A stretch of 64,000 nucleotides of DNA from contig OZ024744.1 of the NCBI GenBank assembly GCA_964016885.1, positions 93,930,001-93,994,000 of the forward strand, read 5' to 3'. The first letter of the stretch is position 1. Every line of letters starts with the position of its first letter. The notes under the pieces are model-generated. The model saw nothing but the letters and a program-made list of their open reading frames with translations. It was not told the DNA's origin and ran no database searches. The stretch comes from Eledone cirrhosa (lineage: Eukaryota). This document shows, one piece after another, positions 1-64,000 of this stretch. A program made the translations under genes and the position numbers.

Positions 1-109
1 GTTCAAAGATTTTAAAATTTCTGTTTTTGTTATGCTGTCCAATTTGAAACTTTCATAGAAGAGAGAAGTCTGGTAGTAGTAAGAAGGGAAAAAAGTCAGT
101 TTCCATTCT

Positions 110-325
110 TTGGAAAGGCATCTCACTATCTCTCTCATTTTTGGGCCCTTAAAAAATCACAATCTTTTATATTATATTTGAAAAGGCATCTCACTATCTC
201 TCTCATTTTTGAACCCTTAAAAAAATCACAGTCTTTCATTTTATATTTGGAAAGGCATCTCACTATCTCTCTTTTTTTCTGAACCCTTAAAAAGTCAGTT
301 TTTCATTTTATATTATATTTGAAAA

Positions 326-410
<85 letters not shown>

Positions 411-490
411 CCTTAAAAAATGCGTGTTTGATTTTATATGTTTGGAAAGGCATCTCACTATAACTCTCATTTTTGGGCCCTTAAAAATCC
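110..490. repeat. ~68-bp tandem minisatellite interrupted by a (CT)n microsatellite
   Basis: Unit GAAAGGCATCTCACTATCTCTCTCATTTTT..CCCTTAAAAAATCAC.. recurs near 112, 180, 250, 320 and 445; pure (CT)n at ~329-405. Confidence 0.8.
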
Positions 491-586
491 CAGCCTTTAC
501 CTATGTAAATAAGCAGTTATTTTGGAAGTAATTCACCTAATTTTGTAAAATGCATAACAACCCATTATTATTTCTTTGTAAAATGG

Positions 587-790
587 CAGGGGGTTGGCAG
601 TATCGGTATGCTTTTTTAGCATATAGTTATCCACTTCACGTTCTGTATTCAAATCCTGCCGAGGTTAGCTTTGCCTTTCATCCTTACAGGGTTGATAAAA
701 TAAAGCACCAGTAACACACTGGGGTTGATTTTAATCGACTTTCTCCTTTTCTTTTAAATTGCTGGCCTTTTGCCAAATGTAAAAACAATT
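587..790 (+). mobile_element. tRNA-type SINE, family A, diverged copy
   Basis: B-box-like TTCAAATCC, core GCCTTTCATCCTTAC..GG.TGATAAAATAAAG.ACCAG and tail TTGCTGGCCTT.TGCC shared with about 20 other copies in the window. Confidence 0.75.
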
Positions 791-1301
791 ATTTCTTTGT
801 AAAATACATAACAACTCGTTAATATTATTATTTCTTTCCACATACAATGAACATTTTATTGCAAATATAAAATAAGTTGTAATAGTGGATATATATTTCT
901 TTTAATTTAAAAAAAAAATGATTGTTAAAATAAAATTAAAAAAAGAAATTTAGTAATTCCATAAAATATTGTTTTATTTTAAATTCACTTTGTACAATAT
1001 TGAAATTGTCCTGTCCACAGAATTACTCTTAACATCCTGAAATGACTTAGCAGAAAATATCAAAAAATAAGTTTGTTAATTCAAATGTTTATAGTATTTT
1101 TTACCAGTAAACAAATCTTTGTGAAAATTTGCAGTAAACTAAAAATGTGATACAGTCATAGTACTGTTTTGTACTTTTCAACAATGTGGTTTAATGTGAT
1201 ACAGTCATACATAAGAATATGTAATTATGTAGAATATCTTAATACAGAAAGAACGGGAAAAAAACGAAGATAATACGTTGTTAGTTGGATAGATTGTCAT
1301 A

Positions 1302-1468
1302 TTTACAAAAATGATACGCGATGGGGCCCACCCACAGCCCCGGCAGACAGAATGGAGAAGGCGTTTTCCCGGAGGACGGCAAGGGAGACGCGCTGGAAAA
1401 GCCACTCCAATTCGCGGGGCTCACACCTGCGACTGGCCAGCTTAGTGCCTATGGTGGTGAGTAAGGAG
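1302..1468 (-). pseudogene. 3' end of a CRE-type (RLE endonuclease) non-LTR retrotransposon, left part
   Basis: Minus strand translates SLLTTIGTKLASRRCEPRELEWLFQRVSLAVLRENAFSIL..*, the usual RLE C-terminal helix. It continues the frame ..AVETSGVLGPRATS found at 3881-3940. Confidence 0.8.
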
Positions 1469-3880
1469 TGTAGTGACCTGCATTCCGCGGGCTCATATAC
1501 ATTCTCCGTGCGTTATTTGGTTCAGCTCAGCCAATGACCGCCAGCGGAGGAGAATGTATCTCTACGCGCCCTGAGGGGAAAATTCCCGCGTCGATTGGAG
1601 AAATCTCTCTTGCAGCCCGACAGTGCTAAGGTAAAACGACTGCTTTTCTTTCGCCCTGAAATCACTGGCCAATATGTAACAACAATTTAACCACGGCCTG
1701 GCAACACTTCAGCCAGTAGACCGTGCCTTTCTGAAATCTTAATTCATTTGTTTTATTTCTCTTGGCATCTCAGCTCCACTCAGCTCAACCTTATTAATAA
1801 ATAATGTAAAACAAGCTAAAGTCGTTGATATTCCTATCATATCTTTCTACCAAACTGGTTACTCATGGCGCTATAACTATTACATCACTACTTCTATAAC
1901 TCTGCTAAACTGGTAATTATAATAGGACTACTACATCTATATAATACTGCTAAGATGGAGGAGTATATAAGTATGAAATGCTCCTTTAAAATATATACAT
2001 CAACAATACTTTCTGTTAAAAGTGGTGACCCCGAGAAAAAAAAATAATAGGAACTGGTGTTGTATGTTATAAAATATTTTTAAAAAAATTAATTAGCAGT
2101 ATTTCATAAAACTTTTTAAACACGAACACGAGGAAATTTCAAAATGGCTACCGACAAGTCCTCTACCAACAACAGCAGCAGCAGCAGCGACAACATTGTT
2201 TAACCGCTGACAACGGAATAGCGATGTGGCAGCTTCATAGCCTTACCAACGCAACCACCACACCTGCCTCGCTACAGCAGTGACTCGAGAATTAAAACAC
2301 CAACAGTCTTCTCACCACTATGGCGTCAGATGTGGCGTTCATAATAATGGTGACTCTAAAGTTGTCTTCAGCCGTTTGACTTCGATTCTACTGAAAATTT
2401 ACTGTGACTTCACTTCGATAACAACAACAACAATTCTACTAGCTTCCCAAATTTTAGAGGCAATGTTCGGACATTTATTTTTTAAAACTATTATATGAAA
2501 ATTCATTTTTCTCCATCATTGTATATTTGACTGCACGCACACATTTTCTTTGCTGTATTACATGCCTGCATATGCACACACATTTCTTTGTCACACACCA
2601 ACATGTTGTTGTCTATAGTATGTTATATTCTGCGAGATCCCTTTTCACCTGGTGGAGGTACCAAAACATGCTATCAACACTTTGCAGCTTAATTCACCTG
2701 CACTGCAACACGAGAATGCTAATTGCAGCTGGATTCAAACAGTTCCGCATCTTGTTGCACACTCATTGTCCTATAGCATAACAACCTCCATCTTGTTACT
2801 TTACCCGACTCACTGGGAAAACAACAAATGGAACTGGACCTGTCAGCATTTCCACCATTTCTATGGATTCGCCAGAATAATGGAATTTACACTTCAACTT
2901 GCTTTTTTTTCTTTTCAAAGCAACCAGCCATTTTTTCCTGGCTGCCTAGCACTTCCAGCAATTCATCTGCGAGGCCTACAATTTCTCGCCTACCCATCAT
3001 CTTCTTGCCAGCTTTGCTACATAACAGCCATACAGTTCTGGTAAAACATGAACAGCACCATCATTGACAACAGCTACTGGTAAACTACCATAACAGCTTC
3101 ATCCACAGCTACTGGTACAACACTTACCATTAACATTTTATGCAAGAACAGCAACTTCGTCCATGTCAGACTTTATCCGTTTTCTGTTAGACCCCTGGTG
3201 GTCACGTATAACTAGCAAAACAGCTAGTCATTTGACACAGCAGCTCAACACGGCCCTTAGCGCCTCATTTTTCTTCTTGCATGCATTCTTTTGTTCAATC
3301 TTTTCTTCATTGATGTGCTCTTTCAGCATTTTTCCCTGCTAATTCAATAATCTGTATCGTCTTGCAACTAGAAAGGGGGTATTGTAGTGGGCTCATATAC
3401 ATTCTCCGTGCGTTATTTGGCTCAGCCCAGCCAATGACCGCCAGCGGAGGAGAATGTATCTCTACGCGCCCTGAGGGAAAAAATTCCCGCGTCGATTGGA
3501 GAAATCTCTCTCGCAGCCTGACCGCTAAGGTAAAACAACTGCTTTTCTTTCGCCGTGTAATCACTGTCCAATATGTAACACAACAACTTAACCACGGCCT
3601 GGCAACACTTCAGCCAGTAGACCGTGCCTTTCTGAAATCTTAATTCGTTTGTTTTATTTCTCTTGGCATCTCAGCTCTACTCAGCTCCACTCAGCTCAAC
3701 CTTTGTTAATAAATAATGTAAAACAAGCTAAAGTCGTTGATATTCCTATCATATCTTTCTACCAAACTGGTTACTCATGGTGCTATAACTATTACATCAC
3801 TACTTCTATAACTCTGCTAAACTGGTAATTATAATAGGACTACTACATCTATATAATACTGCTAACATACATTCCTGTTA
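1469..3880 (+). mobile_element. Non-autonomous (internally degraded) LTR retroelement; LTRs 1469-2018 and 3383-3880
   Basis: Two ~0.5-kb direct repeats begin TGTAGTG and end CTGTTA. PBS TGGTGACCCCGA at 2023-2034 is complementary to the tRNA-Trp 3' end. PPT AGAAAGGGGG at 3370-3379. Flanking duplication AAGGAG at 1463-1468 and 3881-3886. No recognisable pol in the 1.36-kb interior. Confidence 0.88.
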
Positions 3881-4490
3881 AAGGAGGTAGCCCTGGGGCC
3901 GAGGACACCAGAAGTCTCCACTGCTAGGGGTACGACTGCAAACCTGTCGGAGAGTGACCGGTATTTGAGGAGTTTGACCCCCTCAGCCCGACGTGCAGCA
4001 GAACCTGGTTGCAGCTTCAGAAAGTGTCGGTGCAAGTGGGATCCCACCGTGGAACGGGAAGATGGTCATGCCATCTGGCCTTTTGCCAGCCCACTGGCTC
4101 GAGCTGGGAAGGGAAGCCTGCAGTGTCCAAGCCATGCTTAATGACCTCGTTGAGGGCAGCATGGCGGGTAAGGCAGCTGGCACGGTGGAGGCTGAAAGAG
4201 TTCACGGTGGATCCACAGCGACATTGGTGCGGCTGGCAGATCCGGAGGCCGAGCCTCAGGGAAACGCCGATGCGCAGGCTATGGTTGTCTAGCTGCGTGC
4301 CAGTGCAGGGCATGGAGCCAGGCACCACTGTGGGGTTTGGAGGCCGCACGAAAACAAGCAAGGCGGTGCTGGCCGAGCTTGCGCGTGAGCAAGTCCCAGC
4401 CGGTCCCATGTCTCACAGGCTGCCTCATGTTCTCTGAACACAAAGGGTTCTGTTGTATTTTGAAGAACCCTGCTGACGAGGATGCGGTTT
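3881..4490 (-). pseudogene. CRE-type non-LTR retrotransposon remnant (Zn-knuckle and RLE domain), right part
   Basis: Frameshifted ORF pieces LRLGLRICQPHQCRCG..RHAALNEVIK, KRPDGMTIFP, WDPTCTDT and PLAVETSG match the PD-(D/E)xK RLE motif series. Confidence 0.85.
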
Positions 4491-4674
4491 GTACTTTTCA
4501 AAAATGACTTGCTAATGTGGTTTCATGTGGTACAGGACATTAAGAGTTAACCCATTTGTTACCAACCCAACCCAAACCGTCTCCAATTCTATGAAATAAA
4601 ACCACCAAATTTTAAAGGTTTCCAATTTAAATTTAAATCTTCCCAGATAATGTTATATAAGAATCTTACATCAA

Positions 4675-4871
4675 CCCTTTAGTGTTCAAACTGGCCAGAA
4701 TTCTCTACCTCTTTCTGTTGAAACTGGCTGTAACTCGTCGCTCAAACTGATGTTAAGGTATTGTTCTCAAAATAAATACTTTCAAAATCTCATAGATTCG
4801 ATATTATGTGAGATAAAGCCTTTACCATGAAAATATAATAGTATATATAAAATAATGTGAATGCTAAAGGG
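4675..4871. mobile_element. TTAA-type (piggyBac-like) MITE, family 1
   Basis: Same ~200-bp sequence as the copies at 12600-12819, 19773-19980, 33250-33454, 38279-38486 and 39200-39420; termini CCCTTTA...TAAAGGG. Confidence 0.75.
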
Positions 4872-5039
4872 TTAAGTTTCTATCTTTGTTAACAACCAGG
4901 CCAAAACCAGCTCTGGTTCTATGAAATAAAACCACTACATTTTAAAGGTTTCCAATTTAAACATATCTTCCCACATAATTTTATATAAGAACTTTACATT
5001 AAGTTACTACTTTACTCTTGTCACAAATTTCAAACACTG

Positions 5040-6680
5040 ATCATGTCCCACCTTCAGAGGCTGGATCGCTGCCATGCACAACAGCATCTGCTCAGTAGTC
5101 AAAGTAAATGGCTATCCATTGGAGCCATTTCAAATCATGTGTTCCATCCATCATGGATGCCCTCTTTCCTCCCTTCTGCATGTACTGACTCTCGAGCCAC
5201 TACTGTGGAAGTTGGAGCTGTTGTAAGGCATACCACTTGAACCAGGACTGAGAAAGGCAGTCTCAGTTTATGCCGATGACGTAACGGTAATGGTGTTGGA
5301 AACCTCAGAATTCGGGTTAATCAGCAATATGTTACAGGAATACGAAACGTTGACAAGAGCAAATATATACCCAGACAAGTCTGTCGGTTTGCAACTCGGC
5401 ACATAGAGAGAAAGGCAAACCCATGCCGTCTGCCAGTGTCATTGGACGCTGGACAGAAGGAGTGGTAAAATTGCTCGAGGTCTGGTTTCATCCAGACCTC
5501 CAGGTGGTATTTGCGCTCATCCAAAAGTGAACTGAACATAAACTCTCTTTAAAAGGTCAAGTAGAAGTGGTGAACACTTACATAGCATTTGTCATAAACT
5601 ACCACTTGACGGTCGTGCCTTGTCCCCAGGATCACCTCACCAAAATGGAGCGTCTACTCTTACAGTTTTTATGGAAGAGATAGGTCTCTTAGTGAGGAGA
5701 TCCATCTGCTGCCAACACCCTTCATACAGGGGGCTGGGCATGCTGTGATTGATGATGCACAAACATGCGCTGAGGCTTGCCATCTCCAGGTATTCCTGAC
5801 CGGTGAACCAGTGTGGTTGTCATTCATGAGACAAGCTTTTCTACAGCTCATCTTGCTAACGGAACTGCAGTCCTGGATTAAAACTGGGCTCCTAGTACAT
5901 AGAGTGCACTCAGGCGCTCACAGTCCTCTACCAGGTGGAAACTTCACTCTATAGGGGTTTAGTGGAGGATAAGTGTGACAACGTTCTCAAGAAGATGCTG
6001 GGTGTCAAAGAGGATAAACTGGCCAGTCTATTCCGGAGGACTTTCAGTCCAGGGCCTCTGGATAACTTCCAGAGGTCTCTGAGCTGGCAGTGCTACCGAG
6101 AAGCTCTACCAGTTTGAGACAAAATCTACAGGTTCAGACCTGTCCAAGATGCGAACAGAACCCCGAAACTGTTCAGCAGGCAATTGTTCAGTGCCCAGGG
6201 GTGGCCAACCTGTGGAATTATGTTGAGCAGCTATTGTCACATGTAGGATGAAACCAGTTGTCAGCTGAATCCATCGTGAGGGTTACCCTGCAACCTCCAT
6301 TTAACACCAAAGGAAAGGCGGTGTGCCTCTGTCTGGTGGCTATGGCCAAAGAAGTGACATGGTAGACAAGATGATAAGGACTGAGGGCGAACACCTTTCT
6401 CTCTGGACAACAACTCAGCCCCTTCTTTAAATTCCACTTAAGAAGGAAAGTAAGAGTGGAAAAGAGGTGCTGCACCCCAGTAAATTCGCTGAAAGGTGGG
6501 TGAATGTAGTGAAGATGGCGCAAGTGAATGGGGTTTCTCTGTATATAAACCTGTAGGTTGAGGAAGACAGGATCTCTTGCAAAACATGGTGTTGAGGGTT
6601 GTTCTATCTGTGGGGTGTAAACGACCCCACAGAACCCCCCCCCCTCCCCCTATTGGGGATTTCAATTTTGAAACTGTTAA
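5040..6680 (+). pseudogene. Degraded L1/Tx1-clade LINE ORF2 3' half
   Basis: SVYADDVTV at ~5262-5288, then LDNFQRSLSWQCYREALPV and a zinc-finger remnant. The same family occurs on the minus strand at 39700-40290. Confidence 0.75.
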
Positions 6681-7539
6681 ATTTGTTTATTTGCTTACAT
6701 GTAAAACCCCTGCAGTCACGTTTTGTAATGTGGCAAATACAGAAATCTATCTTAGTTACCAAAACCAGCTCTGGTTCTATGAAATAAAACTACCTATTTT
6801 AAAGGTTTCCAATTTAAATTAAAATCTTCCAACATAATTTTATATAAAAACCTTACATTAAGTTACTATCTTAGTTACCAACCCTGCCAAAACCAGCTCT
6901 GGTTCTATGAAATAAAACCACCCATTTTAAAGGTTTCCAATTTAAATTAAAATCTTCCAACATATTTAGTAAATCCCTCTAATTCTGCATTAATTAAAAT
7001 AGAGTGCATTTTATTTTAAATGCAGTCATGAAAGGGTTTAAAAAAAGTGTATGAAAATATACTTTTTTTTTCAATTAGCATTAAAAAAAAAAAAAACTAG
7101 CTATCAAAAAAAAAAGATAAAAGTGAAATAGAATGTATTTCATTAGAAATATGGCCATGAAAGGGTTATTTAGGAGAGAATTGTGAGAAATAATGTGACA
7201 AATAAAATATATATTGGACTATGTAGTGTTTCAGTTACTTCCCTTTATATTCTGAATTTACTTTACCTTCTCCCTGTGGTTAGAAAAAGCTATCTCACTT
7301 ACTGCTTTTCATAGGCGCCGCTAAATTCCACTGCTGGTCTCTCCTCTTCCACGTGCGTCCAACTGCTTAACACCGGGAGCTGCCAAAACTCGCGTCCACA
7401 CCGTTGCTGGTCACCACTAGAGAGGGCCATCTGCTGGCCCTTCCGGTCGAGCATCCTTCCGGCCAAGCACCCTTCCGGACGAGCACTCCCCCGCTTCCGG
7501 CCACCGCACGCCACACCATACCCACACGCCCCCCTGATC

Positions 7540-8232
7540 TCAAGGATCAATTCCCCCCTCGTCCTTCTGCATACGAAAGTCTGCTGTCCAGGTTGGTGTT
7601 TTGCGACTTCTTTGCGATCTCTGCAGTGTTGGGGCAGAACTTTGGGTTTCCTCTTCCTCGGAGTCCGTTGACACAGTGATTCTACGGACATCCAGGACAT
7701 GATGTGGTACTCCGTCCACGGACACATTGTTCTGGGAATTTACGGTCTTCACCGTTCCCCTTCCCCATTGAGATGTGCAACGTACATCTGGGGGCTTAAC
7801 CCAGACTTCTTCACCCACCTGCACGAATGCACTCTCTCTCCCCACTGGCCGTTGTGGTGGCGTGCACGGGTGCCGCCACTCGTATCTGAATATTGCTCTG
7901 TGTGGCACCGATTCTTCGACCTGTCCCACCCGAGGGGACATGTTGTACCAGAACACTGCCTCCATTGGTGAGATATGGCCCCGCTCCGCCATTGCCTTGA
8001 TCGTCCGGTGGTGTCGCTCCACAATTCCATTCCCGCTCGGCCTGTGCGCTGCTCTGAAGAAACGGTCCACCTTCCATCTATCGAACTTCTCCCTCAGCGC
8101 CTCCGAGCGGAACGCTGTGCTGTTGTCCATCAGCAGTTCGTACACAGGGCCCCGCTCCAAGAACACCTCTCTCAACGTCCGCATGATTTCCTCAGCCGTT
8201 CCAGTCTTCATCTCCCTCCATACGCCATCCAT
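7540..8232 (-). pseudogene. Integrase core and C-terminus
   Basis: ELLMDNSTAFRS..RPSGNGIVERHHRTIK (DDE core). Confidence 0.9.
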
Positions 8233-9521
8233 CCTGGTCCACAGTCGACCATCGAGAGGTACGTTCCCTGCCGGTAGTGCGTTACATCCACCGCCAATCG
8301 CTTCCAGTCACGATCCACCGGGAGGCTTCCCGTTTTGTGCACACCCAGGGCGGGATCAATGGACTGACATTGGACGCAGCCTCTAACCACCCTTTGAACA
8401 CTGTATCTGTTAACGTTTGAGTCGATTCTCCTGGCTAGGAACAGGCTCCTATCCACTCCCATGTGGTGCTTGTCATGCAACCCTTTCAGATCCGACTCGG
8501 TCAGCCGACACACGGCAGCTATCTCATCTTCTACCTCCTCCGGCGCTTCCATCCAGGCTTTCTTCACCCTAGTTAAGACGTCCACCCTATTTTTCTCTGA
8601 GGGCATGAACACTACGCTCAGCCTCAGGTCGAACTCGGTGGCCAGCTCTCCTAACGTTCCCAGGCGGTGCTTTATCAGCATCTCCACCGCCCCTCTCGTT
8701 CGCACTCTCTTCTCACTGGTGAGCACTGATCTCACCCATCCGAGTACAGTAGCCAAGTCGGTGCGTATCTCGATGGTGCGCAGGCCCCACCTCAGAGCGA
8801 GGTTCACCCCTCTCAACACTGCGTCCAGTTCGGCCACATTGATGTGGTTGCAGTCGTCCTTCTTCCTAAGCCAGGCTACATCCTCGACCTCGACACCTCC
8901 TGTCTCCAACGTGACACCCAGCGCTATGCTGCTGGCATCGCACCATACGGTCCCGCTCTGCAATTTGGGAATGTACCAGCGTCCCCGCACTGGGTCGTCG
9001 GCCTTCACCCTCCCCACGATCTCCTGCATCATGGCCACCGTCCTCTCTCCCACTCTGTCACTCCAAGTCACCCCTCCCGCTCGTCTCTTGACATAGCTGC
9101 ATGCCATCCGGAGTCACCCAGCGATCGGGTAGTAACCGACCAACTTCCCACACACTGAGAAAAGCTCCCACCTACTCATACTTGGGCCCAGTTCTGGAAC
9201 TTCATTTCCCCTCTGGAATACCAAGACGCCCGTCCTGTCTCGCCGTAACCTAAGTCCCAGTGCGGCTCCTCCCTCCAACGCTTCTGATGGCTTCGCAGCC
9301 AGTCCATACCCCTGTAAATGGCTCGTGACCTCCACCGCCGACACTACAGACTCGTCCACTAGGATGTTGTCAATGTAGGAGTTAGTGGCCATCTTCATCT
9401 TGTCGGCCTTTCCCAGAATGGTCTTGAGGACCGCCACCATGATCTTCAGTGCAGAGCTCAGCCCGAAACCGAGCCTGGTCAGGCAATATGTCCGGCCCTT
9501 ATACCTGCCAGAGCTTTTCAT
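8208..9521 (-). pseudogene. Reverse transcriptase (partial) and RNase H, with the integrase zinc-finger region
   Basis: YCLTRLGFGLSSA..SYIDNILV; WCDASSIALG..HINVAELDAV..IRTD; HDKHH..CVQC. Confidence 0.88.
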
Positions 9522-9844
9522 CTATATGCAATTGCAAGTATGCCGACTTTAGATCTACGATTGCTGAACCTCCCGTCATGCATCTCACGCAGGGTTTCCC
9601 CACAGACATCCGTGACCTCGCCACCCGGGGCATGACACGTGCTCGTTCAGCTCTCGAAAGTCCAGCACCGGCCTCACCTCGTTCTTCGTGGGTTGCGCCA
9701 CCGCCATTAACGGCAATACTCCGTACTTCACCTCCTCTTTCCAGGGAAGCAGTATGCCCTCCTCAATTCATCTCTCTACCTCTCGCTCGAACTCGCTCCT
9801 AATGTTCCTCTTCAATGTGTGTTGATAGCAGCCCACTTTGGTCT

Positions 9845-10297
9845 TCAGTGTTGGTGGTTCTCCCTTCCAGTACCACTCAACAATCCATCGAACACGGCAT
9901 TGAAGTCTTTGTCCTGCACAGTGTAAGCGGGGTATTTCTCCTCGTGGGCCTTCAGGTTCTCCTGTCGCTTACTCACAGCGCATACCGATGCAGCGGCGCC
10001 AAACGACACACCGACGTTGTTCACTGTGACACCTCCTAGACGGCCAATTGCGTCCATGCCCATAACCACGCCGATCCCATCCACCACGTTGTCAACTACG
10101 ATGGCAGAAAGCCTTATTTTCCTTCCCCGTACCGCTATCTCCACCTCGCTGCGACCTCGGCATTCAATTTTCCTGCCGTCGACTGCCCTTATGCTGCTCT
10201 TCCCTCTCCACGCCACCCCCGCGGTCACCAGTGTCGTCGTACAGCCCGTGTCCACGAGGGCTCGCTGTGACTTGCCCCTCTCGAAGACTTCCACCAC
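9845..10297 (-). pseudogene. Retroviral-type aspartic protease
   Basis: ALVDTGCTTTLV active site and VVMGMDAI motif. Confidence 0.9.
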
Positions 10298-10308
10298 GGG
10301 CAGCGCCT

Positions 10309-11024
10309 CTACTCATAAGGGGCAACTACCGGTGCAGTAGTTCCCCTTGGATCGTTTCCCTGGTCGCAGCTAGTAGCGATGTGGCCTGGTCGCTTACACT
10401 GGTAGCATATTATCTCCGGCCTCAACTCTCTACAGTCTCTCGCCATGTGCGGGCCCTGGCACCTAAAATAGCGACCTCTAAACGTTCGCGGGCAACCGCG
10501 TGCCATGGTTGCCTCCCTTTCACCATTTCACTGCCAGCTGTCTTGAGCCTCTGTAGTTGCCATCGCCGCAACACTCTTCTTGGCATCTTCTGCTATGATA
10601 CGGGCTTGTTCCACCAGTGAACACATCTCCATTTCTTTTAACCCGGGACTTGCTGCAGTTTCACCGCTATGTCGTCTGGAAATCCATTTATGAATGCCAA
10701 CCGCACCGTGCGTTCGCATTCCACCTGATATCCAGCCAACATGGCCAATCGCCGTATTTCCGCTGCGAAAATGTCAACGCGTTTACCGTTCCATCTAATT
10801 CTTGCCATCATGCGCCTCTCAATCTTTTGCGCATCTCTTTGGCTGTGTTCGTCCAACTCAAGGAAGAGTACCAACACGTCCCTCTCGAGGTACAGTGCCA
10901 TGAGGCCAGCCACATCTTCTATCTTCTGTAAGCTTGCGACCAGCCGGACTTTTCGCAACCAAGCGACATCGTCTTCACCGGTAAATGCCCTAATCGCTTC
11001 GTTCGTTTGTAGTCTCGTCGCCAT
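10309..11024 (-). pseudogene. gag with CCHC zinc knuckle(s), disrupted
   Basis: MATRLQTNEAIRAFTGEDDVAWLRK..; CYQCKRPGHIATSC. Confidence 0.85.
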
Positions 11025-11644
11025 ATCCTAATTTGTCTTGCGGTACGTGATAAAAAAAAACAACAGACTCCTCTCTGTTTTTCCAGTAGCTTTTTTTTTT
11101 TTCTTTTTTTTTTTCAATCAGATCTCAGTTTCCAGTGCCGAAATAGCTTGTGGTTAGAAAAAACTATCTCAATTACCGCTTTTCATAGGTGCCGCTAAAT
11201 CCCATTGCTGATTTCTCCTCTTCCACGTGCGTCCAACTCATTAACACCGGGAGTTGCCAAAACTCGCGTCCACACCGTTCCTGGTCACCACTAGAGAGAA
11301 GCCGATCTGCTGGCCCCTCCGGTCGAGCACCCTTCCGGCCAAGCACCCTTCCGGTCAAGCACTCTTCCGGTCGAGTACTCCCTAGCTTCCGGCCACCGCA
11401 TGCCACACCATACCCACAGATTTAGTATCTAAATTTACATTACTCTATATTTACTATTGTATTTTCATGATAGAGGCTTTACCTCACATAATTATCTCAC
11501 ATAATACCGAAGTGCCATAGTATATTTCCTAGTGGACAGATTGTTGTGAAAATTTGTAGTATTATCTCTTAACATCGTGTAATGATTTAGTAGAAAATAT
11601 CTAAATATGAGTAGAAACAATTATTATTACATATATATATATAT

Positions 11645-11940
11645 CTATCTAGGGTGGGTAAAATTTCCTGAAATCCATGGAAGAGTTCTATCCAGCAGTC
11701 TCTGTCCTTCATCATTGCCACTATGCCCCGCGTCTCCAAGAGACTAGTGCCTGTCCTTAGGGCATCAATATATGTCAACCTCGGTCTCCCTCTTCCAGTG
11801 TGTTAGTGTAGGAGCTCCTACAGGACCACTGAAAGCAGTGTCAACTCTGAATGTCCAACTAAACTCAGCTTCTTCTGTGTTATTTTTGAGCTGACTTTTG
11901 GGAGGCTCCCGTACAGCTCTCAGTTCTTCATCTTCAGTGC
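11645..11940 (-). mobile_element. 3' fragment of an RTE-type LINE (same family as 42086-42606)
   Basis: Colinear similarity to both halves of the 42-kb copy; ends in a (TAGA)/(TA) tail. Confidence 0.75.
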
Positions 11941-12599
11941 ATATATATGTATAGAAATGCACTGATAATCAAATTGGCCAATCACCAATTATCTACTTTA
12001 AAGTAATTATGTACTGTGATATGAAGATGTATATTGCAATTAATTGTTATCAAAAAGTTTGTTGACCTTGTGATGAGCCCTGGAAACTGATCTTTGATCT
12101 CAATCTGGTGAACGACAACAACCTGAGGCCAACTCATACACAAAAAGAAGAAAAGGTTTAACCATTTAGCATTTACATTACTTTATATATACTATTATAT
12201 TTCCATGGTAAAGGCTTTATCTTACATAATTATCTCACATAATATCGAATCTGAGATTTTGATATAATTTATTTTGAGAACAATACCATAACATCAGCAT
12301 GAGCGACTGGTTACAGCTGGTTTGAGCAGAAAGAGGTGAGAGAATTCTGGCCCAATATGGCCGGTTTAAATGCTAAAGGGTAAAAGTTAGAATGAGTAGC
12401 CGGTTACAGTTGGTTTGAATAGAAAGAGGTGAGAGAATTCTGGCCAGATATGGCCACCAGTTTAAATGCTAAAGAGTTAAAGAATATTCCTTATTGTTTC
12501 ATCTAAATTGTGTCAAAGAAAACCCCATACATTTTAATATTGATTTCTAATTTAGGCACAGGGCCAGCAAACTTTAGAAGTAGAGGCAAAGTTGATTAA

Positions 12600-12819
12600 C
12601 CCTTTAACATTTACATTACTCTATATTTACTATTGTATTTTCATGGTAAAGGCTTTATCTCACATAATATCTCACATTATATTGTATCTATGAGATTTTG
12701 ATGTTATTTATTTTGAAAACAATACCTTAACATAAGTATGAGCAGCCAGTTACAGCCAGTTTGAACAGAAAGAAGTGAGAGAATTCTGGCTGGATATAGC
12801 TGGTTTAAATGCTAAAGGG
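12600..12819. mobile_element. TTAA-flanked piggyBac-like MITE
   Basis: TTAA|CCCTTTAACATTTA...TAAATGCTAAAGGG|TTAA, inserted into a family A SINE. Confidence 0.85.
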
Positions 12820-13017
12820 TTAAATCAACCCCAGTATTTGAGAGATACTTTATGCCTCGCCTCATCTCACTGGATGATAGGCAAAGTTAACATTGGTGGG
12901 ATTTGAACACAGAATGTAAAAAGTCATAACTAGATACCACAAAGAATTTTGTCTGATGCTTAACTGATATTACCAATCCATTTTAATATCGACAATGAAT
13001 ACAACCTTCCTAGTACT

Positions 13018-14057
13018 TACCGTATATACTGGAATATAAGCCGAGGAATATTTGACCAAAAAAGTTGATGGCAAAATAGGGGTCAGCTTATATTTGGGGT
13101 TAATATTTTGACAATTTTCACTAACTTCAAATTCTATGTAAAAAAAAGGGTGCTTAAAGACTGGTGTGTTTATTTCACAATTAAACAGTGTTTTTCTACA
13201 TTTACTACATTGTCATGAGTATTATTTATGTATGGCCTTGAGAATGTTCTCACAAAGTTTTTTTTATTTGAACTTTTTAATACATAAATATCCTCTCCAC
13301 ATAAACACATACATAAACATGTGTGCTGACTGATTTTCTAAGTGACTTATGTAATTAAACTTTTCTTTCAATCCTGTTTTGTTTAATTTCACTCTCGCTC
13401 TCTCTCTCTTCTTTCACTCTCACCCTCTCTCACTCTCTCTCTTGCTTGTTGTAAAAAAATCTACTTAACTTTAATACTTGTACAACATTAAATTGTTTCC
13501 AAATTTTTTAAGGGATGCATTTTATTCGATGTGTATATTAAATATAAGTCTGTTACATTTGAGAGATGGCGCTATTAAATAAACCTTAATAAAACCTAAA
13601 ATACTTCCGGCATTTAAGTAACTGAAAGTAAACAAAAATTTGAGAAACTTCAAATTTTATAAAACAGATGAAATGGTATAGTCATTATATAGTGGATTTG
13701 TGAAACAAAAATTATACTCTAAATCAACAGTCACCAACTGGTGGTCCAAGAGAAAATTTTGGTGGACCGCAGGAAAAATTTAATGTATTTATTTTTAAAA
13801 AGATTCATATTAGTAGTCAACGTGATTTTAAATAATAAATTTAGTGGTCCGCGAGGTCCGAAAACTTGGCAACCGCTGCTCTAAATAACACTTAAAACAT
13901 TTTAAATATCAAAATATTAAAACTTTGTAAATATTTTCTCCACTCATGAGAATTTCAAAATAGCGCCATAATGTGTTGATTAGCTGCCTCAGCTTATAAA
14001 CGAGTTTGGAATTCTGTCCATAAAATAGGGTCAGCTTATATTCAAGTATATGAGGCA
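13018..14057. mobile_element. Tc1/pogo-type non-autonomous DNA element
   Basis: Left end TACCGTATATACTGGAATATAAGCCGA; right end TCAGCTTATATTCAAGTATATGAGG is a degenerate inverted terminus. Confidence 0.6.
13725..13878. mobile_element. hAT-type MITE nested in the pogo-like element
   Basis: 8-bp TSD CTCTAAAT at 13717-13724 and 13879-13886; degenerate TIRs CAACAGTCACCAA / TTGGCAACCGCTG. Confidence 0.75.
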
Positions 14058-14094
14058 CATCTAAATTATGTTACAGAAAACCATACAATTTAAT

Positions 14095-15020
14095 AATTGT
14101 TTCTACTTTTAACACAAGGCCAGCAATTACCCTAGTACATTACTGGTACTTTATTTTATCGACCCCGTAAGGATGAAAGGCAAATTTAACATTGGAGGGA
14201 TTTGAACTCAGTCCGTAAAGGGACGTAACTCTATGCTGTAAAGCATGGTGTCCGACGCTCTACCGATTCTGCCAATCCACCGCCCTTTAATTTAATAATG
14301 ATATATTTTATAATTATCATAAAATAATGATAATAAAATAAAGTACCTCTCAAGTAATACAAATGATACAATTTAATAATTGTTTTTACTTTTGGCACAA
14401 GGCCAGCAATTATACCAGTGTATTACTGGTACTTTATTTTATCGACCCCCACAAGGATGAAAGGCAAAGCTAACCTCGGTGGGATTTGAATTCAGATCAT
14501 AAAGGGCCATAACTCTTTGCTGCAAAGCATGGTGTTTGACTACCTACCAATACTGCCAATCCACTGCCCTTGGAAAGAAATAATAATTGTTTCTACTTTT
14601 GGCACAAGGCCATCAATTACTCAGTACATTACTGGTACTTTATTTTATCAACCCCGTAAGGATGAAAGGCAAAGTTAACCTTGGCGGGATTTGAACTCAG
14701 ATCGTAAAGGGACGTAACTATGCTGGAAAGCATGGCGTCCGACCCTCTACCAATACTGCAAATAATAATTGTTTCTACTTTAGGCACAAGGCCAGCAATT
14801 ACCCAGTGCATTACTGGTACTTTATTTTATCGACCCTGTAAGGATGAAAGGCAAAGTCAACCTCGGCGGGATTTGAACTCAGATCATAAAGGGACGTAAC
14901 TATGCTGGAAAGCATGGCGTCCGACCCTCTACCGATACTGCCAATAATAATATTAACGAGTTGTTAGGTATTTTACAAAGAAATAATTGTTTTTACATTT
15001 GGCACAAGGCCAGCAATTTA
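14095..15020 (-). mobile_element. Cluster of 4-5 same-orientation family A SINEs
   Basis: Repeated TTGTTTCTACTTT.GGCACAAGGCCAGCAATT..ATTACTGGTACTTTATTTTATCGACCCCGTAAGGATGAAAGGCAAAG..GATTTGAACTCAG. Confidence 0.9.
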
Positions 15021-16369
15021 AATAAGAAATAAGGCGAAACTCAATAAAAATACATATTTTATTTCAGTTTTTATTTACATCATTTAAAAAGAAAGGCCTT
15101 TTTAAACCAATTTGTACATAAAGAATTTTCTTTTTTTTTTTTAACAGATGAAGTTCAGTTATTAAACTTAAGGGGGGGGGAAAAAAACAACTTTTATTTT
15201 TTTGAATACGTAATTTTCCTTTTTGCTGAACTGGCATGCTGATTTTTAAAAAAAGTCTTTGACAGCTTATATATTTACAAATCATATTTGAAATATTTGG
15301 CATGGTCTTAAGGCAGTTGGCAACATGTGGACTGCACCCCCTCATGTGGACCTTGGACATTTTTCAAATTATATATAAGAAATGATGATATAATATACAT
15401 ATGGGGGCAAGGGGCATGGGAAAAACTTTGTTTTTTTAATCAAGTGAGCTATTACAAAACGAAGTTGTTGCAGATCCCTTGTTTTAAGACACAAGACCAG
15501 CCAATTTGAAAGGAAGAGGGGGGAAAGTCGATTAAACAGACCCAAGTGCATTACTGGTACTTTAGTTTATTGGCCCCTCTAAGGGTGAAAGCAAAGCTAA
15601 CCGTGGCAGGATTTGAACTCAGATCGTGGACTTTATGCTGCGAAGCATGTTCTACGATTCTCTACCGATACATGAATTAATATATAACAAATCTTCCTTA
15701 TATCAACAATTCATAGAATTTTTATTGTCTTTATTAGTAATCTTTTGTTCTTTTTGTAAAATCTTTATCATGATTAGAAGAAGAAAAGAAAAAACAGTGA
15801 TGTTGTTTATCTATATCATTTCAAACTATCATATGATAGTTTCCTGTTGCTAATAATCTGACTAGCTGCAAACACTAACTTCAGAAAACCAGCCAGCCAG
15901 CCAAACAGCCAACTACTTGATCTTGATCACCTATAAGTCAGGTAAGCACACAAACCAGACAGATTTTATTTTCAGAAGTTGAAACAGAGACTGGAAACAT
16001 GGAAAATAGGCATAAAATGATGATGCCGGTGATGATGAGGAGGAAGATGATAATGATGTCATCCTAGGTAAGAAGACTGCGACAATTATCTCTACATACA
16101 CACCACAATCAGGGTTGATAGATGACATGAAAGACCACTTTTATGAGACCGCTATACAAACTACCTCCTTTAACAAGAGATGGTGACATTAAAACCTCCA
16201 TGCTTCCTGAGATTCCCCCTCCATACACACGCGCACATGTATTTCATGACTCATACACTGTTCATTTTCCTGACATTTAAACATTATTCTATGTACTATA
16301 CATGCACCTTTGATGAGTTGTAGTGCATCTGAGCACTATACACAATAATTTCATTATTATCATTATTAT

Positions 16370-18960
16370 TTATAATCACAGCTGGCAATTTCAATGGTTA
16401 TGTTAGGGGAAATACTGTGAGGGCTTCCCTGGTGTCCCCAGAGGCTTTGGATTTCGTACAAGAAACAAGGAAGGATTGGGGTACCTAGAGTTTTGTGATG
16501 CTAACACAAACTTTAAAAAAAAAAACAGCTAGCCACTTGATCACCTATAAGTTAGACAAGCACAAAAGCCAGATTGATTTTGTTCTCCCCAGAATGTAAA
16601 CACAAAGGGAGGAGTGTACAACCCAGCATAACTTAGTGATGACCTTAGAATTAGAGCTAGGCAAGCTGGAGAAGAATAACATGGAAGCTAGGGGAACCCT
16701 CAGTTGGTGACAAATTCAGGTATGAGTTAGAGACAAGCAGCATAGGAGAACAGTGGAGGTTCCTGCAAGATAACCTGCTGAAGGCTTCTAATGAGGTCTG
16801 TGACTGGTGCAAGGCCCCAGAATGACGTAGAGTGACTTGGTAGTGAAACAGAAGGGTGGATGAAGCAATTAAACTTAAGACTGGCAAAAATGTGAGAAGC
16901 AGGGAACAGTATCAAGATGCTCGGTGGCAGATATATTTAGCTATGAAGGAAACAGAAAACAAAAAGTTTGTGCATGTTCAGCATTGTGGTGACGATAGGC
17001 ATGAGGTGTTCAAGGTTGCAAGGGATAATCAAGATGTTATTGGGGAGAATTGTGTCCGATTTGACAGTGGCATACATACCCTCACTGATGCTGAGAAGAA
17101 AGAAGCTTGGAAGTGCCATTATGAGAAACTGTTAAATGAGGAGAATGCATGAGAGGAAAATGGCCTTTTTAAGCAGATCCAACAGAGGGTCAAACCATTT
17201 AAGTGAACAGCAGTGTGTTAAGCAAGGCAATTAAGAATATGAAGACAGCTCCAATACTGTGGGCATGTGGTTAGAATGTCTCAGGAAAGAATCGCGGGAC
17301 AGATTTTATGGGCAAAACCAAACCAGCAAGAGACCCAGGAGTAGACCCCAAGCAAGATGTTTAGATAACATCCATGAGCTTGGCTGGTCACGCTTGGGGA
17401 TCCAGCAGGATCAGTTGGAGACGGTTGCTTCTGTCACGACCTGCTGGAAGGAGTGTCTGAGGACTCCCCCCCCCCCCCCCCCCACAGCCCTCTCAGGAAT
17501 AAGTGGGCAAAGAAGATGACAGGTAAAGCAGTAGGTCCATCAGGGATAATAGCTGAGATGCTGAAAGTATCTAGTTGGGTGGAACACTCACGAATTCCAT
17601 GCATAGTAAATCAAGTAATACAGGATGGCATCATACCTAATGACTGACATAGCAGGATCATCAACTGCTACAAGGGAAAAGGAGACATACTAGTCAGAAG
17701 AAACTATAGTGGCATCAAGTTAATGGACCAGATTATGAAAGTTACTGAAAGAGTTATTGCACAGCTAATTTGAGATAATGTAATTTAGTTTTATGCTGGG
17801 TAAAAGTATCACAGATGCCCTGTTACCAGTGAGACAGCTGCAAGAGAAGTACCTAATGAAGTTGATATGGAAAAGGTTTTTGACATGGTTCCTTGCTCCA
17901 TAATCTGGTGGGCTCTTAGGAAATTAGAAGTAGATGACTGGCTGGTAAGGATGGTACAAGCCATTTACTGAGGTGCAGTCAGTAAGGTTAGAGTCATCAA
18001 TGAATTGTGACAAATTAATTGTGCAGGTGTGGGGGGAGGGGAGGGGGGGCATCAGGGCTCTGTCCTTAACCCATTCCCATTTATTATTGTCTTCCAGGCC
18101 ATAACAGAGGAGTTTAAAACTTGCTGACCATGGGAACTCATATATGCTATGATCTAGTCCTCAGCTGAAACTGCTGCAAAACTAGAGAAGAAATTCCAGG
18201 CATGGAAGCAAAACCTGGAATCAAAAGACCTCAGAGTCAACCTAGCAAAGATCAAAGTACTAATAAGTAAAAATGAAAACAAGGCAGTGATTCCTTTAAA
18301 GAAATTGCATTGATAAGTTTACAGGAAAGGGGTAGGCATAAATTAGATCTTATGTACAAAAAAATATAAACTGTGGTAGTGGGATCACAGGAAGGCTAGC
18401 AAAGAATGTAAGCTTTGTATGTAGTACAGGAGCAGCAAGCAACAAAAGCACACAAGAAATAAGCCCTACCAAATGTTCAGAGGGTTCCCTAGAAATAGTC
18501 AATAGCATTTGCTATCTAGGGGACCAAATTAGCAGTGAGGGTGGATGTTCCAAAAGTACAGTAGCCAGACTGAGAACTAGTTGGAAAAAGTTCAGGGAGC
18601 TACTACCACTGCTAGCTACTAAGGGTATCTCCCTCAGCATGAAAGGCAGACTGTATGATGCTTGCATGTGAACGGCAGTGCTACATGGTAGTGAACTTGG
18701 ACTTTGTGTACAGAGGATTTATGAAGATTGGAAAGAAATGAAGTGAGCATGAACAACAACGTGTCAATGAGCTGAGAGAGAAACTTTGCATAAGAGGCAT
18801 CAGTGTGCAAGATAAAAGATTACAAAGGTGTGGACATGTGATGGATAGGAGAGATGACAGCTGCATAAAGAAATGCAGGGGGTTTGGAGTCAAAGGAACT
18901 GTCAAAAAAGGGAAAACATAGGAAAAGCTGAGATGATGTGGTGAGGGCAAACCTTATGCA
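16370..18960 (+). pseudogene. Old, heavily mutated RTE-clade LINE with a nested RTE 3' fragment at ~17250-17515
   Basis: Peptides (KKEAWKCHYEKLLNEEN, GKAVGPSGIIAEMLK) are homologous to the 47.2-49.6 kb RTE. The insert matches 29560-29965. Confidence 0.85.
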
Positions 18961-19740
18961 GCTTCAGCTGTAATATGGGTAACTTGCTTTCCCACACAAG
19001 AGGAATGAATGCAGCAGAGTATGGCTAACCTACCCACCTCCTTCCACTTTAAACCTGAAAAATATCAAGTCCTATCTTCCACCTGCCAGTATACTCCTGA
19101 AATCCCTGCCAGCATGTCCCAGATCCTTGTCTTCACCTTAAACCTGAAGAAGCAGAAAGATGGAACAACTCTCAGGTCCTCACCTGCAAATATACTCCTG
19201 ACTTCTTTGCCCAACCCATGCTAGCATGGAAATTTAAGGGGAACCTTGACTGATTCACCTTCACTGAAGAACCTTAACCTAGGAAAGTGTGGCAACCACC
19301 AATGAAATGTCAATGCCCCCCCACCCCCACCCCCACCCAAGACAACTATGTCCACTGAACACCCAAGTGCTGTAATGAAATAAAGCTGGTGCCACTACAA
19401 AAGCACCCACATGAAAGGTGATAGTCACAATAAAATCTCCCAGTAACTTCAGTAGACATTAAAAGGTGGTGATGATGATGATGATGATATATATGGAAAT
19501 ATTTAAAAAATAAGCATTTCTTTACATAATAAAGAATCTTTAGAAAGTAGTAAAGTTATAAATATTTTCGGGAGAGACACAGATTTGTGACTGAGTAGTG
19601 AGGAATCCAATTGCATCAACCTCCTTAATTTGAGATGGCTTACAAAGGCTATGGGCACAGCTTTTCTTTCTTTAAATACAAAAGAATTTTTAGAGAGTAG
19701 TGACGTTATAAATATTTTCAGGAGACAAGATATATATATA

Positions 19741-20570
19741 CACAAGAGGTGCTGAAAAGTTCCTGATTTTAACCCTTTAGCAATCACATTACTCTATATA
19801 TATTATAGTATTTTCATGTTAAAGACTTTACCTCACATAATATTGAATCTATGAGATTTTGATATTATTTATTTTGAGAACAATACCTTAACATAGGTAA
19901 TAGCAGCTAGTTATAGCTGGTTTGAACAGAAAGAGGTGAGAGAATTCTGGCTGGATATGGCCGGTTTAAATGCTAAAGGGTTAAGGGAATTGCGAAAGGG
20001 TAGAGCTGTTACCTTTACAAGGAAGGTAGGACAACTATTTAGGAGAGGATATGCAAAACATCATGATGGTATATAATATATCTTTCTCTTTTTTGCAGAT
20101 TTAATACATGATGGTGGCTCCTACAGTGGATTTGAGTAAAATTGAAGCATGGACAGTCATGAAGTTCCTCTTCTTGCAAGGCAAAGGAGCAGCAGAAATC
20201 CATGGTGAGATAAAGGAAGTCATGAAGGATGGCTGCCCATCTTACTCTACAGGGAAAATCAAGATGCCAAGCCAGATTTCAGCTAAAGTCTTAGGAGAGT
20301 CACTGGGAATTTCCTGCGAAAGTGTTAGCCACATCATCCACAACATTCTGGACATGAGAAAGCTTTCTTATTCAGAAGTAATCGCTGTTACAGAGGCAGG
20401 GCTGGAAGGCCAACATTCTGAGTTCTTTTTACAGGTCTTAGGGAAAATGAAGGACCGCTGCAGTAAGTGTGTGAATCTGAGAGGGGAATATGTTAAATAA
20501 AATCATAATTAACTGATCATCCTGTATTTTCTTTTACCCAAAGCTAGGAACTTTCCAACACCCTCACATG
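19741..20570 (+). mobile_element. Internally deleted mariner element, interrupted by a TTAA MITE (19773-19980)
   Basis: TIR-like GAGGTGCTGAAAAGTTCCT / AGGAACTTTCCAACACCCTC. ORF 20108-20500 joins a mariner N-terminus (VMKFLFLQGKGAAEIHGEIKEV) to a C-terminus (DRCSKCVNLRGEYVK). Confidence 0.8.
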
Positions 20571-20659
20571 TAAATATATATGTATGTATATATATATATA
20601 TATATATATTTACACACACACACACATATATATATACACACACACACATATATATATAT

Positions 20660-20774
<115 letters not shown>

Positions 20775-20982
20775 GTATTAAGGATACTATTTATGGTTAT
20801 GTATGTAATAAAACCTTTTATGGTAATATATTTTTTATACAAACCTTAAATAGTGAAAGATAGTCATTAATTACTATCCTATAACCAGTAAGATAAATAG
20901 CTCAATGTCATAACATCGGTTGTTTTACAGAGCAGTTATATAGAGATTACAATAATCAAAGTTCAGTTTAAATCATTTATTT

Positions 20983-21027
20983 GCTTACAATTGTTTCCTC
21001 CAAACCGAGGTTTGGATTCTTCGGAGC
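20983..21027 (-). ncRNA. Minimal type I hammerhead ribozyme-like motif (U4C variant)
   Basis: GCT-CCGAAGA-A TCCAAACC TC GGTTTGGA G-GAAA-CAATTG-TA-AGC; palindromic stem III ACAATTGT. Confidence 0.55.
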
Positions 21028-21170
21028 GAGCAACTATTTACTGATCTATAACATACTTGACCTCCTTTTCAACACAAGAGACATATAAAACATATGCACA
21101 TATTGATCCACAGTGGGATGACATCCATCAAAATGATATAGCATGGCAATTTACATATAAAGGTTAAAGG

Positions 21171-21335
21171 ATAAAAATAAAAATAAAAATAAAAATAAAA
21201 ATAAAAATAAAAATAAAAATAAAAATAAAAATAAAAATAAAAATAAAAATAAAAATAAAAATAAAAATAAAAATAAAAATAAAAATAAAAATAAAAATAA
21301 AAATAAAAATAAAAATAAAAATGAAAATAAAAATG
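21171..21335. repeat. (TAAAAA)n hexamer microsatellite
   Basis: Direct inspection. Confidence 0.95.
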
Positions 21336-21647
21336 AAGCGTTGGCAGTCTATGAAGATAAAGCAAGAGGAAAGTTGAGAGTAGTCAGTGTATGAAACAAT
21401 CTCACGTGTAGCATGCACGCGTGTCTTATTTATACAGGATTAGAGTGCGTCAGAATGTTATTTGCAGGGTCAGGCAGTTGAAGCAGGCAATCGATATTAT
21501 TATGTGGGCTGAAGTATTAAGTCATTTATTCGCATACACCTGTATGATATACAGAGAAACACATTTTTGATATTTTGGTGTTTCTCTGTATATCATACAG
21601 GTGTATGCGAATAAATCTCTCTCTCTCTATATATGTATATATATAAA

Positions 21648-21691
<44 letters not shown>

Positions 21692-22411
21692 ATATGATGA
21701 TGATGATGATGATATATGTGTGAACAGGTAAAGGATTAAGAACCAAATAAATAAATTTAAAAAAAACAATATAGATGTCTAAACCATGGACACATAGAAA
21801 ATAGACATGTGATGATGATGATGATGATGATTATGACAATGATGATGATTATGTGGTGGTGTCAGTGATGTTGATGATGATGAAAGTGATAGTGGTGGTG
21901 GTGCTGCTGCTGCTGCTAGTAGTGATGATGGTGATAATAATGGTGATGATGATTATAAGGGCAATGATGATGTAATATGTTGTAAAGTTATAAGCCCTAA
22001 TATGTTATCTACTATATAAATGGTAATTTCTGTCTGTCTATCTGTCTATAAGCAGTTGGCACCTACACCAGTGATCCGATCATGATGAAACTTTACACAC
22101 ATATTAAGCTAATATTTAGAAGCAGGACTGGCTAATTGGATTTCAATGAAAATCAATAATGGAACCCCTGGGGATCTCTTTACAATGGAGGAGGAAAGCG
22201 AAGACATTTCAGTGAGAGAGGGGGAAGAGAATATACTACTACTGTATGTTTAACCCTCCCTCCCACTACTCCCCTTCCTCCTCCCACAACTCAGTCCTCC
22301 AAAACGAGGCAACAACTTATCAGAAATATACATAAAGAAATTTCAAACAAAGCAGACGACAATCTAATTTTGGTTGACAACTGAATAGATGCCTCTGTAT
22401 ATATATATATA

Positions 22412-23104
22412 TCTATATTAATAAAGCTGACGGCCGTATGTATGTAACAAACTTTTAGCCAAACGGCTGGACCAAACAGCACCAAATTTGCACCATAGAT
22501 GTAACTTTTTCCAAGAAAGAAAGTGAGGAGTACATTACTGGTACTTTATTATATATAATATATATAATACGACATTCCTCTCTCTTTCTTACTCTGTCTT
22601 TTTAGATAGATACATAACTATAATTGTTTCTACTTTAGGCACAAGACCAGCAATTACCCAGTGCATTACTGGTACTTTATTTTATCGACCCCGTAAGGAT
22701 GAAAGGCAAAGTCAACCTCGGCGGGATTTGAACTCAGATCGTAAAGGGACGTAAATATGCTGGAAAGCATGGCGTCCGACCCTCCACCGATACTGCCAAT
22801 CCACCACCCAACATAACTATAATGTTGCGCGCTTATAATATCTGTCTGTATGTCTGCCTGTCTGCATTGACTTTGCTTCTAACCAACTTTTAATTAATTA
22901 TATATATAATTATATATTCGTGTACAGATATTTTTGCATACACAAACACGCAGTACATCGGAAAATAGAAGTACAAAAACAAAATATAAACAAATATTGT
23001 ATTTATTTCGTTAACTATGCAGCGATTTATTTACATTTAGTTCGACTGTATGAAATCACAGACAGCTTATCGTCTGTTTATCCAAGCGAAGCTAGGTATG
23101 TCAG

Positions 23105-23107
<3 letters not shown>
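22412..23107 (+). mobile_element. Probable non-autonomous Helitron-like element containing a family A SINE (22620-22810); a second Helitron-like 5' end at ~22008
   Basis: 5' TCTATATTAATAAAG..(GTAT)n..AACGGCTGGACC..AAATTTG; 3' GCGAAGCTAGGTATGTCAGCTA. These match recalled Helitron/HINE end patterns. Confidence 0.55.
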
Positions 23108-23159
<52 letters not shown>

Positions 23160-23289
23160 TAAGTTATATTTAAAGTTGTTGGGATACAACAAGTAAATAT
23201 TTTTATAACTGATATAAAGCACTCGACAAATTTTTGGAGTAGATATACGATATTAATAAATGGAAACTATATTTATAAAACCATATTTA

Positions 23290-23350
23290 TTTCATTATAC
23301 ATATTTCAGGGATACCACATTAAATTATGGTATGCCTTCATCAGACAAAA
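23290..23350 (-). ncRNA. Type I hammerhead motif in a TA-embedded repeat (family also at 59400-59463, 59995-60056 and 61109-61165)
   Basis: TTTTGT-CTGATGA-AGG C ATACCATA..TGTGGTAT C CCT-GAAA-TATGTAT-A-ATGAAA. Confidence 0.65.
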
Positions 23351-23937
23351 TACAATATATAACAGTTTTACAAATAGGTTTGACGTACCCTTTAAAATAC
23401 AGCCATTACTTTTGGAGGCTGTCTGGATAGTGATTTGTTTATATAATAAGTCATAGTGTTAAGCACAATTAGAAAAAGACGGAGAGAAAGAAAGAGAAAA
23501 GAACAAAGACAGAGAGAAAGAAAAGAGAAAGAAAACCTGGAGAAATATCGGAGAGAGAGAGAAATGTATGGAGAAAAGAAAGAGATAGATAAAGATAGGA
23601 GGAAATAAAAAAGTAAGAAAAGGAAAGAATAAGAAAAACAAAGGAAAGCAACAGAGAGATATCAAGTCATCATACAGAAAGAGAAACTCAAGAGAGAGAA
23701 ATACTATATAGAGAGAGGGGGACAGTGACAACTTTACGTCATGTCATATTAAGTTGAGTTAACAATTTATATGAAATGAATAATAAAAATATAAATATAA
23801 GTATCAATATTCATGAATGAGACATAGATATATAATATGAGAAATTAAACATTGTTCAATAATGACCATATGTTTAGTTTAGAAACTTGAGATCAATGAA
23901 CAATGTTTAATTTCTCATATTATATATCTATGTCTCA

Positions 23938-24240
23938 TTGCAAGGGTGGGACGGGAACTGATTCTGGCTTGATTTCTACAGCTGGATGCCCTTCCTAACA
24001 CCAGCCTCATTTACAGTGAGTACTGGGTGCTTTTTTGCTATGGCACCTCCACGACCATTTTACAGTTGAATGATAGGGACCCCAGTCCCTATCATCTCAT
24101 TTCTACAGCTGAGTAAACTGGAGCAATGTGAGATAAAGTGTCTTGCCCAAGGAAACAACACAATAACCAGTCTGAGAATTGAACTCACAACCTTTCGATT
24201 GCAAGGCCAATGCTCTAACCACTAAGCCATGTGCCTCCAT
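23938..24240 (-). mobile_element. tRNA-type SINE family B with RTE-like 3' part (other copies 38765-39087, 41370-41700, 41718-42056, 46896-47240, 49965-50347, 51428-51762)
   Basis: Head GGAGGCACATGGCTTAGTGGTTAGAGC (A box)..GAGTTCAATTC (B box), core TCCTTGAGCAAGACACTTTA, tail GGTTGGTGTTAGGAAGGGCATCCAGCTGTAGAAA. Confidence 0.85.
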
Positions 24241-24299
24241 ATATATAGCACATCCACTGATATGGATTCTGAACACGTGCACACTCTTAGGTCAACTGC

Positions 24300-24990
24300 A
24301 GGAATCTGAGATTAGTCCAAAGAATAAAACCCAAACGAATATTCGTACTCCTGGCATGTTAATTGTAACATGCTGTCTTTGAGAGTAGAGTTTATTTTGT
24401 CGACATTTCGAGGTGTCGGATCGTGGGAAGATTAACACCAATTAAGATGTAACTTCTTCCCCATTATTGACACTTTGCAAGAGTGAATGTTACAAGGCCT
24501 TCTTTAGGGCCAACACTTCTGATTGTCTATCCGACTTATTATGGTGTGTTTTCTCGGGTTATGTCTACTATAGGGGGAAAAGGGGATGGTCTTATTGAAT
24601 TGCTTCAATCATTCGAAGGGCTTTACAAACAGTGATATACAGGGTGCTTGAACAGTACCTGAATATCTTCACTAGGTTATAATTTCTTCAATAATTGCAA
24701 TGACTTCCTCAGTTGTTCTGTGTTTGTTCTTGAGTGCTAAGGCAGTAAGTTTGCTTTTCTTATACATAAGTTTGTTGAATAAGTTTGATACTCTTCGAGC
24801 TCAAACTTCCCCGGCTTATTCACTCTGAATGGAGAAAGCTGGATGGAAGAACTTATGACTTAAATAGCTATTGATAGTTCAACACAAAAAATTTATCTGC
24901 CATAAACACACCTAGCACAGGTTGCTATTGAAAATCCAGTATGGGCACCCATGATTGCTAACATTTTCAGGTGCACTTTGGGAACTGCAA
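24300..24990. pseudogene. Possible very degraded Penelope-like RT remnant
   Basis: Plus strand ~24920-24970 reads VAIENP..APMIANIF, similar to the PLE motif AMGSPL.P..ANIF. Minus-strand pieces (YKKSKLT, GPKKAL) resemble downstream PLE motifs. Confidence 0.35.
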
Positions 24991-25189
24991 ATAACCCCAC
25001 ACAACTTTACAACACATTAGGGCGCACAACTTTACAACAAACTAGGGCTCACAACTTTTCAATAAATTAGGGCTCATAACTTTACGTTATATAACATACT
25101 AAGGATCATAACGTTATATCATAGGCAACATCAAATAAAGTGTTTTACTCAAGAACACAACACACAACCTAGTCCAGGAATTGAACCCA

Positions 25190-27005
25190 CATTCAAAGCA
25201 GAGACTTCACTCTCCAGTTGGTCCTCTTCGCAATCCCCACACAAGCCAGATCACTGACGATCCCAAAGAATTCGCAGAACTCATTGCTGAGTGCTATGCA
25301 AGTATTTTTACTGTTGAAAACCAGAATGTACCATCTCTAACATCAAATTCCATAACAACTATGGAATTTACACCTGCAATGTTGCGACGTCACCTTAAGA
25401 ATAAGCGCAACTATGCCTCGCCTGGTCTTGATGGTGTTACATACCTGCTTCTCAAACGTGGTGGGTATTTCCTTTTGCGTCAGCTTTCTTTCTTCTTTCA
25501 ATACTGTCTCAACAATGGTGCTACTCCGGAGCAGTGGAAAACTGCTAGTGTCATTCCCCTGTTCAAAAAGGGCAACCGCATGTCACCAGTCAGTCTTACT
25601 AGCTGTATGGCCAAACTGATGGAATCCTGTGTCAGAGAAACACTATGGAACTTCTGGAGCTCTCACAGCCTCATCCAGCCCTTGCAGTTTGGATTTATCC
25701 CTAACTCCAGCTGCTGTGATCAGCTTTTTGAGTTTCTTGAAGACATCACCCGGATCACTGACAGCGGCTCATGGGTGGATGTTGTTTACCTTGACTTTGC
25801 TAAGGCTTTTAATTCTGTGCCACACAAAAGACTTATGGCAAAACTCTCTGCAATGGGTGTGAGGGATGATCTTTTCGACTGGTTGAAATCCTTCATTCTC
25901 AGCCGAAAAGAAGTAGTCACGGTTCTAGGACAGCATTCTTCACCATATGAGATGTCATCTGGTGTACCACAGGGATCTGTTCTTGGTCCTCTTTTGTTTG
26001 TGGCATATATTAACGACATAGATGCCAACTTACAGAATGCCACGGTACTGAAATATGCAGATGACATCAAGCTGTACCTTGAAATCAAAAGGACTGATCC
26101 TGAAATCTACAACGCTTTCCTACAATCAGACCTAGACACAATGCAGCAATGGATCATAGACTGGCAACTGAAGCTGGCTGTGGACAAGTGTACCACCATG
26201 CATTTTGGGAGGAAAAATCCAGCGTCCACATACTCCCTCCACAACACTGATATCAAGAAGTCCTTTTGTGAACGTAACCTGGGCATTACTGTCAGCAGCG
26301 ATTTGCGTTGGACAAAGCATGTCTCTAAGATTGTCAAGAAGGCCGAGGGTGTCTTGGCATCACTCAGCAAGACCTTTGTTAGCCGCTCTCCAGCCATCTA
26401 TTTAAAACTGTATACAGCTATGGTACGACCACACTTGGAATTCACATCATCAGTCTGGAACCCCTATCTTGCTCAGAACATTGACCGCCTGGAAACTGTT
26501 CAGAGACATGCAACCAAGCGCATACCCTCCATCAGACACCTATCATACTCTGAACGCCTTGCTTCCCTGGGCATGGATTCATTGAAGCTCCGACGTCTGG
26601 CAATGGACTTGGTAAACACCCACAAAGTTATTAACCATCTCACCAACAACAACCCTGAGCACCTTTTTGATCTCCATGTGTCTAACACACGTGAACATGC
26701 CTACAAAATCAGAAAACAGCATAGCTCCCATGACTTTCGTAAACATTTTTTCAGAGTTGCTGAAGCATGGAACAAACTGCCTGCGTCAGTTGTTAGCTGC
26801 CGAGACACTATGCTTCCCGAAATACGCCAAAACTACCTGATGTACCCCTTCCATACACATGCACACATGTGTATATCATGACTCATGCACTGTTCATTTT
26901 CTTGACGTTTGTACATTACCCTATGTACTATACATACACTTTTTGATGAGTTGTAGTGCACCTGAGCACTGTACACAATATTTCATTATTATTATTATTA
27001 TTATT
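25190..27005 (+). mobile_element. 5'-truncated CR1-group LINE; RT frame open for ~560 codons (ORF 25181-26881), followed by 3' UTR and (ATT)n tail
   Basis: SPGLDG, PLFKKG, QFGF, YLDFAKAFNSV, GVPQGSVLGPLLF, YADD and VRPHLE motifs. Tail fragments also at ~16190-16370 and 30720-30870. Confidence 0.92.
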
Positions 27006-27560
27006 ATCACAACCACCTCTAATCAAATGTTTATAATAATATTTCACACACACACACACACACACACAAATAAATGTTCATGTATATTTCCTATATATAA
27101 GTGTGTATAAATAAATGTGTGAGTGTGTATGTGTGTGTGTGTGAGCATGTGTGTGTCACCCTGTGTGCTTCTCTTCCATTCACACAATATATATATATGT
27201 ATATTCTCTTACAACTAATACAGACCGACAAAATATGCTCACTCCACTTTTCCCTTCACTGCTCTGTATAGACATATATACACCCTTATATTAACATACT
27301 TTTGCCCACAGCTTTGTACGTATTATAACACGCACACAAACACATGCTTACGCACACGCACAAGTATAGCTCCTTTTACAAAATGTTTTTTTTTCCATTT
27401 CAGGTAGATGCGCTCCATCACCCACTTTTCTAAAATAAATAAATCATACACAAAACACCAGCACCAACAGTTTTCCAAGAGATGTCAACATGAATGGACC
27501 TGTTATTTTTATCCAATTCCAACCCACCCGTCCCTTCAATCTATCTTATTTCTCATTCTT

Positions 27561-27596
27561 TCTTCTGATGAAGGTCTAGAGTCCGAAACATTAAGA
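27561..27596 (+). ncRNA. Minimal hammerhead-like motif of Penelope type (second copy 41255-41290, partial copy ~40290)
   Basis: TCTT-CTGATGA-AGG(t/a)CTAG.GTCC-GAAA-CATT-AAGA, inside a ~170-bp repeat shared by 27500-27690 and 41200-41360. Confidence 0.55.
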
Positions 27597-27789
27597 CCCT
27601 CTTCTTACTATATCAAGCGTTAACCTAATATATCCCTTCCATATATTGTACCGATTTTGTTGGTATTTTTGTTTACCTTTTACATATATGTATATATATA
27701 TCATCATCATCATCACCATTTAACATCCATTTTCCATGCTAGCATGGGTAAGATAGGTTGTCCTATTTGAGACAGGTTGAGGTCATGTG

Positions 27790-28390
27790 ACTTTACAGTG
27801 TGGAGTGGGTGCTTTTTGTTGTGACACCAACATGACCACTTTACAGTGTAGGTTAGGGGCTTTTTGTCGCGACATTACTCAACCATGTTGCAGTGAGTGC
27901 TGGGTGCTTTTTGTTGTGACACCTTCATGACTACTTTACAGTGTGGACTGGATGCTTTTTGTTGTGACACCTTCATGACTACTTTACAGTGTGGACTGGA
28001 TGCTTTTTGTTGTGACACCTTCATGACTACTTTACAGTGTGGACTGGGTGCTTTTTGCTGTGACACCAACATGAGCACTTTACAGTGAGTACTGGATGCT
28101 TTTTGTTGTAACACCAACACGACCACTTTACAGTGTGGACTGGGTGCTTTTTGCTGTGACACCAACATGAGCACTTTACAGTGAGTACTGGATGCTTTTT
28201 GTTGTAACACCAACACGACCACTTTACAGTGTGGACTGGGTGCTTTTTGCTGTGACACCAACATGAGCACTTTACAGTGAGTACTGGATGCTTTTTGTTG
28301 TAACACCAACACGACCACTTTACAGTGTGGGCTGGGTGTTTTTTATTGAGACATCTACATGACCACTTTACAGTGTGGGCTGGGGGCTTT
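27790..28390 (-). repeat. 48-bp minisatellite derived from the SINE tail segment
   Basis: Unit CTGGGTGCTTTTTGTTGTGACACC..ACTTTACAGTGTGGA, about 12 copies, continuous with a SINE/RTE 3' end at 27700-27780. Confidence 0.9.
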
Positions 28391-28588
28391 GATGGGAAGG
28401 GTGTGTGGGGATTAGGGAGGTGGGTATATGGGTGTGTTTGAGGGGTGTAGTTTTAGCGTGGAAGGAGAGGTGAAGGTGGTGCATACCAGATGTAAGCTTC
28501 AAATCATGCTCATGGGAAGAGAGGTGGAGGTGAATACTATATGTATGCTTCAGCTAGTACTCATGGGAAGGTGGGTGTATATAGAAAT

Positions 28589-28622
<34 letters not shown>

Positions 28623-29041
28623 GTACACAACCTCCTTAGCGAATCCTCTCTGGATTTTTGTCTTTGTATTCATTGATATACATATGTATTGTACATATAT
28701 ACATATATGCATATGTGTATATATATATATGTATATGTATATATATATGTAGATGTACTTGTATATATATATATATATATATAAATATGGCTGAATGTCT
28801 TTCCAAATATCACCAATATTATTATAAAGTGGAAATAGTATTTTTCAGTAATGCAAACTGTAATTAGTTACATAGAAGTACAATGCCAGCAGTAAGACTT
28901 ATATGGTTTAAATATATAAGCAAGTCCCTCACAAACACAAAAATATATTAAGTATTTTCATTAGAAGAATATATATTTTTTTTCTTCTTCCATTCTTTAA
29001 ATAAATGATTTACAGTCAAATGAAATGATTTGATAGTCTAC

Positions 29042-29244
29042 TATGAGGGTCTGTTAAAAAAGTTCATAGGCTGATTATGAACGAATGATGCTAGAACTAT
29101 GAAATCTTACATGCATTAATTTCAATTATTCTTACTAATAACTACATTGTTTCTTTCCAGGGACTATGTTGAAAAATAAACCTCATTTGGTCATTCCATG
29201 AGAGTATCTTAGTCAGCCTATGAACTTTTCAGCCAATCCTTATA
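29042..29244 (+). mobile_element. Mariner-derived MITE (copies 37037-37232, 61852-62027)
   Basis: TIRs GAGGG..AAAAGTTCATAGGCTGA / TCAGCCTATGAACTTTTC; internal GGGACTATGTTGAAAAATAA (GDYVEK*). Confidence 0.75.
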
Positions 29245-29559
29245 AATGGGCAGATTCAGCAGAGTTATATTAATTAATGGTTTCTTCCTCCAAATTCTTG
29301 TATAAAATATTTTATATCGCTTTGATCAGTGTGGCACAATTTGTATACTCATGATCTCTTCTAATGTTATCGTTTATACTAAATAAAAAATTTAGTCAAT
29401 CACTAATAAAATATTTTTTCTTCACCTCATTTATAATTAGTTTGATTTTTAAGATCACTTCATTAAAAATGTTAATACTGACTTGTTTGTTTTTTCGAAT
29501 TCTAACGATCCTATTAGTTAATTATTATTAGTAAATTAGAAAGAAACCAATGGTTATGA

Positions 29560-29970
29560 ATCTTGGGTTATGGCCAAAAGAATACGATTGTGAATACAAG
29601 CAGCCAAAATGGTGTTCTTCCGAAGGGTTTTCGGAATAATGTTACGCGATACAGTGTGTAGCTCAGAGATTAGACAGTCGTTCCAGGTAGAGCTGCTACT
29701 TCTCTGTATTGAGAAATCACAGATCTGATATTATGGACATGTGGTTAGAATGTCACAGGAAAGAATCACTGGAAAGATTTTGCAGGCAAAAACCTAGTTC
29801 CAGGAAACCCAGGGGTAGACCCCGAGCAAGATGGTTGGATAACATCCACGAGCTTGGGGATTCAGCCAGATCAGTCGGAGACAGTTGCTTCTGGCAGGAC
29901 CTGCTAGAAGGAGTGTTTGAGGACTCTGCACCCACAACCCTTGCAGGAATAAGTAGGTGAAGAAGAAGAA
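29560..29970 (+). mobile_element. RTE-type LINE 3' fragment
   Basis: RKPRGRPRARWLDNI peptide; (GAA)n tail. Confidence 0.75.
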
Positions 29971-30544
29971 AGAAACCATGATGAAATCACAGAAAGAAAA
30001 ACCAAAATGGTTCTGATACAGAAAAATGGCTTCAGTGAATTTACATAATACATATTTGTGCCTAGTTTGGTAACAGAATCTAAATGGAGAATTAGACTTA
30101 AGCCAATTTCGGCATATTTAACTCTTCAATTACCAACCAGGCCAAACCAGCTCTGGTTCTATGAAATAAAACCACCCATTTTAAAAGTTTATGATTTATA
30201 TTAAAATCTTCCTACATCATTTTATAGAAGGATGTTACATTAAGTTACTATCTTAGCAATAGAATATTTAATAACTTTAGTAAATCCCTCTAAATTCTTC
30301 ATTAATTAATTAAAATAGAATGCATTTTAATAGGAATGCAGTCATGAAAGGGTTAAAAAAAAGTGTATGAAAAGTGTATGAAATTTTTTTCAAATAGCAT
30401 TAAAAAAAAACTAGCTATCTAAAAAAAAAAAAAAGAAAAAAGAAGAGTAGGAAAGTGAGATACATGGTAAGACAGATAGAGATATCACTTGCTTGTTTTA
30501 GATACTTCACTTCTATAATTTTTTTATCACAAAGTTGCTAAATC

Positions 30545-30599
30545 TCATAAAATTCTGTACGTGTCACTCTGTTTGCTGTATATTATTAAAAAATCACCA
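30545..30599 (-). CDS. Host gene, probable last coding exon: (G)GDFLIIYSKQSDTYRIL*
   Basis: Strong acceptor (T)n ACATTTTTCAG; phase 2 matches the previous exon; ends in TGA. Confidence 0.65.
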
Positions 30600-30879
30600 C
30601 TGAAAAATGTAAAAAAAAAAAAAATTAGAAAAGCATGTTTGAAAATTATCATTGCTGATATTGAACATTTTATATTTTGTAAAATGTCAAATCTTTAGGG
30701 TTTAGAAAGATATTCCCCCTCTACACACATGCACACATTGCATGCGTGTGTGTATCATAACTCACTTTCAAGACATTTATTTGTACATTATTCTATGTAC
30801 TATACATGCACCTTTGATGAGTTGTAGTGCACCTGAGCACTGTACAAAGTAATTTTCAATATTATTATTAATATTTAAC

Positions 30880-31262
30880 ATAATTGTCTCTACTTTAGGC
30901 ACAAGGCCAGCAATTACCCAGTGCATTACTGGTACTTTATTTTATCGACCCCGTAAGGATGAAAGGCAAAGTCAACCTCGGTGGGATTTGAACTCAGACC
31001 GTAAAGGGCCGTAACTATGCTGGAAAGCATGGCATCCGACCCTCTACTGATACTGCCAAAATATAATGAGCGGTGGATTGGCAGTATCGGTAGAGGGTCA
31101 GAAGCCATGCTTTGCAAGCAAAGAGTTACGGCCCTTTATTGCCTGAGTTCAAATCCTGCCGAGGTTAACTTTGCCTTTCATCCTTACGGGGTCGATAAAA
31201 TAAAGTACCAGTAATGCACTGGGACAATTGCTGGCCTTGTGCCAAAAGTAGAAACAATTATT
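30880..31262. mobile_element. Head-to-head pair of family A SINEs forming an inverted repeat
   Basis: Minus copy 30880-31057 and plus copy 31071-31262, separated by a ~14-bp spacer. Confidence 0.9.
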
Positions 31263-33569
31263 AATATTTAACATAGCAGATAATATCTAAAAACAGTTTT
31301 GTTAATTCAAATATTTATAGTGCTTTATAGTGGACAGGCTGTTGTGAAGATTTGCAGTATTATATCTTAACATCTTGATTAAGTAGCAGTATCTAAATAT
31401 GAGTTTGTTAATTCAAATATTTATAGTATCTTTCCTGGTGAGCAGATTGTTGTGAAGATTTACAGTATTATCTCTTAACATCCTGTAATGATTTAGTCGA
31501 AAATATCTAAAAACAGGTTTGTTAATTCAAATGTTTATAGTATCTTTACTGGTGGACAGATTATTGTGAAAATTTACAGTAAACTAAAATAAAGACTTAA
31601 AAGTTTAATGTGATGTGGTGATGGTGCTGTTTTGTACTTTTCAAAAATGTCCTGCAAATGTGGTTTCATGTAGTTTGTTAAATCAAATGTTTGTAGTATC
31701 TTTACTAATGGACAGATTGTTGTGAAAATTTGCAGCAAACTAACACCAAGACATTAATGTTTTAAATTGACTTTGCCTTTCATCCTTACGGGGTCGATAA
31801 AATAAAGTACCAGTAATGCTCTGGGTAATTTGCTGGCCTTGTGCCAAAAAGTAGAAACAATTAATGTTTTAAAACAATGCGGTGATAGTGCTGTTTTGTA
31901 CTTTTCAAGAAAGTCTTTTTTTTTCTGTGCCAGCATGGGTTGGACATGTCTTCACAGTTCTAAGACATTCCTTATTAAAAAGACCACATCTAACTTGTAT
32001 GTTCCAATACCAACCATTTTATAGAGTGTACAGGGTATATTAGAGACATTGTGCCATAAACACGGCACTATGGAGCCCTCTAGACCCTCTGTTGCTTATG
32101 TCCAAATGCTAACCACTTTACAGAGTGTACTACTTGCATTTCATCATAGCACCAACACTAATGAGGTTGTTTTGAATTTTAGATGACTAAAGAATATTCA
32201 CTAATCTACATTATCTCCAATAATTGAAGACTACATTACCTGGAGGGTGGAATAGAAGAGTAATGACAAGGAAAGAATCAAGGTGTGAGGGTGAAGGGAG
32301 GGGAGTATGCTAGGAGAAACAGAGTACTTATAGGGAGAGGGTGACATAAGAAGTTCTTGGGGTGTAGCTGAGGAATGTTCTAGAGCCAAAAGTGAGAACT
32401 GGTGTACTCGACCACCCCTTATTACAAATTTGGCAAAGTGGTGAGAGGCAAGGAGAATTATCGATAATATTATTAACCACCCATCTGCCCACCCCATCAC
32501 CATACTAGTATGTGTTAAGTTAAAGTCTATCTCGAGCCTGGAGGCTCATCAGGCCAGTAGTTATCCCAGTTTCTGTGGCGTGAAACGACTAAGAGTAGTG
32601 GACAAGATGCCAGTCCATCACAAGGTTAACTCGCCAGCTATTACTGGTATTCATTTTTCAGCTCAGTCTACTGGAGCAATGTGAAATGAAATGTTTTGCT
32701 CAAGACCCCAACATACAAACCCAGTCCAGGAATCGAACCTACAATATTATGATCATAAGTCCAACACCCTCACCACTAGGCCACACACCTCTACTGAGTA
32801 TACTGGAGCAATGTGAAATGAAGTGTTTTGCTCAAGACCCCAACATACAAACCCAGTCCAGGAATCGAACCTACAATATTATGATCATAAGTCCAACACC
32901 CTCACCACTAGGCCACCACACACCTCTACTGAGTATACTGGAGCAATGTGAAATGAAGTGTTTTTCTGAAGAACACAACACACAACCCAGTCCAGAAATT
33001 GAACCCACAACGTTATGATTGTAAGTCCAACACCCTCACCACTAAGCCACACACCTCCACAGAGTATACTGGAGCAATGCTCAAGTATCTTGATCAGCCT
33101 ATCAACTTTTCATACAACCCTCGAAAAAAAAAAAGGAAAGGAGCCGATCATAACAGAAAAGAAAATATTTTCTAAATCCTGGATTATTTGTATAATTTGT
33201 GTGTATAAACTTATAATTAAAATATGTAAAATGTCATCTTAATCTTTAACCCTTTAGCATTTAAACCGACTGTATCAGGCCAGAATTCTCTCACCTCTTT
33301 CTGTTCAAACTGGCCATAACTAGCCCCTCATACTGACCATAAGGTATTGTTCTCAAAATATATATCAAAATCTCATACATTCAATATTATGTGAGATAAA
33401 GCCTTTACCATGAAAATACAATAGTAAATATAGAGTAATGTAAATGTTAAAGGGTTTAATACTTGTTGGTCATTTCTAATTAAACCATGGAATTTCCACA
33501 GAGTCAGCTAGTTATATTTATATCACTGCAGTTCCACTGTGGATTCTTTCAGTCTCCACCCTCTGTCAT

Positions 33570-34075
33570 GTTGTTATAATGCTGGCCACCTCTCACAACA
33601 CGTTACTCTCAACAAGATCATAAAGCATGGCCTGGACAGTACAGGTATCCCTTTCTCAGCTCATCACATCAGGGTTGGACTGAGGGTGTAGCAAAAGGCC
33701 AGACAGCATGACAATCTCCCCATTCCCTAGGGGTAGCTTCTTATTTGGGACGCTACAGGTTGTGACACCTTCTCTAGCAGAAACCTGGTGTGTTTGGCTA
33801 CCAGCCTGGACTTCATTGCCCACCAGGCTGAAGAGGGCAAACTGTTAAAGTATCAACTGCTCTCTGATAGATTTGCAGTTAAGCCTGTGGCAGTAGAGAC
33901 TTCCAGCATTCCTGGCACTTGGACCACATCCCTGCTCACTGCTAACAGAGCACAGTCGACTGCCTGAAAGTGTGTACACCATGAGAATGAGTGGCTGTTC
34001 CAACATGTCTCCCTCACCATCCTCCGGAGCAATGTCTTCTCCATTCTGTCGACCGGGACCACGAGGCGGATAACA
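33570..34075 (+). pseudogene. CRE-type LINE RLE-domain remnant (a further remnant at ~35700-36065)
   Basis: KRPDSMTISPFPRG..IWDA..; FAVKPVAVETS; WLFQHVSLTILRSN. Homologous to 1302-4490. Confidence 0.75.
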
Positions 34076-34755
34076 TATTAGAGTAAGAGTAGAGTGGCAG
34101 TCTTCAGACAAAAGGGTGAATAATGGTTTCTGATTTAAGCACAAGGCTAACAATTTTTGTGGGGAGAGGGGAAAGTCATTTAAATCGACCCCAATGCGTT
34201 ACTGGTGCTTTATTTTATTGACCCCGTAAGGATGACAGGCAAAGCTAACCTTGGCAGGATTTGAACTCAGAACATAAAGGGTCATAACTATATGCTACTA
34301 AGCAAGTTATCCGACACTCTACTGATTCTGCCAATTCACCACCCAAAAGGGTAAATAATGCTCACACACACTGCATAAAGTAATAATGTTTACGACCTAA
34401 TTGTCTCACAATTAATAATATGAAATCTATTGGACTAATAATTGTTTCTACTTTCGGCACAAGGCCAGCAATTATCCCAGTGTATTACTGGTACTTTATT
34501 TTATCGAGCCCCGTAAGGATGAAAGGCAAAGTTAACTTCAGCAGAATTTGAACTCAGAACGTAAAGGGTCATAATCTTGGTGGGGGGGGTTTGAACTCAG
34601 AACGTAAAGGACCATAACTCTATGCTGCAAAACATGGTATCTGACACTCTATCTATACTGCTAATAATAGTGACTGAGATGAAAAAATATTTATAAAAAA
34701 TGAAATAAAACAAAGTAAAATTAAATAAAATTTTAAAAAATAAAGGAAATATTAC

Positions 34756-34824
34756 CCGTTATCAATTTTCATTTTCTTAACACGTTCAATCAAGTTTCTT
34801 GTTAGCTGCTTGTCTTTCGACTTA
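34756..34824 (-). CDS. Host gene internal exon: (C)KSKDKQLTRNLIERVKKMKIDN(G)
   Basis: Acceptor TTTTATTATTGCAG, donor GTAATA; 69 nt, phase 2/2. Confidence 0.85.
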
Positions 34825-36628
34825 CTGCAATAATAAAAGATAAAACATTCTAATTAAAATCAAATAATTATAATCACAATAACAGAATTCCAAATGGATA
34901 AATAAATAATTAATTATTTCTACTATAGGCACAAGGCCAGCAGTTTGGGGTAAGGAGAAAGTTGATTAAATCGACTCCAATACATTACTGGTATTTTATT
35001 TTATCGACCCCGTAAGGATGAAAGGCAAAGTTAACCTCGGCGAGATTTGAACTCAGAACGGAAAGGGACATAACTCTATGATAAATAAATATATAATTGT
35101 TTCTACTTTTGGCACAAGGCCAGCAATTGCCCCAGTGCATTACTGCTACTTTATTTTATCGATCCCGTAAGGATGAAAAGCAAAGTTAAACTCGGCGGGA
35201 TTTGAACTCAGAATGTAAAGGGACATAACTCTATGCTGCAAAGCATAGTGTCTGACACTTTACTGATACTATAAATAATGATTCCTAATTTTAACACAAG
35301 ACTGGCAATATTTTTTTTTAGTGGTTGGGAGGAGGGAAAGGCATAGTCGTTTATGCTGATCCCAGTATGTCACTGGTACTTTATTTTCTCAAGCCCAGAA
35401 TAAAATGAAATGGAAAGATGACCTATGGATCATTTGAACTCAGAACGTAAAGGGCTGTAACTAAATGAATGTTTCAGAGCATTTTGTCTGACGCCCTAAC
35501 AACTTTTCCATTCCGTTCATGTTTAGCTGGCCTCCTTATATGGTTGCATTTCATAGGAGGTTTCTTGGGTGTTTCAGTGATAGGGTCCTCAGTCCTCCCG
35601 TAAAAAAGCAACAGCCATTCTATATAGAGGTCAGCCTAGGCCAACAGGTGTTAGTATTAACTGGCACCATCATCATCATCATCACCAGCATTATAAGGAT
35701 TACTGCCACACTGCTGCTCCACAGTTGCCATTGAAGAGTAGCAATGTCTTAAATAAACCTATTCCAAGACCACAGAGTAACTTAGCAGTGGGGACTTCTA
35801 GTGTCCTTGACCCTAGGACCACCGCCATCGACACAGAGTTGACTACCCAAAGGTGTGAGTCTCGCAAACTGGAATGGCTCTTCTAGCATCTCCTTCACCA
35901 TCCTCCAGGGAAACAACTTCTCTATTCTGTTCGCCAGGGCTAGTCGACCGGGGTCGCGGGGGCAGCCAGCATGTGGGCCCTCATTTGCTCACAATAGTGA
36001 GAGCTGGGGAGAGTGGGAGAGATGGAGGCAGTGACAGTGGGAGTTTGGTTCCTTTGTGTTCAGACCTGGTGTATATATATATATATATTTATTAACCCCA
36101 CTTACATATACACAAACATAGCTGTAGTTATTTTAACTAATTAGGTTAAATATTATCATATTCAATGCAGGGAGCCTTGACTCATAACGTCCAATAATGC
36201 ATGAAACCATATTAACAAGATTTCAGAATTTAGAAAATAGTCAAAAATTTGGAGGGATTTAGTAATATAACTAATTTTCTCGTTATTTAGCTGGAGTTTG
36301 GAGCTTAACTTAACAAAGGTTCTTATATAAAATTATGATGGAAAGTTTTTAGATAAATATGTCGTCTAACCCATGATAGCATGTAAAATGGGCATTAAAT
36401 GATGATGATAAACACTTTAAAACCTTTCATTACCATATTTCTAATGAAAGACACAGTCAATGGTTTGCAAATTATTTTGAAAACAATCAAGAATTTGGAG
36501 GAATTTAGAAATGTAGCTAACTTACTTATTATTTATTAAGCTGGTGTTTGAAGCATTAATTAACAAAGGCTCTCATAAAGAAAACAATATAGAAAATAAA
36601 GGTTCAAGTAAAATTAAAAATTACTAAC

Positions 36629-36678
36629 CAGTTTTTTGCTAGAGAGTTTTTTCCATCACTGGAAAGGTTGTTTGAAAA
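36629..36678 (-). CDS. Host gene internal exon: FSNNLSSDGKNSLAKN(C)
   Basis: Acceptor CTTTTCTTTTCATAG, donor GTTAGT; 50 nt, phase 0/2. Confidence 0.85.
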
Positions 36679-37369
36679 CTATGAAAAGAAAAGAAAGAGA
36701 GATATATAACATGAAATGTGCAGCACAAAGAAAATATTAGTCTCAACACATTTTATGATGGAGTTTGTATGTGGTCGGATGGCTCGCTAGAAATAGCAGC
36801 CAAAGCTCCCTCAAATGACACCGCTAGCATTCAAGTCTCAACATACTATATGATGGAGTCTCTATGTGGTCAGTTGGCTTCCTAGAAACAGCAGCCAAAT
36901 CTCCCTCAAATGACACCCTGGCATTCTAAATAATGTAGTCCCTGATATAAAAAAAAAAAAACATTTGGATGGCCACAGCTTAAAAAATACCTTTAACATC
37001 ATTCATTTCAAGATTTCTAATGAAAGACACTGCTTTCGAGGGTCAACTGAAAAGTTCATTGGCTGACTATGAAGGTGTGATGCTAGAGCTGTGAAATCTT
37101 GGATGCATTAATTTCAACTCTTATTTATAACTACATTGTTTCTTTCCAGGGACTATGTTGAAAAACAAACTTCATTTGGTCATGCCATGAGAGTATCTTG
37201 GTCAGCCTATGAATTTTCCAGCCAACTCTTGTATGGTTTTCAAATAAATTTGAAAATAATCAAGAATTTTGAGAGATTTAATAAAATAACTAACACTGTA
37301 GTTATTAAACCAGTGCTTGGAACATAACTTAATATAGGTTCTTACATAAAAATATGATAGGAGGTTTTG

Positions 37370-38180
37370 AAGGTGGTAGTGCTTGTGCCACTATAAAATG
37401 CACCCAGTCTGCACTGTAAAGTGGGAGTGCTGGTGCCACTATAAAATGCACCCAGTCTGCCCTGTAAGGTGGGTAGTGCTGGTGCCACTATAAAATGCAC
37501 CTAGTCTGCACTGTAAGGTGGTAGTGCTGGTGCCACTATAAAATGCACCCAGTCTGCACTGTAAGGTGGTAGTGCTGGTGCCATTATAAAATGCACCCAG
37601 TCTGCCCTGTAAGGTGGTAGTACTGGTGCCATTATAAAATGCACCCAGTCTGCATTGTAAGGTGGTAGTGCTGGTGCCATTATAAAATGCACCCAGTCTG
37701 CCCTGTAAGGTGGTAGTGTTGCTGCCACTATAAAATGCACCCAGTCTGCACTGTAAGGTGGTAGTGCTGGTGCCACTATAAAATGCACCCAGTCTGCACT
37801 GTAAGGTGGTAGTGCTGGTACCACCATAAAATGCACCCAGTCTGCACTGTAAGGTGGTAGTGCTGGTACCACTATAAAATGCACCCAGCCTGCACTAAGG
37901 TGGTAGTGCTGGTACCACTATAAAATGCACCCAGCTTGCACTAAGGTGGTAGTGCTGGTGCCACTATAAAAAACATCCTGTCTGCCCTGTAAGGTGGTAG
38001 TGCTGGTGCCATTATAAAATGCACCCAGTCTGCAGTGTAAGGTGGTAGTGCTGGTACTACAACAAAAACCATCCAATCTGCAGTGTAAGGTGGTAGTGCT
38101 GGTGCCACTATAAAATGCACCCAGTCTGCAGTGTAAGGTGGTAGTGCTGGTGCCACTATAAAATCTAGTACATACTGTAA
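37370..38180 (+). repeat. 48-bp minisatellite (SINE-derived), about 17 copies
   Basis: Unit GGTAGTGCTGGTGCCACTATAAAATGCACCCAGTCTGCACTGTAAGGT. Confidence 0.92.
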
Positions 38181-39669
38181 AGTGTGTAAAGTGGTCAGCT
38201 TTAGGAAAGACATTCAGCTGTGGAAACCGAACAAAGTCATCTGACCTGTCAAATCTCAGAATATGACAACCTGTTTAACCCTCTAGTATTTAAACCAGCC
38301 ATATCCGGCCAGAATTCTCTCACCTCTTTCTGTAACTGGTGACACATACTGATGTTAAGGTATTGCTCTCAAAATAAATAATATCAAAATCTCACAGATT
38401 TAATATTATATGGAATAATTATGTAAGATAAAGCCTTTACCACGAAAATACTATAGTAAATATAGAGTAATGTAAATGTTAAAGGGTTAACCCATGCCAA
38501 CATTATTAGTGATGGTAGTTTTGGTCGGTGGTGGTGGCAGCAGTGGCGGTGATGGTGGATGTATGTTAGACGAATGATGGATGGAAGATTATGGGTAAAT
38601 AACTGACTAGCTGGATGATGGTGACAGTGATTATGATGATGCTAATCGTTTTCAAATAAACAGTTTTCTATCACAGAAACAGGGGCAGTTTGAAGTGTTT
38701 TGGTATCAAAAAGAGGTTTAACCCTTTAGCATTTACATTACTCCATCATTTCATTCATTTCATTTCACTTCCGCTTTTTCCCTGCTTGCAAGGGTGGGAC
38801 GGGAACTGATTCTGGCTTGATTTCTACAGCTGGATGCCCTTCCTAACACCAGCCTCATTTACAGTGAGTACTGGGTGCTTTTTTGCTATGGCACCTCCAC
38901 GACCATTTTACAGTTGAATGATAGGGACCCCAGTCCCTAGCATCTCATTTCTACAGCTGAGTAAACTGGAGCAATGTGAAATAAAGTGTCTTGCTCAAGG
39001 AAACAACACATCACCCGGTCTGAGAATTGAACTCACAACCTATCGATTGCAAGGCCAATGCTCTAACCACTAAGCCATGTGCCTCCATATATATATTATT
39101 GTATTTTTGTAGGTAAGGCTTTATCTTACATAAAAATATCTCACATAATATCGCATCTACAAGATTATGATGTTATTTATTTTGAGAATAATACCTTAAC
39201 CCTTTAACATTTACATTACTCTATATTTACTGTTATATTTTCACTGTAAAGACTTTATCTCACATAATTATCTGGCATAATATTGAATCTATGAGATTTT
39301 GATATTATTTATTTTGAGAACAATACCTCAATGTAGGTATGAGTGGCTGGTTACAGCCAGTTTGAACAGAAAGAGGTGAGAGAATTCTGGCCGGATATGG
39401 CCGGTTTATATGCTAAAGGGTTAACCAGAGATATGCTTAATAATTATTTCTTATTTAGGCACAAGGCCAGCAATTTTCGAGGAAGATGAAAGTTTAAAAA
39501 ATCGATCCCAGTGCATTACTGGTACTTCATTTTATCGACCCCTGTAAGGATGAAAGGCAAAGCCAAACTCGGCGGGATTTGAACTCAGAATGTAAAGCGC
39601 CGTAATTATATGCCATAAAGCATATTGTCCAACACTCTACTGATTCTGCCAATCCCCTAATAATAATAA

Positions 39670-40290
39670 TAATGATTTCTTTATTAACCACAAGGGTTTA
39701 CATAAAGTAGACATTAAGGACAGTGCAGGACAATACAGTACGGTACAAATGGGCATTTCTGCGTGTAAAAAACAAAAACAGGGGATGTAACAAAAAATAA
39801 CAATGAAAAATTCCCCAATAGGGGGGAGACTTCGGAGGGACATTTGTGGAGAAAGCCCAGTAAAAGGCCACAGTGACCCTGACCACCAAGGCAAGTGCCC
39901 TCTCCCAGTTTTCCACCTTTAATATAGAGACACATACTCAGAGAAGGCCCATTCACTCGGGCCATTCTTGCTTCTCTCACCCATCTTTCAACAAAATGCT
40001 GGGAAGAGAGCACTTCCCTCTCTACTCTGATTTTCCTTTTCAAATGAAATTTGAAAAAGTCAATCAGAGCATCACCGAAGAGGTAAGTGCTCGTCTTCAG
40101 CCCTTTCAAACGTGTCCACCATACTATCTCTTTCGCCATGGCCACCAAACAGATAAAAACTGCCTGCCCTTCCCGGCTAAAGGAGGAGGGCGGGGCAATC
40201 CTCACGATGGACTCAGATGATAGCCGGATCCGTCCTAAACGCAACAGCAGGTGTTCGACATAAACCCACAAGTCAGCAATTTTCGGACAC
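39670..40290 (-). pseudogene. 3' end of an L1/Tx1-type LINE
   Basis: ORF 39714-40271 (AVFICLVAMAKEIVWWTR..FFKFHLKRKIRVER) is homologous to 6200-6560. Confidence 0.75.
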
Positions 40291-40494
40291 TTCTGATGAA
40301 GGACTAATTGTTTCTACTTTAGGCACAAGGCCAGCAATTACCCAGTACATTACTGGTACTTTATTTTATCGACCCCCGTAAGGGTGAAAGGCGAAGTAAA
40401 CCTCGGCGGGATTTGAACTCAGACCGTAAAGGGACGTAACTCTGCTGGAAAGCTTGGCGTCCGACTCTCTACCGATACTGCCAATCCACCACCC

Positions 40495-40538
<44 letters not shown>

Positions 40539-40844
40539 GTTTCTTATATAGGCACAAGGCCAACAATTTTTTTTTGGGGGGGGGGGGGGAGAGAATGTCG
40601 ATTAAATCGACCCCAGTACATTACTGGTACTTTATTTTATCGACCCCATAAAATAAAAGGCTAAGCTAACCTTGGCTGGATTAGAACTCAGAACATAAAG
40701 AGCCGTGTATCCATATGCCACAAAAAAAAAAAGTTGTCCGATGCTCTACTGATTACTGTCAATCCACTGCTTAGTAATGGCTGACCACAACTAGTGTTGG
40801 TTAATAACATAAAATATATCAACATAAAATATATATGAACTTAC

Positions 40845-40949
40845 ATCAATATCAGTGAGAATTTGTTTGGGGAGATCAATAACTATCACATGTATTGGAG
40901 AACCATCCACAGGACCCCACTTCAAAGTACTGCAAATTTTTGAACTAAT
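40845..40949 (-). CDS. Host gene internal exon: ISSKICSTLKWGPVDGSPIHVIVIDLPKQILTDID
   Basis: Acceptor TTTCTATTTCAG, donor GTAAGT; 105 nt, phase 0/0. Confidence 0.9.
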
Positions 40950-41126
40950 CTGAAATAGAAATTATTACATCGTTTTTTGTTAACAAGCCATAGAAAATTA
41001 GGCCCCAAAACAGATCTGTATAAGCAAAGATGTGGTCACCTTATCTGGCTAGCCTCATAACGTAATAATCTATCTATCTGATACAAACATGGACAATAGC
41101 CATGAAATAGTGATGATATATATGTT

Positions 41127-41194
<68 letters not shown>

Positions 41195-42085
41195 AAGACA
41201 TTTTTTCCAATTCCATCCCGCCCGTCCCTTTAATCTATTTTATTTCTCATTCTTTCTTCTGATGAAGGACTAGCGTCCGAAACATTAAGACCCTTTTCCT
41301 GCTATATCAAGCGTTAATATTGTACCGATCGTGTTGTTATTTCTGTTTACCTTTTACATCATCATCATCATTTCATTTTACGTCCGCTTTTCCCTGTTTG
41401 CAAGGGTGGGACGGGAACTGATGCTGGCTTGATTTCTACAGCTGGATGCCCTTCCTAACACCAACCTCATTTACAGTGAATGCTGGGTGCTTTTTTTGCC
41501 GTGGCACCTCCACGACCACTTTGCAGTGGAATGATAGGGACCCCAGTCCCTATCATCTCATTTTTACAGCTGAGTAAACTGGAGCAATGTGAAATAAAGT
41601 GTCTTGCTCAAGGAAACAACACATCACGCAGTCTGAGAATTGAACTCACAACCTTTCGATTGCAAGGCCAATGCTCTAACCACTAAGCCATGTGCCTCCA
41701 TATATATATATATATAGTGAAGGTGCATGACTTAGTGGTTAGAGCATGGGGCTTGCAATTGAGAGGTTGTGAGTTCAATTTTCAGACCAGGTGATGTGTT
41801 GTGCCCTTGAGCAAGACACTTTATTTCACATTGCTCCAGTATACTCAGCTGTAGAAATGAGTTGTGATGTCTCTGGTGCCAAGCTGTATCAGCCATTGCC
41901 TTTCCCTTGGACAACATTGGTGGCATGGAGAGGGGAGACAGGTATGCATGGGTGACTGCTGGTCTTCCACAAAATAAACTTTGCCAGGCTTGTGCCTCGG
42001 AGGGAAACTTTCTAGGTGCAAAACCATGGTCATCCTTGACCGAGTGGGGCCAAAGCAAAATATAAATATATATATATATATTGAA

Positions 42086-42606
42086 TCACTTTTCAGCTGA
42101 CTCTTGGGAGGCTCCCGTACAGCTCTGTGTTTTTCATCCTCAGTGTATACTGATTAATGTTCAGAGCCATCCTCAGCATTCTCGTGTAACACCCATCCAC
42201 CATCTGAGTGAGTTTCTTAGTCAGTGTCCAAGTCTCAGACCCGTACAGCAGCACAGATTCCACTACAGCAATGAAGAGGCGGATCTTCAGGTATTTACGA
42301 AGGTCTGACTTCCACACTGATCTCAAACTGTGGCACGCCGCCCAGGCTTTGCTCTTCCTCTCGACCACATCATCTGAGGTTAACTGGACGTGCCCACCGA
42401 TATCCAGAGTTGACACTGCACTCAGTGCTCCTGTGGGAGCCCCTACATGGACACACTGGAAGTGGAAGACCAAGGTTAACATATGTTGATGCCCTAAGGA
42501 CAGCACTGGTCTGTTGGAGACGCAGGATATGGCAGCGATAATGAGGGACAGAGACCGCTGGAGAGAACTCGTCCATGGAATCGGGAATTTTACCTGCTCT
42601 AGATAG
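42086..42606. mobile_element. RTE-type LINE fragment with 5' inversion and 10-bp TSD
   Basis: 42086-~42395 is minus (VESVLLYGSETW..LYGSLPRVS); ~42400-42606 is plus (3' end). TSD ATATATTGAA at 42076-42085 and 42607-42616. Confidence 0.85.
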
Positions 42607-43436
42607 ATATATTGAAAAACTATCTTGGTATTCTTTCTGAATTGATTATACATATATACACTTGATAGGAAAGGCCTCAGCCATAGAAATTTGCCAAACA
42701 AAGGGTTGAGATGATCCTTTAGTTGTGTCAAAAACGTTGACAGCCTCCCTAGTGCTGGTGATCTACATAATAAAAGCACCCAGTCCACACTGTAAAATGG
42801 TTGGTGTTAGGAAGGGCATCGAGCCATAGAAAGCTTGCCAAACAAGGGGTTGGGAGGACCTTTCAGGTTGTGTCAAAAGACATACCTAAGCGAGATACAG
42901 ACCCCATGGCCTGACTGACTGGGAGGTCAGTAGCCCTGCTTCAGAACTGACTTGGTCTTTGTAGACCTGTCCAACCCCTAATAGCAGAGAAGGCGAGAAA
43001 GCGAACGTTAAATGATGATGATGATATGTGTGTGTGTGTATGTGTGAGTGTGAGTGTCATTTTAGAGATGTTACACAAGAATGATGATTGTTATGCAAGA
43101 ATAATAAATTGAGTGACGCCCCATCAGACAGTTATCGACCAAATTTTGGAAAATGAACAACAAATGTCCTTTGGTCTTCATATCATCAACTTCGTAAAAT
43201 ACCGCCTGACATGACTGGACATGCCTGACTTATGTTATTCTTATGTAACAATCACCTAGAGAGAGATTATAATTGGACTATAATATTCATCTCTATTAGT
43301 CTAAAATGTCAAGCATGGAAAAAGTAGTCATAAAAACGATGAGGACAATGACGATGATGATGGTGGTGATGGTGATTGTGATGATGGTGATGGTGATGGT
43401 GGTGATGGTGATGGTGGTGATGATAGTGATAATGAT

Positions 43437-44140
43437 GGGATCACAGGTAAGCTAACTAAGAATATAGATTTTATATGTGGCCGGTGCTCAGGTGCAATAA
43501 GTAGCAGCAAGTGCCCACAAAATACTAGCTCATTCCATTGCACAGATGATACTATAGAAATAGTGGACACCTTCCATTACTTGGGTGATAAAATCAGCAG
43601 TGGGGGAGGCTGCTCTGAAAGTACAGTAGCTAGAGTCAGAACGGGATGGAAAAAGTTCAGAGAGCTTATACCACTATTGGCCACTAAAGGGTTCTCTCTA
43701 AAAATGAAAGGCAGGCTGTATGATGCCTGCATATGAACAGCAATGTTACATGGCAGTGAGCCATTGGCATTGTGTGCAGAGGATATACGCAAACTGGAGA
43801 GGAACAAAGCTTGCATGCTCCGTTGGATGTGTAATAGTAATATACGTGAACGGCAAAGCATAAATGAACTAAGTGAGAAATTAGGAATAAGAGGGATCAG
43901 ATGCTGTTTACTCGAGAGAAGACTACGTTGGTATGGTCACGTGATGCGCATGAAAGACGACAGCTGTATAAAGAAGTGCAGGGCGATCAAAATAGACGGT
44001 AGCCACGGAGTAGGCAGACCCAGAAAAACCTGGTACGACCTGATAAATTCCGACCTCACACACTTACACCTCTCCAAGACAATGTCACTGGCGCTACTCA
44101 GTAATAGAGAAGACCCGCCTTGCATAAGTACAAAGTAAAA
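43437..44140 (+). pseudogene. RTE LINE 3' fragment
   Basis: MLHGSEP..ERRLRWYGHVMRMKDD..GRPRKTW. Confidence 0.85.
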
Positions 44141-44489
44141 CCTACTACAGTCAGTAGGCACCTCTAACAAAATATACCCCCGTCCCACTACCTCCACCCC
44201 ATCCACACCACCCCTTTCAATGTAAAGTTATGTTGGTACCACAACATCCAGTCCTAAACAAATAAGGTCGTGTAGGTGTCACGAAAAAAACACACAGTGC
44301 ACGCTGTAATGTGGCCGTGTAGGCAACACGGTAAAAACCTCCCAGTCCACACTGTAAATGTGGTTGGTGTTAGGAAGGGCATCCAGCTGTAGAAAACCTG
44401 CCAGACAGTCCTATGCGAGCAAGACAACCACTCTTGCCTCAAGTGGGAAAACTCCCGTCCAAACCCATGCAAGCGTGGAAGATGGACGT

Positions 44490-44925
44490 TAAATGATGAT
44501 GATGATGATGAAGGTGGTGGTGATGATGACAATGATGATGATGGTGGTGGTGATGATGGTGATGATGGTGATGATGGTAGTGGTGATAATGGTGATGATG
44601 GTGGTGATGGTGGTGGTGATGATGGTGATGATGGTGATGATGGTGGTGATGGTGATGATGTGGTGATGGTGATGGTGATGAGGCTGATGATAGTGATGGT
44701 GATGAGGAGGGTGAGGGTGAGGGTGGTGATGGTGGTGGTGATGGTGATGATGGTGATGAGGGTGATGATAAGTGATGGTGGTGGTGGTGATGAGGGTGAT
44801 GATAAGTGATGGTGGTGATGGTGATGAGGGTGATGATGGTGATGGTGACAACGATGATGATGGTGATGGTGGTGATAACAATGATGGTGATGGTGACATG
44901 ATGATGGTGATGGTGGTGATGATGA

Positions 44926-44959
<34 letters not shown>

Positions 44960-45085
44960 GACAATAATGGTGATGATGACAATGATGATGACGACGATGA
45001 CGATGATGATGATGAAGATGATGATAACAATGATGCTAACGACAATGACAACGACAACGACAACAACAACAATGATAACAATGCT
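44490..45085. repeat. (GAT/GGT)n compound trinucleotide microsatellite
   Basis: Direct inspection; it explains the poly-His/Ser/Ile ORFs. Confidence 0.95.
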
Positions 45086-45146
45086 AATTATAAAGTTCAG
45101 AAACTAACCAGTATAACACACCAAATACTCCCCATGATCTACTTAC

Positions 45147-45267
45147 CGCAGCTTCCATTTTACTATTTCCATGGGCTTTTTTGCCGTTGATATGTAAAAA
45201 TTTGAACTGAAAGTCATGGTTTTTTGTCTTAGAATCATTCTCATTGTAGCTTTCTGAAAGTATGTCT
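45147..45267 (-). CDS. Host gene internal exon: (G)DILSESYNENDSKTKNHDFQFKFLHINGKKAHGNSKMEAA
   Basis: Acceptor TTTCTATTTCTACAG, donor GTAAGT; 121 nt, phase 2/0. Confidence 0.9.
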
Positions 45268-45698
45268 CTGTAGAAATAGAAATAAATAAATGGATCAAAT
45301 ATATCATCGTCATCATCATCTTCTTCTTCTTCTTCGTTTAACGTGGCTTCCTCCACGCTAGCATGGGTTATATATATATATATATATGATAATAATGGAG
45401 CTGCGGCGCTGCAAATGGGTTACATATGAAAAAGTTTGTCCTCATCAGTGGCCATCCAACCGTCGTAGGCATTTCGTCGCATTAAAGGCTGATGATATAT
45501 ATATATATCATCACCATCATCGTTTAATGTCCATCTCCCACGCTTGCATGGGTTTGGACGGGAGTTTTCCCACTTGAGGCAAGATTGGTTATCCTGCTCG
45601 TATAGGACTGTCTGGCGGGTTTTCTACGGCTGGATGCCCTTCCTAACACCAACCACGTTTACAGTGTGGACTATATATATATATATATATATATATAC

Positions 45699-46826
45699 AT
45701 GGTGGCTGCCAACTCGTTTTCGAGTACGGCCACTACTTTATATCCATGTAGGAGAACCCCTACCGATGTGCTGAACGAGTGTGACTTTTTAGTCCAGCCA
45801 GCGACTTGAAAACTCTGGTACAAACACTACACTTGTGACAAATATTGACACATAGTGCTGGGCCCATGGTACCATGTGACGACAAGTGCAGAGAGATCTC
45901 CAGATATAAAGCAATGCCTGTGCCGTGAAGCTTTTATAGTGAGCAAAGGCACTGCACAAAGCCAGTCCCACTCTCTTAACCAAGATGATATTTACCAAAA
46001 AGAAGAACAAGTCAACATCATTGGATACCATCAGAGTTGCAGGTGTTATATCAGAGTTTTCCTTCTCCTAGAATTCTGCCTTGACAAAGGCTAAGGAGTC
46101 ATCTCTCCCGGTGATTTTGGATGGCCATTGACTCTTAAGAGCTCCTTTGCCCTTTGACAGGTTTTGTTTTTAGTCCTGCAGGATGTCCAAAGTCAGCCTC
46201 ATACATACATACATACATGGTGGCTGCCAACTCGTTTTCGAGTACGGCCACTACTTTATATCCATGTAGGAGAACCCCTACTGATGCGCTAAACGAGTGT
46301 GACTTTTCAGTCCAGCCAGCGACTTGAAAACTCGGGTACAAACACTACACTTGTGACAATTATTGACACATAGTGCTGGGCCCATGGTACCATGTCACGA
46401 CAAGTGCAGAGAGATCTCCAGATATAAAGCAATGCCTGTGCCGTGAAGCTTTTATAGTGAGCAAAGGCACTGCACAAAGCCAGTCCCACTCTCTTAACCA
46501 AGATGATATTTACCAAAAAGAAGAACAAGTCAACATCATTGGATACCATCAGAGTTGCAGGTGTTATATCAGAGTTTTCCTTCTCCTAGAATTCTGCCTC
46601 GACAAAGGCTAAGGGGTCATCTCTCCCGGTGATTTTGGATGGCCATTGACTCTTAAGAGCTCCTTTGCCCTTTGACAGGTTTTGTTTTTAGTCCTGCAGG
46701 ATGTCCAAAGTCACCCTCCTCACCAAGCAACCTTGGTGGGGTTGCCAGTTTAGTCGCCAACGACCCGACCATGAGACAGGTTGTACTGGGATACATGTTA
46801 CCAGTAGCACCAACTGGTGACCTGAC
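45699..46826 (-). mobile_element. Two tandem copies of a ~610-bp non-coding retroposon (family C); a third copy on the plus strand at 60165-60773
   Basis: 45699-46200 and 46217-46826 are near-identical to the reverse complement of 60165-60773; (ATGT)n/(TA)n tails. The CTAGGAGAAGGAAAACTCTGA motif recalls RTE 5' UTRs. Confidence 0.85.
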
Positions 46827-47267
46827 ATACATACATACATACAAACATACATACATACATACATACATACATACAAACATACATATATATATAGAGAGGC
46901 ACATGGCTTAGTGGTTAGAGCATTGGCCTTGCAATCGAAAGGTTGTCAGTTCAATTCTCAGACTGGGTGATGTGTTGTTTCCTTGAGCAAGACACTTTAT
47001 TTCACATTGCTCCAGTTTACTCAGCTGTAGAGTGCAAAGTGGTCGTGGAGGTGCCACGGCAAAAAACAGCACCCAGCACTCACTGTAGTGGATGTCTAGG
47101 CGCCACGGAAAAAAAGGCACCCAACACTCACTGTAAATGAGGTTGGTGTTAGGAAAGGCATCCAGCTGTAGAAATCAAGCCATAATCAGTTCCTGTCCCA
47201 CCCTTGCAAGCAGGGAAAAGTGGATGTAAAATGAAATGAAGTATTTCTGTCGGAAAGGTACAGGAAA

Positions 47268-49640
47268 AGGTTTCTTCTCTAGTTCAGCCATTGATTCAGC
47301 TATGAGCGTTAGATCATCTGCGTATAGGAGTTCCCATGGGCAGCCGGTCTTGAACTCCTCTGTTATAGCCTGAAGGGCAATAATAAATAGTAGGGGGCTA
47401 AGAATGGAGCCCTGATGAACATCAACTTTTATGCTAAACTCTTCACTATATTCATTATCAATTCTAACCTTGCTGACTGTTTCTTTATACATGGCTTGTA
47501 TAGCTCTCACAAGCCATTCATCAACACCTAGTTTTCTAAGAGCCCACCAGATAATGGAACGGGGGACTCTGTCAAAGGCTTTCTCCAAGTCAAGAAAAGC
47601 TAGGTATAGGGGTTTACTTTTAGCTAGGTACTTCTCCTGTAGTTGTCGTACAATGAAAAGAGCGTCTGTGGTACTTTTACCTGACACAAACCCGAACTAC
47701 ATTTCATCTAGATCAATTCGCTCTCTGATTAGTTGTGCTATTACTTTTTCTGTGACCTTCATGACCTGGTCGATTAATTTAATACCTCTATAGTTACCCA
47801 TATCTAGGGCATCTCCTTTACCAGTTAATGATGATGCTGCTACGCCAGTCCTTCGGAACAACCCCATTCTGTATGACTTGGTTTACTATCCGGGTGACCA
47901 TAGTGTGTCCCACCGTTCCAGAAGCTTTCAGCATTTCAGCAACTATTTCCAAAGGCCCAACCGCCTTACCCGTCTTCATATCTTTGATTGCCTTACTTAT
48001 TATACTACCTTCGACTAACACTGCTGGTCCCTCTATTGGATCGATGTGGGGGAGACTGTCTTTCTCCCATTTATTCTCCTCATTTAGTAGCCTTTCGTAG
48101 TGACACTTCCAAGCTACCTTCTTATCAGCGTCAGTGATGGCAAGTACACCATCATCATTAAGGACACACTTCTCCCCGACAATATCACGGTTTTCCTTGA
48201 CACATTGCCTAGCAATCCTGAACACCTCACGTTTTTGGTCCTCGCGTAGTAGAACATGCTTGAACTTTCTTTCCTCTGCTTCCCTTCTTGCGAAGTACAT
48301 TTGTCTCCTAGCTTCCCTCCTGGCCACTTGATAGTCTTCTCTACTTCCCCCATCCTGCCATACTTTCCAAGCCTGCTTTTTGGCCTTAATTGACTCCTCC
48401 ACCTTACTGTTCCACCACCACGTTACTCTCCTCCTGCCTATAGGCCTGCTCCAGCCACAGACTTCATCTGCCGCCATCAGCAGGTTTGCTTTCAGGAATT
48501 CCCACTGTTCCTCTATATTATACGACTCTAATTGCTCTTCCTTACTGTCGAAAGCATCAAGTAATATGCTTTTAAATTTATTACTGGCTGTGGGGTCCTT
48601 TAGCTTCCATATTTTTCACCTGAGGATAGTCCTCTTCTGTTGTTGAGTACGTCTCGTCCTGACTATGAGATCGCTAATTATGAGTCTATGTTGAGATGTG
48701 CATTCTTCATGGGGGAGGGATTTAGTGTTTACAACAGACACTCTGTCACGTCTTCTGGTAAGGATATAATCTACCTGGTATGTTCCCCTGATCAAGTGAT
48801 TGATGGAATGTTCCCCTGATTTGGTGATCAAGTGATTGTCTCGTTTTTTTAAGTTACTGTTACAGATAGTTAGGTTATTTGCGTCACAGAATTCCAGGAT
48901 TCTGGAGCCTTCCTTATTTCTAGTACCAAACCCATAGCCTCCATGGATTCCGTCATAGCCGTCACAATGTTGTCCAAGGTGACCATTTAGGTCGCCAGCA
49001 ATAATTATATAGTCACTGTCGGTTATTTGGGAGGTAGTGAGCATCAGTGTCTCGTAGAATCTGTCTTTTATAGCGCCAGGCAGTCCGGATTGGGGTGCAT
49101 ACGCAGATATTACTGTCACAGTAGTTCTATTTAGAACAAGTCTTATTTTAATTATTCTGTCGTTCACTCTATTTACGTCTATTATCTTATCCACCCATTT
49201 TTCTGCTAACATGATTCCTACCCCACTCAGCCCATTGTCATTTCCCACCCAGAAAAGCTTATAGCATCGTTTTTTACCCACAATGAATCTAGCTGGTCTC
49301 TTGGATACAGCAAACATCAACCTCCTTACATTCAAACATTTCTACAACCTCGTTAGAGCGACCTTTTAAGGTGCCTACATTCCTGGTACCAACTTGGAAG
49401 TTTTGGATTGCGTTTGGTGGGTGGGAACGGTGGGGCGCGGGGAGGGGGAGGGGGTTGGGGTTATGTTGGCCATCCGCGGCCGAAACAAAGAGGAGGACTC
49501 CTTGCCTTTTCGTCCGGCAGCATGAGGTGAATTTGTCGTTATCTTTGGCATTGTCACTGAGTGTCCAGCTTCTTCAGACTCTCCAGAATTCCTTAGTCCA
49601 TCCATCATATCGAAAAGCAACCAGGAGAAGTGATAGCATA
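47268..49640 (-). pseudogene. RTE-clade LINE: APE endonuclease and RT N-terminal/core region, frameshifted
   Basis: ISAYAPQSG, IIAGDLNGH, QVDYIL, SQHRLI (APE); FLDLEKAFDRV, HQGSILSPLLF, YADD (RT). Confidence 0.93.
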
Positions 49641-50346
49641 GGCCGCTGACTTATGATTGGTCCAAATAATAATGGTGGAGAGTGGGGGCAGGCGGGAGAG
49701 GTATGGGGTAGTTAGCAAGGAGAAGGTTTTAAATAAAGCATATAACAGTAATAAGCGATATACTGGGATTTTAAAATACACAAGATTATTTAGAACAACC
49801 AGACAGAATTATAGAATAGCATTGAGAAAGCAAGATTGGATTCTGGGCGATTATACAGATATATGGATGAATGAACTGAAGGGTGGGGAGACAAGAAGAA
49901 AATGGTATTTTTACATTACATTTCGTAGAAGTGGACAGACCATTATATATATATATCATCATCATCACTGTTTTACGTCTGTTCTTCCACGTTAGCATGG
50001 GTTAGACGGGTTGTCCTGTTGTGGGCAGTGCCAGGTCGGCTGACTGCGTCTTGCTCATACGGGAACTGATTCTGGCTTGATTTCTACAGCTGGATGCCCT
50101 TCCTAACACCAACCTCATTTACAGTGAGTGCTGGGTGCTTTTTTGCTGTGGCACCTCCATGACCACTTTGCAGTGGAATGATATGGACCCTAGTACATAT
50201 CATCTCATTTCTACAGCTGAGTAAACTGGAGCAATGTGAAATAAAGTGTCTTGCTCAAGGAAACAACACATCACCTGGTCTGAGAATTGAACTCACAACC
50301 TTTTGATTGCAAGGCCAATGCTCTAACCACTAAGCCATGTGCCTCC

Positions 50347-50389
<43 letters not shown>

Positions 50390-50657
50390 TATACACACAC
50401 ACACACACATACATATATACATATACATATATATACACATATACATATTTATATATATACACACATATACATATATATATATATATACACATATACATAT
50501 ATATATATATATACACATATACATATATATATATATACACATATATATATATATACACATATACATATATATAAATAATACACACAGGGATACAAGTATA
50601 GTCCGACCACATGCCAGTGTGGTTCAATGGCAAGTTAATAAATTAACAAGCCAGAAC

Positions 50658-51207
50658 ATATAAAATCAAGGGAATGTAAATATAGAAAAAATTTTAAAAT
50701 AAATTTTTAAAAATTCACTGTACTTACAATATGTGCCCTTACCACGGTTTCAAATCCCAAACGAATAGGTAATTCACAGGCAGATTTTCATTGAGAAAGA
50801 GATTATCATCAGAAGGCATTTCTCTCTCGGAGAATATAAAATTCTCGAGTTAAAAATTCCAAACTAGTGCCACTACAAACTGCCTCAGAATGAGAGCAAA
50901 TGAATGATAAAGCAGTTTTGTCATGGTACCGTGTGCAAAAGCAAAAGCACGGTGGACAGGTCAATCCTGTACTGCTAAAAATAGCAGTTTAGAGTGGCGC
51001 TGGTTTGGAATTTTTAACTCATGAATTTTATATTCTCCGAGAAAGAAATGCCTTCTGATGTTAATCTCTTTCTCAATGAATATCCGCCTGGATTATCTAT
51101 TAGTTTGGGATTTGAAACCGCGGTAAGGGCACATATAGTAAGTACAGTGAATTTTTTTAAATTTACTTTAAAATTTTTTCTATATTTACATTCCCTTGAT
51201 TTTATAT
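50658..51207. repeat. Inverted repeat with ~225-bp arms, each carrying a hammerhead-like motif
   Basis: Arms 50658-50883 and 50984-51207. Motif GCCTT-CTGATG(A/T)-TAATCTC..GGGATTT-GAAA-CCG(C/T)GG-TA-AGGGC at 50735-50817 (-) and 51050-51130 (+). Confidence 0.8.
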
Positions 51208-51215
51208 ATATATAT

Positions 51216-51346
<131 letters not shown>

Positions 51347-51994
51347 TATAGATATATATATATATACATATATGTATTATATGTATGTACATATATATAT
51401 ATAGACACATATACATATATATGTATGCTTTGGCCCCATTCGGTCACGGATGACCATGGTTTTGCACCTAAAAAGTTTCCCTCCGAGGTACAAGCCTGGG
51501 CAAGGTTTTTTGTGGAAGACCAGCAGTCACTCATACATACCAGTCTCCCCTCTCCACACCACTGATGATGTCCAAGGGAAAGGCAATGACTGATACAGCT
51601 TGGCACCAGTGACGTTGTAACTCATTTCTACAGATGAGTAAGCTGGAGCAACGTGAAATAACTTTATTTCAAGGACACATCACATCACCTGGTCCAAGAA
51701 TCGAACTCACAGCCTCTCAATTGCAAGCCCAATGCTCTAACCTCTAAGCCATGCGCCTTCACATATATATATATATATACATATACAAATATTAGACCAC
51801 GAAAAACATGGGCGGAGGTGGTGAGAACAGACCTCAGATCATTGAAGCTCACGGTGGAGATGACGAGGGACCGTGACGAGTGGAGAGATGCTGTGCTGAA
51901 TAAGACCCGTCCCACCCTTGCAAGCAGGGAAAAGTGGACGTAAAATGATGATGATGATGATGATGATATACACATATACATATATATAATATAT

Positions 51995-52825
51995 AAAGAC
52001 TAAGGTCCTCGTAAGTAGACGAGAAAACAGAGCCCAGATCCCCTCAGGGAAATGGCCTTGCACAGTATGTAGAAAAGGTGTAGGTAGCAACTCCACCCTC
52101 TGCCCCAAATGCAAACAATGGGTTCACAAGAGATGTAGTGAGATCTCAGGAGGCTAGCTAAGAATGTAGGCTTTACATGCAGCAAACGACCACAGGAAAC
52201 AAGCACCACCAAACTCTGGGAGGGCTCTGTAGAAACAGTAGACAGCTTTTGCTACCTAGGTGACTGAATTAGCAGCAGAGGTGGGTGTTTGGAAAGTATT
52301 GTAATCAGAGTAAGAATGGGATGGAAGAAGTTCAGGGAGCTATTGCCACTGCTAGGCTTCTCCCTCAAAATGAAAGGCAGACTCTATGATACGTGCATAC
52401 GAACAGCAATGTTACATGGTAGTGAGACATGGGTGCTGTCTGTGGAAGACTTGCGTAGATTAGAAAGAAACGAAGCCTGCATGCTCCGATGGATGTGTAA
52501 TAGTAATATATGTGAATGGCAAAGCATAAATGAATTGAGAGAGAGACTGAGCATAAGAGGAATTAAATGCTGTGTGCAGGAGAGGAGGTTGCGTTGGTAT
52601 GGACATGTGATGCGTATGAAGGATGACAGCTGCATAAAAAGGTGCAGAGCACTAGAAGTCAATGGAAACTGCGGAGTGGGGAGACCCAAGAAGACCTGGG
52701 ATGAGGTGATAAAAGTCGACCTTACCCAATTACACCTCTCAGAGGCGATGACACACGACCATGACCTCTGGCGTCACGTAGTAATACAGAAGACCCGACC
52801 TCCCACGGGTACAAGCCGAAGCTGA
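51995..52825 (+). pseudogene. RTE LINE 3' part
   Basis: KTKVLVS..SGKWPCTVCRKGVG; MLHGSETW..RRLRWYGHVMRMKDD..GRPKKTW. Confidence 0.9.
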
Positions 52826-53167
52826 AGCATATAGACAATATGCCCCCACCCCTTCTCGCTGTAAAGTGGTCGTGGAGGTGTCACGGCAAAAAAGCACCCA
52901 GCCCACACTGTAAAGTGGTCGTGTAGGCGCCACAGAAAAAAACATCCAGCACTCACTGTAAATGAGGTTGGTGATAGGAAGGGTATCCAGCTGTAGAAAT
53001 CAAGCCAGAATCAGTTCCCGTATGAGCAAGACATGGTCAGCCGACCGGACACTGCCTACAATAGGACAACCCGTCTAACCCATGCTACATGGAAGAATGG
53101 ACGTAAAACGGTGATGATAATAATGATATACATATATATATATATACATACATATATATATATATAA

Positions 53168-53204
<37 letters not shown>

Positions 53205-53797
53205 CATATATCATCATCATCATCATCATCATCACCGTTTTACGTCCGTTCTTCCACGCTAGCATGGGTTAGACGGGTTGTCCTGTTGTGGGCAGTGTCT
53301 GGTCGGCTGACCATGCCTTGCTCATACAGGAACTGATCTGGCTTGATTTCTACAGCTGGATGCCCTTCCTAACACCAACCTCATTTACAGTGAGTGCTGG
53401 GTGCTTTTTCGTGGCGCCTACACGTCCACTTTACAGTGTGGGCTGGGTGCTTTTTTGCCGTGGCACCTCCACGACCACCTTGCGGTGGGGGGGGGGGCAT
53501 ATTGTTTATATGCTTCAGCATGTACCCATGGGAGGTCGGGTACCCTGTATTACTGCGTGACGCCAGAAGTCACGGTCGTGTGTCATTGACTTTGAGAGGT
53601 GTAGTTGGGTAAGGTCGGCTTTTATCATATATATATATATATATATATAAATACATATATATATATATATATATGAATATAGACATAGAATATTCGAAAA
53701 TATTCTGTATGTTTATAATAAACATTTTGAAGACCTAATCGCTATAGAATAGAATACGTCACGTATTACAATTAGATTCTCGATAAAAGCAAGGGAA

Positions 53798-53840
53798 GTA
53801 ATCTACGCGTTTCATTCTCGTTAGAAATCATCAGGACTAC
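53798..53840 (-). ncRNA. Type I hammerhead ribozyme, first of 6 minus-strand copies (starts 53798, 54108, 54418, 54728, 55038, 55348)
   Basis: Reverse complement of GTAGTC-CTGATGA-TTTCTAACGAGAAT-GAAAC-GC-GTA-GATTAC. Confidence 0.88.
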
Positions 53841-55673
53841 ATATCCAGTGCTTTTATCGAGAATGACACAGCTAGAGACTTATAGAATACTTAGCTGTGT
53901 ACAGGAACTGGTTTGAAAGAGCGGTTGCCGGTCCGGCAGAAATTAGAAATTGGAATAAATGCTCTGAAATAGCGATATATATGTGAATATAGACATAGAA
54001 TATTCGAAAATATTCTGTATGTTTATAATAAACATTTTGAAGACCTAATCGCTATAGAATAGAATACGTCACGTATTACAATTAGATTCTCGATAAAAGC
54101 AAGGGAAGTAATCTACGCGTTTCATTCTCGTTAGAAATCATCAGGACTACATATCCAGTGCTTTTATCGAGAATGACACAGCTAGAGACTTATAGAATAC
54201 TTAGCTGTGTACAGGAACTGGTTTGAAAGAGCGGTTGCCGGTCCGGCAGAAATTAGAAATTGGAATAAATGCTCTGAAATAGCGATATATATGTGAATAT
54301 AGACATAGAATATTCGAAAATATTCTGTATGTTTATAATAAACATTTTGAAGACCTAATCGCTATAGAATAGAATACGTCACGTATTACAATTAGATTCT
54401 CGATAAAAGCAAGGGAAGTAATCTACGCGTTTCATTCTCGTTAGAAATCATCAGGACTACATATCCAGTGCTTTTATCGAGAATGACACAGCTAGAGACT
54501 TATAGAATACTTAGCTGTGTACAGGAACTGGTTTGAAAGAGCGGTTGCCGGTCCGGCAGAAATTAGAAATTGGAATAAATGCTCTGAAATAGCGATATAT
54601 ATGTGAATATAGACATAGAATATTCGAAAATATTCTGTATGTTTATAATAAACATTTTGAAGACCTAATCGCTATAGAATAGAATACGTCACGTATTACA
54701 ATTAGATTCTCGATAAAAGCAAGGGAAGTAATCTACGCGTTTCATTCTCGTTAGAAATCATCAGGACTACATATCCAGTGCTTTTATCGAGAATGACACA
54801 GCTAGAGACTTATAGAATACTTAGCTGTGTACAGGAACTGGTTTGAAAGAGCGGTTGCCGGTCCGGCAGAAATTAGAAATTGGAATAAATGCTCTGAAAT
54901 AGCGATATATATGTGAATATAGACATAGAATATTCGAAAATATTCTGTATGTTTATAATAAACATTTTGAAGACCTAATCGCTATAGAATAGAATACGTC
55001 ACGTATTACAATTAGATTCTCGATAAAAGCAAGGGAAGTAATCTACGCGTTTCATTCTCGTTAGAAATCATCAGGACTACATATCCAGTGCTTTTATCGA
55101 GAATGACACAGCTAGAGACTTATAGAATACTTAGCTGTGTACAGGAACTGGTTTGAAAGAGCGGTTGCCGGTCCGGCAGAAATTAGAAATTGGAATAAAT
55201 GCTCTGAAATAGCGATATATATGTGAATATAGACATAGAATATTCGAAAATATTCTGTATGTTTATAATAAACATTTTGAAGACCTAATCGCTATAGAAT
55301 AGAATACGTCACGTATTACAATTAGATTCTCGATAAAAGCAAGGGAAGTAATCTACGCGTTTCATTCTCGTTAGAAATCATCAGGACTACATATCCAGTG
55401 CTTTTATCGAGAATGACACAGCTAGAGACTTATAGAATACTTAGCTGTATTCTATTCTATAGCGATTAGGTCTTCAAAATGTTTATTATAAACATACAGA
55501 ATATTTTCGAATATTCTATGTCTATATTCACATATATATCGCTATTTCAGAGCATTTATTCCAATTTCTAATTTCTGCCGGACCGGCAACCGCTCTTTCA
55601 AACCAGTTCCTGTACACAGCTAAGTATTCTATAAGTCTCTAGCTGTGTCATTCTCGATAAAAGCACTGGATAT

Positions 55674-55716
55674 GTAGTCCTGATGATTTCTAACGAGAAT
55701 GAAACGCGTAGATTAC
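55674..55716 (+). ncRNA. Type I hammerhead ribozyme, first of 8 plus-strand copies (55674, 55984, 56294, 56604, 56914, 57224, 57534, 57844)
   Basis: Stem I GTAGTC/GATTAC, extended by 16-bp ATTCTCGATAAAAGCA/TGCTTTTATCGAGAAT. Core CTGATGA and GAAA; stem II TTCT-AACG-AGAA; palindromic stem III ACGCGT; predicted cleavage after GUA (55710). Confidence 0.9.
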
Positions 55717-58079
55717 TTCCCTTGCTTTTATCGAGAATCTAATTGTAATACGTGACGTATTCTATTCTATAGCGATTAGGTCTTCAAAATGTTTATTATA
55801 AACATACAGAATATTTTCGAATATTCTATGTCTATATTCACATATATATCGCTATTTCAGAGCATTTATTCCAATTTCTAATTTCTGCCGGACCGGCAAC
55901 CGCTCTTTCAAACCAGTTCCTGTACACAGCTAAGTATTCTATAAGTCTCTAGCTGTGTCATTCTCGATAAAAGCACTGGATATGTAGTCCTGATGATTTC
56001 TAACGAGAATGAAACGCGTAGATTACTTCCCTTGCTTTTATCGAGAATCTAATTGTAATACGTGACGTATTCTATTCTATAGCGATTAGGTCTTCAAAAT
56101 GTTTATTATAAACATACAGAATATTTTCGAATATTCTATGTCTATATTCACATATATATCGCTATTTCAGAGCATTTATTCCAATTTCTAATTTCTGCCG
56201 GACCGGCAACCGCTCTTTCAAACCAGTTCCTGTACACAGCTAAGTATTCTATAAGTCTCTAGCTGTGTCATTCTCGATAAAAGCACTGGATATGTAGTCC
56301 TGATGATTTCTAACGAGAATGAAACGCGTAGATTACTTCCCTTGCTTTTATCGAGAATCTAATTGTAATACGTGACGTATTCTATTCTATAGCGATTAGG
56401 TCTTCAAAATGTTTATTATAAACATACAGAATATTTTCGAATATTCTATGTCTATATTCACATATATATCGCTATTTCAGAGCATTTATTCCAATTTCTA
56501 ATTTCTGCCGGACCGGCAACCGCTCTTTCAAACCAGTTCCTGTACACAGCTAAGTATTCTATAAGTCTCTAGCTGTGTCATTCTCGATAAAAGCACTGGA
56601 TATGTAGTCCTGATGATTTCTAACGAGAATGAAACGCGTAGATTACTTCCCTTGCTTTTATCGAGAATCTAATTGTAATACGTGACGTATTCTATTCTAT
56701 AGCGATTAGGTCTTCAAAATGTTTATTATAAACATACAGAATATTTTCGAATATTCTATGTCTATATTCACATATATATCGCTATTTCAGAGCATTTATT
56801 CCAATTTCTAATTTCTGCCGGACCGGCAACCGCTCTTTCAAACCATTTCCTGTACACAGCTAAGTATTCTATAAGTCTCTAGCTGTGTCATTCTCGATAA
56901 AAGCACTGGATATGTAGTCCTGATGATTTCTAACGAGAATGAAACGCGTAGATTACTTCCCTTGCTTTTATCGAGAATCTAATTGTAATACGTGACGTAT
57001 TCTATTCTATAGCGATTAGGTCTTCAAAATGTTTATTATAAACATACAGAATATTTTCGAATATTCTATGTCTATATTCACATATATATCGCTATTTCAG
57101 AGCATTTATTCCAATTTCTAATTTCTGCCGGACCGGCAACCGCTCTTTCAAACCAGTTCCTGTACACAGCTAAGTATTCTATAAGTCTCTAGCTGTGTCA
57201 TTCTCGATAAAAGCACTGGATATGTAGTCCTGATGATTTCTAACGAGAATGAAACGCGTAGATTACTTCCCTTGCTTTTATCGAGAATCTAATTGTAATA
57301 CGTGACGTATTCTATTCTATAGCGATTAGGTCTTCAAAATGTTTATTATAAACATACAGAATATTTTCGAATATTCTATGTCTATATTCACATATATATC
57401 GCTATTTCAGAGCATTTATTCCAATTTCTAATTTCTGCCGGACCGGCAACCGCTCTTTCAAACCAGTTCCTGTACACAGCTAAGTATTCTATAAGTCTCT
57501 AGCTGTGTCATTCTCGATAAAAGCACTGGATATGTAGTCCTGATGATTTCTAACGAGAATGAAACGCGTAGATTACTTCCCTTGCTTTTATCGAGAATCT
57601 AATTGTAATACGTGACGTATTCTATTCTATAGCGATTAGGTCTTCAAAATGTTTATTATAAACATACAGAATATTTTCGAATATTCTATGTCTATATTCA
57701 CATATATATCGCTATTTCAGAGCATTTATTCCAATTTCTAATTTCTGCCGGACCGGCAACCGCTCTTTCAAACCAGTTCCTGTACACAGCTAAGTATTCT
57801 ATAAGTCTCTAGCTGTGTCATTCTCGATAAAAGCACTGGATATGTAGTCCTGATGATTTCTAACGAGAATGAAACGCGTAGATTACTTCCCTTGCTTTTA
57901 TCGAGAATCTAATTGTAATACGTGACGTATTCTATTCTATAGCGATTAGGTCTTCAAAATGTTTATTATAAACATACAGAATATTTTCGAATATTCTATG
58001 TCTATATTCACATATATATCGCTATTTCAGAGCATTTATTCCAATATATATATATATATACATATATATATTTAAATAC

Positions 58080-58110
<31 letters not shown>

Positions 58111-58597
58111 CATTTATATATACATACATATATATATATATATATTCCTTTTCGTCCTCTCCAATGACTCCACCTGGCTCTCATCCTTGTTCCCATTCCC
58201 ACTTCAACACTTCTCCCTTCATTTCCACTCTCACAGGCCCTAACTGTAAATGTGGTCTTGTAGGTGTTACAACAAAAAGCAACCAGCTAACACTGTAAAG
58301 TGGTCATGTAGGTGACACAACAAAAAGCACCCAATCCACACTGTAAATGTGTTTGGCATTAGGAAGGGCATCCAGCTACAGAAATCTAGCCAGAAACAGT
58401 TCTGTATGAGCAAGACATGGTCACTTGACCCAACTTGCCTCAAATGGGACAACCCCACTAACCCATGCTAGCGTGGAAAATGGACATTAAACGATAATGA
58501 TGAAGAGGATGATGATAATAACAAAAAGACTATACTTAATGTGGTCAGGTAGAAATGCTAGATAAAACAAGGAAAAGACAAAAATATTGATACAAAC

Positions 58598-58653
58598 CCT
58601 TTGGATTGCTTCTTTTTCCGTTGTGATTTTCCTCGGGCTATATCAAAAATTTG
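58598..58653 (-). CDS. Host gene internal exon: QIFDIARGKSQRKKKQSK(G)
   Basis: Acceptor (T)nCTTATTACATACAG, donor GTTTGT; 56 nt, phase 0/2, matching both neighbours. Confidence 0.85.
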
Positions 58654-59214
58654 CTGTATGTAATAAGAAAAAAAAACGAGAAATACGAAATTTAATTTTA
58701 TAACATGATTTTAGAATTTGGTTTTGTAGATCTAGTGAGTTCTTTGTTAACTTCGGTGGAGAGGTTGAGAATCAACCATATGGGATTCTCTCTGTTCGTT
58801 GTCAGCGATGATCATATTTCTCGCCCTATGTCTCCGATTCGAACAATGGTTTATACACACATACGCACACACACTGTAAACCAGACAATGCATCCAATAC
58901 AAACGTTTTCTCTTATTATCTGTTTACCTGGGTGAAGTTGGGTACCTCAGCTAGTCAAGATTTAAATCTTAATAAGTCTTGTGAAAGATGAAATTGCTAG
59001 ATTGAAATTATGAATATTTTATTATTATATTTTTTACCCATATAATAAACTGTTTTATTTCTTCTTCTGACAATTATATTTTATAAATATATATATATAT
59101 ATATGTGTGTGTGTATGAATGTATATATATGTGTGTGTATATGTATATATGTATGTGCGTGTATATATTATGCTAGCGTGGAGGATGGACGTTAAACGAA
59201 GATGATGATGATGA

Positions 59215-59269
<55 letters not shown>

Positions 59270-59272
<3 letters not shown>

Positions 59273-59829
59273 AGTTATATTTAAAATTGTTGGGTTACAA
59301 CTAGTAAATATTTATAACTGATATAAAAGCACTCGACAAATATTTGGAGTATATTTACAATATTAAATAAATGGAAAACTATATTTATAAAACCATATTT
59401 ATTTCATTATATATATTTCGGGGATATCATATTAACAATATGCTATGCCTTCATCAGACAAAATACAATATAAACAGTTTTATAGATAAATATATTTGAC
59501 ATACCGTAATAAACATCAACTTCATTTGAAGAGGTTTACGCTAGCAGTGAAAATACAGAGAGAAAGAAAGAGAGAAAGAAAAGAGGGAAAAACGAAAGAA
59601 AGAAAGACAAAACGAAGAAAAGGAAGAAAAAGAAGAAAAAGAAAAAGAAGAAATGCATGGAACAAAATAGAGAGATGGAAAAATAGATAAAGTGAAGAGC
59701 TTCATGTAAAGAGACAGAAAGATATATATATATATATATAGAGAGAGAGGAAATAGAGATAGATACATATATATATATAGAAAATTAGGTAGTGGGAGGT
59801 CATTTTGAGTAAGTGTATCAATGATACAT

Positions 59830-59876
<47 letters not shown>

Positions 59877-60092
59877 GCTCAAGTATTAATGTAAGGGAGA
59901 TATATAGAGAGATATAGAGAGATATAGAGAATATATGTCGAATATGTCGAATATATGTCGAATATATTTATCTATAAAACTGTTTATATTGTATTTTGTC
60001 TGATGAAGGCATAGCATATTGTTAATATGATATCCCCGAAATATATATAATGAAATAAATATGGTTTTATAAATATAGTTTTCCATTTATTT
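59270..60092. repeat. TA-embedded repeat with a partial inverted copy, both carrying degenerate hammerhead motifs
   Basis: 59365-59495 is the reverse complement of 59960-60092; homologous to 23160-23400. Confidence 0.75.
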
Positions 60093-60097
60093 AATAT

Positions 60098-60157
<60 letters not shown>

Positions 60158-61108
60158 ATATTTGTGTCAGGTCACCACTTGGTGCTAGTGGTAACATGTA
60201 TCCCAGTACAACCTGTCCCATGGTCGGGTCGTTGGCGACTAAACTGGCAACCCCACCAAGGTTTCTTGGTGAGGAGGGTGACTTTGGACATCCTGCAGGA
60301 CTAAAAACAAAACCTGTCAAAGGGCAAAGGAGCTCTTAAGAGTCAATGGCCATCCAAAATCACCGGGAGAGATGACCCCTTAGCCTTTGTCAAGGCAGAA
60401 TTCTAGGAGAAGGAAAACTCTGATATAACACCTGCAACCTATATGGTATCCAATGATGTTGACTTGTTCTTCTTTTTGGTAAATATCATCTTGGTTAAGA
60501 GAGTGGGACTGGCTTTGTGCAGTGCCTTTGCTCACTATAAAAGCTTCACGGCACAGGCATTGCTTTATATCTGGAGATCTCTCTGCACTTGTCATCACAT
60601 GGTACCATGGGCCCAGCACTATGTGTCAATAATTGTCACAAGTGTAGTGTTTGTACCAAAGTTTTCAAGTCGCTGGCTGGACTAAAAAGTCACACTTGTT
60701 CAGCACATCGGTAGGGGTTCTCCTACATGGATATAAAGTAGTGGCCGTACTCGAAAACGAGTTGGCAGCCACCATATATATATAAAAGCTTTCACCATAT
60801 TTTTGACTAAAGAAATTTTAACCTGATAATAGGGTTTAGAACCTTCTAAGAAATGGAAAAAGATGTGTATTGATGTCAATACTAATCTTTTTCCATTTCT
60901 TAGAGGATTCTAAACTCTATTATCAAGCTAAAATTTCTTTAGTAAAAAATATGGCGAGTTTTTATTTCTAAATTCAAAGTCGCTCGCTGTTTCAAAACAT
61001 ACTTACTTGAAATATATATATATAGAGATATATATATATAGATAGATATGGACTTATACCATTAAGTTCACATGAAGATATGTCACTATCTTAACACCAA
61101 ATATTATA

Positions 61109-61165
61109 TTTTATCTGACGAAAGCGTACTAAAATATTAGTACCCTTGAAATACGTATAATAAAA
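61109..61165 (+). ncRNA. Type I hammerhead motif, apparently intact
   Basis: TTTTAT-CTGACGA-AAG C GTACTAA AATA TTAGTAC C CTT-GAA-ATACGTAT-A-ATAAAA. Confidence 0.75.
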
Positions 61166-61198
61166 TAAATATGGTTTTATAAAGATATTTTCCATTTA

Positions 61199-61232
<34 letters not shown>

Positions 61233-61241
<9 letters not shown>

Positions 61242-61414
61242 ATACTTTGGGAGGGTCATGTTGCCAATAAGAAACACATGCACCAGTTACTTTCACTCAA
61301 TTTATTATAAATTAAATTTATAAATTTAAGAATTTATAAATTTCCGGTTGGTTGGTTGGTTGTCAATAAAAACACATGCACTGGTAGCATCATCCTCCCA
61401 AAGTATAACAATAT
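61233..61414. mobile_element. Small MITE-like element
   Basis: TIR ATATTGTTATACTTTGGGAGG / CCTCCCAAAGTATAACAATAT. Confidence 0.7.
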
Positions 61415-61694
61415 CTGTTTGAACACACATTTCTACATAAAAAATGTTGCAAAACAAATACAAAAACGATGTGTACATATGTGTGTGTGTGTGTGTGTGT
61501 CTGTGTGTGTGTGCCTGTGCCTCTGTGTGTGTGGTTGTGAATTGGCATAATCATTAGAATGCAGAAGCAGAGGCCTCTGTAATGATGAGGTACAAATGAG
61601 TGATTTTAAGTAAATTTTTAAATTCATTATATGTTCAATAATTCAGTATTTTACTTGAGAATAAAAATAATATTATACTTTCTAAATTACTTAC

Positions 61695-61778
61695 ATAATT
61701 TTTCACATTTAAATCTTTTACCACAACAGCCTGAGGTATGCCTTCATTTTGGCCAATTTTCATTATTTTTTCCATAGA
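61695..61778 (-). CDS. Host gene, most 5' exon visible: SMEKIMKIGQNEGIPQAVVVKDLNVKNY
   Basis: Acceptor CTTTCTTTTGTTTAG, donor GTAAGT; 84 nt, phase 0/0. The gene continues beyond the window end. Confidence 0.88.
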
Positions 61779-62614
61779 CTAAACAAAAGAAAGTCATAAA
61801 TTAACTCTTGTTGGAGAAACATAGACAAAATGTTTTTGTTTTATCACACATATGAGGGTCAGCTGAAAGGTTCATAGAGCCGTGAAATCTTGCATGCACT
61901 AATTTCATCTCTTCTTATTAATAACTGTATTGTTTCTTTCCCGGGACTATGTTGAAAAATAAACCTCATTTGGCCATTCCATGAGAGTATCTTGGTCAGC
62001 TTATGAACTCTTCAGCTGACCCTTGTACATACTCACACACACATCAACATGCACATCACTATCACACTTTCTCTGCTAACAATGGTTGGAAGGGCTCTTC
62101 ACAGACCAAGTCAGTACTGAAGCAAGGCCAGGGATCTGTATCTTGCTTATGTATGGTCTCACATACTAGCGAGTGCACAGGGAGGTTGTCACGACCTTTG
62201 ACACAACTGAAGCGTCCTCCCAACCCTTTCACCCTTTCTTTGGCAAGGGCAGATGTAGTGATGGAGAGAATAGCTAAGGAGTGATAGTAGAAGGTACATG
62301 GGTGGGGTAGAGAGAGTAGTGCCTAGGGTGTGAAAGTGGGGGCATCTAAGGGATTTAGAGGGAGCAGTAGCTAAGGAGTGCTACTGAAGAGGGCGTGGAT
62401 TGGGTTGGGATGTGTAGTGATGCTGAGGATAGCTACTAGGGTGTGCTAACGGAAATGGAGTTAAGTCAGGTGACATTGTACACTGATGGATGGGTAGATA
62501 GATGGGTAGACACACAATTTAAAAGCCACTCCCCTCATCTTACAACCCCACTCCCATCAATGTCTTTTCCAGCCTGAGTATACAATGTGAGCCTCAATAC
62601 TTTAAAAATGGCAA

Positions 62615-64000
62615 TGCACCCAGTCCACTCAGTAAAGAGGTAGTGCTGGTGTCATGATAAAATACACCCAGCCCACTCAGTAAAGAGGTAGTGCTGGTGT
62701 CATGATAAAATACACCCTGCTCACTCAGTAAAAAGGTAGTGCTGGTGTCATGATAAAATACACCCAGCCCACTCAGTAAAGAGGTAGTACTGGTGTCATG
62801 ATAAAATACACCCAGCCCACTCAGTAAAAAGGTAGTACTGGTGTCATGATAAAATACACCCAACCCACTCAGTAAAAAGGTAGTACTGGTGTCATGATAA
62901 AATACACCCAACCCACTCAGTAAAAAGGTAGTACTGGTGTCATGATAAAATACACCCAGCCCACCCAGTAAAGAGGTAGTGCTGGTGTCATGATAAAATA
63001 CACCCAGCCCACTCAGTAAAGAGGTAGTGCTGGTGTCATGATAAAATACACCCAGCCCACTCAGTAAAGAGGTAGTACTGGTGTCATGATAAAATACACC
63101 CAGCCCACTCAGTAAAGAGGTAGTACTGGTGTCATGATAAAATACACCCAGCCCACTCAGTAAAAAGGTAGTACTGGTGTCATGATAAAATACACCCAGC
63201 CCACTCAGTAAAGAGGTAGTACTGGTGTCATGATAAAATACACCCAGCCCACTCAGTAAAGAGGTAGTACTGGTGTCATGATAAAATACACCCAGCCCAC
63301 TCAGTAAAGAGGTAGTTCTGGTGTCATGATAAAATACACCCAGCCCACTCAGTAAAAAGGTAGTACTGGTGTCATGATAAAATACACCCAGCCCACTCAG
63401 TAAAAAGGTAGTACTGGTGTCATGATAAAATACACCCAACCCACTCAGTAAAAAGGTAGTACTGGTGTCATGATAAAATACACCCAGCCCACTCAGTAAA
63501 AAGGTAGTACTGGTGTCATGATAAAATACACCCAGCCCACTCAGTAAAAAAGTAGTACTGGTGTCATGATAAAATACACCCAGCCCACTCAGTAAAAAGG
63601 TAGTACTGGTGTCATGATAAAATACACCCAGCCCACTCAGTAAAAAGGTAGTACTGGTGTCATGATAAAATACACCCAGCCCACTCAGTAAAGAGGTAGT
63701 GCTGGTGTCATGATAAAATACACCCAGCCCACTCAGTAAAGAGGTAGTGCTGGTGTCATGATAAAATACACCCAGCCCACTCAGTAAAGAGGTAGTACTG
63801 GTGTCATGATAAAATACACCCGGCCCACTCAGTAAAGAGGTAGTACTGGTGTCATGATAAAATACACCCAGCCCACTCAGTAAAGAGGTAGTGCTGGTGT
63901 CATGATAAAATACAACCAGCCCACTCAGTAAAGAGGTAGTGCTGGTGTCATGATAAAATACAACCAGCCCACTCAGTAAAGAGGTAGTGCTGGTGTCATG
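62615..64000 (+). repeat. 48-bp minisatellite (SINE-derived), about 29 copies, running off the window
   Basis: Unit GGTAGT(G/A)CTGGTGTCATGATAAAATACACCCAGCCCACTCAGTAAA(G/A)A. Confidence 0.95.

What the first reader, a model, noticed from the sequence alone, without database searches (positions are those of the whole stretch)
53674..58045. Very young 14-ribozyme array: a 310-nt hammerhead-bearing monomer (candidate new retrozyme / circular RNA family)
Seen: a 310-bp unit repeated about 14 times with near-zero divergence, inside (TA)n, with no ORF. Each unit has a complete type I hammerhead: GUAGUC-CUGAUGA-stem II-GAAAC-GC-GUA/GAUUAC, with stem I extended by a perfect 16-bp helix. The rest of the monomer is also self-complementary: AGAAUAUU-UUCG-AAUAUUCU, AUAGCGAU/AUCGCUAU, UGCCG-GAC-CGGCA and ACACAGCUA/UAGCUGUGU. 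Established: tandem non-coding repeats of a few hundred bp with type I hammerheads (newt satellite 2, Schistosoma Sm-alpha, metazoan non-LTR retrozymes) self-cleave into monomers that can circularise, and are thought to spread using Penelope-like RTs. A palindromic short stem III favours dimeric cleavage, which a tandem array supplies. Inference: this is a concatemer reverse-transcribed from a 310-nt circular RNA and inserted recently. I do not know whether this family has been described.
Basis: partly seen in the sequence, partly recalled or inferred. Interest (0 to 1): 0.88.

Follow-up and report, generated by a model that had tools for sequence, protein, structure and literature searches.

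The report
Two-armed hammerhead retrozyme, Penelope-type ends
This is one of more than a thousand recent insertions of a 310-base non-coding repeat with a predicted self-cutting RNA motif; it is built as two back-to-back strings of identical units with fixed ends, which likely means that a Penelope-type jumping-gene enzyme copied one small RNA circle round and round onto both sides of a DNA break.

Summary
This is not one tandem array: it is two divergent arms (5.75 units on minus, 8.38 on plus) inside (TA)n. The family has 16,464 unit matches in the genome and about 1,250 matches for each of two fixed ends. Of 90 loci analysed, 79 are two-armed, and all 79 have one short end and one end about 26 nt longer. 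That is the Penelope-like element (PLE) 'inverted copy plus tail' signature, also seen on a Neptune-like PLE in this genome. Variants are typically fixed through every unit of both arms (33 haplotypes in 81 loci) and avoid the ribozyme core and stems (1 of 29, versus 35 of 98 single-unit changes). Sister families covary in the helices. Best reading: an animal non-LTR retrozyme whose monomer circle is likely copied by rolling-circle reverse transcription from both target strands. Cleavage, circles and expression are untested, and no partner PLE was found. The class is known; I found no paper describing this architecture for retrozymes. This scan noted the same family and reading earlier at other loci.

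The parts
53627..53674 (.). Left (TA)n target tract
   Evidence: TRF; sequence
53665..55448 (-). Left arm: 5.75 monomers, 6 hammerheads; its 3' end (start of reverse transcription, inferred) is at monomer position about 130-139, the short 'A' end
53665..53674 (-). A end: AU-repeat of the monomer overlaps the target TA tract; terminal-unit-only C131>T difference at 53673, also seen at 54 of 87 A ends
55447..55448 (.). Inner 5'-to-5' junction of the two arms, 2-nt microhomology (monomer positions 216 and 47)
55447..58045 (+). Right arm: 8.38 monomers, 8 hammerheads, one substitution at 56846; ends at monomer position 165, the long 'B' end
55711..56020 (+). Reference 310-nt monomer, from one predicted cleavage site to the next (position 1 = first base after the cut)
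55960..56048 (+). One type I hammerhead with its 16-bp distal helix (core starts 55990; predicted cut after 56020; U.U at the base of stem II; palindromic 6-nt stem III)
   Evidence: activity not tested
57939..58025 (+). Stem-loop domain (monomer 59-145) that holds the A start site; conserved in the sister families; candidate binding and priming site for the reverse transcriptase (inferred)
58020..58045 (+). 26-nt 'tail' present at only one end of the insertion (monomer 140-165)
58044..58145 (.). Right (TA)n target tract; a target-site duplication cannot be resolved inside it

Best explanation
This is a young, non-coding, two-armed insertion of a 310-nt hammerhead repeat (an animal non-LTR retrozyme) that a Penelope-like retrotransposon enzyme likely made by nicking both strands of a (TA)n tract and copying one RNA monomer, probably a circle, round and round from each nick. 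Shown: two divergent multi-unit arms; one arm always ending at monomer position about 139 and the other at 163-172; variable inner junctions with 0-5 nt overlap; TA targets; haplotypes shared by all units of both arms; and sparing of the ribozyme and stems. Inferred steps: (1) arrays are transcribed; (2) the hammerhead, probably as a dimer through its palindromic stem III, cuts out monomers; (3) a host ligase closes them; (4) a PLE protein binds the 59-165 stem-loop and starts cDNA at two sites about 26 nt apart, one per target strand; (5) both cDNAs run several rounds; (6) their ends are joined by microhomology. My odds by step: retrozyme class 0.95, PLE machinery 0.88, circular monomer template about 0.75.
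For: ARCHITECTURE. 79 of 90 loci are minus-then-plus two-armed, and all 79 have one A end and one B end. Many of these loci were chosen by their ends; among 10 loci chosen by the hammerhead motif alone, 9 are two-armed A+B. From coordinates only, 63 of 63 divergent end pairs on C1:0-218 Mb are A+B and none is A+A or B+B. End counts are balanced, 1,256 and 1,246. Both flanks are TA repeat in 72 of 79. No two of the 79 share an inner junction. PLE MATCH. An inverted 5'-truncated copy, a 30-40-bp tail at one end and (TA)n bias are PLE hallmarks (Craig et al., passages). A purified PLE protein nicks and extends both strands and starts at two internal RNA sites that bound the tail (PMC11167929). 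A Neptune-like PLE in this genome (L186: 1,096-codon frame, RT E = 7e-10, GIY-YIG hit) has an inverted arm and two TA-flanked ends 35 nt apart. MONOMER BOTTLENECK. 141 array-wide variants, 121 of them in both arms, against 114 single-unit variants in 254,777 bp. 33 haplotypes among 81 loci of at least 3 units, 25 seen once; for example L085 88A>T in 25 of 25 units. Only 2 loci carry a non-fixed substitution shared by both arms at the same distance from the start (L068, L079), against 80 variant occurrences not shared; the other shared rows are indel-placement effects (L053, L082) or L104. NO 5' END AT THE CUT SITE. Arms read through 823 cut sites; 4 of 174 arm 5' ends lie within 8 nt of the cut (9 expected if uniform); 1 private change lies within 5 nt of it. 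Arms reach 27 units. SELECTION AS RNA. 1 of 29 distinct array-wide substitutions breaks the core or a stem, versus 35 of 98 private ones (Fisher p = 3e-4); 37% of all possible changes would. With two sister families, 16 of 29 pairs change on both sides and 95% of cells pair, against 43-50% when partners are slid.
Against: No partner PLE with matching ends was found: 50 GIY-YIG loci (about five Neptune-like families) and 80 sister-motif loci were screened. Cleavage, circles and transcription are untested; in the Xenopus preprint only 1 of 9 predicted retrozyme dimers cleaved. The U.U pair and weak stem II suggest slow cleavage, which would also let linear multimers survive, and the PAc study found uncleaved RNA to be the main substrate in vitro. 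Some loci are mosaic: in L079 both arms switch haplotype after two units, which fits a shared linear template or later conversion better than a single circle; L104, L054 and L068 are also mosaic. 'Unique' haplotypes are unique only among 90 of roughly 1,700 loci. 9 of 90 loci are single-armed and 2 are complex. The tail (26 nt, up to 35 given TA ambiguity) is at the low edge of the 30-40 range. The covariation counts sequences from three related families, not independent events. All array-level loci are from contig C1 except the window.
Confidence: 0.7

Rival explanations
1. The same PLE double priming, but on a long linear, largely uncleaved multimer transcribed from an existing array (or on linear monomers joined by template jumps). 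No circle is needed.
For: Weak stem II and U.U pair. HHR cleavage was dispensable and unprocessed RNA was the main substrate for the PAc protein. L079 has the same haplotype switch in both arms, and L068 shares one variant in the same unit of both arms.
Against: A linear template passes on single-unit variants and does not fix them, yet 25 of 81 loci have a haplotype seen once and fixed array-wide, and mosaics are few. Arrays would shrink each generation, yet arms reach 27 units. Template jumps should scar the cut site or mix haplotypes: 823 cut sites are crossed with 1 private change nearby.
Confidence: 0.17
2. A short PLE-type insertion of one or two units is expanded afterwards at DNA level (slippage, unequal crossover) and homogenised by gene conversion, like satellite DNA; this is the model favoured in the 2026 preprint.
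For: The preprint proposes local tandem expansion by unequal crossover. Inverted repeats can convert each other (general knowledge, not from a call). A few mosaics exist.
Against: Single-unit divergence is only 0.045%, leaving little time. Stepwise expansion should copy private variants into adjacent units, and such blocks are rare (20 mosaic rows, several of them alignment ambiguities of fixed indels). Both arms are at least one full unit in 67 of 79 loci, so the template already spanned the cut site. DNA-level spread would not select for RNA pairing.
Confidence: 0.07
3. A LINE (RTE or CR1 type, both present in the window) mobilises the RNA, and the inversion is L1-style twin priming.
For: LINE remnants are common here. 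Twin priming gives a 5' inversion with a microhomology junction (recalled, not from a call).
Against: Twin priming has one fixed 3' end and a variable internal primer site. Here both outer ends are fixed, either can lie left or right (33 versus 30), and there is no poly(A) or terminal repeat tail. Inversion is the rule rather than a minority.
Confidence: 0.04
4. The palindrome is an assembly or fold-back read artefact.
For: Inverted repeats in (TA)n are hard to assemble; three fetched loci contain N gaps, and L102 repeats the junction of its neighbour L062. Host raw reads were not available to test junctions.
Against: A fold-back would mirror one arm and its flank. Here the two ends differ by a fixed 26-31 nt at 79 of 79 loci, arm lengths are at most weakly correlated (rho 0.19, p = 0.09), and junctions are locus-specific. 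Older, diverged sister families and an ORF-bearing PLE show the same build.
Confidence: 0.02

Closest known systems
Metazoan non-LTR retrozymes (Cervera and de la Pena 2020, PMC7229834; passages and sections 13 and 17 read, supplements not seen)
   Same: Tandem units of 150-450 bp with one type I hammerhead each, GC under 50%, non-coding, self-paired, thousands of copies. Axolotl HHR_Amex2 has the same U.U at the base of stem II with a 2-bp stem III and cleaves better as a dimer. The paper proposes circle-templated tandem cDNA with PLEs as candidate helpers.
   Different: That paper showed cleavage and circles by experiment; here neither is shown. It does not describe inverted two-armed insertions, fixed ends or microsatellite targets (no hit for 'orientation', 'microsatellite' or 'cephalopod'; the 'invert' passages shown are all 'invertebrate').
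Li, Clavereau and Pollet 2026, bioRxiv 10.64898/2026.07.22.740005 (parts 1-3 of 5 read: introduction to discussion; supplements closed)
   Same: Animal retrozymes as non-autonomous PLE derivatives; similar unit sizes.
   Different: Their evidence is co-occurrence and pLTR sequence similarity in Xenopus, with arrays growing locally by unequal crossover. Here the link is the insertion signature, arrays appear to be made at insertion, and no pLTR homolog was found. No mollusc was sampled.
EN+ Penelope-like elements: Neptune, Poseidon, Naiad (Craig et al. 2021, PMC8557442 and its preprint, passages; Frangieh et al. 2024, PMC11167929, abstract and main text)
   Same: Inverted 5'-truncated copy, tail at one end only, (TA)n targets, two internal start sites downstream of the hammerhead, both strands extended.
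   Different: No ORF and no RT or endonuclease. The unit is a 310-nt repeat in arms of up to 27 copies. The one-short-one-long pairing is strict (79 of 79), whereas the in vitro study saw no strand difference in start site. The A start overlaps an AU repeat complementary to the target, whereas PAc starts without target homology.
Newt satellite 2 and Schistosoma Sm-alpha hammerhead repeats (recalled; satellite 2 also mentioned in PMC7229834)
   Same: About 300-bp tandem units with a type I hammerhead; dimeric cleavage in newts.
   Different: Here the repeat is dispersed over more than a thousand small palindromic insertions; no sequence comparison was made.

Membership tests
Type I hammerhead ribozyme | Core CUGANGA...GAAA...UH with three stems, stem I open | tested here: met
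   All 14 copies; no array-wide variant hits the 13 core positions; all 6 stem I pairs covary in sister families
Type I hammerhead ribozyme | Canonical base pair (usually G-C) at the base of stem II | tested here: not met
   U.U in the window; a U>A variant restoring the pair is fixed in 13 loci plus most of L079; a U.U variant is reported active in axolotl
Type I hammerhead ribozyme | Match to an Rfam hammerhead model at gathering score | tested here: not met
   No hit at gathering; HH9 15.8 bits against 52, E = 0.5
Type I hammerhead ribozyme | Self-cleavage in vitro | not testable with these tools
   Needs a transcription assay
Metazoan non-LTR retrozyme | Tandem 150-450-bp low-GC units, each with a type I hammerhead | tested here: met
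   310 bp, 34.5% GC
Metazoan non-LTR retrozyme | Non-coding; no LTR or flanking element sequence | tested here: met
   Longest frame 59 codons; arms abut TA tracts directly; PBS and PPT were not searched separately
Metazoan non-LTR retrozyme | Dispersed multi-copy family | tested here: met
   16,464 unit matches; 1,256 and 1,246 end matches
Metazoan non-LTR retrozyme | Expressed as linear and circular monomer RNA | not testable with these tools
   Needs RNA data or a bench test
Metazoan non-LTR retrozyme | Target-site duplication longer than 4 bp, when present | tested here: inconclusive
   Hidden by (TA)n on both sides
PLE-mobilised element | Inverted 5'-truncated copy at the 5' end | tested here: met
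   79 of 90 loci; 9 of 10 loci chosen without regard to ends
PLE-mobilised element | 30-40-bp tail at one end only (two start sites) | tested here: met
   Ends at 139 versus 163-172 in 77 of 79, at 128 or 138 in the other two; tail 26 nt, up to 35 given TA ambiguity
PLE-mobilised element | (TA)n insertion bias | tested here: met
   72 of 79 have TA repeat on both sides; the end-pattern picks require TA, and the 10 hammerhead-picked loci also show AT-rich repeats
PLE-mobilised element | Sequence homology to the pLTR of an autonomous PLE | tested here: inconclusive
   None found among 50 GIY-YIG loci and 80 sister-motif loci; only the best 150 of 10,597 GIY-YIG candidates were scored
Autonomous PLE | ORF with RT and GIY-YIG endonuclease | tested here: not met
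   No ORF in the element

The most novel reading that the evidence does not exclude
This is a viroid-like RNA circle lineage that has kept evolving under selection on its RNA fold through several bursts (310-, 317- and about 320-nt families with different hammerheads and one shared priming domain). Each insertion is a direct genomic record of rolling-circle reverse transcription in which a PLE enzyme copies one circle onto both strands of a break, from two obligatorily different start sites. That would be the first readable evidence for circle-templated retrotransposition in an animal, and a rule (one short start, one tailed start) that explains the PLE inverted-repeat-plus-tail structure.
Probability: 0.55. 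Interest if true: 0.82.

Novelty: new variant of a known kind. Interest (0 to 1): 0.64.

Why it matters
Two open questions meet here. First, how animal retrozymes return to DNA: circle-templated tandem cDNA by PLEs was proposed in 2020 and, in the papers I read, not shown. Second, how PLEs make their inverted and tailed insertions: Craig et al. name this as needing mechanistic work. This family supplies more than a thousand near-identical insertions with exact predicted start sites (139 and 165), a defined 310-nt substrate and a defined target, so both questions become testable in a tube. It also added about 5.1 Mb (0.17% of the genome) of multi-kilobase palindromes recently.

Tried and rejected

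(2) Public runs: no RNA holder listed, which says nothing on expression. Twenty runs under 18 organism labels hold the sequence, and I laid 8 runs. Six hold single-unit or partial contigs, mostly at depth 2-34 (X1: 365), carrying haplotypes of this genome. Two raw Hi-C runs from the same study and organism label as the best holder gave 0 reads in 1.9 Gb each. I read this as carry-over between libraries and reject horizontal transfer as unsupported. The 340-nt contigs are what any tandem repeat gives and are no evidence of an RNA circle. Junctions could not be checked in raw host reads.

(3) Partner search. The GIY-YIG scan gave about five Neptune-like families, and other PLE types turned up by chance. 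None of 50 loci shared the priming domain, except where a sister retrozyme had inserted next to a PLE end (L155/L201). 30 + 20 + 30 sister-motif loci showed no PLE ORF joined to the domain. A Pfam accession recalled from memory was not in the library.

(4) Ligation-scar idea. Fixed 1-nt insertions just after the cut site occur in 6 loci, but 4 share one haplotype, so they are not evidence of repeated scars.

(5) The absence of array-wide variants in the 13 core positions is not significant alone; only core plus stems is.

(6) MAFFT misaligned stems II and III and two hairpins between families, so these were left out of the pair count.

(7) L102 was dropped from all counts as a copy of neighbouring L062, and a fragment of a sister family at the start of L045 was ignored.

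(8) A look-up of earlier findings by sequence returned nothing.
Full report
OBSERVATION. The window holds a 310-bp unit with 14 hammerhead cores, but TRF reports two arrays. Base-by-base comparison shows a minus-strand arm at 53665-55448 (5.75 units, 6 ribozymes) and a plus-strand arm at 55447-58045 (8.38 units, 8 ribozymes), with two differences in total. The arms diverge from a 2-nt overlap and sit between TA tracts. I number the monomer from the first base after the predicted cut (window 55711). The left arm's 3' end is at position 139 and the right arm's at 165. There is no ORF (59 codons at most). Stem II opens with U.U and is weakly populated in a single-ribozyme fold, while the 6-nt stem III palindrome forms a -7.5 kcal/mol duplex with a second copy. 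Rfam gives no hammerhead at gathering score and HH9 only at E = 0.5.

FAMILY. The window lies on contig C28 of a 3.0-Gb assembly. Its repeats look like octopus; that is recalled and echoed by earlier scan notes, not determined by a call. Exact patterns give 4,101 hammerheads of the window's haplotype, 16,464 units (about 5.1 Mb), 1,256 ends at position 139 followed by TA and 1,246 ends at 165 or 167 followed by TA; reversed-pattern controls gave 0 in each. Scaling from C1 suggests about 1,700 loci (rough). On C1:0-218 Mb, 100 A ends and 92 B ends form 63 divergent pairs. All are A+B (33 with B on the left, 30 with A on the left) and none is A+A or B+B.

ARCHITECTURE AT SEQUENCE LEVEL. I analysed the window and 90 fetched stretches and dropped L102 as a copy of neighbouring L062. 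Ten were picked by the hammerhead motif, 20 by listed ends, 40 by paired ends (biased towards two arms) and 20 by unpaired ends. Of 90, 79 are two-armed, 9 single-armed and 2 complex. All 79 have one A end (77 at 139) and one B end (163-172). Five more loci missed by both end patterns gave 3 two-armed and 2 single-armed. Inner junctions are all different, mostly with 0-5 nt overlap; some have short fillers copied from nearby element sequence, and one has a 272-nt foreign filler. Median arm length is 3.5 units and the maximum 27. The 5' ends are spread round the unit (KS p = 0.055) and do not pile up at the cut site (4 of 174). At 54 of 87 A ends the last unit reads T instead of C at 131, so the start lies at 130-139 within an AU repeat that matches the target.

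THIS IS THE PLE SIGNATURE. Craig et al. describe an inverted 5'-truncated copy, a 30-40-bp tail at one end and (TA)n bias (passages). Frangieh et al. showed that a purified PLE protein nicks and extends both strands and starts at two internal RNA sites that bound the tail, without needing hammerhead cleavage (main text). In this genome a Neptune-like element with a 1,096-codon frame (L186; RT, GIY-YIG) has an inverted arm and two TA-flanked ends 35 nt apart. LINE twin priming does not predict two fixed ends.

TEMPLATE. Variants fall in two classes. There are 141 array-wide variants, 121 present in both arms, and 114 single-unit variants in 254,777 bp (0.045%, or 0.14 per unit). Among 81 loci of at least three units there are 33 array-wide haplotypes, 25 seen once. 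Fifteen loci carry a variant fixed there and seen nowhere else, about what is expected if each insertion descends from one random unit of a parent array (0.09-0.14; the observed 18% is an upper bound). A linear multimer would pass on mosaics; one monomer read repeatedly gives this pattern. Arms cross 823 cut sites cleanly, which disfavours end-to-end jumps between cut monomers. Against: L079 switches haplotype after two units in both arms, L068 shares one variant in the same unit of both arms, and L104 and L054 are mosaic. These need a linear or larger template, a template switch, or later conversion.

SELECTION AS RNA. Only 1 of 29 distinct array-wide substitutions breaks the core or a stem; 7 keep pairing, and the common ones fall at core position 7, in loop II and at the U.U base of stem II, where U>A restores a pair. 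Private substitutions break core or stems in 35 of 98 cases, close to the 37% random expectation (p = 3e-4). A loose end in a public contig led to older sister families of about 317-320 nt (2,282 matches to one of their motifs). They have different hammerheads, the same 59-235 region, and, in the copies inspected, the same two ends and inversion. Across 17 rows from three families, 16 of 29 tested pairs change on both sides, 95% of cells pair, and slid controls give 43-50%; this reflects three related lineages, not 17 events.

WHAT WAS NOT FOUND. No autonomous PLE sharing the priming domain turned up. The search covered a small part of the genome's PLEs, so the helper is unidentified, not absent. 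No experiment on cleavage or circles was possible.

KNOWN AND NEW. The element meets the sequence definition of metazoan non-LTR retrozymes (PMC7229834, sections 13 and 17), for which circle-templated tandem cDNA and PLE help were proposed. The 2026 preprint links retrozymes to PLEs by pLTR similarity and favours later tandem expansion. Five literature searches showed no paper on an octopus retrozyme or on two-armed retrozyme insertions. PMC11722881, PMC7761336 and PMC9695139 I saw only as listings; the supplements of the retrozyme papers were not seen, and subscription papers are not covered. Earlier notes of this scan report the same family and reading at other loci. I looked them up after the architecture, haplotype and PLE comparisons were done, and they are not independent support.

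VERDICT. A real, very young retrozyme family. The class is known; the strict two-armed PLE-type build and array-wide haplotypes make the proposed rolling-circle, PLE-driven route directly testable. Confidence 0.70 in the full mechanism; interest 0.64.

Noticed in passing
L128:1640-1810, L141:1860-2040, L190, L191, L194, L048, L051, L119: A different short hammerhead element has nearly the same core and U.U stem II as this family (26 of 28 nt), its own two ends (tail about 70 nt) and TA targets. Many of its arms begin 3-10 nt before the core, about 30 nt after a TATA-like motif, as if copied from a linear RNA with a fixed 5' end. It could serve as a linear-template control, and may be the source of this family's stem II.
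   Followed up: partly
L121, L141, L153, L205-L223, L231-L260: Older sister families (317-320 nt) share the priming domain but carry several hammerhead variants, some with U3/A8. Their arms in the copies seen are mostly under two units, against a median of 3.5 in the young family.
   Followed up: partly
L227, L031, L032, L040 flanks: Some insertions are flanked by many repeats of a complex TA-rich unit on both sides, which might be reiterative copying of the target by a telomerase-like RT, or microsatellite slippage.
   Followed up: no
L054:1499-1770: A 272-nt GC-rich foreign sequence is captured between the two arms; no match in the other loci then held.
   Followed up: partly
L041 and L078: Complex insertions: L041 has a short duplicated inverted block at the junction; L078 has a restart within one arm.
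   Followed up: no
L184-L203, L224, L225: At least five Neptune-like PLE families plus other PLE types, several with minimal U3/A8 hammerheads in their ends; L184 and L186 have frames of 938 and 1,096 codons.
   Followed up: partly
window 52855-53600 and 58243-58500: An inverted pair of a SINE-like repeat with 48-nt internal units around a TA tract lies just left of the insertion, and another copy lies to the right.
   Followed up: no
window 24168-24231 and 41629-41692 (-): Two identical 64-nt tRNA-like hits, probably SINE heads.
   Followed up: no
window 7540-10312 (-), 25139-26881 (+), 47175-49341 (-), 52268-52825 (+): Remnants that look like an LTR retrotransposon, a 580-codon LINE RT frame, and RTE-type LINE pieces; labels by eye from translations.
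   Followed up: no
window 27790-28390, 37370-38164, 62613-64000: 48-bp tandem repeats, the last with at least 29 copies at 97% match.
   Followed up: no
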